DNA of 64,000 nucleotides from an uncultured delta proteobacterium. Lineage in GTDB: Bacteria; Desulfobacterota; Desulfobacteria; Desulfobacterales; JAFDCJ01. The DNA lies in assembly GCA_963769935.1 (NCBI GenBank), contig CAVYNY010000018.1, positions 224,001 to 288,000 of the forward strand, written 5' to 3'. The first letter of the stretch is position 1. Each line of letters opens with the position of its first letter. The notes under the pieces were generated by a model. The model saw nothing but the letters and a program-made list of their open reading frames with translations. It made no database searches and was not told the origin of the DNA. Made by a program: the position numbers and the translations under genes. Of this stretch, positions 1 to 64,000 are shown one piece after another.

Positions 1-130
1 AGACAAATAAAGAAGAGGCCTACAACTTCTGGATATGGGCTTTGAGATTATCGGCACCTTGCCCCGCGCTTTCAATCACAAACAACTGGGGCTGGTCGAT
101 GCGCTGGTCATGTATCGGAGTCTTGCATGA
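1..130 (+). pseudogene. C-terminal part of a GNAT-family N-acetyltransferase (cut by the window edge, apparently frameshifted)
   Basis: 35..130 reads MGFEIIGTLPRAFNHKQLGLVDALVMYRSLA*, a typical GNAT C-terminus. That frame has TAA at 8-10, while another frame reads TNKEEAYNFW. Confidence 0.5.
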
Positions 131-137
131 AGAAGGA

Positions 138-419
138 TTACGAATTCACATTCATACCTTTAACGATGATGTAGGTCGGCTCTGTTTTATGGCAAGCTTC
201 GATTAGTTTCAGTGCAAATCGGGCGTTTTCAAGTTCGGTACTCGCAAAAGAGATCCCGCTTTCGTATTTGCCGTCTTCGGTTTTGCAGCTGTGGACGACC
301 CGGCCCTTGCTTTCAATCAGATTGCCATCCGACTCTACAGCGACCAGATTGAACATGGAATTAAAAGGTCTTTGCCGTCCGGGTGATGCGGTCATTGTCG
401 ACAATCCTTTTGACACCAT
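138..419 (-). CDS. PilZ-domain-like protein, probably only the C-terminal half
   Basis: LIESKGRVVHS...GKYESGISF resembles the PilZ beta-barrel C-terminus; the N-terminal RxxxR and (D/N)xSxxG motifs are absent. Confidence 0.4.
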   Translation of the reverse strand: MVSKGLSTMTASPGRQRPFNSMFNLVAVESDGNLIESKGRVVHSCKTEDGKYESGISFASTELENARFALKLIEACHKTEPTYIIVKGMNVNS

Positions 420-491
420 CGGCTATTTTTCGTATGACTCCGCATAACCAATCATGGATGCCAACCGAGAACTTAAACTAGGAGAGCAACG

Positions 492-845
492 ATGCAAGCT
501 GAAATCGTACAGGAAGAAAAAACCTCGATCAGCAGTTCCACCTCTATCGTTGGAGATATAAAGGCTGAAGAACACCTGATCATAAACGGCACCATAAAGG
601 GCAACATAGATATCAGAAATTACAACCTCTTTATCGGTCCCAATGGTAGCGTAGACGGTGAAGTCCATGCAAAAAACGTACGAATCAGAGGCCATATGAA
701 AGGGCGGATTGAGGCAAAAGAAAAAGTTGAAATTACCACCGAGGCCTATTTTTCGGGGGAAATTAAAAGCAAAAGTATTTCGGTCGAAAAGGGTGCCTAT
801 TTTGATGCCCTGGTAGATTTGGGGCGCAACTCCTCCAGAACCTGA
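492..845 (+). CDS. Bactofilin (polymer-forming cytoskeletal protein, CcmA family)
   Basis: Beta-helix repeats IVGDI, INGTIKGNI, IGPNGSVDGEVHAKNVRIRG, GEIKSKSISVEKGAYF; AGGAG RBS upstream. Confidence 0.88.
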   Translation: MQAEIVQEEKTSISSSTSIVGDIKAEEHLIINGTIKGNIDIRNYNLFIGPNGSVDGEVHAKNVRIRGHMKGRIEAKEKVEITTEAYFSGEIKSKSISVEKGAYFDALVDLGRNSSRT

Positions 846-920
846 TCTTCAGTGGAAACGTACCTCACGAAAAAAATATAGCAGCGTTTCCGATGCAAAC
901 TGAAAGATCCAAGCGACGAA

Positions 921-1110
921 ATGGATAAAATCCAGCTTATTTTTTTCTTTATCAGCGGCTTTCTGGTCTCACGCCTGATGATCGAAGTCCGACTGCCTCA
1001 GCGGATCGTTTTTGGGTTTATCGGCAAAAAACCTCTCCCTGGCTAAAATCCTGGTCTACCTGATTGCCACATCCGCATTTTTATCTTCGTTTCTTTTATC
1101 TTTAGTGCGG
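921..1110 (+). pseudogene. Frameshifted, truncated fragment of a membrane permease (SLC13/anion permease-like)
   Basis: MDKIQLIFFFISGFLVSRLMIEVRLPQRIVFGFIGKK, shift in the A-run near 1026-1031, then NLSLAKILVYLIATSAFLS; truncated against the convergent gene. Confidence 0.4.
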
Positions 1111-1118
1111 TTAAAAAT

Positions 1119-3404
1119 TCAGTGCTTTTTCCCGCAACCCCTGAGCCCTTTAAGAATCTTTTCCGCCGTGATGGGCAGATCCTTAATTCTCACACCGGTG
1201 GCGTTATAGACGGCATTGACAATGGCCGGTGCCGCCGGATCCAGCGAACCCTCACCGGTTTCCTTGGCGCCGAAGGGGCCGTGGGGGTCGTCCGTAATCA
1301 CATGGGTTATCTTGATTTCAGGCATCTGGCGGGCCGTGGGGACGCCATAGCTTAAAAAAGACGGATTCATCGTCTGGCCGCCTTCCAAAACCAGCTGTTC
1401 TGAAATTGCGTAGCCCATCCCCATGCCGATACATCCCTCAATTTGCCCCTCCACGGACAGGGGATTCAGCGGTTGTCCGCAGTCATGGGCCACGGTAAAT
1501 TTATTTATCCTGACTTCACCGGTTTTCAGGCTGACCTCCGCCTCACAGATATAGGCCCCGAAGCTGTAGGTAGGTGAAAGCGGATCCGGTGAATTGTAAG
1601 AGCCCTGGGCGACCAGCGGCGCGCCGTTGTTTTTTTCCCGGTATAAATTGACGGCATCTGCAAAAGATAAATATCGGTCCGGGCTGCCTTTGACAGCGAT
1701 CCTGCGATCCCGGGCTATTAAATCGTCTGGATTGGCCTCAAGTTCATCGGAGGCCGCTTTAAATATCTGTGCTTTAATCGCATTGGCCGCATTCAGGGCC
1801 GCGTTTCCCGCAGCCACGGTGACGCGACTGGAATAGGTGCCCATGTCCGGCGGTGTCAGCTGCGTGTCGGCACTGGTCAGTTGAATATCTTCCAGGGGCA
1901 GCCCCAGCACCTCGGCTACGATCTGGCAGATTACGCTGTCCGATCCCTGGCCGATGTCGGAAGCGCCGGTAAACACACCGATTCCACCCCCTTCAGCAAC
2001 CCGGATGCCAACGGAAGAATGCGCCGAAGTGGTTTTATTGAAATAAAATCCGGCACCCGAGGGAAACCCGCCGCATCCCAGGCCGATGCCGTAAACTTTA
2101 TCATCATCTTTTTTTTGGGCATATCGCTTCTGTTTCCATCCGCTCCGGGCCGCAGCATTTTCCAGGCATTCGCGAAACCCGGAGCTGACGATCTTGAATC
2201 CGGCTGCCGATTCATCTCCTGTCTGCAGGCCGTTTTTAACAGCCATTTCCACCGGGTCCAGTCCCAGATCTTCGGCAATCATGTCCAGTTGAACGTCCTG
2301 CGCAAAATGAACCTGGGGCCCGCCGTGACCCCGCATGGCGCCGCAGGGCGGTTTGTTGGTGTAAATCCGGTAGCCGTCGTATTGGAAATGTTCAAACTTA
2401 AAGGGCAGGGTTTGAAAGGTTCCGATCAGAACCGTGGTCAAAGGACCCAAACTGCAGTAAGCACCACCGTCCAACACGGCCAGGCACTGGCGGGCAATGA
2501 TGGTTCCGTCTTTTTTTACACCGGTTTTCATTGTTATCTGAGTGGGATGCTTTCGGCGGGCGGCCATGAATTCTTCATCCCGCGAGCACACGAGTTTAAC
2601 CGGCCGATCGGCATGCTTGGAAAGCAGGGCGGCACAAAATTCCACCGCGGACAGTCCGTCGGACTTGCCGCCGAACCCGCCCCCAACGTAAGGTTTGATC
2701 ACCCGGATATTGTCCGGGTTCATATCCAGGGTAAGCCCCAGATGCTGCTGGACGTAATAGGGCGTCTGGGTCGAGGTGTACACCGTGAGTTTACCGGATT
2801 GATCCCAGCCGGCCAGCGCGGCTCGGGGCTCCATATAGCAGTGGATGGCCGATTGGGTGGTAAATGTGTCCTCTCGAATATGGTCGCATTTCTCAAAAGC
2901 TTTTTGCGGCTCTCCCTTTTTGAGGTGATATTCGCGGCTGATGTTGTGGGGTGCATGCTCATGGATCTGAACGGCGCCGGGTTTTCTGGCCTCCAAGGGA
3001 TCGAAGACCGCCGGCAGTTTTTCATATTCGACCTTTATTAAATCCAGCGCCTCCAGGGCTGTATCCGCATCGACGGCGGCAACGGCCGCCACTTCTTCGC
3101 CGATAAAGCGCACTTTGTCCACTGCCAGCGGATATTCGTCCATATATTTGGGGGAACGGGAAATGATACCGAATTTTATTTTAGGCGTATCGTCCCCGGT
3201 TACGATGGCTTTGACGCCGGTCAGTTTAAGAGCGCGGGAAACATCGATGTGGACAATTCTCGCATGGGGCAGGGGACTGCGCAGAATCCTGCCGCACAGC
3301 ATTCCCGGCAAGGATAGATCATCGGTGTAGAGCGCCTTGCCGGTGACTTTGTCTTTGGCATCCACCCGCGGCAGCCGTTTGCCGATGAGATTGTATTGGT
3401 TCAT
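1119..3404 (-). CDS. Xanthine dehydrogenase family molybdopterin-binding subunit (4-hydroxybenzoyl-CoA reductase alpha/HcrA-like)
   Basis: 761 aa; IGKRLPRVDAKDKVTG, YVGGGFGGK, PPCGAMRGHG, DIGQGS, TYSSRVT, VEGQIEG, GPFGAKETGE motifs. Confidence 0.9.
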   Translation of the reverse strand: MNQYNLIGKRLPRVDAKDKVTGKALYTDDLSLPGMLCGRILRSPLPHARIVHIDVSRALKLTGVKAIVTGDDTPKIKFGIISRSPKYMDEYPLAVDKVRFIGEEVAAVAAVDADTALEALDLIKVEYEKLPAVFDPLEARKPGAVQIHEHAPHNISREYHLKKGEPQKAFEKCDHIREDTFTTQSAIHCYMEPRAALAGWDQSGKLTVYTSTQTPYYVQQHLGLTLDMNPDNIRVIKPYVGGGFGGKSDGLSAVEFCAALLSKHADRPVKLVCSRDEEFMAARRKHPTQITMKTGVKKDGTIIARQCLAVLDGGAYCSLGPLTTVLIGTFQTLPFKFEHFQYDGYRIYTNKPPCGAMRGHGGPQVHFAQDVQLDMIAEDLGLDPVEMAVKNGLQTGDESAAGFKIVSSGFRECLENAAARSGWKQKRYAQKKDDDKVYGIGLGCGGFPSGAGFYFNKTTSAHSSVGIRVAEGGGIGVFTGASDIGQGSDSVICQIVAEVLGLPLEDIQLTSADTQLTPPDMGTYSSRVTVAAGNAALNAANAIKAQIFKAASDELEANPDDLIARDRRIAVKGSPDRYLSFADAVNLYREKNNGAPLVAQGSYNSPDPLSPTYSFGAYICEAEVSLKTGEVRINKFTVAHDCGQPLNPLSVEGQIEGCIGMGMGYAISEQLVLEGGQTMNPSFLSYGVPTARQMPEIKITHVITDDPHGPFGAKETGEGSLDPAAPAIVNAVYNATGVRIKDLPITAEKILKGLRGCGKKH

Positions 3405-3433
3405 GGCCGGACCTTTCTGTTAGTTGGGTGATT

Positions 3434-3519
3434 GTATACCCGCCTGCGCGGGTATGACGGCTGTTTTAACTAACCGATATTAATATCATAATTGTCATTC
3501 TCGCGCAGGCGGGTATCCA
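3434..3519. repeat. Inverted pair of REP-like palindromes (REPIN-like)
   Basis: GTATACCCGCCTGCGCGGGTATGAC (3434-3458) is a near reverse complement of GTCATTCTCGCGCAGGCGGGTATCCA (3494-3519). Confidence 0.75.
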
Positions 3520-3577
3520 GAAAAACCGGGAATCTCTACTTTTTACGATTTCATCAATAACTAATAGCAAACAACCC

Positions 3578-5659
3578 TCAACCGGCTTTGTAAACCCGGC
3601 ATACAAGCCCGCGCAGGTTGGCGCTGCCCATGGCCGGATCGTGGGGCGGCGAGCTGTCGGTGAGCAGATTTAAATTGGCTTCCTGCCACCCGTAGAGTTC
3701 GGTGGGCCCTTTTTCCGGAAACCACCAACCGAAGGCCGCGACCGCCACCCGGCGATCGAGATCGGCATTTAGCCGCAGGGTTTGCCGGATCTTGCCCCGC
3801 GGGGTTTCGATGTGCACCCGATCCCCTTCCTCCAGGCCGAGTTTGGCCGCGGTTTCAGGATGCAGCTCCACCAGGGGCTCCGGCGAAAGTTTACGCAGGC
3901 TTGGGATGTTGCGATGGCTGGCGTGGTAGAAAAACGGATTCTTGCTGCTGGTGAGCACCAGGGGAAATTCAGATGTCAACTCCGGCGAGCCGAAAGGCGT
4001 CAGCCTTGGCTCGGCGAATACCGGCAGCGGATCGATGCCCATCTCCCGCAGCGGTTCGGAAAACAGCTCCACCTTGCCGGAACGCGTGGCAAATCCCCGG
4101 GCTTCGAACTTTCGGTAATGATGTTCGACGCAATAAATTCCCAGGTTCTTGAGTTGATCATAGTTCAAACCGGCCGGTGCCAGAACGGCATCCAGGGCAG
4201 CTGACTCGTCCCGCCAGAAATATCGGCCGAATCCCATCCTAGCGGCGATCAAATTGATCCACTGCATATCCGAGCGGCACTCGCCGGACGGTGCAATAAT
4301 TCTGGGACGCGCCACCACACAGCCGCGATGCTGCAAGAGATCATCATATTCCAGGTGAGCGGCCACCGGCAGCACGATGTCGGCCATGGCAACCGTAGGG
4401 GTCATAAAAAGGTCGGCGACCACCATAAAATCCAGCTTTTGAAACGCTGCAAAAGTTTCCTGAGCGCCGGCATATGTCAGCAGGGGATTGCTGCCGAAGA
4501 TCAGGCCCGCTTTGAGCGGGTAAGGCTGTTGCGAAAGAATTGCCTTGCTGGCTTCCTGGCTCGGCACAAAACCGGCCTGGGCGGCCAGCTTGAACCGGCT
4601 ACCTGGTCCGGCGGGGAGGGTCCGGACGGATTCGCAGTCCTGACAGAATTCGGCACCACTCAACAGTGGAACGTTGTCCGGAAAAGCAGCGCCACCGGGA
4701 ACATCCAGATTCCCGGTAAGCGCCATCAAAATAGCAACCGCCCGGCAGGCCTGAAAAGCGTTGCTGGTCTGGTCCAGGGCATTTCCCCACTGAATGGCAG
4801 CAGGCTTGGCGGCGGCAAACAGCCGGGCGGCCTGTTCAATAAGCGATTGCGGCACCCAGGTTTTTTCCGCCACTTCAGCGGGCGGGTACGCCGCGATGAA
4901 ATTTTTGAAACGGTCAAAACCAACCGTCCATTCTTCGACAAAGCCGGCGTCATAAAGCTTTTCATTTATGATTACGTTCAGCATACCCAAGGCCAGCAGG
5001 CCGTCACTGCCGGGTCTGGGTTTGAGCCAGAGTTCGGCTCTCGCGGCCAGCGCAATTTTCCTGGGATCGATCACGATGAACCGGGTGCCCTTGTCAAACG
5101 CTGGACGGAATTGGCCCGGCGATCCGTCGCCGCCGGTTTGCAGAGAATTTCTGCCCCAGACGATGATGCATTGCGGCGGATGCTCGTAGTCAGGAAACGG
5201 CATGTCGCCGAATGTATAGCGGGCGGCCGTCGTTCTGGGCACATGGCAGTTGTTGTCCACACTTACCGTGTTGGGTGTTCCCAGGACCCGGGCAAATCTC
5301 TGGATAAAATCTCGCTCAAGCCCGCGATAGGCACCGACGTAAAGCAGGATGGACTCCGGCCCGCAATTTTCGGCATAGCCCTTGAGCTTGCCGGCAAGGG
5401 TCTCCAGGGCCTCATCCGTCGATATCGGCTGCCATCGATCCGCACCTTTGCGGCCGATTCGTTTTAACGGCACTGTCAGCCGATCCGGATGATACAACAG
5501 TTCAGGAAGCGCGCGGCCCTTGGGGCAGATGACGCCCCGGTTGAAGGGGCAATCCGGATCGCCCTTGATGTGCGTGATCCTTTGGCCTTCCAGGGTCACC
5601 AATATACCGCAGGTGCCGCTGCAAAGCCGTGCGCAAAAAGACTTGACGGTCGTCTCCAT
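3578..5659 (-). CDS. Mo/W-bisPGD oxidoreductase (DMSO reductase family, acetylene-hydratase-like clade), no signal peptide
   Basis: 693 aa; N-terminal CxxxCxxxC...CPKG 4Fe-4S motif, HPDRLTVPLKR, VIDPR, PRPGSD, ADIVLP, C-terminal molybdopterin dinucleotide-binding domain. Confidence 0.9.
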   Translation of the reverse strand: METTVKSFCARLCSGTCGILVTLEGQRITHIKGDPDCPFNRGVICPKGRALPELLYHPDRLTVPLKRIGRKGADRWQPISTDEALETLAGKLKGYAENCGPESILLYVGAYRGLERDFIQRFARVLGTPNTVSVDNNCHVPRTTAARYTFGDMPFPDYEHPPQCIIVWGRNSLQTGGDGSPGQFRPAFDKGTRFIVIDPRKIALAARAELWLKPRPGSDGLLALGMLNVIINEKLYDAGFVEEWTVGFDRFKNFIAAYPPAEVAEKTWVPQSLIEQAARLFAAAKPAAIQWGNALDQTSNAFQACRAVAILMALTGNLDVPGGAAFPDNVPLLSGAEFCQDCESVRTLPAGPGSRFKLAAQAGFVPSQEASKAILSQQPYPLKAGLIFGSNPLLTYAGAQETFAAFQKLDFMVVADLFMTPTVAMADIVLPVAAHLEYDDLLQHRGCVVARPRIIAPSGECRSDMQWINLIAARMGFGRYFWRDESAALDAVLAPAGLNYDQLKNLGIYCVEHHYRKFEARGFATRSGKVELFSEPLREMGIDPLPVFAEPRLTPFGSPELTSEFPLVLTSSKNPFFYHASHRNIPSLRKLSPEPLVELHPETAAKLGLEEGDRVHIETPRGKIRQTLRLNADLDRRVAVAAFGWWFPEKGPTELYGWQEANLNLLTDSSPPHDPAMGSANLRGLVCRVYKAG

Positions 5660-6343
5660 TTTTCAAATCCTTAGGCGCCTAATTGTAATTTCTTGGCATT
5701 TTATGAAGTCCTCCTCAGGCGGCGGATCGCCACCAAGACACAAAGACTCGAAGAACGGTCAGCGATGCCCCTTTCCGGCCGGAAAAGCCCCGCGAAATCT
5801 CCGCCATCGACGGCAGGTGCCAAACGGATGTGGAAATCGATACAAAAACCATGCCGACAATGAGCAGAGGATAAATCGGAGCAAGCAGGATCCAAGGTCC
5901 TCTCCGGTGTAGATGCAGCCGCAGCAAAATTCCGTCGTCTTGCAAACCAAATAGCTGCTCGGCTCAACGTCTCCCTTACCACCGACCCTTCAGTGTGTGC
6001 AACGGTCAAATCAGCTGGGATGATTTTTTTTGACTAAATTCCGAATTTCGGACGGGGTTGGTTGGTGGAAGGGTGAAGGGGCTTAGGCGGGACGGAAAAG
6101 TTCCTAAAATCCAAAAAGCTACGATTGGCCGCGGTGTAACCTTTTAGGCATCGATTGCAGATTGCTTTTTTGTCCTTATTTTTATAGATTCATTCGTTCA
6201 GAAGATTTTAAGTTTTTCGTCAAACCCGTGCGGCCTGTCTCCGCGAACGCGGAGGCCGGGCATCCGTTTCAATCTATGCCGAATTTTTTTATTTCTGCCA
6301 TCGCAGGAATGAGGATCCGTATCGCAATTCAAATAACAGGCTT

Positions 6344-7408
6344 ATGCTCAACATAGACGACATAACACGGCAGGTTCTTTGCAATTGTGAGATTTCCGAC
6401 GCCCATCACGCCGGGATGTATTCCATTTGCGGGCTGGCATTGCGACTGCGTGACCTTTTTAAATGGGATCATGAATTGCCGCCCTGGGAAGAAAGGGACT
6501 CCACCGAAGTGCTGGAATGGATTGAAGCCAAGGAAAACAAATGGGAGCAGTATGCGGAAAAGGATTTCAGACGAATCTCTATTAATGGAAAAGAATTCGA
6601 TCCCCTTGATACCATCGGCATCAATACGCTTTTAGAACCCTATGGCGTTATGTATGGAGCCGGTTATGCCCGCAGCCTCAAACCAACGTTTTTTCTGGCA
6701 ACTATCACTGAAAAATCACAAATAAACGGTACGCCGATCTACACGCTTGATCGCGAGCTGGCTCGCGATCTGCTGACCATTCCTGCTCTTTGCCAGGATG
6801 GCTGTGTGCTATTGCGGCAGGAATCTGCCAGACTGTTTCTGTGGGACAGTATCTTTTACACAAAGAAATCGGCCCGGCCCGCCCTTAACTTTGCGCTGGA
6901 TAGCTGCGGAATAAAAGATCGGCAACCCAAAGCCCTGCGCCGCGAATTAACCGCCATTCTGGCAGCTCAAAAAACAACTTACATATACCATGAAATCGGC
7001 GAATTGAAAGACACCGTCTTTGATCGCGGCCTCTGGCGCGAAATCATCGCTGCATTTCCTTACTCCCCGGTGGAATACCTGGCGCGGGCCGTCAAAGACC
7101 TTTTAGCCGATACAAATCAATATGGCACACTTCGGCATATAATCCAGGAGCGCAAAACGGCTTCGCTGGCGTTTTATGCGGCTTTTCTGGATGGCCTGGC
7201 CAAAGAATTCTTCCCGGAGCTTTCGACGGCCTTTCAGGAATTCACGCAATCAATGGATTGGGCCATTATCGAGCATGCCGTTTCCAGTGGTCACCAGACA
7301 GCGATTAACCATGCCGGATTAATCATGGATTTCTACCGGGAGGGCGTCTGTAAAAATGATTTGAAATGGGCTGAAAAACAAATCCAGAAACGATTACTGG
7401 GTAAGTAG
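6344..7408 (+). CDS. Conserved hypothetical protein (Sfum_1244-like family)
   Basis: 354 aa; NCEISDAHHAGMYSICGLALRLRDLFKW, YGAGY, KPTFFL and HEIGE motifs; family name recalled, not searched. Confidence 0.65.
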   Translation: MLNIDDITRQVLCNCEISDAHHAGMYSICGLALRLRDLFKWDHELPPWEERDSTEVLEWIEAKENKWEQYAEKDFRRISINGKEFDPLDTIGINTLLEPYGVMYGAGYARSLKPTFFLATITEKSQINGTPIYTLDRELARDLLTIPALCQDGCVLLRQESARLFLWDSIFYTKKSARPALNFALDSCGIKDRQPKALRRELTAILAAQKTTYIYHEIGELKDTVFDRGLWREIIAAFPYSPVEYLARAVKDLLADTNQYGTLRHIIQERKTASLAFYAAFLDGLAKEFFPELSTAFQEFTQSMDWAIIEHAVSSGHQTAINHAGLIMDFYREGVCKNDLKWAEKQIQKRLLGK

Positions 7409-7495
7409 ATAAAAAATCAAATATTTCCGATATCATCATTTGGCTTGAATTTCAAAAAGAGAAGTCATTCAAATTGCAATAAAGTGGAGGAATAC

Positions 7496-8629
7496 ATGAT
7501 CCCATGTCAGCGTGAACTGTTTGATCTGCCTGTAAATGTCGCTTACCTGAATTGTGCCTATACATCCCCGCTGCTCAAAGCGGCGCAACAGGCCGGCTGG
7601 ACCGCGATACAGGCCAAAGCCAACCCCTGGACCATCAAGGCGGATGATTTTTTCAGCAACGCCGAAACTGCGCGCGAGTTGTTTGCGCGGTTAGTCGGCT
7701 GCAAACCCGACGATGTCGCCGTCATACCCGCCGTTTCCTATGGAATTGCCCTGGCGGCCCGAAATTTGCCGGTTGCAGCGGGTCAGTCCATTGTCGTTTT
7801 GCAGGATCAGTTTCCCTCGAATGTATACGCCTGGATGCGGGCGGCCCATGAAAAAAATGCCGTGGTCAAAATTGTTCAACGCCCGCCGGATAGTGATTGG
7901 ACGCCGGCGGTACTGGAAGCCGTTGACTCCGGCACCGCCGTCGTTGCAGTACCCAACTGCCACTGGACCGACGGGACCCTGCTTGATCTTGTAAAAATCG
8001 CCAAAAAATGCCGCGAAGTGCAGGCCGCCCTGGTGGTGGACGGTATCCAGTCCATCGGAGCCATGCCATTTTCAATTGACCGAGTTCAACCGGACTTTCT
8101 GGTCGCCGCATCGCACAAATGGCTGCTGGGTGCGTACAGCTTTGGGTTTTGTTATGTGTCACCGAAATGGCATGGCGGAACGCCTCTGGAAGAAAACTGG
8201 TTTAACCGCGCCGGCTCGGAGGACTTCGCCCGTCTGGTTGACTATCGCGCGTCTTACCAGCGCGGAGCAAGACGCTATGACCAGGGCGAAGCGAGCAATT
8301 TTATTCTTGCCCCGATCGCCGCGGCTGGGATCAGGCAGATATTGGAATGGGGTGTGGAGAATATTTCATCAACGTTGCAAATCAAAACAGAAGCAATCGC
8401 AGATCGTGCCCGGCAGATGGACCTCAATGTTGCACCGGCCCATGTAAGGGCGCCGCACATGATCGGACTATCCAGAGCGGGCGGTTTCGGTAAAGATCTG
8501 CCGGTCCTTTTGGCGCAGGATAATGTATTTGTCAGTGTCCGGGGAGAGTCCGTTCGCATATCACCGCATTTATACACCACTGATGAAGATATAAGCCGGC
8601 TTTTCGCGGTTCTCGAAAAGGTAGCTTAG
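7496..8629 (+). CDS. Aminotransferase class V fold PLP-dependent enzyme
   Basis: AYLNCAYTSP, VVDGIQSIG, ASHKWLLG (PLP Lys), VRISPHLY; GGAGG RBS before ATG 7496. Confidence 0.88.
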   Translation: MIPCQRELFDLPVNVAYLNCAYTSPLLKAAQQAGWTAIQAKANPWTIKADDFFSNAETARELFARLVGCKPDDVAVIPAVSYGIALAARNLPVAAGQSIVVLQDQFPSNVYAWMRAAHEKNAVVKIVQRPPDSDWTPAVLEAVDSGTAVVAVPNCHWTDGTLLDLVKIAKKCREVQAALVVDGIQSIGAMPFSIDRVQPDFLVAASHKWLLGAYSFGFCYVSPKWHGGTPLEENWFNRAGSEDFARLVDYRASYQRGARRYDQGEASNFILAPIAAAGIRQILEWGVENISSTLQIKTEAIADRARQMDLNVAPAHVRAPHMIGLSRAGGFGKDLPVLLAQDNVFVSVRGESVRISPHLYTTDEDISRLFAVLEKVA

Positions 8630-8674
8630 GCGCTGAAGGCTTTTTATCCGACGACTTGGTGTCAAAGAAAAAGA

Positions 8675-8831
8675 GGAATGGATTCTTATTTTAAAGAAAA
8701 TAATTGGATAGGATCAACAGGATCGTTAGGATCAGGCGGCCTTCAGCCGAAAGGCCCCTCTCCGCAGGCGAAAAAATTCCTGATAATCCTGTTAATCCTG
8801 TCTAAATAAAAATAAAATTCGAATCCATTCC
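8675..8831. repeat. Nested inverted-repeat element (MITE-like)
   Basis: Outer IR GGAATGGATTC/GAATCCATTCC; inner tandem (ACAGGAT)n and (ATCCTGT)n arms; central GGCCTTCAGCCGAAAGGCC hairpin. Confidence 0.7.
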
Positions 8832-8894
8832 GCATACCTTCATTGAAGTTTCACACGGTGTCAACCAGGCGCTGCCGAAATGCCCGGATCGAAT

Positions 8895-9458
8895 TCAGCT
8901 CAACAGAACTTCATACTCACTGAGTCTTTTATCTATTTTTCTGGCAGCGCCCAGCAGGGCATCCATTTGATCCCAGAATTTTGGGCTGTGGTTTTTGATG
9001 CGGGTGTGGACCAGTTCATGCAAAAGAGTGTAATCGATTAATTCTGGCGGCAGCCGCACCAGGTTAATGTTCAGATTTATATTGTTTTTATTGGAGCAAC
9101 TGCCCCATCTGGTTTTCTGATTTTTTATAAATACCCGGTTATAGCTAAAGCCATGCTTTTGGGCCAGCTGGTTGAGCCGGGTAATTAAAAGTGTTCGTGC
9201 TGCCGACCGATCGAGAGGACCGCTGTTTGCCAGCGTCTGCGCCCGTTCTTCAAGCCGCTCCATTTTGACGCGATACTTTTTAATCCACCCGGCCTTTGAT
9301 TGGGCAAATGATTTAGCCGTTTCAAAAGATACACCATAGGGAACCGCCACCCGCACGCCTTTAAACGGCCTTATGGATAAGCTGATCCGTTTGGCCCTGC
9401 GGCTGCGCTCAATTAATATGGTCCCGATGCTTCTCAGCTCAACTGTTTTCGAATTCAC
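8895..9458 (-). CDS. YgjP/DUF45-like metal-dependent hydrolase (M48/SprT-like)
   Basis: KNQKTRWGSCS, IDYTLLHELVH, NHSPKFW motifs. Confidence 0.88.
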   Translation of the reverse strand: MNSKTVELRSIGTILIERSRRAKRISLSIRPFKGVRVAVPYGVSFETAKSFAQSKAGWIKKYRVKMERLEERAQTLANSGPLDRSAARTLLITRLNQLAQKHGFSYNRVFIKNQKTRWGSCSNKNNINLNINLVRLPPELIDYTLLHELVHTRIKNHSPKFWDQMDALLGAARKIDKRLSEYEVLLS

Positions 9459-9475
9459 CTTCAGTTTGCCTCATA

Positions 9476-10597
9476 TTACTGAAATAATTCCCGGTATACG
9501 GCCCGCTTCTCTTTGGACCACCTTGGACAAAATGCGGGCTTGCCCTGCATCACCAGCTGCATACAGGCATCACATTTGGAACTGCAATTTAATATCGTCT
9601 GATCCCGGCCGCTGCGCGCCTTTTGCGGCCACTGCGGGTCCACCCACAGCACGCGCGCCAATCCGATCAGGTCCGCCTTTTGGGATTGCAGTATGGATTC
9701 CGCCCTGGCCGGGGTTGAAATCCGGCCCGCGGCAATCACCGGCACGTTGACCATTTTTTTGACGGCGCCGGCCAGCCCAACCATGTAGCCCGGTTTTTTG
9801 GATTTTTGGACGACCTCCGGCAGGTAAAACGATTCATAGGTCCCCCCCATGGTCGAAATATAGGCAATACCGTTTTGCGCCAGGGCCTGGGCCAGGACAA
9901 GGGACTCCTCCAGCCTCAGGCCGTCCGGCAGCCATTCTTCGGCCAGAAAACGATATCCCACCGGAAAATCCCCCACGGCATCTTTAACGCGTTTTAAAAC
10001 TTCCAGGGGAAACCGGATCCGGTTGGCAAGCTCCCCGCCGTAGCCGTCGGTACGTTGATTGGTTCGCGGCGATACAAACTGGGCCAGCAGGTAGCCGGTA
10101 CCACCATGCAGCTCCACGAGATCGAAACCGGCTTTTTTCACTCTTACCGCGGCATTGGCAAACTGTTTGGCAATGGTTGTGATTTCTTTGCGGGCAAGCG
10201 CCCGCGGGGTTCTATTGAAGGCCGCCACCGCCGAAGGCGCCACCGGATCGGCAACATGGGCAAAACGCCCGGCATGATTTATCTGCAGGCCGGCCCGGCT
10301 CTTTTGGTCTTTGATCGTTGCGGCCAGCTGGGCCAGATCGGGTAGGCAGCGATTGTGGTCACAGCGGATCGTTCGCGGCGAGCCGCTGCCGCCCGGCGCA
10401 ATACTGACATTTTCGACCATGATCATGGCGGCCCCGCTTTGGGCCATGAGTTTGTAATGATACAGCAGCAGCGGCGAAATCTTGCCGCCGGCAGCGGCAT
10501 ACCCCAGATAGAGCGGCGCCATGGTAATACGGTTTTTAAGCTTTAAGCCGTTTAATTTTATGGGCTTAAAAAGGTTCGGATAAACGGTGTTTTTCAT
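9476..10597 (-). CDS. NADH:flavin oxidoreductase (old yellow enzyme family)
   Basis: LKNRITMAP, QINHAGR, AGFDLVELHGGTGYLLAQFVSPRTNQRTDGYGG, C-terminal Cys cluster. Confidence 0.9.
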   Translation of the reverse strand: MKNTVYPNLFKPIKLNGLKLKNRITMAPLYLGYAAAGGKISPLLLYHYKLMAQSGAAMIMVENVSIAPGGSGSPRTIRCDHNRCLPDLAQLAATIKDQKSRAGLQINHAGRFAHVADPVAPSAVAAFNRTPRALARKEITTIAKQFANAAVRVKKAGFDLVELHGGTGYLLAQFVSPRTNQRTDGYGGELANRIRFPLEVLKRVKDAVGDFPVGYRFLAEEWLPDGLRLEESLVLAQALAQNGIAYISTMGGTYESFYLPEVVQKSKKPGYMVGLAGAVKKMVNVPVIAAGRISTPARAESILQSQKADLIGLARVLWVDPQWPQKARSGRDQTILNCSSKCDACMQLVMQGKPAFCPRWSKEKRAVYRELFQ

Positions 10598-11162
10598 TTC
10601 GGTCTCCCTTTTAACGGCTGCACTTCCGATTCTTTAATCTCATGATCTTTCAGGCCGTAACAAATTGAGTGGGTCTGCCAGGCTAGCCCTCATAGCGGCA
10701 GCTTTCAAGCTCCGGAGCAAAACAACTTTGTGTGAAATTTCCAACATGGAATCTTTATCCACAGTTCCAACATATTTTTCAAGTTTATTTTTTGCGACGG
10801 CATGAATATTATCGGCCTGAATAATGGACGGCTTTGGCAGATTGACCTTTTGACAGGCACCTACCTCTGTTGCTTTTTATTGATTTTATTGAATCTTTCG
10901 GTCATGGTTTTAATTTGATTTCCGGATTTTTCCAATAGAAACGACCGGAACCCAGGGAATACAATTAATCATGCCGGCCTGGGTTCATTTGATCTTGACA
11001 CCCATCTCCAGCAACCTTATGTTTTTGCACAAAATGTAAATAGTTAACATGCCAAAATCCTCTGCGGGCCGGAGACAAGATTTCCCACCGGAACATAGGC
11101 ATTAGCAACGCTCCGGGCTGGAAGCGGGGCCGAAACCCCCAACTTGTTCAAGGGCACTATAA

Positions 11163-11966
11163 ATGAAGAAGCCGTATTTGACCGCCGTCCTTTGGGCACT
11201 GCTGCTCATGGCCTGCGCCACAAGTCCGACCGGAAGACATCAGCTCATGCTCGTCTCGGAGGACACGGCCATTTCCGCCTCCAAGGAGGCTTACGTCGAG
11301 ATGCTGAAACCTTATGCCCAGCAAGGCAAGATCGACAACGATCCGGCATTGAAAAAGCGTGTCGATAATATTGCCGGCCGTTTGATTGCTCAGGCCATCA
11401 AGATGCGGCCGGAAACAAAAAACTGGGAATGGAGCATCAAGATTATCGATGATCCCAATACGGTCAACGCCTGGGCCATGGCCGGCGGCAAAATGGCCCT
11501 TTATACGGGTCTTGTAGATAAAATCAAGCCGACGGATGACGAGCTGGCCCAGGTCCTCGGCCATGAGATTGCCCATGCCCTGGCCAAGCATACCGCCGAA
11601 AAGATGTCGGTGGCCATGGTCAGTTCCATCGGAGTGATGGCGGTGGGTATGGCGGCGGACAGCAAGGGCTTGGCCCTAAGCGGGGCGGGGCTGGCCGCCG
11701 CTTTGGCCGTAGAAAAACCAAACAGCCGCGCCGCAGAATCCGAGGCGGATCGTATCGGGATCGAACTGGCGGCCAAGGCCGGCTATGACCCGCGGGCGGC
11801 GATCACCCTGTGGCAAAAGATGGCCAAGGTCGGCGGCAAGGGTCCGCCTCAATTTCTCAGCACCCACCCGTCTCCTGCCAATCGAGAAGAGAAGCTCGCC
11901 GAGTACGTACCCGAGATGATGCCCTATTACGAACAGAAGGGAGATCGTCCGGTTTACAAACTGTAA
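11163..11966 (+). CDS. M48 family metallopeptidase lipoprotein
   Basis: Lipobox LMAC; NAWAMAGG, HEIAH, ESEADRIG, FLSTHP. Confidence 0.92.
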   Translation: MKKPYLTAVLWALLLMACATSPTGRHQLMLVSEDTAISASKEAYVEMLKPYAQQGKIDNDPALKKRVDNIAGRLIAQAIKMRPETKNWEWSIKIIDDPNTVNAWAMAGGKMALYTGLVDKIKPTDDELAQVLGHEIAHALAKHTAEKMSVAMVSSIGVMAVGMAADSKGLALSGAGLAAALAVEKPNSRAAESEADRIGIELAAKAGYDPRAAITLWQKMAKVGGKGPPQFLSTHPSPANREEKLAEYVPEMMPYYEQKGDRPVYKL

Positions 11967-11985
11967 CCAGATAAGGAGAATACCA

Positions 11986-12516
11986 ATGGGAATACCCAAG
12001 CCGCTAAACAAAGCGCAGGCGCCGGTCGAGCTGCATAAAATCTACGATGCAATGCAGGAATCCATCGGAAAAATGCCCAATGTTTTTGGAGTCGTCGCCA
12101 GGTTTCCGGCGGCCCTGAAAACACTCATTCAATTTTACGATGCGGTCATGAGCAAGGGCAAAATAGAGGCCAAATACAAAGAGCTGGCCTATCTGAAAGC
12201 ATCCAGCATAAATGCCTGCCGCTACTGAACCCTCTTTCACACTGCTTCGGCGAAGCAGATCGGCGTAACCGATGAACAAATTGAGACGCTGCGGTTTTAC
12301 CAGCGCAGCGAGGCCTTCGATGAAAAAGAAAAAACCACTATTCGCTTTGCGGATATTGTTACCCGCGGGGCAGCGGCGGTCGACGAGGCCGTGCTGGCGT
12401 ACGTCGGAAAATATTATTCCGAGGATGAAATTGTTGAGCTGACGATGGTGATTGCCCTGGCCAATATGGTCAATCGGATCAACGATGCTCTGGAAATCGA
12501 GCCCGATATGGGGTGA
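11986..12516 (+). CDS. AhpD/carboxymuconolactone decarboxylase family selenoprotein (Sec at TGA 12226-12228, motif C-R-Y-U)
   Basis: The frame continues past TGA as TLFHTASAKQIGVTDEQI...YSEDEIVELTMVIALANMVNRINDALEIEPDMG* (176 aa). TGA occupies the second Cys of the AhpD CxxC motif and a hairpin follows. Confidence 0.88.
12242..12258 (+). promoter_or_regulatory. Putative bacterial SECIS element
   Basis: CTGCTTC-GGC-GAAGCAG perfect 7-bp stem with a G-containing loop, starting 13 nt after the UGA. Confidence 0.7.
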
Positions 12517-12682
12517 GGTTGAACGGGAATTCCGTCTAGAGATTACAAATCAGATTTCTCAGTAGAAAAACATAAATAATTTCGAATACATACACGGCGT
12601 TTTAAATGTTTTGCCACGTTGGGTGGAATATTTAATAAGCCGTCCCGAAACTGATAAGTTGTTACAATGAAGCTGTGTATAA

Positions 12683-13094
12683 TTATATTTTAAATTCAGG
12701 CTGACGTTTTTCTTTAAAGGCCAGCATGCCCTCTGCGGCCTCATTGGTTCCCCAGAAAAAAGTCAACAGCTCCATCCCGGCTTCCACACTAGGGGACAGC
12801 ATGTCGTAGTAGACATTGTGCATTCATGGTTTTAAAGTCCATGAGATAGGCCCGCCGCTCGGCAGCACCGGCTTTGGTCAGCGACAACAACTCTTCCAGA
12901 TCTCCGCCGGCACACCAGGCTTTGCCGGCACCCTTTAGAACAACGACCCGCACATCGGTCTTGGAGTCGGCTTGTTTTAAGGCCGCTGTCAAATCCAGGA
13001 CCAGTTGCCGATTGAGGGCATTGAATACCTGCGGGCGGTTAAGGGTCAGGTAACAAATACCGCTTTTCGCTTCGTAGATGACGGTCGAGTCCAT
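12683..13094 (-). pseudogene. Enoyl-CoA hydratase/crotonase gene with a large internal deletion
   Basis: N-terminal ~90 aa (LTLNRPQVFNALN, AWCAGGDL) joined out of frame near 12823 to a crotonase C-terminus (MHNVYYDML...EAAEGMLAFKEKRQPEFKI*). Confidence 0.75.
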
Positions 13095-13155
13095 GGTCGT
13101 TCCTTTCCTGAAATTGAATTTATAACATCTGGGGATGAAGCCCCTGACTCATACC

Positions 13156-13809
13156 CTATACCATTTTTTTGTCGGGTTCCGGCAGGCGGCGAATGAGAAG
13201 CAGCGCTGCCAGCGGGATAAAAGCGACGCAGTTTAAAACCGATCGGATCCCGAAAGCATCGGCCATCTTGCCGGTTAAAGGCAACAATAACCCTGCTGTG
13301 CCCAGGGCCAAGCCCATGACGATGCTGGACACCAGAGAACGCCCCCTGGTGGCTACCTTTTGAGCCAGCGCCACGGCAGGAAATAAGGTGGCCAGGAGAA
13401 GGAATCCGGATACAAATGCAAAGGGATAAATTTGCCGTCCATCAGCATTGATGAACAGCAGGATGCAGGGCGAAGAGAAAACAAAGGAAAAAAAATAAAC
13501 GGGTTTAAAGCCAATCCGATCCACCAGGTGGCCACAGACAAGAGCACTAAGGGCGCCGCCAACGGTAAACAGGGAAACGATGGTGCCTACCGACATCAGC
13601 GAGTGTCCTTCTGCGGCCGTCAGGACCGGTATGAAGGTCAGAAGGGACTGCTCCACGAAAGCTCTGGAAAAAGCGATCGACCAGATAAATAAAACCGGTT
13701 TCCATACTTCACCGATACTCTCCTTTAGCAAACCGATAAAATCACTTCCGGTACGGTCGGCATCATCTGGGGCCGGTATCAAGAAGAAAAGAAAAACAAA
13801 GACCACCAC
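13156..13809 (-). pseudogene. C-terminal half of an MFS transporter (Fsr-like); N-terminal half missing
   Basis: About 6 TM helices with GHLVDRIG and GKMADAFG motifs; begins in the central loop, fused directly to the SDR remnant. Confidence 0.7.
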
Positions 13810-14486
13810 CCGGGCAACTTCTGCCGCCGCGCCACACGGTTTAAGGGGCTCTGGGCGCGAATGGCATCTCCCTCGGGGCCGGCGAGCACGGATGCCGCCA
13901 TCTCGGTTTCCACAAATCCGGGAGCCACGGCGTAAATGAAAATATTATGAGGGGCCAGAGCCTGGGCCATGGATTGGCTGAAGGCGTTGAGTCCGGCCTT
14001 GCTGGCACCGTAGGCCGGGGCGTTCGGCTCACCCCGGAAGGCACCCCGCGAGGTGATGTTGATGATTTTGCCGCCGCCGGTATTCAGCATGTGGCGGGCC
14101 ACATGAAAAGACAGATGGGCCGGTCCCATCAGGTTCGTAGAGACGGTCCTTTCCCAGCTCTGCCGCCACTGCTCGAAAGAGCTCGTGGCAACCGGATGAA
14201 ATTCATACACCCCGGCATTGTTGACCAGCACATCGATTTTACCCATTTCATTCACCGCTTTTTGCGCCAGGTCGCCGACCGCATTGGCATCGGCCAAATC
14301 CGCCTGCAAAAGCAGGTGAGAATTGTCCGGAACGTCCGCCAGGGTTTGCTCGGCGGCCCTGCGGTCTTGATGATAATGTGCCACGAGGCGGACACCCCGT
14401 TCGGCAAACTGGCGGGCAATCTCACGTCCAATTCCGCGGGACGCCCCCGTTACCATCACCACTTTGCCTGAAAAATCTGTTCTCAT
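13800..14486 (-). pseudogene. SDR family oxidoreductase (FabG-like), frameshifted and truncated at the C-terminus
   Basis: TGASRGIG, NNAG, YGASK; after PLNRVAR the expected AEVARVVVF lies in another frame and runs into MFS sequence. Confidence 0.75.
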
Positions 14487-14562
14487 CTTTATAGTGTCCT
14501 TCACGAATAGGGATGAGGTTCTGAGACGGACGCGGTCGAATTGCACTCGATTACCGTCTAGG

Positions 14563-14934
14563 TCATTGCTGTGGGATATAAATATTTTCTCTGTTTTTAC
14601 CCGAAGTTGCCGGTGACGCCGGGGCAATATCAGAAGGTAGCTTGCAACCGCACGCGGTTCGTGCAGCAGTTTCCAGACGGCGATCCCAGTAGAGGGTATC
14701 GCCTTTTTCACAGACCCAATGTCGGTGATAATGGTAGCAGCGGATGCGAATCCCCTCCGCTGGACAGGTCATGAAATATTCCCCCGATCCGTAATAGTCC
14801 GAAGGTTTGTGCTCAAAAACGATCTCCCTGCAATCTTCCGCCAGACCGCTTCCGGACAGGCTGCCGACCAACCAAAAGTGAAAAAACAGAAAGAAATAAA
14901 ATGTGGAACGCGATTTAAAAGGCCAAAATTCCAT
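14563..14934 (-). CDS. Hypothetical secreted Cys-rich protein
   Basis: Hydrophobic N-terminal signal-like segment ending GLA-E; six Cys in the mature part. Confidence 0.55.
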   Translation of the reverse strand: MEFWPFKSRSTFYFFLFFHFWLVGSLSGSGLAEDCREIVFEHKPSDYYGSGEYFMTCPAEGIRIRCYHYHRHWVCEKGDTLYWDRRLETAARTACGCKLPSDIAPASPATSGKNRENIYIPQQ

Positions 14935-14987
14935 GCCTGTTTCTTCATCCTCTCCCAATGATCATTCTATGTTGGGCGTTTAACGCC

Positions 14988-16538
14988 TCAGCGTGATTCG
15001 ATGTTTATCTTTTCAGCTCCTCCCACAAACACCTTGCTAATCTTGATGCCGGCTAATTGTTCGGCATCCACGGTGAAAGGATCAGCGCTTAGAACAACCA
15101 GATCCGCCAGCTTCCCCGGTTCAATTGTTCCCTTTTCCTTTTCCTCAAATGCACTCCAGGCGGCGGTGGTGGTGAACATTTCAAGGGCTTCATAGCGGGT
15201 GACGCGCTCATCCGCGTTGGGGTGATTGACCGCTGCCTGTATCCCGGCCAGGGGGTTATAAGGGGTCACCGGGCTGTCCGATCCGCCGCAAATGGCAATC
15301 CCGTGATCCAGGATGGTGCGGTAGGGATGGACCCGCTCGAGTCTGGCGGCACCCAACAGGGTCGCATAGAATTGCATGTTCTGTTGGCCGATGAAAGCCG
15401 GAATGAAGGCCGGCTGCATGCCGGTTATAATGCCGGCTTTGGCCATCCTTTCAATCTGGTTGTGGGTCGGCAGTTCCAGGTGTTCGATGCGGTGGCGATG
15501 GTCGGTCCTGGGAAAATCCCGCAGCGCCTTTTCCATGGCCCACAACACCTGCTCAATCGAGCGTTCGGATTCGCAGTGAACCGCGATCTGCAGCCCGGCC
15601 CGGTTGGCTTCCAGGATGAATTGGTCCATGGTTTGCTGATTGTAGGTTAATTCACCGTAGTTGTCGGGTTCATCCGCATATGGTTCGAAAAGGGCGGCGG
15701 TGTGCGCCTCAAAAGCACCGTCCGCACAAATGCACCCGCCCACCCGGGGCAGGCCCAGATCCCGCACCTCACTCAGATCCATAGACTGGTTGTAGCAGAC
15801 AACCCTCAGCGGAAGTTTGTCCCGGTGCGCCCAGATCACAGCGGTGTCTCCCGGTCCCAGATCACCGCCGTCCAGGGCGTGCAGGGTGGTGATGCCACTG
15901 CCCAGCGCCATTTGCGACGCCTGCTGCAGGAATTCAATCTTTTCATTTTCCGCGACAAGTCTGCTCATGGCCGGATGAACAAAGGTCAGGATACCCGGAT
16001 CGCGAATGACTCCGGTGAGTCGGCCGGCCGCCTGGTCCACACCGGCAAGCGCCAGCGGCGGGTCGATCAGCGCCAGGCCCCGGGAGTTAAAAGAACACAT
16101 GTGGCAGGTGGCATGCAGGATAAAAACCGGATGCTCCGGGCATACCCGGTCCAAATCGGTGCGATCGGGCATCCGCTTTTCGGCAAGGTTCTGTTCGTTG
16201 AGAAAACTGCCCCGGATCCAGAAACCATTGGGGGTTTGCCTGGCCGCCTGCTCAATTTTTGCCAGCATTTGATCGATATCTTCAACATCATTGAGATGCA
16301 CGGCGGCGGCCATCAGGCCCGTCAGCATCATATGCTCGTGGGTGTCAATAAAACCGGGCACAACGGTTTGGCCCTCGAAATCCAGCACCGGCCACCCCTG
16401 CGCGACGAAACTTTGAACATCGGCGTTGCTGCCGACCCTCAAAATCCGCATGCCTTCAACGGCCAGCGCCTGCGCACGGGCGTCCTTGTTCTCCATGGTA
16501 ATGATGTTGGCGTTTTGAATGATAAACCGTTCTTGCAT
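14988..16538 (-). CDS. Amidohydrolase 3 family protein (YtcJ-like)
   Basis: VVPGFIDTHEH, HRIEH, GGSDSPV, GTIEPGKLADLVVL; start trimmed to ATG 16538 (GGGAG RBS). Confidence 0.9.
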   Translation of the reverse strand: MQERFIIQNANIITMENKDARAQALAVEGMRILRVGSNADVQSFVAQGWPVLDFEGQTVVPGFIDTHEHMMLTGLMAAAVHLNDVEDIDQMLAKIEQAARQTPNGFWIRGSFLNEQNLAEKRMPDRTDLDRVCPEHPVFILHATCHMCSFNSRGLALIDPPLALAGVDQAAGRLTGVIRDPGILTFVHPAMSRLVAENEKIEFLQQASQMALGSGITTLHALDGGDLGPGDTAVIWAHRDKLPLRVVCYNQSMDLSEVRDLGLPRVGGCICADGAFEAHTAALFEPYADEPDNYGELTYNQQTMDQFILEANRAGLQIAVHCESERSIEQVLWAMEKALRDFPRTDHRHRIEHLELPTHNQIERMAKAGIITGMQPAFIPAFIGQQNMQFYATLLGAARLERVHPYRTILDHGIAICGGSDSPVTPYNPLAGIQAAVNHPNADERVTRYEALEMFTTTAAWSAFEEKEKGTIEPGKLADLVVLSADPFTVDAEQLAGIKISKVFVGGAEKINIESR

Positions 16539-16566
16539 GTGACGCTCCCGCTGAAGGTATTCCGGA

Positions 16567-17571
16567 TCAGGCTGTTTTTTCCCGGGTTTGGGGTCCGGAC
16601 TGCAACCGGCCGGCGCCACGCCCTCTGAACCGCGCAATGCGGCTGTCGACCCAATCGATAAACTGCATCAGGCCGCCCGGAAAGAATAAAATGATCGCAC
16701 ATATCAATGCGCCCAACAACGCCAGGCGCAGGGTGCCTGCCAGGCGCAAAAACTCGTTGCCGAAAACAATGATGACTGCCCCGAGCACCGCCCCCGGAAA
16801 TCGTCCGACGCCGCCCATTTCCATCATGGCGATGGTTAAAAGAAAGGGCTCGATCGCCAGCGTCGTCGGGGAAATGTCACCCAGATAATGCACGTAGAAT
16901 CCGCCCGTAATTCCTGTCAAAAAGGAGACCAGGGCAAAGACCTTAATTTTTTCTTTGTATTCATTGACCCCCAGCGCCGTGGCAAAGTCTCTGGAATCCC
17001 TTAAGGCTACAAAAGCCAGGCCCGTCGACGAATGGATGACTTTGTATATGATGGTGAGGATAAACAAAAATAGAACAAATGTAATATAATAGCTCTGCAT
17101 CCGGGTGATGCCTTCAAAAAGCGGCGGAATATCGTGAAGCCCCATGGCGCCGCCGGTGATCGAGCGTGTCTGGGTCAAAATGGTGGGCAAAGAATCGGCA
17201 AATATCAGAGACAGCAGCGCTATGTAGATTCCGCTTAACCTCAAGGCGGGCAGGCCGACAAAAAACGTTACCAGCACCATGCTGGCCAGCCCCCCCAGCA
17301 CGATGCAAAGCCAGGGCGACCAACCGAAAGTCTTGCACAATATGCCCGAGGCATATCCGCCGATCGCAAAGTAGCCGATATTGCCCAAAGAAAATATCCC
17401 GGCGTAGCCCATCAGCAAATTCCAGTTGGATGCCACCAGGGCCCAGATGAAAAAAAGAATGAATATGTGCATGATATAGGAGTCGCCGTGGATAACCGGG
17501 TAGATGGCGACGAACACAAGGCCGAGCATAATCCCAATTTTTTTCCAGTTAAAAAATTCTGACATCATCAT
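16567..17571 (-). CDS. livM: Branched-chain amino acid-type ABC transporter permease (LivM-like)
   Basis: WNLLMGYAGIFSLG, LRLSGIYIAL, multiple TM segments. Confidence 0.85.
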   Translation of the reverse strand: MMMSEFFNWKKIGIMLGLVFVAIYPVIHGDSYIMHIFILFFIWALVASNWNLLMGYAGIFSLGNIGYFAIGGYASGILCKTFGWSPWLCIVLGGLASMVLVTFFVGLPALRLSGIYIALLSLIFADSLPTILTQTRSITGGAMGLHDIPPLFEGITRMQSYYITFVLFLFILTIIYKVIHSSTGLAFVALRDSRDFATALGVNEYKEKIKVFALVSFLTGITGGFYVHYLGDISPTTLAIEPFLLTIAMMEMGGVGRFPGAVLGAVIIVFGNEFLRLAGTLRLALLGALICAIILFFPGGLMQFIDWVDSRIARFRGRGAGRLQSGPQTREKTA

Positions 17572-17598
17572 CGAGCATACCTGCAATTAAATTCAGTA

Positions 17599-17730
17599 TG
17601 GAATAATGGAATGATGAAAAAATGGAATATTGGTTATAAGCAGCGGATGACATCCTGATTTTAATTTCTGATAAGATCTACCAGTATAAAAATAGATTTC
17701 ATTCCCCCAAACCCATTATTCCAATACCCC
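17599..17730. repeat. Short-period repeat/inverted-repeat element between livH and livM
   Basis: TGGAATAATGGAATGATG...TGGAATATTGG with complementary arm CCCATTATTCCAATACCCC. Confidence 0.65.
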
Positions 17731-17798
17731 ATGGCATTCGTTTACGGCAAAGCCTGCTTTCTCGGACATCGTCCAGAGGATCAAGCATTCAATGTTAG

Positions 17799-18668
17799 TT
17801 AGAGCGTTCGTCCACCCGCCAGGCCCTGGGGGCGCAAAAGAAGGATGATTACAAAAATAACAAACCAAACCGGCCAAACCCAGAGGGAACCCAGGTAAAG
17901 GGTCACGAGGGCTTCGGCGATCCCCATGACAAAGGCCGCATAAACAGCCCCGGTGGCGCTGCCCAATCCCCCGAGCACGACGATCACAAATCCTCTGACC
18001 ATCCAGTCCCAGCCGATGTGAGGGGTCATATAATATTTTGTTCCCAGCAGAATCCCGCTGAAGCCCGTCACCACCGTGGCCAAGGCAAATGCATAGCCGA
18101 ATATCTTGTTGATGTTGATGCCCACGATTCTGGCACCATCCATGTCCTGGGCCACGGCCCGCATGGCCTGGCCAAACCAGGTCTTCTTCAGGAAAAGGTT
18201 TAAGGCGATAATAAAGATAAAAACAATGCTGATCAGACTGATATCGTGCCAGTTAACCCGCACGAATCCGATCTTGAGGCTTCCGTCAAAAAATTCCGGA
18301 ATGTGCTTGACTCGGGGCCCGAATGCTTGCAGGGTCAGGTTTTCCAGGAGAATCCCCATGCCGAGAAGAAAAATGATCGTTGAAAATTCCCAGTTGGGGG
18401 TTTTGAGAAGCGGGTTGATGGTCGCCTTGAAAAGCATCAGCCCGAAAAAGAACATAATGACCATGGCAATCAGCGCGGAGGGAATAAAACCAAGGCCGGT
18501 TTGGTTCAGGAAAAACCAGGTAAAGTAGCCGCCCAAAACCGCCACGATGCCGTGGCCGAAATTAAATACGTGAATGACGCCGTAAATGATGGTCAACCCC
18601 AGCGCCATGGTGGCATAGAGGGAACCCGATATCAGGCCGCTTAGCAGTGTATTGATAATATCCCTGAT
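17799..18668 (-). CDS. livH: Branched-chain amino acid-type ABC transporter permease (LivH-like), probable ATC start
   Basis: ALGLTIIYGVIHVFNFGHG, GQAMRAVAQD, LGGLGS; homology extends upstream (IRDIINTLLSGLISGSLYA) to an ATC 6 nt after AGGAGG. Confidence 0.85.
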   Translation of the reverse strand: MRDIINTLLSGLISGSLYATMALGLTIIYGVIHVFNFGHGIVAVLGGYFTWFFLNQTGLGFIPSALIAMVIMFFFGLMLFKATINPLLKTPNWEFSTIIFLLGMGILLENLTLQAFGPRVKHIPEFFDGSLKIGFVRVNWHDISLISIVFIFIIALNLFLKKTWFGQAMRAVAQDMDGARIVGININKIFGYAFALATVVTGFSGILLGTKYYMTPHIGWDWMVRGFVIVVLGGLGSATGAVYAAFVMGIAEALVTLYLGSLWVWPVWFVIFVIILLLRPQGLAGGRTL

Positions 18669-18754
18669 GGCACACCTCCTGTTGTGGACTGAAGCCGCTG
18701 TCTTTTCCGGCGGATGCAGTAATTTTTTTTACGACCTGCCGGATATTTCACGGG

Positions 18755-19483
18755 CTAAAAGTAGGCCTTTTCAATCTCAGCCTTGCTGATTTCAGCGGCC
18801 GGTTTTTCCATGACCACCTGGCCTTTTTTAAACAGATAGACCCTGTCGGCCAATTTCAGCGAATAATCGACTTCCTGTTCAACAATTAAAACCGTCATAT
18901 CGGTTTCACTTTTTATCTTTTCAATGGCCCCAAAGACCGTCTTTTTCATAATCGGCGACAATCCGATGGAAGGCTCGTCGATCAGCAGCAGGGACGCCCC
19001 GCTCATCAAGCCGCGACCCACAGCCAGCATCCGGCTTTCGCCGCCGCTGAGCGTTGCTGCAATCTGGTGCTGGCGCTCCTTAAGCCGGGGAAACAGCGCG
19101 AAAACATAGTCCAGGTTTTCATCGACGTTGGCGCGGGCCTTGCGGTTGTAAGCACCAAGCCTCAAATTTTCCAGAACCGACATGTCCGTGAAAAGATTCC
19201 TGGCTTCGGGGATATAGGCAATGCCCCGTTCGACGATTTTCTCGCTGGGCATGGCCGCGATGTCTTCCCCCATATATTTGATCGAACCTGCGACCGGGGG
19301 GTGAAGGCCGGCAATGGCCTTTAAAAGCGTGGACTTGCCGTGCCCGTTGGGACCGAACAGCGCCACCACCTCGCCTTCATGGAGTTTCAGGGACGCTTTT
19401 CGCAAGACCTGGAGCTCACCGTAAAAACTGTCAACCGCCTGGATATCCAGGGCGGTTTTAGCGCCGGCCTGGTTTTGACTCAT
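18755..19483 (-). CDS. livF: ABC transporter ATP-binding protein (LivF-like)
   Basis: GPNGHGKST, LSGGE, DEPSIGLSP, IVEQ. Confidence 0.9.
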   Translation of the reverse strand: MSQNQAGAKTALDIQAVDSFYGELQVLRKASLKLHEGEVVALFGPNGHGKSTLLKAIAGLHPPVAGSIKYMGEDIAAMPSEKIVERGIAYIPEARNLFTDMSVLENLRLGAYNRKARANVDENLDYVFALFPRLKERQHQIAATLSGGESRMLAVGRGLMSGASLLLIDEPSIGLSPIMKKTVFGAIEKIKSETDMTVLIVEQEVDYSLKLADRVYLFKKGQVVMEKPAAEISKAEIEKAYF

Positions 19484-20205
19484 GGCACATCCTCCCCTTC
19501 GCCAAGATAGACTTCAACCACCTTGGGATCGCGACACACGGCCTCGGGGTCTCCCACACCGATCACCGCACCGTTGTGCAGGATCAGCATCCGATCGGAA
19601 ACATCGATCAGGGAGTCGAGAATATGCTCGATGATCAGAATCGTGGTATCCTGTTCCCGGTTGATTTTGCGCACCACCGCCAAAAAGTCTTTGATCTCCG
19701 CCATGGAAAGCCCGGCCAGGGGTTCATCGAGCATCAGAAGCCGGCAGCCGGTTGCCAAGCAGGCGGCCATCATCACCAGCTTGGTCGTGTAAAGATCCAG
19801 GTTGCTGGCCAGGGTGTCCTTAAACGACGTCAGGCTCAGGAAATCAAGTTTAGCCCGGATTCTTTTTCCCAGCCCGCGGCCGTCATGTCCGCCAAAGGTG
19901 GCACCGACGCGGACGTTGTCATACACACTGAGGGTTGGAAACGTCCGGGGAATTTGAAAGGTACGGGCCATTCCCAAGCGGCAGATTCGATGCGCCTTCA
20001 GCCGGGTGATATCTTGGCCGTCAAAAACAATTTGGCCGGTCGATGGCGGAAAACTGCCGGAAACGACGTTAAACAGGGTGGACTTGCCGGCCCCGTTGGG
20101 GCCGGCAATTCCGAAAATTTCACCCTTTTGCACCGTCATATCCACATCGACCAGCGCCTCGATACTTCCAAAGGTCTTGGATACTTTCCTGGTTTCAAGA
20201 ATCAT
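19480..20205 (-). CDS. livG: ABC transporter ATP-binding protein (LivG-like)
   Basis: GPNGAGKSTLFN, ARTFQ, LDEPLAGL, IEH, VVEVYLG. Confidence 0.9.
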   Translation of the reverse strand: MILETRKVSKTFGSIEALVDVDMTVQKGEIFGIAGPNGAGKSTLFNVVSGSFPPSTGQIVFDGQDITRLKAHRICRLGMARTFQIPRTFPTLSVYDNVRVGATFGGHDGRGLGKRIRAKLDFLSLTSFKDTLASNLDLYTTKLVMMAACLATGCRLLMLDEPLAGLSMAEIKDFLAVVRKINREQDTTILIIEHILDSLIDVSDRMLILHNGAVIGVGDPEAVCRDPKVVEVYLGEGEDVP

Positions 20206-20316
20206 TGCTAAATCTGTCCTCTGGCAGCGCCTGTTCATGCCGGCGCTTTCAAATCCGAAAGGCCGCCGGCAGGACGCTTTAACACATGGGTTGCAGCTTC
20301 GAAAAGGAGTGCGCCA

Positions 20317-21549
20317 TTACTTCTTGATCCAGGGTGGCTTGCGGTATTGGGCTTTTTTAAACCGGGCGGGTCCCGTCTGCAGACTTTTGCCGTCCCAGAT
20401 CTGGTGCCAGATCAGCGGCATCAGGTATTCGCCCGGAATCGCCGACTGGTCTTTGGGATTGAACACAAAAAGGCCGGCCATACCGTCATAGGCCGTTTCC
20501 CGAATCAGGCGGGCGACCTCACGGTAGCAATCGACACAACCGGCTTTTTCAACGGCCTGGACCCAGATCTCAAAGGCGTCCCGGGTGGCAACCGGGTAAA
20601 AACCGGCCGGATCTTTTTTGAACCGGGCCACCCAGCGTTTCTTGTAAGCTTCAAATTTGGGTCCGAACTGATCGGCACCCGCCACCCAGATCAACCCGTC
20701 GGCGGATTTGCCGGCAAGCTCCAAAAACTCAGGGATCGACGGCGTGTATTGCATATACACCAAAGCATCGATCCCATCGTCGCCGAAGCGGTCCGAAAAT
20801 TGCTTCATGAAGCGCGCCGCATCGGTGGGATCCAGATTCCAGAAGGTCACAAAGGCCGGCTGGGCCGACTCGATCCGGGATAAGATCGGACCCCACTGGG
20901 CCACGCCGAATTGCGTGGTTTCGTTGATCACCACCTCGTAGCCGTCTTTTTCGACGCGCTTGGCAAACTCGTCGGCCGGCATCACATTATAGGCATAATC
21001 GACTTTGATAATGGCGATTTTTTTGTTGGGGGGCGTCCAGCCCATCTCCCGAGGGATATTGAACAGGTCATTGGCGGCACTGACACCGTAATCCGTGTCG
21101 TTGAAGGTGTACTGAAAACAGTTCCAGTATTTTTCAGGATTTTGGGCAACCGGCGCCGTACACAGCGTCATGGCATTGCCGTGCAAATAAGGCACGTCGT
21201 ATTGGCCGAACACTTTGGTGTCGACCCCGCCGTCGTCGTATCCGGTGATCACCACATCAACGCCGGCGCCGATCAGCCGCTCGCCCACCGCCTTTATTTT
21301 TTCGGCCTCCAGGCCGCCGACGTCACCGAATTTGAGCTCCAGCTGGCGGCCCAAAAGTCCGCCGGACGCATTTTTTTCTTCAACGGCCAATTCCAGCGCC
21401 ATTTTCATCTGCTCCCCGTCACTGGCATAGGGTCCGGTCAACGGCAACGGGGTTCCGATCAAAATCGGTTTTGCGGCGAAAGCTGTCGCTGCTGAAAAAC
21501 CAATCAGCAAAATCGATAAAACCGTAATCAAAATTCTTTTTCGCTTCAT
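20317..21549 (-). CDS. ABC transporter substrate-binding protein (LivK/periplasmic binding protein type 1)
   Basis: Signal peptide MKRKRIL...AFA; PLTGPYASDG, GGLLGRQLEL; GGAGG RBS. Confidence 0.88.
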   Translation of the reverse strand: MKRKRILITVLSILLIGFSAATAFAAKPILIGTPLPLTGPYASDGEQMKMALELAVEEKNASGGLLGRQLELKFGDVGGLEAEKIKAVGERLIGAGVDVVITGYDDGGVDTKVFGQYDVPYLHGNAMTLCTAPVAQNPEKYWNCFQYTFNDTDYGVSAANDLFNIPREMGWTPPNKKIAIIKVDYAYNVMPADEFAKRVEKDGYEVVINETTQFGVAQWGPILSRIESAQPAFVTFWNLDPTDAARFMKQFSDRFGDDGIDALVYMQYTPSIPEFLELAGKSADGLIWVAGADQFGPKFEAYKKRWVARFKKDPAGFYPVATRDAFEIWVQAVEKAGCVDCYREVARLIRETAYDGMAGLFVFNPKDQSAIPGEYLMPLIWHQIWDGKSLQTGPARFKKAQYRKPPWIKK

Positions 21550-21580
21550 TTTTGCCCTCCTTTTGAAGATTGGTGACCTT

Positions 21581-22387
21581 TTAAGATAGCGGTTGATAAA
21601 TTTCAGGCCTTCGGTCTCTGAGATAATTAATGCTGCCGCTGCGCGCTGCGGTGATGCGGTCAGGATCCATATCCGCAATTAACAACGCCGGTGACTGAGC
21701 GTCCGCCTGTTCCAGAATATGTCCCATCGGGTCCACAAAACCGCTGCTCCCGCAAAAGACAAGATCCTTTTCCCGACCGATCCGGTTGGCCAACGCCAGA
21801 AAGATCTGATTTTCCATGGCACGGGCCCTTAGATAGACATCCTGATGACCGCTCCAGGGATGCATGTTGGCCGTGGCGACCAGCACCACCTCGGCGCCCT
21901 GCAATGCAGTCATCCGGGCCATTTCCGGAAATTCAAGATCGTAGCATATTAAAAATCCGGTGCGACCCAGGGGAGTTTCGACAATTTTAATTTCGCGGCC
22001 GCTGCTGAAATATTTTTTTTCTTCATCGAACAGGTGGATTTTGCGGTAAACCACCATGATGTCTCCCCGGCCGGACAGACACACCAGGGAATTAAATATT
22101 TGACGGGAAGCTGGGTCCAATTCCGGAAACCCCATGCAAATACAGATTTGATTGGTTTTGGCGATTTGGGCCAAAGCAGCAATGCTCGGGCCTGAAACGG
22201 CTTCCGCCAGTTGCTGGATATCAGCTTCCAGCGCATAGCCGGTTAAATACATTTCGGGAAACAATACCAGCCTGGCGTTCTGTTGGGCGGCAGCTTTAAT
22301 CAGACCAGTGGCTTTTGCGATATTTTGGGCCTTTTCTCCCAAAAGGCAATCGTCCTGCACAATTGCGATACGAGCCAATCGGTTCAT
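21581..22387 (-). CDS. Carbon-nitrogen hydrolase family amidase
   Basis: Catalytic triad in FPEMYLTGY, YRKIHLF, ICYDLEFPE; RARAMENQ. Confidence 0.9.
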   Translation of the reverse strand: MNRLARIAIVQDDCLLGEKAQNIAKATGLIKAAAQQNARLVLFPEMYLTGYALEADIQQLAEAVSGPSIAALAQIAKTNQICICMGFPELDPASRQIFNSLVCLSGRGDIMVVYRKIHLFDEEKKYFSSGREIKIVETPLGRTGFLICYDLEFPEMARMTALQGAEVVLVATANMHPWSGHQDVYLRARAMENQIFLALANRIGREKDLVFCGSSGFVDPMGHILEQADAQSPALLIADMDPDRITAARSGSINYLRDRRPEIYQPLS

Positions 22388-22487
22388 TCCTCCCCGTCAC
22401 GTGCTGACAAATCGGCAATTCACCCGGCCCGCATGAATCGCATCCCCGGGCGCCAAGCCATCCGTTAATAGGCCCGGCCATCCGGGT

Positions 22488-23339
22488 TTATTCAACAACG
22501 ATCTTCAGCAGCTCTGAATAGGTTTCCGGCCGCCGGTCCCGGTAAAAGTGAAACAGGTCCCTGAATTCCCGGATTTGATTGAGATCCAGCTCGGCTGCGA
22601 CCACCTGGTCGCTCTGGTTGTCGCCCCGGGCCAACACGTCGCCGAAAGGGTTGCTGATAAAGCTGCCGCCATAAAAACGCATGTCATCTTCCCGGCCCAC
22701 ACGGTTTAAAGCCCCAATAAAAAGGCCGTTGACAATGCCGTGGGACTTAATGACGGTTTCCCAGGCCGCTTGGGAGCTGTAGTCGGGACGATCGGGCTCA
22801 CTGCCGATCGCCGACGGATAGAATATGATCTGAGCGCCCTTCATCCCTAAAATTCGCGCCACCTCCGGAAACCACTCATCCCAGCAGATCCCCACCCCGA
22901 TGGTCGCATAGGCGGTCTGAAAGACCGGATAGCCCAGGTTCCCGGGGGTAAAATAATATTTTTCCAGGTATTGCGGGCCTTCGGGAATATGAACTTTTCT
23001 AAACTTTCCGGCAATCGATCCGTCCGCATCGATGATCACCGCGGTATTAAAGTTGATCCCCGGCCGGGCGCATTCATAGACCGGCACGATGATCGTCATC
23101 TTATTAGCGGCCGCAATTTTTTGCATCACCGCGACGGCTTCATCCGGCAGGGGACGCGCCAGGCCGCAATTTTTCACATCGACACTCTGCGGGAAATATC
23201 GGCTGGCAAAAAGTTCCTGCAGGCAGACAATATTGGCACCGGCGGCGGCGGCCTGCTGCACCATGGCGACGGCTTTATCGATGTTCTGCCTAATCTCGGC
23301 CCCGCACGACATTTGAATCAACGCCACGCTAACAGTCAT
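22488..23339 (-). CDS. Carbon-nitrogen hydrolase, N-carbamoylputrescine amidase (AguB)/beta-ureidopropionase-like
   Basis: LQELF, FRKVHIPEGPQYLEKYYFTPG, ICWDEWFPE, YPSAIGSEP, RDRRPETY. Confidence 0.88.
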   Translation of the reverse strand: MTVSVALIQMSCGAEIRQNIDKAVAMVQQAAAAGANIVCLQELFASRYFPQSVDVKNCGLARPLPDEAVAVMQKIAAANKMTIIVPVYECARPGINFNTAVIIDADGSIAGKFRKVHIPEGPQYLEKYYFTPGNLGYPVFQTAYATIGVGICWDEWFPEVARILGMKGAQIIFYPSAIGSEPDRPDYSSQAAWETVIKSHGIVNGLFIGALNRVGREDDMRFYGGSFISNPFGDVLARGDNQSDQVVAAELDLNQIREFRDLFHFYRDRRPETYSELLKIVVE

Positions 23340-23543
23340 CTTTTAACCACCCTTTTACCGTAAACTTAACCCGATTATACCGCCGCCTCACACGCTGCCC
23401 GACAGTTGGCTATTAATGAACGGCTCACTTAACGTCTACCTCTCTATCGTTTTGTGCGGTACACACCAGGTGGACCGCACAATCACACCCCCAAATCAAT
23501 GCCGAAATCTGCATGTTACTTCTAACGGAACGGATTCAGCCCA

Positions 23544-24597
23544 TTAGTGCGACTTCGCCCGGGTCCAGGCTTCATCCATAATGCGGTTGTCCTTGCCCAG
23601 ATCTTTGGTGAAAAAAAGCGTCTTCATGATTTCAGGCGGCGGCCACACACCCGGATTCTCCAGGTCTTCTTTATTCAGATAGGGCCTCGCAGCATCATCG
23701 GGGGTGGCATAATGGTTGTAATTGGTCAGCGAGGCATTGACTTTGGGATCCAAAATCCAGTTGATCCATTTGTAGGCGGCATCCGGATTGGGAGCCTGGG
23801 CCGGTATGCACATGGAGTCAAGCCATATCTCACTGCCTTCCTTGGGCACCACAAATCCCAGATTTTTCGGATCTTCGGCAATGGCCTGGATGGCGTCACC
23901 GTTGTAGACAATGGCTGCGTTGGCCGCGCCGGCGACCACATCGTTTTTGCCGCCCACGCCGCCTTTGAACCCCAGACAACTTTGGCGTTTTTTGGTTTGA
24001 ATCAGCAAATCCGATGCGGCCATAAGCTCCTTGGGGTTAATGCTGTTGAAATCATATCCCAGATACAGCAGCGAAATGCCCATCATCTCGCGCACCGAGT
24101 CGATGAGGGCAAACGGTCCCGGATCCTTTTGGGGATCGTAAATAATGGACCAGCTGTGTACATCGGCATCTTTGATGCGATCCTTGCGGTACATCAGGCC
24201 CACAGTGCCCCACTGCCAGCCGGCCGAGTATTTGTTGCCCGGATCGAAGGTGGTTTCTCTTGAATTTAGATCCCAGGTTCTTCAGGTTGGGAATCTTGGA
24301 ATGATCCAGAGGCTGGATCAGTTTCAGGTTGATCAGGCTGGGCATGATGTAGTCCGACGGCACGATAATGTCATACTGGGAGACGCCCCCCGCCTGGAGT
24401 TTGGCCATCATCTCCTCGTTGGATTCGTAAAGATCCAACCGCACCTTTATTCCCGTGGCCTTTTCAAAATCCTTGGGCATGTTTTCCTCATCCATGTACT
24501 CCGACCAGATGAAGATCTTGAGCTCATCCGCCGCAGCGAAAACCCTCCCCCCGCATAAAACCGAAAATGCCACCAGCAGTAAAACCAGTTTTTTCAT
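23544..24597 (-). CDS. potD: Spermidine/putrescine ABC transporter substrate-binding protein, split by a 1-nt frameshift near 24260
   Basis: ORF 24052..24597 (WSEY, ESNEEMMAKL, YDIIVPSDY) continues in another frame as ETTFDPGNKYSAGWQWGTVGLMYR...PKEGSEIWLD. Confidence 0.85.
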
Positions 24598-24748
24598 TTG
24601 ATCCTCCTTTTTTCGGGTAAGTTGTTGTTTGTCTGTCGTCTGTTTTCAAAAAGTCATCAAACCATTTTGGTTCCGGCTCGTCCGGGTTATGTTATAGATT
24701 CGATATTTTTTTCACAACTTACGACTAACAACTCACAACACGCTCATT

Positions 24749-25537
24749 CTATTTGCGCGTAAACCGCTCCATACCGATTATCATAACGACCGTAATCAAC
24801 ACCACCAGGGTGGACAACGCGTGAATCTGAGGGGTAACGCCGCGCCGAACAGCTGCAAAAATAAACAGCGGCAGGGTGACCGATTCGGGACCGGCCGTAA
24901 AAAAACTGATCACAAAGTCGTCCAGCGAAAGCGTAAACGCCAGCATGGCGCCGGCCACGATTCCCGGCGCCAGCAGCGGCAGCGTAATGCGGCGCAGCAT
25001 ATACGATGTGCCGGCAAAAAGATCCCGGGCCGCCTCTTCCACATCCCGGCCGATGCCCACCAGCCGGCTGCGCACCACCAGCGCCACAAAGGAAATCTGA
25101 AATGTAATATGGCCGATGATCATGTTGAACAGCCCCGGTTCAAACAGGGAGGAGACTGCCCGCAACAGTCCGAAGGCTACCACCAGGGCCGCTGCCAGAA
25201 TAATGTCCGGGATTACCACCGGGATATGCAAAACGAGATCCAGAAAAGTATTGGTTTTGCGGCTCCACGGAAATCGGTCCATGCCGATAGCCAGCACGGT
25301 CCCCAGGACGGTGGCGACCAAGGTTGAAACAACCGCCAGAACCAGCGTGTTCCAGGCGGCCTCCAGGATAAACTCGTTTTGAATGAGTTTTGTGTACCAG
25401 TCCAGGGTAAATCCCCGCCAGACCAGACCATAGCGCGTGGCATTGACGGAAAAAACCGCCACGGCCGCCAGCGGCAGATAAAGAAACCCCACGGTAAATA
25501 AGGCCATGGCGGTTATCAGCGGATGCGAGCGTCTCAT
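24749..25537 (-). CDS. potC: Spermidine/putrescine ABC transporter permease
   Basis: FLYLPL, GFTLDWY, EEAARDL, AFTLSLDDFVISFF. Confidence 0.9.
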   Translation of the reverse strand: MRRSHPLITAMALFTVGFLYLPLAAVAVFSVNATRYGLVWRGFTLDWYTKLIQNEFILEAAWNTLVLAVVSTLVATVLGTVLAIGMDRFPWSRKTNTFLDLVLHIPVVIPDIILAAALVVAFGLLRAVSSLFEPGLFNMIIGHITFQISFVALVVRSRLVGIGRDVEEAARDLFAGTSYMLRRITLPLLAPGIVAGAMLAFTLSLDDFVISFFTAGPESVTLPLFIFAAVRRGVTPQIHALSTLVVLITVVMIIGMERFTRK

Positions 25538-26439
25538 ATATACTCAATATCCTTGCTTCGGCGCCGATAAAGCTGAAGGCTGATCATGGTCAGAACCATT
25601 AGGCCCATGCTGATTGCGGCCCCGAAAGGCCAATCCCGGCTCGAGCCGAATTGCTGCTGAATGAGGTTGCCCACCAGCATGTATTTGGCGCCGCCGAGCA
25701 GGTCCGGCACGACAAACATGCCCATGGCGGGGACAAAAGTCAGGATGACTCCGACGGACAGCCCCGGCAGCGTCTGGGGCAGGATGGCCTGGGTAAATAC
25801 CCGTACCTTGGAGGCATAAAGATCCTGGGCGGCTTCCACCAGCGACCAGTCCAGGCGCTCGACACTGGAATACAGGGGCAGGGCCACAAAAGGCAAAAAC
25901 ATCGAAACCATCCCCAGGTACACGGCAAAAGCATTGGGATACAAAGGATTGCCGGCCGGAATCAAACCTAAAAGCGACGCCAGTTTGGCCGGGGGCAGCT
26001 CCGGCGCCAGAATCAGAAACCAGGCATAAGTTCGAATGACCATATTCGTCCAAAACGGTATGATCACCATGGTCAGCCACAGATAGCGGCTTCGCTCGGG
26101 CCGGGCGCAGATGAAAAACGCCAGCGGGTAGGAAAGGATCACGGATATGGCTGTGGTGACAAAAGCGACCCAGACCGAACGCAGTACGATCATGATATAG
26201 TCGGCGGTCCATCCGAAAAGAGTGAAGCCGGCCAGGCGGGTATAGTTTTCAACGGTAAAATTCCACTCAAGCTGCCCGTAGGCGCCGCGGCTGACAAAAC
26301 TGACCCCGATCAATACCAGTCCGGGAAGCACCAGAAACACCATCAGCCACAGCATGCCGGCCCCCAGAAAATAAAGCCCGCGTTGGGTGAGATTGCGCTG
26401 GGTGGTTAATTCCCCGTACCAGACGAGCAGTTTAATCAT
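25534..26439 (-). CDS. potB: Spermidine/putrescine ABC transporter permease
   Basis: IPFWTNMVIRTYAW, EAAQDLYA, RDWPFGAA. Confidence 0.9.
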   Translation of the reverse strand: MIKLLVWYGELTTQRNLTQRGLYFLGAGMLWLMVFLVLPGLVLIGVSFVSRGAYGQLEWNFTVENYTRLAGFTLFGWTADYIMIVLRSVWVAFVTTAISVILSYPLAFFICARPERSRYLWLTMVIIPFWTNMVIRTYAWFLILAPELPPAKLASLLGLIPAGNPLYPNAFAVYLGMVSMFLPFVALPLYSSVERLDWSLVEAAQDLYASKVRVFTQAILPQTLPGLSVGVILTFVPAMGMFVVPDLLGGAKYMLVGNLIQQQFGSSRDWPFGAAISMGLMVLTMISLQLYRRRSKDIEYI

Positions 26440-27472
26440 TTAAAATCACCAATCCCTCTGTTGGAAGCTCCAGCCAGACTTCATTGTCAAAATCGAAGTT
26501 TAATTGGGCCGGTGTCCGCACCCGCAGGGGTCCCGGTTCGAGCCACAGATCAACATTGGTTCCCCGGTATATGGCTTCGGTTACTCTGGCTTTGACACCG
26601 TTTTTTTCCGGGGCCCCATCGCAGATTCGAATGCGTTCGGGGCGGATGGCCACCGTTCCCTGATTCCATCCGGGGGTTTTTTTGAGCTGCAGAAAGCCGA
26701 TCTCGGTATCAATCCCCCCGTTGGCGGCGCGCCCGCGAATCAAGTTGGCAGCGCCTAAAAATTCGGCCACAAAACGCGTTTGGGGTTGTTCATATACTTC
26801 CTTGGGGGTGCCGAACTGTATGATTTTACCCTCGCTCATAACGGCAATGCGGTCGGAAACCACCAGGGCTTCGGCCTGGTCATGGGTCACCAGAATAAAG
26901 GTCTGGCCCAGCTTGCGCTGCAAACGCCGCAGCTCCATCTGCACCTGCGCCCGCAGCCGCGCATCCAGGGCCGACATGGGCTCGTCCAACAACAAAACTT
27001 CGGGTTCGTTTACCAGGGCGCGGGCCAGGGCCACCCGCTGCTGCTGGCCGCCGGAGAGTTGATGCGGGAAGCGAGCGGCCATTTCCTCCAGTTCCAGCAT
27101 TTCAAGGCGTCGGCCGACCCGGGATTGAACCTCGTTCTGGGGAAATTTGCGGGAACGAAGCCCGAAAGCCACATTTTCGAATATGCTCAAATGCGGAAAC
27201 AGCGCATAGCTTTGAAATACGGTGTTGACCTGCCGTTTGGTGGCCGGCAAGGCGGTGATATCCCGGCCGCCCAAAAGCACCTGGCCGTTATCGGGCAGCT
27301 CAAGCCCGGCAATAATGCGCAGCAGCGTTGTTTTCCCGCAGCCGGAGGGTCCCAGAAGCGTAAAAAACTCACCTTCATGGACATCGAGTGAAACACCCAC
27401 GAGCGCTTTAACGTCCGCGAAGTTTTTGTCGATGTTAATTACGGAAAGGCCCTTTTCGTTTTCGGCAACCAT
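26432..27472 (-). CDS. potA: Spermidine/putrescine ABC transporter ATP-binding protein
   Basis: GPSGCGKTT, RQVNTVFQSYALFPH, LSGGQQQRVALARAL, TOBE-like C-terminus. Confidence 0.9.
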   Translation of the reverse strand: MVAENEKGLSVINIDKNFADVKALVGVSLDVHEGEFFTLLGPSGCGKTTLLRIIAGLELPDNGQVLLGGRDITALPATKRQVNTVFQSYALFPHLSIFENVAFGLRSRKFPQNEVQSRVGRRLEMLELEEMAARFPHQLSGGQQQRVALARALVNEPEVLLLDEPMSALDARLRAQVQMELRRLQRKLGQTFILVTHDQAEALVVSDRIAVMSEGKIIQFGTPKEVYEQPQTRFVAEFLGAANLIRGRAANGGIDTEIGFLQLKKTPGWNQGTVAIRPERIRICDGAPEKNGVKARVTEAIYRGTNVDLWLEPGPLRVRTPAQLNFDFDNEVWLELPTEGLVILND

Positions 27473-27536
27473 GAGAGCATTCCTATATTCGATAGGTCTA
27501 TCAATTGCTACTATGGTACATTCATCATTACATCTG

Positions 27537-27590
27537 AATTTTGGTCATTGGTATTTATTTGGAATTTGTTTTTGGGTCTTTGGAATTTTC
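27537..27590. repeat. Degenerate heptamer repeat tract (TTGG(A/T)(A/C)T-like)
   Basis: TTTTGGTCATTGGTATTTATTTGGAATTTGTTTTTGGGTCTTTGGAATTT between patA and potA. Confidence 0.5.
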
Positions 27591-27613
27591 CGATTTGCCG
27601 CAGGCGATTGCCT

Positions 27614-29038
27614 TCAAATTGTGCGCGCCGATTCAGGCACGGGCCGCTGCGGCACTTCGATACTTTTGATTACATCTTCGAGACGGTTAAGTATCTCATC
27701 CAACGTTTCCCACGGTATATTCAACGCCGGTTCGAAGCGTATGGTTCGGGAGTTGGTCAGGGTCCCGGCGGTCAGCACACCCCGGGAAAACAGGCCGGCG
27801 GCGACTTTGTAGCCGATGCCGTCGGTGGGAAATTCCATGCCGATCAATAAGCCCAATCCGCGCGCCTGCGTCAAAACGCCGGGATATCGCTCCTGAAGCT
27901 GCTTTAACTGCTTCAATACATACTCGCCCTTGACCTTGGCCTGACCGGCCAGGTCCTCTTCGAGCAGGACCGTAATGGCTGCAAGGGCCGCCGCGCAGGC
28001 CAGGGGGTTCCCGCCGGTGGTGGTGGTATGCATAAATGGATTGGGTTCCAGGCACTCCCAGATTTTGGGCGTGGAGAGAAACGCCGAAAGGGGCACCACG
28101 CCGCCTCCCAGGGCTTTGCCCAGACAGAGGATATCCGGGACGACGTTCCAGTGGTCCACGCCGAAAATTTCACCGGTGCGCCCCATGCCGGTCTGGACTT
28201 CATCGGCAATCAGCAGTACCCCGTAGTGGTTGCAAATTTCCCTCAGCCGCGGCCAGAAATCATCCGGCGGCACCACCGCACCGGCCTCACCCTGGACCGG
28301 TTCGGCAACGACGGCGGCAAAATCGTCACCGACCGCTTTGGCTGAAGCCAGAACCTGCTCCACGGCAGCAGCATCACCAAAGGGCACGTGCCTAACACCT
28401 TGCAGCAGCGGCAGCAGCGGCTCGCGAAATATTTTTTTGCCCATCAGCGACAGCGATCCCAGGCTCTTGCCGTGAAACGCCTTGAGCATGGCGATAAAGC
28501 CTTTGCGACCCGTGTAAAGCTTGGCTATCTTCATGGCGCCTTCCACGGCTTCGGTGCCGGAGTTGGCAAAAAAGCCGTACTGGATATTGCCCGGCGTCAG
28601 GAAGGCTAAAACCCTGGCGAGCTGGGCTCGCAGGGGATCCAGCATCTCCTGGCTGTACTGGGGTGAGCGGTCCAGCTGGGCCTTGACCGAGGCAATAATC
28701 TTCGGGTGACGGATGCCGTAAGAATACAGCCCAAAGCCGCCGAGCAGATCGATAAACTGGCGGTCCAGGGCGTCTACCAGGATCGAACCCTGACCCGTCC
28801 ACTCGGTAACGGCAAAACTGCCGGCCTCGGTGACTGATTTGCGGTAGTCCAAAAAGCCTTTGTTGATGTGGTCGCGGAAATTGCGAACGGTCCTGCGTGA
28901 AATTTCCTCGCGGACTTCGAGCGGCACCTGTCCGACCGGGGTGAGGATGATATCGACCATCTGTTTGGCTTCCGCCAGGGCTGCTTTTATATCCCGTCCT
29001 TTGTAATCACCGGTATCACCGTCTTCGGAATCATGCAT
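27614..29038 (-). CDS. patA: Putrescine aminotransferase
   Basis: GFLDYRKSVT, SQEMLDPLRA, FHGKSLGSLS, DEVQTGMGRTG, NPFMHTTTTGGNPLAC, AGTLTNSRTIRFEP closely match the PatA/YgjG pattern. Confidence 0.88.
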   Translation of the reverse strand: MHDSEDGDTGDYKGRDIKAALAEAKQMVDIILTPVGQVPLEVREEISRRTVRNFRDHINKGFLDYRKSVTEAGSFAVTEWTGQGSILVDALDRQFIDLLGGFGLYSYGIRHPKIIASVKAQLDRSPQYSQEMLDPLRAQLARVLAFLTPGNIQYGFFANSGTEAVEGAMKIAKLYTGRKGFIAMLKAFHGKSLGSLSLMGKKIFREPLLPLLQGVRHVPFGDAAAVEQVLASAKAVGDDFAAVVAEPVQGEAGAVVPPDDFWPRLREICNHYGVLLIADEVQTGMGRTGEIFGVDHWNVVPDILCLGKALGGGVVPLSAFLSTPKIWECLEPNPFMHTTTTGGNPLACAAALAAITVLLEEDLAGQAKVKGEYVLKQLKQLQERYPGVLTQARGLGLLIGMEFPTDGIGYKVAAGLFSRGVLTAGTLTNSRTIRFEPALNIPWETLDEILNRLEDVIKSIEVPQRPVPESARTI

Positions 29039-29247
29039 TTGAAACACTCCCACAATATCGATTCGGATATATGGTTAAAGACCTACAACAAGGTGGAAAA
29101 TTATGCTACTTCAGTAAAGGACTTGTGGCCATAAGTCAAGAAAATGATTCTAAAGAATCCCCCTGATTTGCCGATAACTCATTTTACCATGTCGCTGTGT
29201 AAGATCCCAAAATTTGCATTAATTCTATAAAAACGACGGAAAATCTA

Positions 29248-30552
29248 ATGCAAGAACAAACTGCCGAACTTGAAAAATCGATCAAATCGTTTCAAGGCCA
29301 AAGCCGGAATTCCAAAACCGCCGAAACACCTTTTGGAAGCTCCCAAAAAGAAATCAATCTGTTGATCTCATGTCTGCCCACCATTCTGATTGGTCTTTCA
29401 AAGGAAAACAAGATTGTGCTCTGGAATTCCAGGGCTGAAAAAGTATTGGGAAAAGTCGAGGCGGAGGTGGTTGGTTTGCCGATGAGTAAGTGCGGCATTG
29501 ATTGGGACTGGGATAAAATTACAAACGGTATTTCGCAAAGCCAAAGCACGAGTGAACCAATCCGGGTGGATGATATTCGTTACCAGAAATCGAATGGTGA
29601 AGAACGATATCTGGGTATGACCATCAACCATTTAAACTGGGATGATGATTGCATTTTGGGATCCACCATCATCGGCGCAGACATCACGGATCGCAAAAAA
29701 CTGGAAACTCATCTGCAGCAGTCACAGAAAATGGAAGCCATCGGACAGCTGGCAGCAGGAATCGCCCATGAAATCAACACGCCGACCCAGTTTGTCGGTG
29801 ACAATACCCGTTTCTTTCAGGATGCCTTTGACGATTTGATCCAGGTAATCAGAGAATACGAAAACCTGATCGCCAAAGCCAAATCGCAGTCTCTGACCGA
29901 AGAGCTTATTGCAGCGGCTGAAAAGCGTATCGAAGAAATCGACCTGCCATATCTTGAAGCGGAAATACCGGTTGCTCTCCAGCATACCCTGAAGGGCGTG
30001 GAGCGCATAACCAAGATCGTACAGGCAATGAAAATCTTTTCTCATCCGGGCATGGCGGTTAAAGAACCGACCGATATTAATAAAGAAATTGAAAAAACAA
30101 TTACCATCACCCGCAATGAGTGGAAATATTTGGCCGAGATGAAAACCGACTTTGATTCAACCCTGCCGCTGGTGCCTTGTTTCCGGGCTGAATTGAATCA
30201 GGTGATTTTGAATATGATCGTCAATGCGGCGCATGCCATTGCCGAGACAGGCAAGGACAACCCCTCGCCCAGAGGCACCATCCGCATCCGCACCTATCAT
30301 AAAGATTCCTGGGCTAAAATTTGCATCAGCGATAGCGGGGCCGGGATTCCGGAAGAAATCCGGCATAAAATATTCGACCTTTTCTTTACCACCAAGGGGC
30401 CCGGCAAGGGATCGGGGCAAGGGTTGTCGATTTCGCATTCCGTTATCGTTGAAAAACATAAAGGGACCCTGGATCTGGAATCCCAGGTGGGGAAGGGAAC
30501 GACTTTTATCATTGGGCTACCCCTGGAGGCAGATCCGGCCGAAGATGAGTGA
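29248..30552 (+). CDS. Cytoplasmic PAS sensor histidine kinase
   Basis: PAS domain, H-box LAAGIAHEINTP, N-box NMIVNAAHA, DSGAGI, FFTTK, GSGQGL; no TM segments. Confidence 0.92.
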   Translation: MQEQTAELEKSIKSFQGQSRNSKTAETPFGSSQKEINLLISCLPTILIGLSKENKIVLWNSRAEKVLGKVEAEVVGLPMSKCGIDWDWDKITNGISQSQSTSEPIRVDDIRYQKSNGEERYLGMTINHLNWDDDCILGSTIIGADITDRKKLETHLQQSQKMEAIGQLAAGIAHEINTPTQFVGDNTRFFQDAFDDLIQVIREYENLIAKAKSQSLTEELIAAAEKRIEEIDLPYLEAEIPVALQHTLKGVERITKIVQAMKIFSHPGMAVKEPTDINKEIEKTITITRNEWKYLAEMKTDFDSTLPLVPCFRAELNQVILNMIVNAAHAIAETGKDNPSPRGTIRIRTYHKDSWAKICISDSGAGIPEEIRHKIFDLFFTTKGPGKGSGQGLSISHSVIVEKHKGTLDLESQVGKGTTFIIGLPLEADPAEDE

Positions 30553-31768
30553 AAAAATGAAAAAAAGGATCCTGTTTGTTGATGATGAGCCGATGATATT
30601 GAACGGCCTGCAGCGAACGCTCCGAAAAATGCGCCACGAATGGGAAATGATGTTTACCTCCAGCGCCCATGAGGCTTTGAAAATACTCGCCGCGAACACG
30701 CTGGACGTCATTATCACCGATTTGAAAATGCCGGAAATGGACGGCACGCAGCTGCTCACCGCAATAAAAAAGCGCCACCCCCATGTGGTTCGCATCATTC
30801 TTTCCGGGCATGTTAAACATGATATGACGCTCCAATCCCTCCAGATCGCCCATCAATGCCTGGCGAAACCCTGCGATGCGGAAATGTTAAAACAGGCCCT
30901 GACAAAGCTTTTTGCCCTTAAGGATATTTTGTCCGATGATTCCATCAAAAAAATTGTCTCTCAAATCGATTCCCTTCCCAGCATACCCTCCATTTATACC
31001 GAAATTGTCGAAGAGATGCAGTCGGAGGACCCTTCAATTAAAAAAATTGGCGAGATCATTGCCCGGGATGCCAGCATGACGGCAAAAATATTGCAGATTG
31101 TAAATTCCGTATTTTTCGGCCTTTCCCGCAAAATCAACAGTACCCAGCAGGCCGTTATGCTGCTCGGATTGGAAACCATTAAATCCCTGGTACTTTCAGT
31201 GAAAATTTTTGCCGAATTCAGCCGGAAGAAATTTTCCTGGTTTAACATTGATGAACTTTTCAACCACAGCATGTCGGTCAGCTGTTATGCCCAGGCTATC
31301 GTCAAAAATGAAAAAATGAGTCGGGATCTCATCAGCTATTCCCTGATGGCCGGCATATTGCATGATTTGGGCAAACTCATACTGGCAACCAATTTCCAAA
31401 AACCCTACCGTCAGGTGCTGAGCGAAGCGCAGAATTCCGGTCACGACTTATGGAATCTGGAATACGAAACATTCGGTACCAGCCACGCTGAAATAGGCGC
31501 TTATTTGATGGGTCTCTGGAATCTGGAAAATCAGATTATCGAAGCCATCGCTTTTCATCACCGCCCGGCGAAAAGCATGGCCCGGAATATGGGATTGTTG
31601 ACGGCGGTGCATATCGGCAATGCCCTGGTTCACAGAGGGCCCGCGACCGAGGATCAGGATCCCGACCTGCAGTTTGATATCGAATACGTGGATAATCTTG
31701 GAATTGCAAATCGAATACCTGAATGGCGTCAGGTTTGCAGAGAGTTATCCGAAAGGGAAGCATCATGA
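30545..31768 (+). CDS. Response regulator with HDOD domain
   Basis: REC (FVDDE, DLKMPEMDG, KP) plus HDOD (ILQIVNSVFFG, AGILHDLGKL, HAEIGAYL, FHH). Confidence 0.9.
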   Translation: MSEKMKKRILFVDDEPMILNGLQRTLRKMRHEWEMMFTSSAHEALKILAANTLDVIITDLKMPEMDGTQLLTAIKKRHPHVVRIILSGHVKHDMTLQSLQIAHQCLAKPCDAEMLKQALTKLFALKDILSDDSIKKIVSQIDSLPSIPSIYTEIVEEMQSEDPSIKKIGEIIARDASMTAKILQIVNSVFFGLSRKINSTQQAVMLLGLETIKSLVLSVKIFAEFSRKKFSWFNIDELFNHSMSVSCYAQAIVKNEKMSRDLISYSLMAGILHDLGKLILATNFQKPYRQVLSEAQNSGHDLWNLEYETFGTSHAEIGAYLMGLWNLENQIIEAIAFHHRPAKSMARNMGLLTAVHIGNALVHRGPATEDQDPDLQFDIEYVDNLGIANRIPEWRQVCRELSEREAS

Positions 31769-32904
31769 GAGACAAAGTTCTGTTGGTAGATGACGATGAA
31801 ATGCTTTTGGCAGGCCTCAAACGTCAGTTGAGAAACCATTTCCTCGTTGAGACCGCCATCAGCGGGGAAGAAGCGATCAGAATGGTCGCGGAAAACGGAC
31901 CGTATGCCGTGGTGGTTTCCGATTACATGATGCCGGGCATGAATGGTATCGATCTCCTCAGACACGTTAAAGCAATCAGCCCGGATACGATCCGGATGAT
32001 GTTGACCGGCTCGGCCGATATGTCCACCGCCATTAAAGCGGTGAACGAAGGCAGTATATATAAATTTCATCCTAAGCCCTGTCCGGCCCAAACCCTGGGC
32101 ACCGCTATTAAAAGCGGAATTGACGAGTATCAAAAAGTGACAACCGACCAGACCCAGCTGAAAAAAGTTCAAAAATCACTGGCCAAGGCCAGCAAGATCC
32201 AGCGAATGCTGATGCCGAAATCCGACCCCCAGGTGGACGGATTCGACATCGCGGGAAAAAGCATCCCCTGCGATGAAACCGGTGGCGATTACTATGATTT
32301 TATTAACCCTGAAGAATGGGGACGGGAAAAAATCGGAATCGTGGTGGCCGACGTCATCGGACACGGTATTTCGGCCGCCCTGTTGATGACATCCGTGCGG
32401 GCATCCTTCCGCGAGCGCATCCTCAGTCCGGGAAAGGGCGTTGCGATTGTTTCCGATGTCAACAAACGTCTGGTGCAGGATATCGAAGAACACAACCTTT
32501 TCATCACCATGTTTTACAGTGAAATCGACCTTGCAGAAAAGTGCTTCCGCTGGGTGCATGCCGGCCATGAGTCGGCGCTTCACTATGATCCCGCAAAAGA
32601 TGCATTTGCCTCCCTTGGCGGCGAAGGTTTGCCTCTGGGAGTAATGAGGGAATGGGTTTACGTGGAATCCAAAATACCAATCCGGCCGGGGCAGATAATT
32701 CTGATTGGAACTGACGGTATCAAAGAGGCCTGCAACCCTGGAAATGAACATTTCGGCAATGAACGGCTGCAGACGGTCATCCGCGATCATTACCGGAAAC
32801 CCGCTAAACGCATTTTGCAGGAAGTGTTTGATACACTGGCAAATTTCCGTCATACAGCGGAAAGAAAAGACGATGAGACATTGGTCGTCATAAAACCTTT
32901 GTAA
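31765..32904 (+). CDS. Response regulator with PP2C/SpoIIE (RsbU-like) phosphatase domain
   Basis: REC (VDDD, DYMMPGMNG) plus GGDYYDF, ADVIGHG, AGH, GTDGI, DDETLVV. Confidence 0.9.
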   Translation: MRDKVLLVDDDEMLLAGLKRQLRNHFLVETAISGEEAIRMVAENGPYAVVVSDYMMPGMNGIDLLRHVKAISPDTIRMMLTGSADMSTAIKAVNEGSIYKFHPKPCPAQTLGTAIKSGIDEYQKVTTDQTQLKKVQKSLAKASKIQRMLMPKSDPQVDGFDIAGKSIPCDETGGDYYDFINPEEWGREKIGIVVADVIGHGISAALLMTSVRASFRERILSPGKGVAIVSDVNKRLVQDIEEHNLFITMFYSEIDLAEKCFRWVHAGHESALHYDPAKDAFASLGGEGLPLGVMREWVYVESKIPIRPGQIILIGTDGIKEACNPGNEHFGNERLQTVIRDHYRKPAKRILQEVFDTLANFRHTAERKDDETLVVIKPL

Positions 32905-32917
32905 CTCCATTCATAGG

Positions 32918-32936
32918 CCACCGGCTCTGCTGGTGG
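32918..32936. repeat. Short palindrome resembling an IS200/IS605 end or REP hairpin
   Basis: CCACCGGC-TCT-GCTGGTGG; no transposase nearby. Confidence 0.35.
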
Positions 32937-33127
32937 TCGCTGCTTCGGGCCGGAAAATAAGTCGTATTGACAAAAAAGTTCCCCTTCGTTAAATTTGCTC
33001 TGAAAAAGCAGCGTCATATTAAAACTCTGCAAACTTGGTCTTTTAGGCCGGATCAGCCCTGCACGCGGAATTGCCTTAGTCGAATTCCATTGGTTATTTA
33101 AATGTTTAATTTTTGTGAGCGCCTGCC

Positions 33128-34921
33128 ATGAGCAACGAACCTTCTGCCGACCCGGCTTCGATAAACTTCGAGGATGTGTGTGATTTGGCCGCCATCGTCG
33201 AGTCCGCCCACAACGGGATTGTCCTGGTGGATCGCTCCGGTAAAATTCTGGTATTTAACCGCGCGGCCCTGGGCATGGTGAGCAAACGCAGCCAAAATGT
33301 TCTCGGCCGCAATATTCAAGAGGTATTTCCGGCAGTCTGGCCGGACATGCAGCAGATTGTGGCAACCGGTTCGCCCCAGCTGGCGCGCCAGGTGACCATC
33401 AACGGCCATGACATCATTGCCAACCGCACGCCGATCTGGCGCGCCGGTGAGGTGTCCGGAGTTCTGAGCATTTTTCAGGATATTTCCGAGTACGAAAAGG
33501 TCCTGGCCGAGCTGGAGTCCTACAAACAGCTGAACGAAGAATTGGACGTCATCATCAATTCTTCTTACGACGGCCTGTGGATCTGCGACCACGAAGGCCG
33601 GGTGATGCGGGTCAACCACGCCTCGGAAAAAATGAGCGGGGTCAAAGAAGAAGAGGTCATCGGCCGCCGCATGGAAGAGCTGGTGGACGAAGGGCTCTTT
33701 GACAAATCCGCGACCCTGGAAGTTCTTAAAACCCGGACCGCCGTCACCCTGATTCAGCGGCTGAAAGACGGCCGCCACATCCTGGTGACCGGCAACCCGG
33801 TGATGGACCAACGCGACAACATCCGGCTGGTGGTGGTCAACGCCCGCGACATTTCCGAACTCAACCGGCTGCACGCCGAGCTTGAGGAAAGCAGGGCTCT
33901 GAAGGAGAAATATCACTCGGAGCTGAATCACCTGAATCGCTCCCAAAAAATAAACTCAAAGATCATGATCCGCAGCGCTTCCATGCAGCGGGTCTTTGAT
34001 ACCGCCATGCGCATCGCCCGGGTGGATTCCAGTGTCCTGATAACCGGCGAGTCCGGCGTGGGCAAAGGACTGATTGCCCGGCTGATTCACGAAGCCTCCG
34101 GCCGCGCCGAAGGATCGCTGATTCACATCAACTGCGGTACTATCCCGGAAAACCTGATCGAAGCCGAACTGTTCGGTTACGAGAAGGGCGCCTTTACCGG
34201 CGCCCAGCAGCAGGGCAAGGCCGGGTATTTTGAAATGGCCGAAGGCGGCACCCTTTTCCTGGACGAAATCGGCGAGCTCCCCCTGGCCTTGCAGGTAAAG
34301 TTGCTGCATTTTCTGGAAACCAACGAAGTGGTGCGGGTCGGCTCCACCCGCTCCCGCAGAATCAATGCCCGCATTCTGACCGCGACCAACCGCAACCTGG
34401 AGCGCATGGTGGCCGAGGGGGGCTTCCGCAAGGATCTGTTTTTCCGCTTGAAGGTAGTCCCGCTGGCCATTCCGCCCCTGCGGCAACGCCTGGAGGATAT
34501 TCCGCCCCTGATTCATTTTTTCCTGGAAAAATTCAACCGCAAGTGTGATTTTCAAAAAACCATGTCCGCGCCCGCGGTGGACTGCCTGCGCCACTATCCC
34601 TATCCGGGTAATGTCCGCGAGCTGGCCAATTTAATCGAACAGCTGGTGGTGCTGACGCCGGGCGACCGGATCGACTTCGACGATTTGCCCGGCGCCGTGC
34701 AGCGCAGCGGCCAGGAGCCTTACCGGCTGGTTCCGGCCGGCCCGGACAATTTGAGACAGATTGTGCAGGATGTCGAACGTCAGGCTATCGTCAACGTCCT
34801 CAAAGCCCGCGGCTCGCTGCGCAGCGCCGCCAGGCAGCTGGGAATCGATCACGCCACCCTGTCACGCAAAATCAAACGCTACGGCATCACGGATGGCGCC
34901 GTACCGCACCGCGGTGAATAA
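33128..34921 (+). CDS. Sigma-54-dependent transcriptional activator (PAS-PAS-AAA+-HTH)
   Basis: GESGVGK, GAFTGA, LFLDEIGE, FRKDLFFRL, PGNVREL, C-terminal HTH. Confidence 0.93.
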   Translation: MSNEPSADPASINFEDVCDLAAIVESAHNGIVLVDRSGKILVFNRAALGMVSKRSQNVLGRNIQEVFPAVWPDMQQIVATGSPQLARQVTINGHDIIANRTPIWRAGEVSGVLSIFQDISEYEKVLAELESYKQLNEELDVIINSSYDGLWICDHEGRVMRVNHASEKMSGVKEEEVIGRRMEELVDEGLFDKSATLEVLKTRTAVTLIQRLKDGRHILVTGNPVMDQRDNIRLVVVNARDISELNRLHAELEESRALKEKYHSELNHLNRSQKINSKIMIRSASMQRVFDTAMRIARVDSSVLITGESGVGKGLIARLIHEASGRAEGSLIHINCGTIPENLIEAELFGYEKGAFTGAQQQGKAGYFEMAEGGTLFLDEIGELPLALQVKLLHFLETNEVVRVGSTRSRRINARILTATNRNLERMVAEGGFRKDLFFRLKVVPLAIPPLRQRLEDIPPLIHFFLEKFNRKCDFQKTMSAPAVDCLRHYPYPGNVRELANLIEQLVVLTPGDRIDFDDLPGAVQRSGQEPYRLVPAGPDNLRQIVQDVERQAIVNVLKARGSLRSAARQLGIDHATLSRKIKRYGITDGAVPHRGE

Positions 34922-35063
34922 TCGCACCACTCCTGTTTTGTAACGCCACCTCGGTAAAATCCCGCCGACCGGCCGGCCGGTGACCCGCCCGTGGTTACCT
35001 TCTGCACCACTCGCCGGCACCGCCCGCCATCGGAATTCCCCTAAATCAGCTGATTGCATGGCG

Positions 35064-35079
35064 TGGCACAAATGTTGCT
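35064..35079 (+). promoter_or_regulatory. Sigma-54 (-24/-12) promoter
   Basis: TGGCAC-AAATG-TTGCT matches the consensus, downstream of the bEBP gene and upstream of the operon. Confidence 0.85.
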
Positions 35080-35147
35080 GAACCTTATTCTGGTACAGAT
35101 GATAAAAATATGAATTAAAACCGCAAAACTTTTTCAGAAAACCAGCC

Positions 35148-35471
35148 ATGAGTGATTTTGACAAGCTGGCCATGTCCATCACACCGGACAACCGCAGGGC
35201 CATGATCCTGTTCGAAGAAGCCTCCCGGGCGGCAAACAAGGAGCAGGCCCTGGATCTGGTACGCCAGGTGGTGGACGGTCAGTTTCGCTTTGAAATTTTA
35301 CGGGATGAATATCCGGCCGTGGTACTTATCCGTCTGGACCGGGAACACGTGCGGGAAGCGGTTTTGAAGCTGAGCGCCAAGGGGTATACCAAGCTCAAGG
35401 CCGTCGAACCGCCGAGGAGCGGTACCGGAACAAAGAGCAATCAAAAAGCTGATTTAAATGGAAACCGATAA
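35148..35471 (+). CDS. Small hypothetical protein, first gene of the sigma-54 operon
   Basis: 107 aa ORF directly after the promoter, overlapping the next start codon. Confidence 0.6.
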   Translation: MSDFDKLAMSITPDNRRAMILFEEASRAANKEQALDLVRQVVDGQFRFEILRDEYPAVVLIRLDREHVREAVLKLSAKGYTKLKAVEPPRSGTGTKSNQKADLNGNR

Positions 35472-36798
35472 AAAGCAATACCTGTTCTATCAGACCCGCA
35501 AGCAGTTGCCCTTTATTGCCAAGTCCCGCGGAGTTTATATGTGGGACCAGGCCGGCCGCGAGTACATCGACGCCTGCTCGGGTGCCGTGGTGAGCAACAT
35601 CGGCCACGGCCATCCCCGCGTCCTGCAGGCCGTCCAGCGCCAGGCTCAAAAGACCTTTTTTGCCTACCGTACCCAGTTTGAAAACGAACCCGCGGTGGAG
35701 CTTGCCGCTCGCATCGTCAGCCGTTCGGCGCCGCACCTGGACCGCATTTTTTACGTCGGCAGCGGTTCGGAGGCGGTGGAAACGGCCATGAAACTCTGCC
35801 GCCAGTACTACTTCGCACAGGGCGAAGGCTCTCGCTACCTTTTTATCAGTCGCGAGCCGTCCTACCACGGCTGCACCCTCGGCGCGCTGGCCCTGTCATC
35901 CTATGCACCCCTGGAAGCCCCGTTTCGCCCTCTGATGCAGACCTATCCCAAAATTCCGGCCCCCTCCTGCTATCGCTGCGCCCTGACCCTGACTTACCCG
36001 GCGTGTGGTGTTCAGTGCGCCCGGATGCTGGAAGATGTCATCCGGCGCCAGGGGCCTGAAAATGTTGCGGCCTTCGTGGCGGAGCCGGTGGGAGGCGCCA
36101 CCACGGGCGCGCTGGTTCCTCCGGAGGAATACTTCGGCATCGTGCAGGCAATCTGCCGCCGATACGGTGTCATGCTGATCCTGGACGAGGTCATGACCGG
36201 CTTCGGGCGCACCGGCAAAATGTTTGCCTATGAGCACTGGGGGGTGGAAGCCGATATCGTGGCCATGGCCAAGGGTATGGCCGCCGGCTACTACCCTTTG
36301 GGGGCGGTGATCACCCGTAAAAAGATTGTCGAGGAAGTGGTCGGCAAGGGCGGATTTATGCACGGGTTCACCTATGCCGGCAATCCCATGGCCTGCGCCG
36401 TGGGGTTGGAAGTATTCGACATTGTCGTTGAAAACGATTTGCCGGGCAATGCCGCCGCTGTCGGCGCTCATCTGAAAACAGGGCTGGAGCAACTGGCCGA
36501 ACGGCATCCGATCATCGGCCAGGTGCGGGGCCGGGGTCTGCTGCTGGCCATCGAACTGGTCCAAAACCCGGCAACCCGGGAGCCGTTTGCAGCCGACCGC
36601 CAGGTCGGTCTGCAACTCACCGATACGGCTTTTGCCGCAGGGCTGATCATCTATCCCCGGCGGCCGATTCACGGACTGGCCGGCGACCACGTCCTGATTG
36701 CGCCGCCGCTGACCGTGACGGTCGCCGAATCCGATGAAATTTTAAACCGCTTGGAGCAGGCCCTGGAGCAGGTGGAAGCGACGGCAGGCAAGGCCTGA
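35458..36798 (+). CDS. Class III PLP aminotransferase
   Basis: YIDACSG, SGSEAVETAMK, SYHG, AEPVGG, DEVMTGFGRTG, AKG, HGFTY. Confidence 0.92.
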   Translation: METDKKQYLFYQTRKQLPFIAKSRGVYMWDQAGREYIDACSGAVVSNIGHGHPRVLQAVQRQAQKTFFAYRTQFENEPAVELAARIVSRSAPHLDRIFYVGSGSEAVETAMKLCRQYYFAQGEGSRYLFISREPSYHGCTLGALALSSYAPLEAPFRPLMQTYPKIPAPSCYRCALTLTYPACGVQCARMLEDVIRRQGPENVAAFVAEPVGGATTGALVPPEEYFGIVQAICRRYGVMLILDEVMTGFGRTGKMFAYEHWGVEADIVAMAKGMAAGYYPLGAVITRKKIVEEVVGKGGFMHGFTYAGNPMACAVGLEVFDIVVENDLPGNAAAVGAHLKTGLEQLAERHPIIGQVRGRGLLLAIELVQNPATREPFAADRQVGLQLTDTAFAAGLIIYPRRPIHGLAGDHVLIAPPLTVTVAESDEILNRLEQALEQVEATAGKA

Positions 36799-36919
36799 AA
36801 TTGAGGAATTGCCTATCTCGAACATTTTTTGGTCCGCTGTTAGGATGAAAGTACCCGGAAAGTAAATTTATTTATCCCAACCAACAATCTTAATTTATTC
36901 GTCCTTGAAAGGAGGAGCC

Positions 36920-37699
36920 ATGTATCGAAAATCATTGTTTTGCATCAGCGTTGTGCTGATTGCCGTCTTGAGTTTGGCACCCATCGCCGGGGCCGACGAG
37001 CTGGACCGGATCAAAGCGGACGGTGAAATGAAAATCGCCATGAGCGGCGCCTACCCGCCCTTTAATTTTATCAACGAAAAAAACGAAGTCGTGGGCTTTG
37101 ACGCCGCCATCGGACGCGAAATCGCCACCCGCCTGGGCGTAAAACCGGTCATCGTCACGACGGCCTGGGACGGCATCCTGGCAGGGCTGCTGGCCAAAAA
37201 GTATGACGCCATTTGCGGCAGCATGACCATCACGGCCAAACGGCAGGAAGTCGTGGATTTTGTGGGTCCTTACTATCGCAGCGGCCGCGGCATTTTCATC
37301 CGCAAGGATGAAAACTTCAAGTCCCTGGGCGACCTCAAGGGACATACCATCGGCGTAACCCTGGGTGAAACCCACGAGCAATGGGCCCGCACCCAGCCAG
37401 GCTGGAAGATTCAAACCTACAAAGGCCTGCCGGAACTGATGCTGGAGCTGGAAAACGGGCGCCTCGATGCCATCGTCATCGACTCCATCCCGGGATTGCT
37501 GGCCATCAAGAAATCCGACGCGCCCATCAAGAAGATGGATCTGCCGGAAATCGAAGGCGGGGATGTCAACATCGGCATCGCCATCCGTAAGAACAATCCC
37601 GAGCTCAAGGCCGCCATGCAAAAAGCCCTGGATGACATGATGGCCGACGGGACTTACAACAAAATCGCTATGGAATGGATTGGCTACGATATTCGATAG
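36920..37699 (+). CDS. Polar amino acid ABC transporter substrate-binding protein (family 3)
   Basis: Signal peptide; SGAYPPFNF, WDGILAGL, SMTITAKR; GGAGG RBS. Confidence 0.9.
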   Translation: MYRKSLFCISVVLIAVLSLAPIAGADELDRIKADGEMKIAMSGAYPPFNFINEKNEVVGFDAAIGREIATRLGVKPVIVTTAWDGILAGLLAKKYDAICGSMTITAKRQEVVDFVGPYYRSGRGIFIRKDENFKSLGDLKGHTIGVTLGETHEQWARTQPGWKIQTYKGLPELMLELENGRLDAIVIDSIPGLLAIKKSDAPIKKMDLPEIEGGDVNIGIAIRKNNPELKAAMQKALDDMMADGTYNKIAMEWIGYDIR

Positions 37700-37716
37700 T
37701 TCGGGGTACCGTTATC

Positions 37717-38505
37717 ATGAAAACCGTTTACGGAAAATATACCTGGCCTGAGATCAAGGCTGTCGACAAAGACCGGGTCGTACTGCTGCCGGTGGGGGCC
37801 ATGGAGGACCATGGGCCCCATCTGCCGCTGGACACCGACAATCTGATCATCACCCGGATTGTGGAGGGCGTGGCCGCTGAGATTCCCGCTGAGGTGCTGC
37901 TGTTGCCCACCATCCCCTTCGGGTTCAACGAACACCACAAGGACTTTCCGGGGGTCATCTACATCCAGCCTGAAACCCTGATGAATTTTGTAGCCGACGT
38001 GGCCGGGTCCCTGGCGCATCACGGATTCCGCCGCATCCTGATCCTAAACGGACACGGCTCCAACCATCCGGTGCTGGACCTGGCCGCCCGCAAGACTGTC
38101 ATTGCAACCGAATGCCTGTGCGTGTCGGCCTCCTACTGGAACCTTATGTCCGATACCCTCAAGGCCGAGCGGCGCTCGCGCACCGGCGGCATGGCCCACG
38201 CCGGCGAACTGGAGACTTCCATCTACCTGTACTTCGACCCGCAGCATGTGCAGCTGGACAAAGCCCGGCAGGCCATCGCCCACAATGAAGATACCCGCTA
38301 CCTGAACCTCGACCTGGCGGGCGGCGCCCGGGCCATGGTCATGCAGTGGTGGTCGGCCCAGACCGAGGACGGCACCATGGGGGATCCGACAGCGGCCGAT
38401 GCCGAGCGCGGCAAACTCTTTTTTGAAGCCGCCGTGCGGGAGACCGTGGGACTTATTCGCGAAATTCGGCGAATTTCACTGAATCCGCGTCGGGATCATC
38501 ATTGA
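37717..38505 (+). CDS. Creatininase (cyclic amide hydrolase) family protein
   Basis: EDHGPHLPLDTD, NGHGSN, HAGELETS, GTMGDP. Confidence 0.9.
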   Translation: MKTVYGKYTWPEIKAVDKDRVVLLPVGAMEDHGPHLPLDTDNLIITRIVEGVAAEIPAEVLLLPTIPFGFNEHHKDFPGVIYIQPETLMNFVADVAGSLAHHGFRRILILNGHGSNHPVLDLAARKTVIATECLCVSASYWNLMSDTLKAERRSRTGGMAHAGELETSIYLYFDPQHVQLDKARQAIAHNEDTRYLNLDLAGGARAMVMQWWSAQTEDGTMGDPTAADAERGKLFFEAAVRETVGLIREIRRISLNPRRDHH

Positions 38506-38515
38506 AAGGGCCGCT

Positions 38516-39166
38516 GTGGACTACGATTTGATGGCACGGGTCGCATTTTACTTTGCCAAGGCCGCCTGGGTAACGGTGGAGGTGTCGTTTCTGTCCGTCT
38601 GTTTAGGGCTGGGCCTGGGATTGGCAGCCGCCCTCTGCAAGCTGTCGCCCAATCGCTGGCTGCAGATTCCCGCCCGGATCTATGTCAGCGTGTTCCGGGG
38701 TACACCGTGTCTGATCCAGCTGTTCGTGATCTACTTCGGCGGTCCCCAGATCGGACTGCAGCTGGAGCCGTTTGCAGCGGGCGTGCTGGGGTTGGGCCTC
38801 AACATCGGCGCCTATATGACCGAATCGATCCGGGGCGCGATCCTGGCCGTCGATCGCGGACAAACCGAGGCCTCCCGCTCCCTGGGACTGAGCAAGGGCC
38901 AGACCATCCGCAAGGTCATCCTGCCTCAGGCGGCCTGTCTGATGATCCGGCCCCTGGGGGTGAACACCATCGCCCTGATCAAAGGGTCCTCCCTGGTCTC
39001 GGCCATCTCGGTGCTGGAACTGACCTACACGGCCCACCGCTACATCAGCTCCACCTACCGGCCTTTTGAGATGTTCACGCTGTCGGCGATGTTTTACCTG
39101 CTGATAATAACCGTCGCCTCATTCTTGATCCAAACGCTGGACCGACGGTTTGTTCTGCAGCAGTGA
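38516..39166 (+). CDS. Amino acid ABC transporter permease
   Basis: FRGTP, GQTEASRSLG, ILPQA. Confidence 0.9.
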   Translation: MDYDLMARVAFYFAKAAWVTVEVSFLSVCLGLGLGLAAALCKLSPNRWLQIPARIYVSVFRGTPCLIQLFVIYFGGPQIGLQLEPFAAGVLGLGLNIGAYMTESIRGAILAVDRGQTEASRSLGLSKGQTIRKVILPQAACLMIRPLGVNTIALIKGSSLVSAISVLELTYTAHRYISSTYRPFEMFTLSAMFYLLIITVASFLIQTLDRRFVLQQ

Positions 39167-39209
39167 GGGCCGGCATACAACGTTTGCGCGGAGGGGTTAA
39201 AATAACACG

Positions 39210-39869
39210 ATGACGGGTCTGGATTTAAGCGTTCTGATTGAGTACTACCCGATTTTGCTCCAGGGACTGCTGTGGACCTGCATTCTGTGTGCCGCTTCGA
39301 TTGCGCTCAGCCTGCTCGGCGGTGTCCCGCTGGCCCTGTCCGGCATCAGCGGCAACCGTTTTGTGCGCTGGCCGTTCGGGTTTTTCGTCTGGATCTTTCG
39401 CGGCACGCCCCTTTTGCTGCAGCTGTTTCTAATCTATTTCGGCCTGCCCCAGGTCGGCATTTACCTGAGCCCGGTTGTATCGGGCATCCTCGGTCTGGGC
39501 ATCCACTACGCCGTTTACAACTCGGATGTGATGCGGGCCGGCATCGTGGCCGTCGAGCGCGGGCAGCACGAGGCTTCGCGCTCGCTGGGATTGAGCCGGC
39601 CCCAGACCATGCGCAAGGTTATCCTGCCCCAGGCCCTGCGCAGCGTCACCCCGGCCCTGGGCAACAACCTGATTGCGCTGCTCAAGGAATCGGCCCTGGT
39701 ATCGATCATAACGGTTCCGGAACTGACCCTGTCGGCCCAGCGCGCGATTTCCGAAACCTTCCGGCCGTTCGAGTTCTACTTTGCGGCCGGAGCCATCTAT
39801 TACGGCATCAACTACTTTCTCGAACTGGGCCTGAAACGCGTCGAGATGAAAACCGCACTGTCCCGCTAG
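39210..39869 (+). CDS. Amino acid ABC transporter permease
   Basis: [27 protein letters not shown]. Confidence 0.9.
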
Positions 39870-39882
39870 CGGTGGAGCACCC

Positions 39883-40626
39883 ATGGTAAAAGTCATCAAT
39901 GTCCATAAACGATTCGGCGACAACGAAGTGCTGAAGGGCATCAACCTGGAAGTCTTGAGAGGCAAAATCCTGGTGATCATCGGACCCAGCGGGTCCGGCA
40001 AAAGCACGCTGCTGCGCTCCATCAACCATCTGGAAGCCGTGAATGCCGGTGAAATCTGGATTGAAAATGTCCAGGTCAACCTGCCGCTCAAGGGACGCAA
40101 ATTCGAAAAGCACATCAACCGGATCCGCCAGGATATGGGCATGGTTTTTCAACATTTCAACCTCTTTCCCCACATGACGGTCATGGAAAACATCACGATG
40201 GCGCCCATGCTGCTCAAAAAGACGCCGCGCAAAACCGCCGAAGCGTTCGCCCGCAAGCTGCTGGCCAAAGTCGACCTGGCGGAGAAGGTCAACTTTTATC
40301 CGTCCCAGCTGTCCGGCGGACAAAAACAGCGCGTGGCCATTGCACGGGCCCTGGCCATGGAGCCGAAGGTAATGCTGTTCGACGAGGTGACATCCGCCCT
40401 GGATCCGGAGCTGATCGGCGAGGTCAACAAGGTCATGAAAAAGCTGGCCGAAGAGCATATGACCATGTTGATTGTCACCCACGAAATGCGCTTTGCGGCC
40501 GAGGTGGCCGATCATGTCATTTTCATGGCCGACGGCGTTATCGTGGAGGAGGGGCCGCCCCGCCGGCTTCTCCACAATCCAACCCAGGAACGCACCCAGC
40601 GTTTTCTGGCCGAGGTATTCAAATGA
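39883..40626 (+). CDS. Amino acid ABC transporter ATP-binding protein (GlnQ-like)
   Basis: [47 protein letters not shown]. Confidence 0.92.
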
Positions 40627-41318
40627 CCGATAAAATCTGTGCGATGGAAGACATCCGAAAGATCTTCAGCGATGGCCTGACGGTCATGGTGGGCGGCTTC
40701 GGTGTGCCCGGCACGCCCTTTACCCTGGTGGACGCCCTGCTGGCCAGCGGGGCTGCGGGACTGACCCTGATAAAAAACGAGGCCAATGAGGACCACATGG
40801 GGGTGTCCAAGCTGATCGAGGCCGGCCGGGTCCGCAAAATCATCACCTCGCACCTGGGCCTCAATGCCACCGTGATCGGGATCATGAACCGCGGCGAGAT
40901 CGAGGTCGAGTTTTATCCCCAGGGAATCCTGGCTGAAAAAATCCGCACGGGCGGCGCCGGTCTTTTCGGATTTTTGACCGACATCGGCATCGATACGATT
41001 TTAAAGGAAAAAAAACAGACAATCGTTATGGACGGCCGGGAGGTGATCATCGAGCCGGCCCTTACGGCCGACATAGCCCTGATCCACGCCGCGCTGGGAG
41101 ATCGCAGCGGCAATCTGGTCTATGCTAAAAGCGCGCGCAATTTCAATCCGGTCATGGCCACCGCCGCTCGCACGGTCATCGCCGAGGTCGAACGGGTGGT
41201 GGAAATCGGAAGCCTGGATCCGGATCAGATCCACACCCCGGGCGCTTTTGTGGACCATGTGGTTAAAATCAAAGAATTAAGCAAAGAATACGGGATCTTG
41301 GCACACCATGTCATATAA
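40623..41318 (+). CDS. 3-oxoacid CoA-transferase subunit A
   Basis: [38 protein letters not shown]. Confidence 0.9.
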
Positions 41319-41958
41319 AGAAAAAATAGCCGTGCGGGCCGCACGGGAGGTGCAGCCGGGCCAGGTGATCAACCTGGGGATCGGCATACCGACCATGATT
41401 CCCCGGTATCTGCCGGAGGGCATGGGCAACTGGGTGCATTCGGAAAACGGCATCTTGGGCATGGGGCTGCGCTGCCGGCGTGGCACGGAAGACCGCAATC
41501 TGATCGATGCCGGCGGCAATTATGTCACCCTGGTGCCGGGTGCGTCGTTTTTCGACAGTACCCTGTCTTTTGCCCTGGTGCGCGGCGGCCGGTTGGATAT
41601 GGCTTTCTTAGGCGCCCTGGAGATTTCTCAAAACGGCGATCTAGCCAACTGGATCATCCCCGGCCAACACGCCCCGGGCATCGGCGGCGGTATGGAACTG
41701 GCCCAGAAAGCCAGACGGGTGATTGTCACCACCACCCACACCACCCGTGACGGCCAGCCGAAAATATTAAAACAGTGCACTCTGCCGCTGACCGCCAAAG
41801 GCTGTGTCGATCTGATCATTACCGAACAGGCCGTGATCGAAGTGGTCGCCGACGGTCTGCGGCTGCAGGAAATCGCATCCGACACCAGTATCGACCAGGT
41901 GGTGGCTAACACTGCCGCCGATCTCATAATACCGGACGGAGAACTGCCCAGGTTTTAA
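41308..41958 (+). CDS. 3-oxoacid CoA-transferase subunit B
   Basis: NLGIGIPT, SENG (catalytic Glu), GDLANW, GGGMEL, CTLPLT. Confidence 0.9.
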   Translation: MSYKEKIAVRAAREVQPGQVINLGIGIPTMIPRYLPEGMGNWVHSENGILGMGLRCRRGTEDRNLIDAGGNYVTLVPGASFFDSTLSFALVRGGRLDMAFLGALEISQNGDLANWIIPGQHAPGIGGGMELAQKARRVIVTTTHTTRDGQPKILKQCTLPLTAKGCVDLIITEQAVIEVVADGLRLQEIASDTSIDQVVANTAADLIIPDGELPRF

Positions 41959-41967
41959 GATCAATTC

Positions 41968-42026
41968 AATCACGAAAGGACGAAAATACGAAAAAGAGAA
42001 AAGATAAATTTCGTGTTTTCGTGATT
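41968..42026. repeat. Inverted-repeat element built from CACGAAA-type units
   Basis: AATCACGAAAGGACGAAAATACGAAA ... TTTCGTGTTTTCGTGATT. Confidence 0.65.
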
Positions 42027-42080
42027 AAAAAATTTTTTCATAAATAATCGGATATTGGATAAAATTAAAGGACTTATCCC

Positions 42081-43358
42081 ATGACGGATCTGGACAAAAA
42101 CGAACAACAGATCATCGCGGCGACGGAAAAACTGGAAGCGGATATCGTCGATTTTGCCGGTCGGCTGGTGGCCGAACCCAGCACGCTGGGCAACGAAATT
42201 TCGGCCCTGCAGGTAATGGAGATCGAGCTTGAAAAGCTGGGTTTCGAAACCAGCAGAGTGCCGATCGATCCGGCGAGCCTCGCCGAACACCCGGGTTATG
42301 CACCGGTGCCTTGGAGTTATGAAAACCGCTCCAACATTGTCGGCATCCGAGCGGCCGGCGCTGAAGGCGGCCGCAGCCTGCTGTTCAACGGGCATCTGGA
42401 CGTGGTCGATCCGGGAGGCCCCGCCTTCTGGCAACGGGATCCCTTTGTGCCTGAAATTCGCGACGGCTGGCTCTACGGCCGGGGAGCAGGCGACATGAAA
42501 GCCGGTGTTGCCGCCATGACCTATGCCGTCAAAGCCGTTGAAAATGCCGGCTTTGCCCTGCGGGCCCCGGTGACGGTGGAAGCGGTGATCGAGGAAGAGT
42601 GCAGCGGCAACGGTGCCCTGGCCTGCATCCAGGCCGGTCATGACGCCGAGGCCGTCTTGATTCCGGAGCCGTTCGGACCGACCATCCTGACCCACCAGGT
42701 CGGGGTGCTATGGTTCAAGGTCAGCGTGGCCGGAGCCGCCCGCCATGTGCTGGCGGCAGGTGCCGGGGTGAACGCCATCGAGACCTGTTATCCCATCATA
42801 TCCGCTTTGCGCGGTCTGGAAGCCGAGCTCAACGAAGGCCCGCGGCCGGAGGCCTACGGGGGCATCGACCATCCGTTGAATCTTAATATCGGAATTTTTA
42901 AGGGCGGCAGTTGGCCGTCCTCGGTGCCGGATACCGCTGAATTTCACGGGCGGCTGTCCTATTTTCCCGGCATTCGATTCGAGGCGGTCCGCCAGAGGAT
43001 CATCCAAACGGTAATGCAGGCAGCCGACGAAAATCCCTGGCTGACTGCCAACCCGCCTGAAGTTGAATTTTACGGATTTCGCTCCGACGGCCACGGCATC
43101 GACCGCAACCTGCCGGCCCTGGCAACGCTCAATGGATGCCACCGGACGCTGTCAGGCGCAGATGCCGCAGCTTATATTGCCACCTGCACCACGGATGTGC
43201 GGGCCTTTCATCACTTCGGACGCAGCCAGGCCACCTGCTATGGACCGGTGGCGGAAAGCATCCATGGCGCCAATGAAAGGGTTAATCTCGGCAGCGTAAT
43301 CCAGACGGCCAAAACCTATGCCCTTTTTGCGGCCCGCTGGTGCGGACTGGTTGAATAA
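42081..43358 (+). CDS. ArgE/DapE family M20 deacylase
   Basis: NGHLDVV, GRGAGDMKAG, IEEECSGNG, HGANE. Confidence 0.92.
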   Translation: MTDLDKNEQQIIAATEKLEADIVDFAGRLVAEPSTLGNEISALQVMEIELEKLGFETSRVPIDPASLAEHPGYAPVPWSYENRSNIVGIRAAGAEGGRSLLFNGHLDVVDPGGPAFWQRDPFVPEIRDGWLYGRGAGDMKAGVAAMTYAVKAVENAGFALRAPVTVEAVIEEECSGNGALACIQAGHDAEAVLIPEPFGPTILTHQVGVLWFKVSVAGAARHVLAAGAGVNAIETCYPIISALRGLEAELNEGPRPEAYGGIDHPLNLNIGIFKGGSWPSSVPDTAEFHGRLSYFPGIRFEAVRQRIIQTVMQAADENPWLTANPPEVEFYGFRSDGHGIDRNLPALATLNGCHRTLSGADAAAYIATCTTDVRAFHHFGRSQATCYGPVAESIHGANERVNLGSVIQTAKTYALFAARWCGLVE

Positions 43359-43424
43359 CGAAACGGTCAATGCAGCGGGCCGGCAGCCAAGTTCAGTCTC
43401 CCCTCCGGAGGGTTACTCATTCCA

Positions 43425-44699
43425 TCAGTTTTCCGGTGGTCGCTGATGCGAAGAATCGGCCGGGGCGCTGCCCGCCTTTTTAAGCAACTCCCGGTCTTTT
43501 TCCATAAAATATACCCAGGCATTGCGGGACATGAGGCAATAATCTGCTTCACACAGCTTCTCCAGGATCTCGAGGTGCAATTCACGCGCTGCAACATGGT
43601 CAGGCTCCTGCTTCAGCAAAATATCGAGCACCTGCAAGGCCAGCTGAGCCTGGTCCCGGGTCAGCAACGTCTGCGCCCTTTTTAAAATGGCCTCGGGATC
43701 GCCGATCAGGCTGTAAATCTCTCTATTGACCTCACTTTCAGGCCGGGGCAGGAGGTTGGCCGGGTTGTTGTCGAAATAGCCGTGATACCAGCGGTAAATA
43801 TTATATACGGCAAATTCGGGCCTTGAATATATAAATTGCAGCGCCTTGTTATCTCTGAGATGGTCCGGCAGCTTGACCGCATGGATCATTTCAGCCACCG
43901 GAATATCTTTGTTAATGCCGTCCACCACCTGATCGTGAATGGAATAGATGCCCTCGATATTCGCATCCAACAATTCTTTCACCGCCTGCCTGCCCTGATA
44001 AACCGCCTGCCCGCCGTGGGCAATCAACAGCGCTGCACTTTTTGCCCGAACCTCTTCCAGTGCCCGGGCCCAGGAAAGTGCAAACCGCGTCGGTTTCCAG
44101 GGGTTGCCGATATTCGGATACCCGGCAATAATCAAATCCCCCACAAAAACCGTCTCAACCTCGGGCACATACACCCAGGCAGCGTCGTCAGTCTCGGCCC
44201 GGGCATGATACAATTCAAAGGTCTTTTCTCCCAGCTGGAACACCATTGACTCATCGAACATGATCGTCGGCTGAACAATCGGCGGCAGTCCTCGTTGGAG
44301 CTCCATGGGCAGATTGAACTGAATGGCGTTGATCCTGAGGTAGTGCTCCTTTAAAATTTCATACTTATGCAACCTTTCAGGTAAAAGTCTCTGTCCGATA
44401 AATTGGGGATGATCGTCCGCAAAAATGCTGGCGCCGCCGACATGATCCCGGTGACCGTGGGTATAGATAACGTATTTTACAGGCCTTCCGGTTTCGGCGA
44501 TTTCAGCTTTCATTTTGCGGGCCAGCCCCGGGTTCAAAAGGGTATCGATGACGACGATCCCTTCGTTGGTGCACACCCAGGATGCACTGGCAATTCTGAT
44601 TTTGGCCACACCGATGTCCCGGTGCGGATGTTCAAATTCCACCTGACCGGAAAGGATGACCTGCATGGCTTGGTTTTTTTGAATCGGCTGTCGAATCAT
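43425..44699 (-). CDS. Alkyl sulfatase (SdsA-like) metallo-beta-lactamase fold hydrolase with dimerisation domain
   Basis: THGHRDH, ETDD, VGDL, PNIGNP, RWYHGYFDNNPANL. Confidence 0.82.
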   Translation of the reverse strand: MIRQPIQKNQAMQVILSGQVEFEHPHRDIGVAKIRIASASWVCTNEGIVVIDTLLNPGLARKMKAEIAETGRPVKYVIYTHGHRDHVGGASIFADDHPQFIGQRLLPERLHKYEILKEHYLRINAIQFNLPMELQRGLPPIVQPTIMFDESMVFQLGEKTFELYHARAETDDAAWVYVPEVETVFVGDLIIAGYPNIGNPWKPTRFALSWARALEEVRAKSAALLIAHGGQAVYQGRQAVKELLDANIEGIYSIHDQVVDGINKDIPVAEMIHAVKLPDHLRDNKALQFIYSRPEFAVYNIYRWYHGYFDNNPANLLPRPESEVNREIYSLIGDPEAILKRAQTLLTRDQAQLALQVLDILLKQEPDHVAARELHLEILEKLCEADYCLMSRNAWVYFMEKDRELLKKAGSAPADSSHQRPPEN

Positions 44700-44735
44700 A
44701 ATATTTTCCTGACGAATATGAGTTGGGGATAAAAG

Positions 44736-45494
44736 TTAGAAGCCTTCAACGTCACCTACCGGAATTTCGATCTCACTGACAAAGCTGGTTGTGGTGGCCA
44801 GCCATTCAGAAATCAAAATGATATGGTTTTGCGGATCACGAATGACAATGGAGCGGTGAAAGACCGGAGTTCCGTCCGGCAGGCCGAGCAAGCCGGCACT
44901 TTCGACATCACACAGCCATGGTCGCAGGGTGGTCGTTATCTTCAGGGCGGGGTAGTGCCTGCGTTTGAGAACTTCGATGAGGATATAGCTGTCGGCCAGC
45001 AGATCTTCGCCGTATTCCGCGACCACATGCGCCGGCACGTAAACCTGCGCGACCCTGCGATGCCACGGCTTGTCGGGTGACTTCCATACCCTGTAGAGAA
45101 AAAAGATCATGTTGTTTTTAAATGCGGCGGATTGGTCCTGAAACAGTTGTTTTATGCGGCGGGGGGGCGTGATCCACCTATGAGACAAGGTGTGCGGTTT
45201 CATTGAAGTCAGACTGCGCAGCAGGTTTTCGCGGGAATTTTCGGGAACCCACATTGCCACGTCGACTTCGTCACGGATCAAGGTGCCCATGCCGCGTTTT
45301 TTAACGATCAGCCCTTCTTCAGCGAGCAGGGCCATTGCCTTGCGCACCGTGGCGTGGGAAACGCCGTAACGCGCGTGCAGGATATCGATATTCGGCACAC
45401 GCGAACCGGGCTCGATTTCGCCGAGCATGATTTCGTTCTTAAGCATCAGATAAAATTGAAAATAAAGTGGAATATGGCCATCTTTGAGTTTCAT
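44736..45494 (-). CDS. GntR family transcriptional regulator (HutC/UTRA type)
   Basis: PLYFQ...PGSRVP...YGVSHATVRKAM...GLIVKKRGMGT wHTH plus UTRA-like C-terminal domain. Confidence 0.88.
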   Translation of the reverse strand: MKLKDGHIPLYFQFYLMLKNEIMLGEIEPGSRVPNIDILHARYGVSHATVRKAMALLAEEGLIVKKRGMGTLIRDEVDVAMWVPENSRENLLRSLTSMKPHTLSHRWITPPRRIKQLFQDQSAAFKNNMIFFLYRVWKSPDKPWHRRVAQVYVPAHVVAEYGEDLLADSYILIEVLKRRHYPALKITTTLRPWLCDVESAGLLGLPDGTPVFHRSIVIRDPQNHIILISEWLATTTSFVSEIEIPVGDVEGF

Positions 45495-45505
45495 GGGCAC
45501 CTCAA

Positions 45506-45527
45506 TTATGACTATTTGACGTCATAA
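45506..45527. promoter_or_regulatory. Putative operator palindrome in the divergent promoter region
   Basis: TTATGAC-N8-GTCATAA perfect 7-bp inverted repeat just upstream of gntR. Confidence 0.5.
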
Positions 45528-45724
45528 CAATTTTTGCTCTTGACAGATTGCGTTCGCCATGTCAAGTCCTACTTTGCAGAACCGCGTCACCGGATGGAAA
45601 ATTTTGGATCAACGGCTGCAATGAAACCTTACCTGCCGGCATGGCTGGGTCTCGTTTTCAACTAATTCAACAGCTTGAAGCTTTATCGAATTTTTCGATG
45701 TTTCATCACAAGGAGGTTTTCCAA

Positions 45725-47050
45725 ATGAAGCGAAGCGGATCTTCAATTTTTGCGGTGTTTGTATCGGTCGTTCTGGTTTATTTTTTAGGCGCCGGCGCGG
45801 CGCCGGCCCTGGCGCAAGATTTCAACTGGCGCAAATACGAAGGCACCACCATCCGGTGCCTGATGAGCAAAAGTGCCTTCACCAAGGATAATATCAAACA
45901 CATCAAAGACTTCGAAGCGCTCAGCGGAATTACGGTTCAGCACGAGCATTATCCTTCCCAGCAGTTGCGCAAAAAAGTTCTGGTGGAACTCGGCGGCGGC
46001 AACAAGGATCTGGATATGTTCCAGGGGCTGATGAAAATGGCTTTCCAGTACGAAGGCGCCGGCTGGCTGTACCCGCTGGATGCGTTTCTCACCGATCCCG
46101 CCATGAAGGCCCCCGGATTTGATTACAACGATTTTTTTCCGCAGCTGAAGGCCAAAATTAATGGCAAAACCATCGGACTGGTCAACAGCACCAACCCTCA
46201 GGTGCTTATCTACCGCAAGGACTTGTTTGAAAAATACGGCATCAAGGTGCCGGGAAACTGGCAGGAGTTGGAAGCGGCGGCCAAAAAGTTGACCATGGAC
46301 ACCGACGGAGACGGTAAAACCGACATTTTCGGCTGGATCGCCCGCATGGACCAGGAAAATACCGCTCCGTTTGCAAGTTTTTTGTATAACAACAACGCGA
46401 CCTATCTTGACAAGAATCGCCGGCCAGTTTTCAATTCACCCCAAGCGGTGGAAGCCCTGGAAATGTACGGCCGCTTGGCGCGGGATTACGGTCCTCCGGG
46501 AGCAGCAACCATCGGGTGGAAAGAGGTTGTCGGCGCCCTGGCCCAGGGCAAAGCCGCCATGACGGTGGAAATCTCCATTTTCGCCAAAATGATCCTGGAA
46601 AACCCCAAATCCTCCAAAGTTGCCGGCAAGCTGGGCTATGCTCCATTTCCGGCATCCCACGGCGGCGCCTACAAGGCGGTTTTGCCCTGCAATATGTATT
46701 TTGTAAGTTCCATGTCTGAAAAGAAGGAAGCGGCCTGGCTGCTCCTGCAGTATCTCGGGCAGAAAAAAGTGGTTATGGATTCTCAGATGAAAGGCCTGCC
46801 CACACCGCTTAAATCTGTCTGGACGGATCCGCAATTCAAGGCGGCCGACACGCTGCCTGAACTTTCGGCGCTTCAATTTGATGCCATCCAAAATGGCATC
46901 ATCGGTTTCGAGATTCCCATTGCTGGATTCTCGGAGGCCAGACCGGTCATCCAGCGCTTGATCTATACCGCCTATGAAGGCGGCAATGTCCAAAAGGCTG
47001 CCGATGAGGCAGTGGCCGAAGTGCAGGAAATTATGAAGCGAACGGAGTAG
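45725..47050 (+). CDS. Carbohydrate (CUT1) ABC transporter substrate-binding protein
   Basis: Signal peptide ending ALA-Q; YRKDLFEKYGIKVP.NWQEL; AGGAGG RBS. Confidence 0.88.
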   Translation: MKRSGSSIFAVFVSVVLVYFLGAGAAPALAQDFNWRKYEGTTIRCLMSKSAFTKDNIKHIKDFEALSGITVQHEHYPSQQLRKKVLVELGGGNKDLDMFQGLMKMAFQYEGAGWLYPLDAFLTDPAMKAPGFDYNDFFPQLKAKINGKTIGLVNSTNPQVLIYRKDLFEKYGIKVPGNWQELEAAAKKLTMDTDGDGKTDIFGWIARMDQENTAPFASFLYNNNATYLDKNRRPVFNSPQAVEALEMYGRLARDYGPPGAATIGWKEVVGALAQGKAAMTVEISIFAKMILENPKSSKVAGKLGYAPFPASHGGAYKAVLPCNMYFVSSMSEKKEAAWLLLQYLGQKKVVMDSQMKGLPTPLKSVWTDPQFKAADTLPELSALQFDAIQNGIIGFEIPIAGFSEARPVIQRLIYTAYEGGNVQKAADEAVAEVQEIMKRTE

Positions 47051-47060
47051 GCAAATCGAT

Positions 47061-47966
47061 ATGGGAAGCCGTTTTAACGGAGAATTTGTGCTGGATGCCG
47101 TTGATCGACACATCCGGTGGCTCTTTCCAACGCCGGCCATCCTCGTGGCCGGCGGCCTTTTTGTCTACCCGTTTATCCGGTTGTTCTGGTTAAGTTTCAA
47201 CCATTGGATGCTGGCAACCCGTGAGCCGCCGACCTTCATCGGGCTGTCCAATTATACCCAGGCATTTTTTCAGGATGCGCATTTCTGGAAAGCTGTCTGG
47301 CTGACGCTGTATTACGCGGCGGGATCCGTTGCCGGCCAGTTTATCATCGGTTTTGCGCTGGCGCTTTTGCTCAACCGAACCTTCAGGGGCGAGGCTGCCT
47401 TTCGCACCATTTTGCTGTTCCCGCTGATCGCCACCCCGGTGGCCATGTCGCTTGTCTGGTCCATGTTGATGAATCCGATGCTGGGGCACCTGAACTGGTA
47501 TCTTTCACTGTTCGGCATCGGACCCTCCAATTGGGCCGCCGATTCGGCCACGGTCATGCCGTCGCTGATCATGGTCGAAATCTGGCACTGGACGCCGATG
47601 ACCATGCTGGTTTTGCTGGCGGGACTAAAAAGCCTGCCGCGGGATCCGTTTGAGGCGGCGGTCATGGACGGTGCCGGCAAGATCCAGATTTTTTTTAAAA
47701 TCACGCTGCCCCTGATGCAGCCTCATATTTTTTTGATTCTGATTTTAAGGCTGGTGCAGGGGCTCAAGGTATTCGACAAGATTTACGTTATCTCCGGCGG
47801 CGGACCCAACCGGGCCTCGGAAACGCTGAACATCATGATCTATGATCAAGCATTCGGTGCGCTGAACTACGGATACGCGTCCGCCCTGGGCATGATCATG
47901 ATGGCCATGATTTTGGTCATTACCTTGTCCCTGTTTAAATTCAGGCAGCGGAAGTGGAGATATTAG
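47061..47966 (+). CDS. Carbohydrate ABC transporter permease
   Basis: FIGLSNY, EAAVMDGA, ITLPLM, GGGP, YGYASA. Confidence 0.9.
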   Translation: MGSRFNGEFVLDAVDRHIRWLFPTPAILVAGGLFVYPFIRLFWLSFNHWMLATREPPTFIGLSNYTQAFFQDAHFWKAVWLTLYYAAGSVAGQFIIGFALALLLNRTFRGEAAFRTILLFPLIATPVAMSLVWSMLMNPMLGHLNWYLSLFGIGPSNWAADSATVMPSLIMVEIWHWTPMTMLVLLAGLKSLPRDPFEAAVMDGAGKIQIFFKITLPLMQPHIFLILILRLVQGLKVFDKIYVISGGGPNRASETLNIMIYDQAFGALNYGYASALGMIMMAMILVITLSLFKFRQRKWRY

Positions 47967-47968
47967 GC

Positions 47969-48793
47969 ATGAGAGGCCGGGATATAAGCTTTCTTGCGCG
48001 CCGTACGCTGTTTTATCTGATTCTGGCAGCAGTGGCGGCATCCTTTTTTTTCCCGTTCCTATGGGTGGTTTTCACCTCCCTGCAGGATGCTCAATCCGCA
48101 GCCGAAGTTCCGCCGCACTTTCCTTTTATGCCGACGTTCGACAATTTTCGCCAGGTGATCGAAGAGGCCGAATTTATCAGCAGTCTTTGGAACTCGACGG
48201 TTGTGGTGTTTATGACCCTGGCGGCCAATTTAATTATTTCCCTGCCGGCGGCTTATATAATCGCACGCTACCGCCGCCGGTGGCTGATGTTTATTATCAT
48301 GTTCCTGCAGATGGCCCCCTGGATCGTACTTTTGCTGCCCTGGTACATCATCTTCAAACAGCTCGGTCTTTATGACACCTACATCGGCCTGGTGCTGTCC
48401 AACCTGACCTATATGATACCGTTTACCGTCTGGTTGATGCTGGGCTTCTTCGAGGATATTCCCCTGGAGGTTGAAGAGGCGGCCTGGCTGGACGGCTGCT
48501 CACAGCTGGGTACATTTATCCGGATCGTGGTCCCGCTGGCCAAAGGCGGTATCATTACCATCTGCACCCTTGGTTTCATGTTTTCGTGGAACATCTTTCT
48601 TTTCCCGCTGGTGTTATCCGGGTACAAAACCAAAACACTGCCGGTGATGATCTACGGCTTTCTGGCCGATAATTCCCTGAATTTCGGACCTCTGGCCGCG
48701 GCGGCGATTCTGATAACACTGCCGGTCATTGTCTTTGTTCTCATCAATCAGCGCTATTTTCGCGAAGGGGTCGCACTGGGAGGAAGAAAATAA
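47969..48793 (+). CDS. Carbohydrate ABC transporter permease
   Basis: IPLEVEEAAWLDGCS, FSWN, TLPV. Confidence 0.9.
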   Translation: MRGRDISFLARRTLFYLILAAVAASFFFPFLWVVFTSLQDAQSAAEVPPHFPFMPTFDNFRQVIEEAEFISSLWNSTVVVFMTLAANLIISLPAAYIIARYRRRWLMFIIMFLQMAPWIVLLLPWYIIFKQLGLYDTYIGLVLSNLTYMIPFTVWLMLGFFEDIPLEVEEAAWLDGCSQLGTFIRIVVPLAKGGIITICTLGFMFSWNIFLFPLVLSGYKTKTLPVMIYGFLADNSLNFGPLAAAAILITLPVIVFVLINQRYFREGVALGGRK

Positions 48794-49870
48794 ATGAAGA
48801 TCGCCAACGTCAATACCCGCCTGTATGAGGACCCATTTTTTCCCCAGCTTCTGGTGCAGGTCACCACGGCTGAGGGACTGACCGGCACCGGAGAATGCTG
48901 GTGGGGTATTTCACCGGCGGCACCGGAAATCCGCAATCTGAATTTAAATCCCGCCGCCATGGTGGACCCGATCGCATCCGTCGTCGAGAATCTGCTGCGC
49001 CCGCTGCTGGTCGGCAGACCGTCCGAGCGCATCGAAGACCTGTGGCAGCAAATGATCCATTTCGTCTACCGCTACGGCGACGAGGGGCTCGTGCGCTGCG
49101 CCGTCAGCGGGGTTGATATGGCTTTGTGGGATCTGCTGGGCAGGCAGGTCGGAGTTCCGGTGATCCAGTTTTTAGGCGGTCCCGTCAAGGATGGTCTGCG
49201 TGCGTACGCCAGTTTGCCGCCTCTTAAAGACCCCGGCCGCCTCCGGCAGGAATCCGGACGCGCGCGCCAAGCAGGCTTTTCCGGAATTAAACTGCATGAA
49301 ACGGATCCGGCAGCCGCCGGAATCGTACGGGAAGAGGTCGGTCCCGATGTGGCCCTTATGTTTGACGTAAACGGCCACTTTTCACCCATTGAGGCGCTCA
49401 AAATTGCCGCTTGCCTGAAGACACATGACGTCTATTGGTTTGAGGAGCCCGTCTGGCCGATGCGGGATCACCGCGCAATGGGGCGCATCAAAAAAGAGAC
49501 CGGCATCGGCATTGCGGCCGGCGAAAACGAATATGATCTGGACAGTTTTCACCGCCTCATGACCAGCGGCGCGGCTGATTTTATCATGCCCGAAATCACC
49601 AAAATCGGCGGCCTGACATCCGCCAGAAAAATTTCGACCCTGGCCGAAGTCTTCAATCGGATCATTTCGCCGCATGGTTTCCGTATCGGCCCGGCATTAT
49701 ATGCCAACATCCACTGGGCGCTGAGCTGTCCGGTCAGCGATTGGATCGAGGTCCCCTTCCTGCCTGAAGGCTATGAATTTCCGGCCGGAATCCCGATGCC
49801 GCCAATGGAAGACGGAACGATTCGGCTGCCCCAGGGAACGGGGCTGGGACTTCCGGAGGGGATTATCTGA
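48794..49870 (+). CDS. Mandelate racemase/muconate lactonising (enolase superfamily) enzyme
   Basis: DMALWDLLG, metal ligands in FDVN, FEEP and AGEN; catalytic His in SPH. Confidence 0.88.
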   Translation: MKIANVNTRLYEDPFFPQLLVQVTTAEGLTGTGECWWGISPAAPEIRNLNLNPAAMVDPIASVVENLLRPLLVGRPSERIEDLWQQMIHFVYRYGDEGLVRCAVSGVDMALWDLLGRQVGVPVIQFLGGPVKDGLRAYASLPPLKDPGRLRQESGRARQAGFSGIKLHETDPAAAGIVREEVGPDVALMFDVNGHFSPIEALKIAACLKTHDVYWFEEPVWPMRDHRAMGRIKKETGIGIAAGENEYDLDSFHRLMTSGAADFIMPEITKIGGLTSARKISTLAEVFNRIISPHGFRIGPALYANIHWALSCPVSDWIEVPFLPEGYEFPAGIPMPPMEDGTIRLPQGTGLGLPEGII

Positions 49871-50958
49871 TGGCACAGGTGCGCTTGGAAAATGTCAGCA
49901 AACGCTTCGGGGATGTCAAAGCGGTCAAAAATTTTTCCCTCGATATCGCCGACGGTGAATTCATCATCCTGGTCGGACCGTCCGGCTGCGGCAAAACCAC
50001 CTTGCTGAGAATTGTGGCCGGCCTTGAGAAACCGACCGCAGGCGAGATCTATATCGCCGGTGATGCCATCACCCATGTTCTGCCCAAAAAACGGGACATT
50101 GCCATGGTCTTCCAAAATTATGCACTTTACCCGCACAAAAAAGTTTATGACAATCTGGCCTTCTGTCTTCAAATTCGCCGGTTACCGCGGGCCCAGATCG
50201 CGGAAAGGGTACGCAATACGGCCAATCTGCTGGGCATCGGCGATCTGCTGACCCGCTACCCGCATCAGCTGTCCGGCGGTCAGCGTCAGCGGGTAGCCCT
50301 CGGCCGGGCTATCATCCGCAACCCGAAAGTATTTCTGTTTGATGAACCCCTGTCCAACCTCGATGCCAAGCTGCGGGTGAGCATGCGCACCGAATTGCTG
50401 GATCTTCATTACCGCCTGAAGAGCACCGCCATCTATGTGACCCACGACCAGATGGAGGCGATGACCATGGGCAGCCGGATCGTTATCATGAAAGACGGCG
50501 AGGTCCAACAGGTCGATACGCCTAAAATCGTTTATGAAAATCCGGCCAACCGATTTGTGGCGGAATTCATCGGCTCGCCGGCCATGAATATCTTTGAATG
50601 CACGCTACAAACCCAAAACGATCGCCTGTTTGCCGCTTGTGGCGGGTTAAAATTGAAGATACCGCCGGATAAAGCGCGGCAATTGGCTGCTTACGGCAGC
50701 CGGCAGGTGATTTTAGGTCTGCGGCCGGAACATATCTGTTTGGGCCGGAATCAAACCGGCACTGATTTCACGGCCCAGGTGCGGATAGTTGAACTGCTGG
50801 GGTCCGAACAGCTTCTGAACCTGGAAGTGGGAGACCGGCGCTTCACCGCCCGTCTGGATCCGACGACCACGTTTCAAATCGGCGAAACCCGCCAGTTTTC
50901 AGCCGATATGAGTCGGGCTCATATATTTGACCCGGCCACTACGCTGACCATCTTTTAA
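49870..50958 (+). CDS. Carbohydrate ABC transporter ATP-binding protein (MalK/UgpC-like)
   Basis: GPSGCGKTT, RDIAMVFQNYALYPH, DEPLSNLDAKLR. Confidence 0.92.
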   Translation: MAQVRLENVSKRFGDVKAVKNFSLDIADGEFIILVGPSGCGKTTLLRIVAGLEKPTAGEIYIAGDAITHVLPKKRDIAMVFQNYALYPHKKVYDNLAFCLQIRRLPRAQIAERVRNTANLLGIGDLLTRYPHQLSGGQRQRVALGRAIIRNPKVFLFDEPLSNLDAKLRVSMRTELLDLHYRLKSTAIYVTHDQMEAMTMGSRIVIMKDGEVQQVDTPKIVYENPANRFVAEFIGSPAMNIFECTLQTQNDRLFAACGGLKLKIPPDKARQLAAYGSRQVILGLRPEHICLGRNQTGTDFTAQVRIVELLGSEQLLNLEVGDRRFTARLDPTTTFQIGETRQFSADMSRAHIFDPATTLTIF

Positions 50959-51003
50959 CCTGCGCCGGACAAGACGTTCGGGTAAATAAAGGGAGGATAT
51001 CCA

Positions 51004-52200
51004 TTGCCAGAATTACCGTTGGAAAATATTACCGTGATTGATTTTGCAACCCTGATTGCCGCCCCCGGGATTGCGACTTTTTTAGGAGATTTCGGCGCCA
51101 CCGTTATCAAGGTCGAGCAGCCCGACATCGGCGATCCCATTCGCGCCAAGTTATTTTACGAGGACGGCCGCAGTCCCATCTGGTTAAATGAGAGCCGCAA
51201 CAAAAAAACAATCACCCTTAACCTCAGGACCCGGGAAGGACAAAATATTGCCCATAGACTTGCCGCCAGGGCGGATGTCGTGCTGATGAACTTTCGTCCC
51301 GGTCAGGCCGAAGCCTGGAACCTGGGTCCCGAAGACCTGCATGCCACCAAGCCCGATTTGATCGTGGCCCTTGTTTCGGCCTACGGTCAGACCGGTCCTC
51401 TGCGAAGAAAAGGCGGATTCGATCGGACGGCCGGCGCTTTTGCCGGTACCACCTATGTCACCGGATATCCGGATCGCCCGCCGGTTCGAACCGGCTACGC
51501 CATGATCGACTACATGACCGGCTATCTGGGTGCATTCGGTGTGATGACCGCGCTTTACAACCGGGACGTTCGCGGCGGCGGCGGTGAGGTCATTGATTTG
51601 AGCCTGGTTGAAGCCGGCTTTCGCTCTTCGGAATCGGCGCTGATGGAGTACAGTCTGACAGGCAGAATTCGGGAGCGCACCGGCAACCGCAACCCCCATT
51701 TCGTGCCGGCTGAGGATTTTGAAACCGCCGACGGAAAAATTCTGGTAATAAACGCCGGAACCGATTCCCTCTGGCAGAAACTCGCCCATACCATGGGACA
51801 GCCCCAACTGCTCGATGATCCGCGGTTTAACAACACCGTCACTCGAATCATGAACCAGAATGAACTTTACGAGATTATCGCCCAATGGGTCAAAGGGCTG
51901 ACATCCGAGCAAGGACTCAGCATACTTGACGAAGCCGGTGTCCCGGCTGATATAATCCGCAACATCGAAGACCTGGCCCGAAATCCCCACATGCTTGAAC
52001 GGGCAGCAATTGTTGAAGTAGACGATGCGGAAAAAGGCAAAGTACTGGTCCCCGGAATTTTTCCCAAAATGAAAAATTCACCCGGAAAAATCAGGTTTCT
52101 GGGGGCAAAATTAGGCGAATACAATCGCGAAATATACGAGGATTTTCTAGGTATCTCGCCGGAAGAATTAGCTGACCTGGCTCAAAAAGGAGTCGTTTAG
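51004..52200 (+). CDS. CoA-transferase family III (CaiB/BaiF)
   Basis: GATVIKVEQP..GDP.R, RNKK, NFRPG, YGQTGP, catalytic Asp in MIDY. Confidence 0.92.
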   Translation: MPELPLENITVIDFATLIAAPGIATFLGDFGATVIKVEQPDIGDPIRAKLFYEDGRSPIWLNESRNKKTITLNLRTREGQNIAHRLAARADVVLMNFRPGQAEAWNLGPEDLHATKPDLIVALVSAYGQTGPLRRKGGFDRTAGAFAGTTYVTGYPDRPPVRTGYAMIDYMTGYLGAFGVMTALYNRDVRGGGGEVIDLSLVEAGFRSSESALMEYSLTGRIRERTGNRNPHFVPAEDFETADGKILVINAGTDSLWQKLAHTMGQPQLLDDPRFNNTVTRIMNQNELYEIIAQWVKGLTSEQGLSILDEAGVPADIIRNIEDLARNPHMLERAAIVEVDDAEKGKVLVPGIFPKMKNSPGKIRFLGAKLGEYNREIYEDFLGISPEELADLAQKGVV

Positions 52201-53094
52201 GTGAATGCGGAAACTCAGAAATTTATGGAAGCGCTTTTTGCGGACAGCAACCTCAATCGGCTGCCAAGCTCATACGGCGGCGGCCGGATTTTTGATGCGC
52301 CCGTGATCGGTGTGGCCCGGGGCGATGACCCGATATTTGTAAAATTCAAGCAGGTCGTGGGACCCGAACACATGACGCCCCTGGAAATGTGGCTTGCCGC
52401 CGCGCTGCCCGCTGAAGACAACCGGGCGGATCGGCTGCGGCTGGTTTCCATTATATTTCCTTATGTCCGCCGCATCCGCCGGGCCGGCAAAACCGCCCGG
52501 GAATTTCCGGCCGAGATTTACTGCATCGGCCGCAATTTCGCCAATGCATTTATGACCGCGGTGCTGCAGCAAACCGTGGCCTTTTTTCAGCACAAAGGGC
52601 TTAACGCACTCGCTGCCATGCTCAGTCCGGCATTTGAAATCATCGTCAAACAGGACCCTATTCGAATCTACTCGAAGTGGTCCGAACGGCACATTGCTTT
52701 TGCCGCCGGCCTGGGCACATTCAGCTTGCATGAAGGTTTGATCACGGATGTCGGCTGCAACATCCGGGTTGCTTCGGTCATCACTGATGCGCCGCTGGCA
52801 GTAAGCGCCCGCCCAAGCGACGCGCCCTATGCCAACTGTCTGTTTTTTGCCGGCAAGAAATGCAAAAAGTGTGCGGAAAGGTGTCCGGCGGATGCCATCA
52901 CGGAAAAGGGCCACGACAAGCTGAAATGTTACCTCTATGGCCGCCGGATAGAAAAAGAAATGAACGACCGGTTAAAGCCGATATTAAAGCCGCATCGCCG
53001 CGTCATCGACGGCCATGAGCAGATATCCTATCCCGTCGGCTGTGCCTTCTGCCAGTTCGACGTGCCCTGTATGGATCGCAATCCGGTGCCGTGA
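52201..53094 (+). CDS. QueG/reductive-dehalogenase-like 4Fe-4S protein
   Basis: WSERHIAFAAGLGTF, CxxCxxxCP (CKKCAERCP), GCAFCQFDVPC. Confidence 0.75.
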   Translation: MNAETQKFMEALFADSNLNRLPSSYGGGRIFDAPVIGVARGDDPIFVKFKQVVGPEHMTPLEMWLAAALPAEDNRADRLRLVSIIFPYVRRIRRAGKTAREFPAEIYCIGRNFANAFMTAVLQQTVAFFQHKGLNALAAMLSPAFEIIVKQDPIRIYSKWSERHIAFAAGLGTFSLHEGLITDVGCNIRVASVITDAPLAVSARPSDAPYANCLFFAGKKCKKCAERCPADAITEKGHDKLKCYLYGRRIEKEMNDRLKPILKPHRRVIDGHEQISYPVGCAFCQFDVPCMDRNPVP

Positions 53095-53120
53095 ACATAA
53101 TTGCCGTTCAGGTTTACGTT

Positions 53121-53624
53121 TTAATCCATGATATGCTTGACCAGATGCCCTAATTCCGGAAAAATCAGCTTTTGGCAGGCCAGCTTGCAGGCGTTCAGAC
53201 TGCCGGGAAGGCAGAAGACAACCACATTTTCTACGACGCCGGCGGTAGCGCGCGATAAAAAAGCAGCCGATCCAATCTCCTCAAAACTCAGCATGGCAAA
53301 CAGGGGACCGAAACCGCTCAGTGTTTTGGCAAACAGGGGACTGATCGCTTCTATCGTCACATCTTTTTTCGTGATGCCGGTGCCGCCGGTCAAAATGACC
53401 ACCTGGGGCTGTTCGGTTCGAACAAGATTCTGCAGGGTCGCGGCAATCATAGCCTGATCGTCCGTCACTACCTGATGAAAAACCACCGGATGGCCTTCAT
53501 TTTTGGCCTGCTCACTGATCCAGTTGCCGCTGACATCGTCTATCAGGGCCCGGGTGGTGGAAACCGTGATGATTCCAATCGTGACCTTCCGCGGTGCGTG
53601 CTTTTTATGTTCGTGTGTGCTCAT
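53121..53624 (-). CDS. moaB: Molybdenum cofactor biosynthesis protein B (MoaB/MogA)
   Basis: TGGTG, DVTIEA, GFG, SRATAG, LPGS. Confidence 0.88.
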   Translation of the reverse strand: MSTHEHKKHAPRKVTIGIITVSTTRALIDDVSGNWISEQAKNEGHPVVFHQVVTDDQAMIAATLQNLVRTEQPQVVILTGGTGITKKDVTIEAISPLFAKTLSGFGPLFAMLSFEEIGSAAFLSRATAGVVENVVVFCLPGSLNACKLACQKLIFPELGHLVKHIMD

Positions 53625-53935
53625 CGCTATCCTCTATAAAGATATGATTTTGCCGTTCTATCTTTTGCCTGCCGCGCCGTAGCCTTTTAGGCGAAGGCGG
53701 TGCCTACCACCCTCGGCCATCTGTTTTCTGTAATCTGTTGCCTATATCACTTCCTGCCGCGAGATCAACCCCAATATGCCACCTGCTGGATGCAGGAGAC
53801 AACCGCCTGAATATATCTTGATTTTACACACCAATTCTCTTATGCTCATTCCAAATACATATTTGACTGAATTGATGATAATAAAGCAACAACTTTGCCT
53901 TAATGAATGCTTAAGGTAAGAAAATTAATTCTAAA

Positions 53936-54550
53936 ATGCCCCATCCCTGCACTGGTGTGATATTATCCGGAGGTCTGAGCACCCGTTTTAACGGCAAAAA
54001 TAAAGCCTTTATCAGCGTTGGCGGCATATGGATTCTGGACCGCCTCTATCGGATTTTTTCAGATCTGTTTAGCGAAATCATTTTAGTGACCAACGATCCG
54101 GGGCAGTTTGTCAAATGGGATTTAACGATTGTCACCGATATTTTCCCGGTTCGAAGCTCGCTGACGGGAATCCATGCCGGTCTTTTTTTCATGAAAAATT
54201 CCTTCGGATTTTTCGCGGCCTGCGATACCCCGTTTTTAAACAAAGATCTGGTAGAAGTTCTCCTCGAAAATATAGAAGGAAATAAAGACATCATCATCCC
54301 CGAAACCACCGCCGGGATGGAACCGCTCTGTGCAATCTATTCCAAACGCTGTCTGAATACAGCCGAACATCATATCAAACAAAACAAATTCAAAATTCAA
54401 CGGGCACTGAGAAAGCATCAGTGGAAAATAATTCCGGAATCTCAACTACGCACCAAAGATCCGGAGTTGAAATCGTTTTTTAACATCAACACACCGGGGG
54501 ATCTGGCACGGGCGGAGCAGATGGCGGCAAGGGGAGAGCAGGGAGCATAG
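53936..54550 (+). CDS. mobA: Molybdenum cofactor guanylyltransferase
   Basis: ILSGGLSTRF, ACDTPF, EPLCAIY, FFNINTP. Confidence 0.88.
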   Translation: MPHPCTGVILSGGLSTRFNGKNKAFISVGGIWILDRLYRIFSDLFSEIILVTNDPGQFVKWDLTIVTDIFPVRSSLTGIHAGLFFMKNSFGFFAACDTPFLNKDLVEVLLENIEGNKDIIIPETTAGMEPLCAIYSKRCLNTAEHHIKQNKFKIQRALRKHQWKIIPESQLRTKDPELKSFFNINTPGDLARAEQMAARGEQGA

Positions 54551-54645
54551 TGCATGGAGTGCGGGATTAACGGGCAGGCGTTCGGCACAAGGCCCACGGC
54601 GTTCGGCAATGGAATTTTGTCGTTTGAATACGCGAAGGTGAAACA

Positions 54646-55005
54646 ATGGATATCAATAAAATGATGCAGGAAATAAAAAACCATCCGGATTTCGACAGTG
54701 TCGGAATGGTTCTTTGTCATAATGGGGTGGTGCGGGCGACGTCCCGCGACGGCCGTAAAGTTAAAGGGCTGCGCGTTGCCGCCGATCATGAAAGGCTGCG
54801 ACAGATTTTGGCGGAACAAAAGCAGAAACCCGGCATTCTGGATATCCGGGTTAAAATAGCCGAGGACCGGGATCTATCCGTAGGGGACGATGTGATGCTG
54901 CTGCTGGTGGCAGGGGACATCCGGGAAAATGTGATCGCAGTTTTAAGCGAAACGCTCAATCTCATAAAGTCAACGGTGACGGAAAAAGCAGAATTTTATG
55001 TTTAA
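54646..55005 (+). CDS. moaE: Molybdopterin synthase catalytic subunit (short MoaE-like)
   Basis: GMVLCHNGVVR, LSVGD, VAGDIRE, K.E C-terminus; Moco gene context. Confidence 0.78.
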   Translation: MDINKMMQEIKNHPDFDSVGMVLCHNGVVRATSRDGRKVKGLRVAADHERLRQILAEQKQKPGILDIRVKIAEDRDLSVGDDVMLLLVAGDIRENVIAVLSETLNLIKSTVTEKAEFYV

Positions 55006-55025
55006 AGTAAATAAAAGGAAACATC

Positions 55026-55511
55026 ATGTCTTCATTCACCCACATCGATGACAAGGGGCGCGTCCGAATGGTTGATGTCTCCGACAAGCAACCCACCGTG
55101 CGGACAGCCGCAGCCGGCGGGACGGTTTTAATGCAGCCGGAAACCTTGTCAATGATCGGAGATCAAAAAATAAAAAAGGGCAACGTCCTGGAAACGGCCA
55201 GAATTGCCGGTATTATGGCAGCCAAGAAGACCGCCGACCTCATTCCCATGTGCCATCCCCTGAAACTAACCCACGTGCAGGTCGATTTTGAAGCGGATGA
55301 TGCGAACCATTGCATCGGGATCACAGCTTCCGTGCGCGCAATCGATCAAACCGGGGTTGAAATGGAAGCCCTCACGGCCGTGGCGGCAGCGGCTTTAACC
55401 ATTTACGACATGTGCAAGTCATACGATCGCGAGATGAGCATTTCCGACATTCAGCTGCTCGAAAAAACCGGCGGCAAAAGCGGTACATTTAAACGAAAAA
55501 CGGATCAGTAA
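55026..55511 (+). CDS. moaC: Cyclic pyranopterin monophosphate synthase
   Basis: MVDVSDK, AAKKT..LIPMCHP, TGVEMEAL, IYDMCK, KTGGKSG. Confidence 0.95.
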   Translation: MSSFTHIDDKGRVRMVDVSDKQPTVRTAAAGGTVLMQPETLSMIGDQKIKKGNVLETARIAGIMAAKKTADLIPMCHPLKLTHVQVDFEADDANHCIGITASVRAIDQTGVEMEALTAVAAAALTIYDMCKSYDREMSISDIQLLEKTGGKSGTFKRKTDQ

Positions 55512-55587
55512 TTCGCGGTCGTTCGTGTCAATTCGGGGTTGATAAAATACTAAGAGACTAAGGACATACAGGAAATAACACTCACCC

Positions 55588-56790
55588 ATGACACCTAAAA
55601 TCAAATTTTTCTCTTCGGCTATTGCAGTTTTGGCAACCATCCTCATCCTGCTGACATCCGGCTGCGCACCGACCAAAGAAACGGTAATGGAACGGATTTC
55701 GGCCAGGTATTATCCGAAATTCTCCGATGATATGCGGTTTGACGCTCTGCAATTCAGCATATCACAGAGTCTGGCCTACCTTTATAAAATCCCCGTCGAT
55801 CGGCAGTTCGTTTTTGGAAACGACCGCTATACGGCCCAGCACATGATCCGCTCATTGGAATATTTTCTGGACTATGTTGAAACCCGTCCATCCACAGATG
55901 ATATAGACAAATTTATCCGCTCAAATTACATCGTATACCGTTCGGTCGGACGGAATTCCAATGGCGAGGTACTGTTTACCGGATATTATGAACCCTACTT
56001 AAGAGGCAGCCTCCATCCCAGCAAGGAATATCGATTTCCGATCTATGCCCGCCCGTCGGATCTTGTTACGGTTGACCTTTCGCTTTTCGATGAAAAGTAT
56101 GCCGGTCGGAAGATCATCGGACGCCTGGCGGGCCAAACGGTGGTGCCCTATTATGATCGCAATGAAATCGACTCGGAGGGTGCCCTGGACGGCAAGGCCG
56201 GCGTGCTGGTCTGGGTTAACGATCCAATTGATGTCTTTTTTCTGCAGATACAAGGTTCCGGCAAGGTTTATCTGGATAACGGAGAGGTTTTGAATATCCA
56301 TTATCAGACGTCCAACGGGAGGCCGTATCGCAGCATCGGCACCTTTTTGATAGAAGATAAGCAAATTTCCGTGGATGACATGTCCATGCAAAAAATCCGG
56401 GAATATCTGAACAACCATCCCGATAAAATGACTGTCGTATTCAATTACAATCCCAGCTATGTTTTTTTTAAAGTCGAGCCGGATGGTCCGCTGGGCAATA
56501 TCAACGTCAAATTGACACCGGGACGCTCCATTGCGCTGGATCGCCGTATATTTCCGGCAGCGGCCCTGGCCTTTATCGAAACAGAAAAACCTCTAGTGGA
56601 CGGCTTCGGCCAGATTGAAAACTGGCAGCGATTCAGCCGTTTTGCCTTGAATCAGGATACCGGCGGGGCCATCCGGGGACCCGGACGTGCGGATCTGTTT
56701 TTTGGCAACGGTCCCTATGCTGAAATCGCCGCCGGACATCTCAAACATACCGGGAAGCTTTATTTTTTGGTTTTGAAACCGGAATCTTGA
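55588..56790 (+). CDS. mltA: Membrane-bound lytic murein transglycosylase A
   Basis: Lipobox TSGC; FTGYYEP, FFLQIQGSG, NPSYVFF, QDTGGAIRG, DLFFG. Confidence 0.92.
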   Translation: MTPKIKFFSSAIAVLATILILLTSGCAPTKETVMERISARYYPKFSDDMRFDALQFSISQSLAYLYKIPVDRQFVFGNDRYTAQHMIRSLEYFLDYVETRPSTDDIDKFIRSNYIVYRSVGRNSNGEVLFTGYYEPYLRGSLHPSKEYRFPIYARPSDLVTVDLSLFDEKYAGRKIIGRLAGQTVVPYYDRNEIDSEGALDGKAGVLVWVNDPIDVFFLQIQGSGKVYLDNGEVLNIHYQTSNGRPYRSIGTFLIEDKQISVDDMSMQKIREYLNNHPDKMTVVFNYNPSYVFFKVEPDGPLGNINVKLTPGRSIALDRRIFPAAALAFIETEKPLVDGFGQIENWQRFSRFALNQDTGGAIRGPGRADLFFGNGPYAEIAAGHLKHTGKLYFLVLKPES

Positions 56791-56867
56791 CACCTTACCC
56801 TGAAACAAGTATTAATTATGTCTTTATCTGAGATTTTTTATTTAACCGTTAATTGAAGGAACGAAAT

Positions 56868-57362
56868 ATGTTCGGCATCGGCATGCCTGAAATGATTTTA
56901 ATTCTGGCCATCGCATTAATCGTCATCGGCCCCAAAAAATTGCCGGATCTGGCCAAGTCGTTGGGCCGTGCAATGCGAGAGTTTAAAAAGGCAACCAACG
57001 ATTTTAAAGAAACGATCCAGATCGACAGTGAAATGGCCGACGTCAAAAAGGCGTTTAATGATATCAATGAGGATGTCAAAGAAGCGGTAGATCTTAAACC
57101 CGATCAGAAGGATAAATCGAGCGCCGGGACAAAAGTCGATGGCGAAAATAGTGAAAAGCCACAGGATGTCCCTGAATCCGCATCTGATGAATTTGAAAAC
57201 CTGAAAGATTTAAAAAATGCCTACGATGGTCTGAATTCAAATTCAAACCTATCCGCCACGGATGAAAACACAGCCGTCGATGAAACCACACCGGTCGATG
57301 AGACGCCGGCCGATGATGAAAACAAAAAAGATAAGCTAAAAGGATCCATAGATAATGCATGA
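56868..57362 (+). CDS. tatB: Twin-arginine translocase TatB (TatA/B family)
   Basis: MFGIGMPE...GPKKLP, long acidic tail, directly upstream of tatC. Confidence 0.8.
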   Translation: MFGIGMPEMILILAIALIVIGPKKLPDLAKSLGRAMREFKKATNDFKETIQIDSEMADVKKAFNDINEDVKEAVDLKPDQKDKSSAGTKVDGENSEKPQDVPESASDEFENLKDLKNAYDGLNSNSNLSATDENTAVDETTPVDETPADDENKKDKLKGSIDNA

Positions 57363-58119
57363 GGATGAAAAGCTCCCCTTTACCTCTCACCTGGACGAGC
57401 TCCGCAAGCGGCTGATTACCTGCTTTATCGCAGTCGCCGTTGGATTTGTAATTTCTTTTGGATTTAAGGAACGTCTGTTCGGCATACTGGTTCACCCCCT
57501 GATAAACGTCATGAAACAAGGGGAAACACTTATATACACCGGGCTCCCCGAAGCGTTTTTTACCTATCTGAAAGTATCCTTCCTCAGCGGCCTGATCGTA
57601 GCGAGCCCGATTATTTTGTATGAGTTTTGGATGTTTGTGGCGCCGGGCCTGTATAAAACCGAGCGCCGCATGATGGCGCCCGTTGTTCTGCTGTCATCAC
57701 TTTTTTTTATCGGCGGTGCGCTGTTCGGATATTTTTTTGTTTTTCCCTGGGGGTTTAAATTTTTTCTGGCATTTGCCACCGATACCATCCGACCACTGCC
57801 ATCCATGCGGGAATACTTCGGCTTTTCAGCCAAACTGCTGCTGGCCTTCGGGCTGGTATTTGAACTTCCCCTGGTACTGACCTTCCTGGCCAAGCTGGGA
57901 ATTGTCTCGGTTGATTTTTTGAAGAAAAACCGCAAATACGCCATCCTATTAATTTTTACCGCCGCCGCCATTCTGACGCCCCCCGATGTGATCACCCAGA
58001 TCTTGATGGCTGTGCCGTTAATGGTGCTTTATGAAATCAGCATTATCGGCGCCAAACTGTTCGGCAAAAAGAAACCCAAAGAGGAAGAAGCAGAGACTAC
58101 TGAAAAAAGCGCCGCCTGA
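57355..58119 (+). CDS. tatC: Twin-arginine translocase TatC
   Basis: HLDELRKRL, FVAPGLY, FELP, TPPD, LYE. Confidence 0.95.
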   Translation: MHEDEKLPFTSHLDELRKRLITCFIAVAVGFVISFGFKERLFGILVHPLINVMKQGETLIYTGLPEAFFTYLKVSFLSGLIVASPIILYEFWMFVAPGLYKTERRMMAPVVLLSSLFFIGGALFGYFFVFPWGFKFFLAFATDTIRPLPSMREYFGFSAKLLLAFGLVFELPLVLTFLAKLGIVSVDFLKKNRKYAILLIFTAAAILTPPDVITQILMAVPLMVLYEISIIGAKLFGKKKPKEEEAETTEKSAA

Positions 58120-58405
58120 ACCGGAGCGGTTTCTAATTTGAGCAACTCTATTTTAACCAAATTTAAGAAGACGATCATGTAAACATTTTTTTTATCTCTT
58201 GCGTCTATTACAACCGAGAAGCAGCCTGATAGTCTTGACTGGCTTCATACATTGTCAAAATAAATAGCTCGTTATTTATTAAATTGGTTTGCAATTGACA
58301 GGCAACCGCCGGCCTGATAAAGGTATCAGCCGCAAGCGTGAAATGGTTTGGCGGTAAGGAGGATTCGAGGAAAACAGTTTAGAAAAGGAGGGAGACAGGA
58401 AAGTT

Positions 58406-58931
58406 ATGAGGAAGAAACATTTGCTGGTGTCAGGAATTATGGCCGTTGCAGCGGTGTTCATTGCCGCCGGAATTTATGCCACAGCAATGCCGGATGTCAT
58501 CAAGTTGGAGGATCCGGCGTACAAGGAACATAAAAAAGGTGTGGTTGTTTTCAATCACAAGAAACATGCGGACGGTATACGCCAAGGAATTTCCGGACTT
58601 ATATAAAAATGGCTGCGGCGAATGCCACCATGATAAGGACGGCAAACCGCTGACCAATCTCAAAGAGGGCGACGACGTCCAAAAATGCATCGAGTGCCAC
58701 AAAATACCCGGCGAAGCGCCCAAGGGTAAAGAGGCCAAGACAAAACTTTCCAAAAAGGAAAAAATAAAAGAGTATCATGCCGAGGCGCTGCATGAAAACT
58801 GCAAGGGCTGCCACAAGCAATTCAACAAGGAGTATAAACCCAAAAAGGCTCCGACCACCTGCACCAAGTGCCACGCCAAAAAAACCGGTGAAAAAGAAGA
58901 AGACAACGAAAATGAGGAAAAGAGCAGTTAA
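58406..58931 (+). CDS. Tetrahaem cytochrome c3 (class III), split by a 1-nt frameshift near 58570
   Basis: Signal peptide and VVFNHKKH in one frame; four CxxCH motifs (CGECH, CIECH, CKGCH, CTKCH) in the next frame. Confidence 0.88.
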
Positions 58932-58948
58932 CCGCTTCCTGCATATTT

Positions 58949-58987
58949 AAAAAAAAGGACGGGTTTTTTGAAACCCGTCCTTTTTTT
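58949..58987. terminator. Bidirectional rho-independent terminator
   Basis: A8-GGACGGGTTT-loop-AAACCCGTCC-T7 between convergent genes. Confidence 0.88.
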
Positions 58988-59071
58988 GTGCTTTTTCCGT
59001 GGCGAGCAATCCGAATTTCAGGCAGCCGGTTTGAAATCAGACTCTGCCACGGGTTATAGTCGGCTGCCGAG

Positions 59072-59932
59072 TCAAGCCGCCAGCTGCAAAACGACACCGG
59101 CCCAGCCCGCCTCGGTCCCCCTCCAGCGGCAGAACCACTGTTTTTCGGCATAAAACTGCAGCAGATCATTCAGCTCCAGGGTCCTGATGCCGGATATCAC
59201 CAGCACCCCGCCGGATGCGGTCAGTGAACTCAGCTGCGAACGCAACTGGTTCAGACTTGGATAGCGCAGATTGGCAGTGACCATCCGGAAGCGATCGTGA
59301 ATAGCCTCCAGGGGACGCCCGGATATTTCAATCCGATTCTCCAGCGCATTTAGCCGAACATTTTGGCGGGCTTCGGCCAGAGCGCACTCATCGAAATCGA
59401 TGCCAAGCCCGGCCGCAGCTCCCAGACACACTGCTGCGATAACCAGCACCCCCGAACCGCAGCCCACATCCAGAACTACGGCGCGGGAAAAACTGCTTCC
59501 GGCACATTGCCGCCGCAGCACCATCTCGATTCCCCGCAGCGCCAGCCGGGTGGTCGGATGCCGGCCGTCGCCGAAAGAAGCGCCGGGCTGAATCTGCACC
59601 ACCGCCTCATCCGGTCCGGGGAAAAAACTGTGGCCCGGAGGGTGCAGCACCACAAACTGCGATACTCTCCGGGGTCGATTAAAAGACAGCTCCAGATAGG
59701 TGGAACCGAATTGATAGGTGTATGCAAGCTCCCCGTCCGAAACCAGATTCCGGATAACGGCCTTGATCTGTTTTCTTGCCAGCCCATATTTTTCAGACAG
59801 GCTTTGGCCGAGAACGGACGGTGTTAATTTGGCGGGCGATACTGCGATCGCAGCGGTTATATACCTGCGGATCTGATATTCGGCCAACCGTTTCGGGTCA
59901 TCACCGGCGGTTTTTTCTGAACTGGATTGCAT
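59072..59932 (-). CDS. PrmA-like SAM-dependent methyltransferase with an atypical N-terminal domain (start uncertain)
   Basis: PGASFGDGRHPTTRL, VLDVGCGSGVL, ANL, ISGI motifs. Confidence 0.75.
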   Translation of the reverse strand: MQSSSEKTAGDDPKRLAEYQIRRYITAAIAVSPAKLTPSVLGQSLSEKYGLARKQIKAVIRNLVSDGELAYTYQFGSTYLELSFNRPRRVSQFVVLHPPGHSFFPGPDEAVVQIQPGASFGDGRHPTTRLALRGIEMVLRRQCAGSSFSRAVVLDVGCGSGVLVIAAVCLGAAAGLGIDFDECALAEARQNVRLNALENRIEISGRPLEAIHDRFRMVTANLRYPSLNQLRSQLSSLTASGGVLVISGIRTLELNDLLQFYAEKQWFCRWRGTEAGWAGVVLQLAA

Positions 59933-61436
59933 TGCGAACGAGGCCCCGGGCCCATTGCGGCGTACCGAGTGCATGTATATGGGTATAGGTGGCAAGAACA
60001 TTTTTGTAAACAATACCATCGCGATCTTTCTCAATCCCTTCACCCCGCTGCATGCGAAAGACCAGATCGCACTTTCCTGCCTCCAGTTTTGACACGCGGG
60101 AGTAGTGAAACTCATGGCCCCGGATCTCGGAGCCGACATCGAAGTAAGGATTTTCGGCGACCACCCGGACCACGGTGTATCCATGGCCCTGAGGTCGTTT
60201 ATAAAAATCAAAGGTCACCGGCAAAATTCCGACCATCGGATGGGATTGGCCCTCCAACACGAGGCGCTCTCCCAGATACATCAACCCGCCGCACTCGGCA
60301 TAGATGGGAAATCCTTCACCGGCCAGGGCCTTGAGTTGGGCATTGAAGTTTTTATTGTTCGCCAGCTGCCGGGCATGGGTTTCGGGAAAGCCGCCGCCGA
60401 TATAAAGCGCGTCCAGGTCGGGCAGTTCTTGATCGATCAGCGGGCTGATAAATACGATTTCAGCGCCTCCCCGGACAAGCGCATCGATATTCTCCGGATA
60501 ATAAAATTGAAAGGCCGAATCCCGGATAATCCCGATGCGAGGTGATGGGTTCTCGATGCTGGATACTCGATGCTGGTCGCCGGATGCTGGTCCCTGGATG
60601 CTGGATGCTCGATGCTGGATACTGGACGCCGGTCGCTGAATGCTGGTCGCCGGCTTTTGATCTTTGATCTCTGGCTCCTGTCCTCTGTCTTCTGTCTTCT
60701 GTCTTCTGCCCTCTGTCCTCTGTCCCCTGTCCTCTGTCTCAAAAACAGGAGCATTTTGAGCAATCTTGACAATGCCGTCAAGATCAAGGTGTTTTTCGCC
60801 AATCTTCGTAATCGCTGCAATCGCATCCTGGGCCCAATCGTGTTCAGCAGTGGGCACCAGCCCCAGGTGGCGCTCGGGAAAGAGCTGGTCGCCGAGCTTG
60901 GGTATGGCGCCGAGCACCGGGACGCCGCAATAGTGCTCAACGCTTTCCCGCAGCTTTTTCTCATGCCGCGCGTTGGCCACACGATTGAGAATAATGCCTT
61001 TGATCATGACGTGCGGATCAAATTGAATGCAACCCGAAACAACAGCCGCCATCGTGCGGGTCATTTTTGTGCAATCCACACACAAGATCACCGGACAATG
61101 GAGCAGTTTGGCGAGCTCAGCCGTACTGGTACTGCCTTCGAGGTCGATGCCGTCATACAGGCCGCGATTGCCTTCGATAACGGAAAGATCAAAATTGGTG
61201 GAATGCGATAAAAAGGAGTTTAAATTGGCTTGCGGGCTTAAAAGGAAAGAATCCAGATTATAGCAGGGATGGCCGGCGGCAAGGGCCAGCCATCCCGCAT
61301 CAATATAGTCCGGACCTTTTTTAAAAGGAGCAACCCTTTTACCCCGATTGCTCAAAGCAGCAATGACGGCAATCGATAAGATGGTCTTTCCCGACCCGCC
61401 GCGCAGGGCGGCAATGATTATTCTGGGAAATTCCAT
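59901..61436 (-). CDS. dsrN: Cobyrinate a,c-diamide synthase homologue (siroheme amidase DsrN) with a repeat-derived linker insertion
   Basis: GGSGKT, FKKGPDYIDA, EGNRGLYDG, ERHLGL; GATase domain AFQFYY, GGGFPE, AECGGLMYL, GHEFHYS; follows dsrABD. Confidence 0.9.
   Translation of the reverse strand: MEFPRIIIAALRGGSGKTILSIAVIAALSNRGKRVAPFKKGPDYIDAGWLALAAGHPCYNLDSFLLSPQANLNSFLSHSTNFDLSVIEGNRGLYDGIDLEGSTSTAELAKLLHCPVILCVDCTKMTRTMAAVVSGCIQFDPHVMIKGIILNRVANARHEKKLRESVEHYCGVPVLGAIPKLGDQLFPERHLGLVPTAEHDWAQDAIAAITKIGEKHLDLDGIVKIAQNAPVFETEDRGQRTEGRRQKTEDRGQEPEIKDQKPATSIQRPASSIQHRASSIQGPASGDQHRVSSIENPSPRIGIIRDSAFQFYYPENIDALVRGGAEIVFISPLIDQELPDLDALYIGGGFPETHARQLANNKNFNAQLKALAGEGFPIYAECGGLMYLGERLVLEGQSHPMVGILPVTFDFYKRPQGHGYTVVRVVAENPYFDVGSEIRGHEFHYSRVSKLEAGKCDLVFRMQRGEGIEKDRDGIVYKNVLATYTHIHALGTPQWARGLVRNAIQFRKNRR
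60552..60739. repeat. Two heptamer tandem-repeat tracts inside dsrN
   Basis: (CTGGATG/CTCGATG)n at about 60552-60655 and (CTCTGTC/TTCTGTC)n at about 60672-60739. Confidence 0.85.
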
Positions 61437-61505
61437 ACCATCCGACTGCATTGATGACTGTTTGAAAATCAGAATAAAACCTAACCGGCGGTTGTAAAAA
61501 GCTTA

Positions 61506-61745
61506 CTATTCTTCGTGTTCGGCCGACGCCTGTTTTCCGGCGCCTTTCAGTCCATACATGGAGGTACTCCCGCTGGACCAGTACTCGAGAATTCCCTCCG
61601 TTACCATTTGATTTACCAGCTTTTTGGCTTCCCGGGGCTTTAGTTCAAGAATTTTGGAAAGGTCGTTAAAATAAAATTTGCTCTTGGATTTGGATTTCTT
61701 TTCCAGGGCTTCAACAATCTTGCTTTTTGCTTCCGCGTAATCCAT
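61506..61745 (-). CDS. dsrD: Dissimilatory sulfite reductase D
   Basis: KSKFYFNDL, LEYWSSGSTSMYGLKG signature. Confidence 0.96.
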   Translation of the reverse strand: MDYAEAKSKIVEALEKKSKSKSKFYFNDLSKILELKPREAKKLVNQMVTEGILEYWSSGSTSMYGLKGAGKQASAEHEE

Positions 61746-61770
61746 GGTTAACCTCTTTTCAATTAAATAT

Positions 61771-61799
61771 AGGGAGCCCGATCCGACGTTGGGCTCCCT
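61771..61799 (-). terminator. Stem-loop between dsrB and dsrD (weak terminator or mRNA stabiliser)
   Basis: AGGGAGCCC...GGGCTCCCT followed on the minus strand by ATATTTAATT. Confidence 0.55.
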
Positions 61800-61815
61800 T
61801 CACTGTTTTTGGCGC

Positions 61816-62961
61816 CTAAAACTTGAATTGTGAAGTGTGGCGCCAGGTGTAGTAGGCCGGATCACGGAAATCATCAATCAAATGATGAGTGAATTCCAGA
61901 TCACATTTCTCAAAGAAGCGCTCCCATCCGATCCGCTCGGCCCAATCACCCAGACGCTCATATTTGCGTGCACCTTGGGAATAGGCTTCCACGATTTTCT
62001 TGATGGTTGCGGTAGTCTGCGGCCAGCGCGGTGCCTCATTGGGAATAAAGGCAACCACAACCTTGGAAAACTTCGGTGTGCTGATGCGATTGGACACTTT
62101 CCCGCCGGCCATAATAACGATGCCATCGCCTTGGGTGTCGGCCAATGGCATGGAGGGGCACATGGTATAGCAGTTGCCGCAAAACATGCAGCGATCATTA
62201 TTGACAGCCACGCTGTTGAGCTTTTTACCGCCGACCTCCACCTTGGCCGGTTTGATGGCTGCCGTCGGGCAGGCCGCAATCGCCAGCGGAATTTCGCACA
62301 TCTTGTCCAGGTATTCATGGTCCAGCAGGGGCGGTTTGCGGTGATATCCCAGAATAGCGATATCCGAGCAGTGAACCGCACCGCACATGTTCAGGCAGCA
62401 GGCCAGCGATACCCGCAGGTGGGCCGGCAGCCTGTGGTTTTTGAAGTCGTCGAACAGCACATCCATGGTGGCTTTCACCGGACCGGAAGCATCTGTGGCC
62501 GGTGTGTGGCAGTGGATCCAACCCTGGGTGTGCACGATGTTGGTAATACCGGCACCCGTGCCGCCCACCGGAAATTTATAGCTGCCGCCGGCAAATTTGC
62601 GGCTTTCAAGGTCCTGAACCAACGGTTTGACCTTGTCTTCACTGTCCACCATAAATTCGACGTTATTGCGGGTGGTAAACCGTACATACCCGTCGCAATG
62701 TTTTTCAGCGATCTCACAAATTTCACGAATGTGGGTCGTGCTCATCAAACGGGCACCGCCGACGCGGATACTGTAAACTTTGTCGCCGGATTCGGCCACA
62801 TGATAATAAACGCCGGGTTGAATGTATTCGTGATACAGCCAGGTGCCTTTATTTTTGGCAATCACCGGCGGATAAAATTCGTCAAATTTTCTCGGACCGA
62901 TGTCGCTGATGCGGTTTTCCATCGGTTTGTCAGGATTATAGCCTGAAGATACAAATGCCAT
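61816..62961 (-). CDS. dsrB: Dissimilatory sulfite reductase beta subunit
   Basis: [55 protein letters not shown]. Confidence 0.98.
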
Positions 62962-62973
62962 GGTCTTTTCCCC

Positions 62974-64000
62974 CTATCTTTGATGATGTTTTCTGAATTC
63001 ATTGATGTCACGTGTCCAACCACCCTCGACTTCCTCTTCTTTCCAGAAAATGTAGGGGTTGGATCTGGGTTCCTGAACCATTCGCGGATCGGGTTGAAGT
63101 CCGGTGGCCTCAAGCAATTTCTGAAAGCCCTGACGCTTCATGAGCTCACCGAGGCGCTCCCGGTTTTTGCCTTCTTCCATCCACCAATCCCAGATGCCCT
63201 CAATAACCTCTTTGATTTCATCATAGGGTTCCTCGGCCTTGATAAAGGGAACCAGCATGGAACCCATCTGCGCGCCGTCAAGAATCGGGGCCTTGGCACC
63301 GACCAGGATGGAAAGGCCTTTATCCTCTCCAATCCGGAGCGCTCTGGGCATGGCATTGATGCAGTGCATGCAGCGATTGCATTCTTTGTTGTCGATCATC
63401 AGTTTGTTGTCTTCCATCCACATGCAGCTGGTGGGACACAGATCGATGACTTCTTTTTGAATATCAAACGGGCCCCAGTCGCGGCCGGAATGCGCACCGG
63501 CGTTGGGCGGCAGCTCACCGCCGATATAGGCCTGCACCGCTTCCTGATCAATGCGGATATCATCGCGCCAGGTCCCGATAAAGGACATGTCCGCCCGGGC
63601 AATGGAGGCCACACAGCAGTTCGGACAGCCGTCGAATTTGAATTTGAACTTGTACGGAAAGGCCGGCCGGTGAAGTTCGTCCTGGTATTCATTGGTCAGA
63701 TGGTAGCACAACGCGTGGGTGTCGTAGCAGGCATATTCACAGCGCGCTTGGCCGATGCAGTCGGAAGGCGTCCGCAGGTTGGAACCGGAACCGCCCAGAT
63801 CCTGGTTAAGAGTATGGGTCATCTCGTAAAAAATTTCTTCCAGCTGCGGGGTCGTGGTTCCGAGGAAAACGATGTCGCCGGTCGAGCCGTGCATGTTGGT
63901 AATGCCGCTGCCGCGAAAATCCCACAAGTCGCAGAGCTGACGCAGGAATTCGGTCGTATAAAATTTGCCGCTGGGCTGGTTTACGCGCAGGGTATGGAAG
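62974..64000 (-). CDS. dsrA: Dissimilatory sulfite reductase alpha subunit (5' end outside the window)
   Basis: GSGITNMHGSTGD, DELHRPAFPYKFKFKFDGCPNCC, CNRCMHCIN, PRSNPYIFW. Confidence 0.98.
   Translation of the reverse strand, partial: FHTLRVNQPSGKFYTTEFLRQLCDLWDFRGSGITNMHGSTGDIVFLGTTTPQLEEIFYEMTHTLNQDLGGSGSNLRTPSDCIGQARCEYACYDTHALCYHLTNEYQDELHRPAFPYKFKFKFDGCPNCCVASIARADMSFIGTWRDDIRIDQEAVQAYIGGELPPNAGAHSGRDWGPFDIQKEVIDLCPTSCMWMEDNKLMIDNKECNRCMHCINAMPRALRIGEDKGLSILVGAKAPILDGAQMGSMLVPFIKAEEPYDEIKEVIEGIWDWWMEEGKNRERLGELMKRQGFQKLLEATGLQPDPRMVQEPRSNPYIFWKEEEVEGGWTRDINEFRKHHQR

What the first reader, a model, noticed from the sequence alone, without database searches (positions are those of the whole stretch)
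60552..60739. Heptamer repeats translated in frame inside dsrN
Seen: about 190 bp of two 7-nt repeat types sit between the ATP-dependent synthetase domain and the glutaminase domain of DsrN. They encode 7-residue-periodic peptide (TEDRGQRTEGRRQKTEDRGQ...SSIQHRASSIQGPAS...HRVSSIE) with no stop codon. Similar short-period repeats elsewhere in this window are intergenic. Inference: a repeat element has invaded or expanded in a tolerant linker of a core sulfate-reduction gene, adding about 60 aa. Because the unit is 7 nt, only gains or losses in multiples of three units keep the frame, so the tract is either length-constrained or a potential on/off switch for the GATase domain.
Basis: partly seen in the sequence, partly recalled or inferred. 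Interest (0 to 1): 0.7.

Follow-up and report, generated by a model that had tools for sequence, protein, structure and literature searches.

The report
Heptamer repeats rewrite DsrN's linker
A 189-base run of 7-base repeats, of a kind that fills this bacterium's intergenic DNA, sits in frame between the two domains of the sulfate-reduction gene dsrN and is likely translated as a floppy tether that relatives keep rewriting, so it is likely tolerated filler rather than an on/off switch.

Summary
The tract is real: 27 heptamer units in one register (60549-60737, minus strand), 63 codons, no stop. Contigs from two studies span it without gaps. It lies in the predicted disordered linker of DsrN (dsrA-dsrB-dsrD-dsrN), about 45 residues longer than non-repetitive orthologues. 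This genome holds about 1,000 arrays of 7-9-nt units, mostly intergenic and strongly polarised: G-rich arm first, C-rich arm second, usually not complementary. The linker copies that layout and is not a hairpin. All 19 spanning linkers of the genus carry heptamer units, with different units and lengths; 18 are in frame, and the exception is a one-base indel in a genome with another frameshift. Overall 32 of 32 clearly periodic linkers are in frame, whereas 42 of 64 neuO alleles, a true heptamer switch, are out of frame. Units kept in the linker are stop-free and almost all polar. Verdict: tolerated, fast-evolving repeat filler under selection for frame and polarity; a switch is not supported. 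The scan reported this kind of insert before in other genes, including two kinases of this genome. New here: unpaired arms that keep the intergenic polarity.

The parts
59901..61436 (-). dsrN coding sequence, a CbiA/CobB-family a,c-diamide synthase. The start is likely the ATG at 61436; the ORF finder starts at 61451.
   Evidence: (TIGR00379 463.6 bits, cut-off 261.4); synteny with dsrABD
60549..60737 (-). Heptamer tract: 27 units, 63 codons, residues 235-297 of P0001, predicted disordered linker
   Evidence: pLDDT below 50 only at residues 239-244 and 249-294
60675..60737 (-). G-rich left arm, 9 units of ACAGA(A/G)G type, peptide TEDRGQR/TEDRRQK. In intergenic DNA this orientation lies just after stop codons.
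60654..60674 (-). Three transitional units in the same register
60549..60653 (-). C-rich right arm, 15 units of CCAGCAT/CCGGCGA/CGAGTAT type, peptide SSIQHPA-like. It is not complementary to the left arm.
59964..60539 (-). Glutamine amidotransferase domain (GATase_3); Cys383, His487 and His489 of P0001 are invariant in 72 aligned proteins
61506..61745 (-). dsrD
   Evidence: Pfam PF08679, E 1.2e-30
61816..62961 (-). dsrB
   Evidence: TIGR02066 485 bits
62974..64000 (-). dsrA, 3' part (runs off the window)
   Evidence: TIGR02064 450 bits

Best explanation
The tract is an in-frame copy of this lineage's intergenic 7-base repeat arms that is likely translated as a disordered tether between the two DsrN domains and is likely kept by purifying selection rather than used as a switch. 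Shown: the genome holds hundreds of such arrays laid out G-rich arm then C-rich arm; the linker has the same layout; relatives carry different units and lengths at the same site while staying in frame; the units kept are stop-free and polar. Inferred: the arms grow, shrink and change unit by slipped-strand mispairing and recombination in 7-nt register. A single-unit slip would truncate the glutaminase domain and be purged, because DsrN is thought to be needed for the siroheme-amide cofactor of DsrAB. Because 7 is not divisible by 3, a pure array gives the same cyclic 7-residue peptide in all three frames, so compensated or 21-nt changes leave the linker's character unchanged. Selection against hydrophobic peptide likely explains why this linker pairs a left arm with a non-complementary right arm: the true complement of the left arm would read PLSSVLC.
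For: Genome-wide counts: 595 period-7, 321 period-8 and 133 period-9 arrays, against at most 17 for any other period from 4 to 12; 536 of 595 heptamer arrays are intergenic by my own gene calls. Polarity: adjacent intergenic arrays run G-rich then C-rich in 119 pairs and the reverse in 3; only 36 of 119 are complementary within 1 mismatch. The order holds in tandem, convergent and divergent gaps (109 GC, 2 CG, 2 GCG), and 2469 array-free gaps show no skew. Linkers: 29 of 32 periodic linkers are more G-skewed in the first half, against 52 of 93 others. Frame: 32 of 32 periodic and 124 of 125 all linkers are in frame; the MutL linker is likewise repeat-filled and in frame in 14 of 14 loci. Peptide filter: all 24 exactly repeated unit types in 19 genus linkers are stop-free and 23 have negative hydropathy, whereas only 19% (G-rich strand) and 26% (C-rich strand) of 536 non-genic arrays are both stop-free and polar. 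Structure: the AlphaFold model has mean pLDDT 88, and only the linker is below 50. Unit supply follows the genome: G021 has 0 right-arm triplets genome-wide and no TCCAGCA arm in its linker, while G015 has 231 and the longest such arm. The label needs 8 changes on a 121-row tree, at least 5 forced by strong branches, so the site was colonised or cleared several times.
Against: Translation is not shown. There are no proteomic data, and no listed RNA contig spans the tract; one from run X7 enters only its first 33 nt. Contigs drop rare variants, so low-frequency slippage is not excluded. One genus member (G020) is out of frame. Relatives are not independent, and the 80 metagenome loci were the best-scoring of 595, which favours in-frame genes. 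Repeat load is not sufficient: G037 has 472 right-arm triplets but a short non-periodic linker. The hydropathy contrast counts related unit types and compares short exact doublets with longer arrays. Slippage alone does not explain the G-then-C polarity or the preference for 7-9-nt units.
Confidence: 0.8

Rival explanations
1. Phase-variable switch like neuO: gain or loss of single heptamers turns the glutaminase domain off and leaves a synthetase-only protein that could use free ammonia.
For: In silico, loss of one or two units gives a stop at residue 336 or 326 of 516, inside the GATase domain. Heptamer switching inside a coding sequence exists (neuO, PMC13001214, passages). G020 is out of frame within the tract.
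Against: 32 of 32 periodic linkers are in frame, against 42 of 64 neuO alleles out of frame. The longest perfect run is only 25 nt. G020's shift is one extra base (an 8-nt unit), and its mutL is also split by a frameshift outside any repeat, although the other genes in 19 kb around its dsrN are intact. No indel was listed in 8 runs. dsrN is conserved across Dsr-containing genomes (PMC10504309, passages).
Confidence: 0.05
2. Scar of a repeat-flanked cassette: a small gene such as a four-helix-bundle protein, flanked by a G-rich arm and a C-rich arm, once inserted here or donated its arms, and the middle was lost in frame.
For: Of 7 PF05635 genes in this genome, 5 clearly and 1 probably lie between a G-rich arm upstream and a C-rich arm downstream, judged by eye. 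The one on contig C20 uses the same GGATGCT/CATCCAG family as the linker's right arm. In G044 a PF05635 gene at C32:32180-32497 is bracketed by the left-arm family. All 22 other genus genomes carry PF05635.
Against: Arms around those genes are complementary, while the linker's are not. None of 125 linkers holds a gene or exceeds 166 aa anchor to anchor. About 1,000 arrays far outnumber 7 such genes. G055 has a periodic linker and no PF05635 match.
Confidence: 0.08
3. Adaptive linker: the long polar tether tunes coupling between the glutaminase and synthetase domains or offers a binding surface, and the repeats supply length variation.
For: Periodic linkers are longer (median 103.5 against 73 aa anchor to anchor) and persist through the genus. 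The order basic/acidic half then Ser/Gln/Pro half recurs.
Against: Length runs from 83 to 166 aa within one genus with no conserved peptide. A metagenome member of the same clade has a short non-periodic linker (L063). The order of the halves is already explained by the DNA polarity seen in non-coding gaps.
Confidence: 0.05
4. Translated hairpin or palindromic element acting at the RNA or DNA level (RPE-like), as in several earlier scan notes.
For: 36 of 119 intergenic arm pairs are complementary. One other family's dsrN linker (L039) has semi-complementary arms. Small palindromes have entered relatives' linkers.
Against: Folding z-score is +0.43, and 131 of 200 shuffles fold as well. The left-right duplex is -17 kcal/mol, weaker than 296 of 300 shuffles (mean -24), against -139 for a true complement.
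Confidence: 0.02

Closest known systems
Heptameric long simple-sequence repeats of bacteria: GGGAATC in Xanthomonas and GGGGA(C/T)T in Nostoc (Rehm et al. 2015, PMC4692102; passages and section 10 read)
   Same: 7-nt units, about 90% intergenic, close behind the upstream ORF, often in convergent pairs, fast length change, a few copies inside ORFs.
   Different: There one unit family dominates and paired arms are true inverted repeats. Here dozens of 7-, 8- and 9-nt families coexist, arms are mosaics, and most arm pairs are not complementary although polarity is kept.
TAACTGA repeats of Beggiatoaceae, cyanobacteria and Bacteroidetes (MacGregor 2015, PMC4679880; passages read)
   Same: Oriented heptamer arrays whose stop-codon content decides which strand can lie in ORFs; one set lies in a variable surface loop of an RNA polymerase beta-prime-like protein.
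   Different: Those sets have 2-6 copies of one unit in the main genome studied, mostly just upstream of start codons. Here 27 units form a whole interdomain linker in a genus-wide hotspot, with evidence for a polarity filter as well as a stop filter.
neuO of E. coli K1, phase variation by an AAGACTC heptamer tract (PMC13001214; passages read)
   Same: A heptamer tract inside a coding sequence where only multiples of three keep the frame.
   Different: neuO is a phage-borne surface-modification gene with one repeat unit at its 5' end, and 42 of 64 alleles are off. This tract is degenerate, internal, in a core gene, and in frame in 32 of 32 periodic cases.
Rickettsia palindromic elements (as summarised in PMC10969869; passages read)
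   Same: An intergenic repeat read in frame inside unrelated housekeeping genes.
   Different: RPEs are about 150-bp elements with a conserved peptide. This tract is not palindromic and has no conserved peptide or fixed length.
Borg tandem repeats in ORFs (PMC9879509; abstract read)
   Same: Rapidly evolving tandem repeats that create disordered protein regions.
   Different: Borg repeats give perfect amino-acid repeats in archaeal extrachromosomal elements; here degenerate 7-nt units sit in chromosomal core genes.
DsrN, the CbiA/CobB/CfbB-family amidase of siroheme (PMC10504309; passages read)
   Same: Domain order, conserved residues and position behind dsrABD.
   Different: The linker is about 45 aa longer than typical and repeat-derived.

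Membership tests
DsrN | CbiA/CobB-family a,c-diamide synthase with synthetase and GATase domains | tested here: met
   TIGR00379 and NF002204 above cut-off; PF01656 and PF07685; fold matches GatD and CTP synthase
DsrN | Encoded with dsr genes and distinct from the cobalamin CbiA | tested here: met
   Order dsrA-dsrB-dsrD-gene; a second homologue at 32% identity lies on contig C4; dsrB and/or dsrD lie beside it in 17 of 19 genus loci
DsrN | Amidates siroheme | not testable with these tools
   Function taken from PMC10504309
Bacterial heptameric long simple-sequence repeats | Tandem 7-nt units far above chance | tested here: met
   Lag-7 identity 0.70 against a maximum of 0.44 in 2000 shuffles
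Bacterial heptameric long simple-sequence repeats | Dispersed genome-wide, mostly intergenic, oriented | tested here: met
   595 arrays, 536 intergenic; orientation bias
Bacterial heptameric long simple-sequence repeats | Rapid length change between relatives | tested here: met
   83-166 aa across 19 genus linkers; pairwise indels
Phase-variable SSR locus (neuO type) | Long, near-perfect tract of one unit | tested here: not met
   Longest perfect run 25 nt; mosaic of units
Phase-variable SSR locus (neuO type) | Out-of-frame alleles common among genomes | tested here: not met
   1 of 125 linkers out of frame, by one base
Phase-variable SSR locus (neuO type) | Repeat-number heterogeneity within a population | tested here: inconclusive
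   Only contigs were available; no indel listed in 8 runs, 2 contigs span the tract
RPE / REP-like palindromic element | Palindromic, forms a stable hairpin | tested here: not met
   z +0.43; arm duplex weaker than 296 of 300 shuffles
RPE / REP-like palindromic element | Dispersed copies of the whole element with conserved length and peptide | tested here: not met
   BLAST hits in the genome pile up on each arm separately, with few across the junction; peptides differ between relatives

The most novel reading that the evidence does not exclude
The arrays are written by an undescribed, direction-specific process rather than plain slippage. G-rich units would be added to the 3' ends on both sides of a DNA break or hairpin loop and the ends then joined, like a telomere fusion. 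That would give a G-rich arm followed by an independently grown C-rich arm of another unit, the layout seen in 119 of 122 opposite-skew intergenic pairs and in the DsrN and MutL linkers. The DsrN linker would then be a protein-coding record of a repeat-writing machine in sulfate reducers that keeps creating new disordered protein sequence. No enzyme was identified, and decay of ancestral hairpin arms explains the same layout.
Probability: 0.07. Interest if true: 0.85.

Novelty: new member of a known kind. Interest (0 to 1): 0.36.

Why it matters
It shows non-coding repeat DNA becoming protein sequence inside a core sulfate-reduction enzyme, with a ready series of 19 natural linker variants in one genus. 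It separates two filters (stop codons and hydrophobicity) that act on which repeats can enter genes. The strict G-rich-then-C-rich order of unpaired arms is a measurable constraint on the unexplained origin of bacterial heptamer repeats. In practice, these tracts break short-read assemblies of dsrN (G002) and can be mistaken for switches. The phenomenon itself is known from other bacteria and from earlier notes of this scan.

Tried and rejected
Hairpin: rejected. Assembly artefact: rejected. Read-level heterogeneity: all 8 runs laid are contigs. X3, X4 and X6 do not cover the tract with a spanning piece, and X8 covers 60466-60716 with no difference, so this is uninformative on rare slippage. 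RNA runs X5 and X7 hold dsrN pieces, but none listed spans the tract; two X5 joints that skip parts of it (60522-60710, 60620-60668) have short sides at 85% likeness and were not used. No solved relative was found by sequence at E up to 1e-10; the fold search found only GatD, CTP synthase and Pdx2-type matches, so the linker's place rests on the model. Reverse transcriptases (10 matches) and Y1 transposases (11 matches) exist in the genome, but I did not link them to the arrays. Five metagenome loci with long match spans were checked and show no insertion in the linker. The maximum-likelihood tree did not finish; FastTree was used, leaving out 8 of 129 loci that lacked anchors or enough flank. 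Six of the 55 genomes with a dsrN match were not fetched (G028, G029, G040, G047, G048, G057). The 2007 survey of prokaryotic simple repeats by Mrazek and colleagues is not held and is known to me only by recall and through PMC4692102. Searches for this case in print listed no paper on heptamer arrays in DsrN or Desulfobacterales linkers, or on their link to four-helix-bundle genes. I saw only listings and abstract openings for those hits, no supplements were read, and most subscription journals are not in the library.

Full report
Observation. Window 60549-60737, read on the minus strand, is 27 consecutive 7-nt units in one register: 9 of ACAGA(A/G)G type, 3 transitional, and 15 of CCAGCAT/CCGGCGA/CGAGTAT type. 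It is 189 nt, 63 codons, without a stop. Lag-7 identity is 0.70, against at most 0.37 elsewhere in the window and 0.44 in 2000 shuffles. Tandem Repeats Finder reports both arms. A contig from run X1, possibly the source, and one from run X2, another study, span the tract with 1 and 3 substitutions and no gap; X8 covers most of it without a difference.

The gene. The ORF scores above cut-off for CobB/CbiA models and has PF01656 and PF07685 domains on either side of the tract. It follows dsrA, dsrB and dsrD, and a separate 32%-identical homologue lies on contig C4, so it is dsrN by synteny and homology. DsrN is described as the siroheme amidase and as highly conserved in Dsr-containing genomes (PMC10504309, passages). 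An AlphaFold2 model on a 72-sequence alignment has mean pLDDT 88, and only residues 239-244 and 249-294 fall below 50. The glutaminase cysteine and histidines are invariant (their catalytic role is recalled).

Orthologues. Of 61 genomes searched, 55 matched; I took linkers from 49 of them and from the best 80 of 595 metagenome matches. Of these 129 loci, 125 gave both anchors. Thirty-two are 7-periodic at z of 4.5 or more against codon shuffles, and all 32 are in frame and stop-free; 92 of the other 93 are in frame. In the genus, 19 genomes span the linker. Eighteen pass the periodicity threshold; the nineteenth (G020, z 3.8) shows heptamer units by eye and is the only out-of-frame case. Its shift is an 8-nt unit, one extra base. 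Its mutL is also frameshifted outside any repeat, while neighbours in 19 kb are intact, so an assembly error is likely but not shown. G002's contigs break inside the tract, and 3 of 22 genus relatives gave no match. Genus linkers measure 83-166 aa anchor to anchor, against 118 here and a median of 73 (65-119) in non-periodic orthologues. Long non-repetitive linkers exist (67, 54 and 53 aa by the inner measure), so the site is permissive in general. On a FastTree tree of 121 rows the periodic state needs 8 changes, at least 5 forced by strong branches. Close pairs differ by 21, 24, 81 and 0 nt, and one gained a 42-nt palindrome offset by losses elsewhere (gap placement in repeats is ambiguous). 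Among 26 in-frame lengths, 11 share one class modulo 21 (nominal p 0.001, kin not independent), which suggests that three-unit steps dominate.

Genome context. The genome has 595 period-7, 321 period-8 and 133 period-9 arrays, against at most 17 for other periods from 4 to 12. With my own hexamer-based gene calls (6487 genes, 76% coding, so approximate), 536 of 595 heptamer arrays are intergenic. Ten lie deep inside 8 genes, and none of 321 octamer arrays does. Besides dsrN these are the MutL linker, receiver-domain loops of four hybrid kinases and two polyketide-synthase-type genes. The MutL linker is repeat-filled and in frame in 14 of 14 loci. Both arm families of the DsrN tract are common in the genus (21 and 18 of 22 relatives) and patchy in 38 other families (13 and 5). 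Supply broadly matches use, but G037 has a heavy load and a plain linker.

Polarity. Arrays sit G-rich on the sense strand just after stop codons (197 against 25 for heptamers) and C-rich before starts (108 against 26). Adjacent opposite-skew intergenic arrays run G-then-C in 119 cases and C-then-G in 3, yet only 36 of the 119 pairs are complementary within one mismatch, 6 more within two. The order holds in tandem, convergent and divergent gaps, and array-free gaps have no skew. The DsrN tract follows it: its first arm is in the orientation found after stop codons (8 against 0) and its second in the opposite role (10 antisense against 0 sense after stops). Twenty-nine of 32 periodic linkers are more G-skewed in their first half, against 52 of 93 others. 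The arms do not pair. Four-helix-bundle (PF05635) genes lie between such arms in 5 or 6 of 7 cases in this genome, one of them with the linker's right-arm family.

Peptide filter. All 24 exactly repeated unit types in the 19 genus linkers are stop-free in the coding direction and 23 encode polar peptides, whereas 19% and 26% of 536 non-genic arrays are both stop-free and polar on their G-rich and C-rich strands. The units are related, so this is a strong trend, not a p-value. The complement of the left arm would encode PLSSVLC; it was not among the 24 types.

How it most likely works. Shown: a polarised repeat system in intergenic DNA, the same layout in this linker, rapid turnover, and conservation of frame and polarity of the peptide. 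Inferred: slippage and recombination in 7-nt register generate variants; single-unit slips would stop translation at residue 326-336 of 516 and are purged; in-frame, polar variants drift. Confidence 0.8. The switch model fails two defining tests, and neuO, a real heptamer switch, is off in 42 of 64 genomes (PMC13001214, passages); 0.05. A scar of a repeat-flanked cassette gets 0.08, an adaptive linker 0.05, a functional hairpin 0.02.

Comparison and novelty. It is a member of the bacterial heptameric simple-sequence repeats (PMC4692102, passages and section 10; PMC4679880, passages). It works like an RPE or a Borg repeat in turning repeat DNA into protein (PMC10969869, passages; PMC9879509, abstract), but it is not palindromic. 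Searches listed no paper on this locus. Earlier scan notes describe the same kind of insert in hemW, hisF, mtaB and two kinases of this genome; they are unchecked AI notes and gave me the leads to MacGregor 2015 and neuO. What this case adds is a genus-wide series in a core sulfate-reduction gene and the finding that polarity persists without complementarity. Verdict: new member of a known kind, interest 0.36.

Noticed in passing
G000 genome-wide: G-rich 7-9-nt arrays sit in the left half of intergenic gaps (82% of 376) and C-rich ones in the right half (82% of 359), whatever the orientation of the flanking genes. Cause unexplained.
   Followed up: partly
G000:C19:110854-112701 (L054) and L138-L151: The MutL interdomain linker carries the same G-arm then C-arm heptamer layout across the genus, in frame in 14 of 14 loci. 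A mismatch-repair gene colonised by slippage-type repeats is notable.
   Followed up: partly
L004, L007, L009, L022, L050 (dsrN linkers); L138, L140, L142, L149, L151 (mutL linkers); G000 C11, C35, C41: Three kinds of 30-45-nt GC-rich palindromes recur inside heptamer arms. Two kinds occur in both dsrN and mutL linkers in frame, and one is a clean 42-nt insertion in L004 against L003. They look like REP-type elements that target the arrays.
   Followed up: partly
G000 C19:30648, C16:12869, C11:329909, C20:251437, C9:239319, C13:92588: Four-helix-bundle (PF05635) genes are bracketed by a G-rich arm upstream and a complementary C-rich arm downstream, each gene with a different 7-9-nt unit.
   Followed up: partly
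G000 C10:573173-582003, C35:132988-136257, C38:26871-29063, C17 near 200181: Receiver-domain loops of hybrid kinases carry in-frame heptamer arrays just before the PIIAMTAH strand; two were reported earlier by the scan.
   Followed up: partly
G000 C3:25679-39232 (L051, L052): Two polyketide/PUFA-synthase-type genes have short in-frame heptamer arrays in interdomain linkers.
   Followed up: no
G000 genome-wide: None of 321 octamer arrays lies deep inside a gene, although 24-33% are stop-free and polar; 10 of 595 heptamer arrays do. The difference may be chance or reflect unit age.
   Followed up: no
L093:2607-2622 and 3543-3706; L090:3319-3468; L129; L130: L093 has a frameshift inside the GATase domain and a duplicated 3' piece; L090 has a duplicated 3' piece; L129 and L130 have a second CbiA-like gene next door.
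   Followed up: no
window 8772-8805, 17598-17633, 24712-24741, 41972-42004: Short intergenic arrays of period 9, 8, 7 and 8; this contig has a below-average array density (6.7 per 100 kb).
   Followed up: no
window 59072-59932 (-): A PrmA-like methyltransferase (below the family cut-off) with a long N-terminal extension follows dsrN and overlaps its stop by my gene call.
   Followed up: no
window 57261-57301: An 18-nt repeat lies inside the acidic tail of the tatB-like ORF 56853-57362 (label by recall); it looks like a peptide-level repeat.
   Followed up: no
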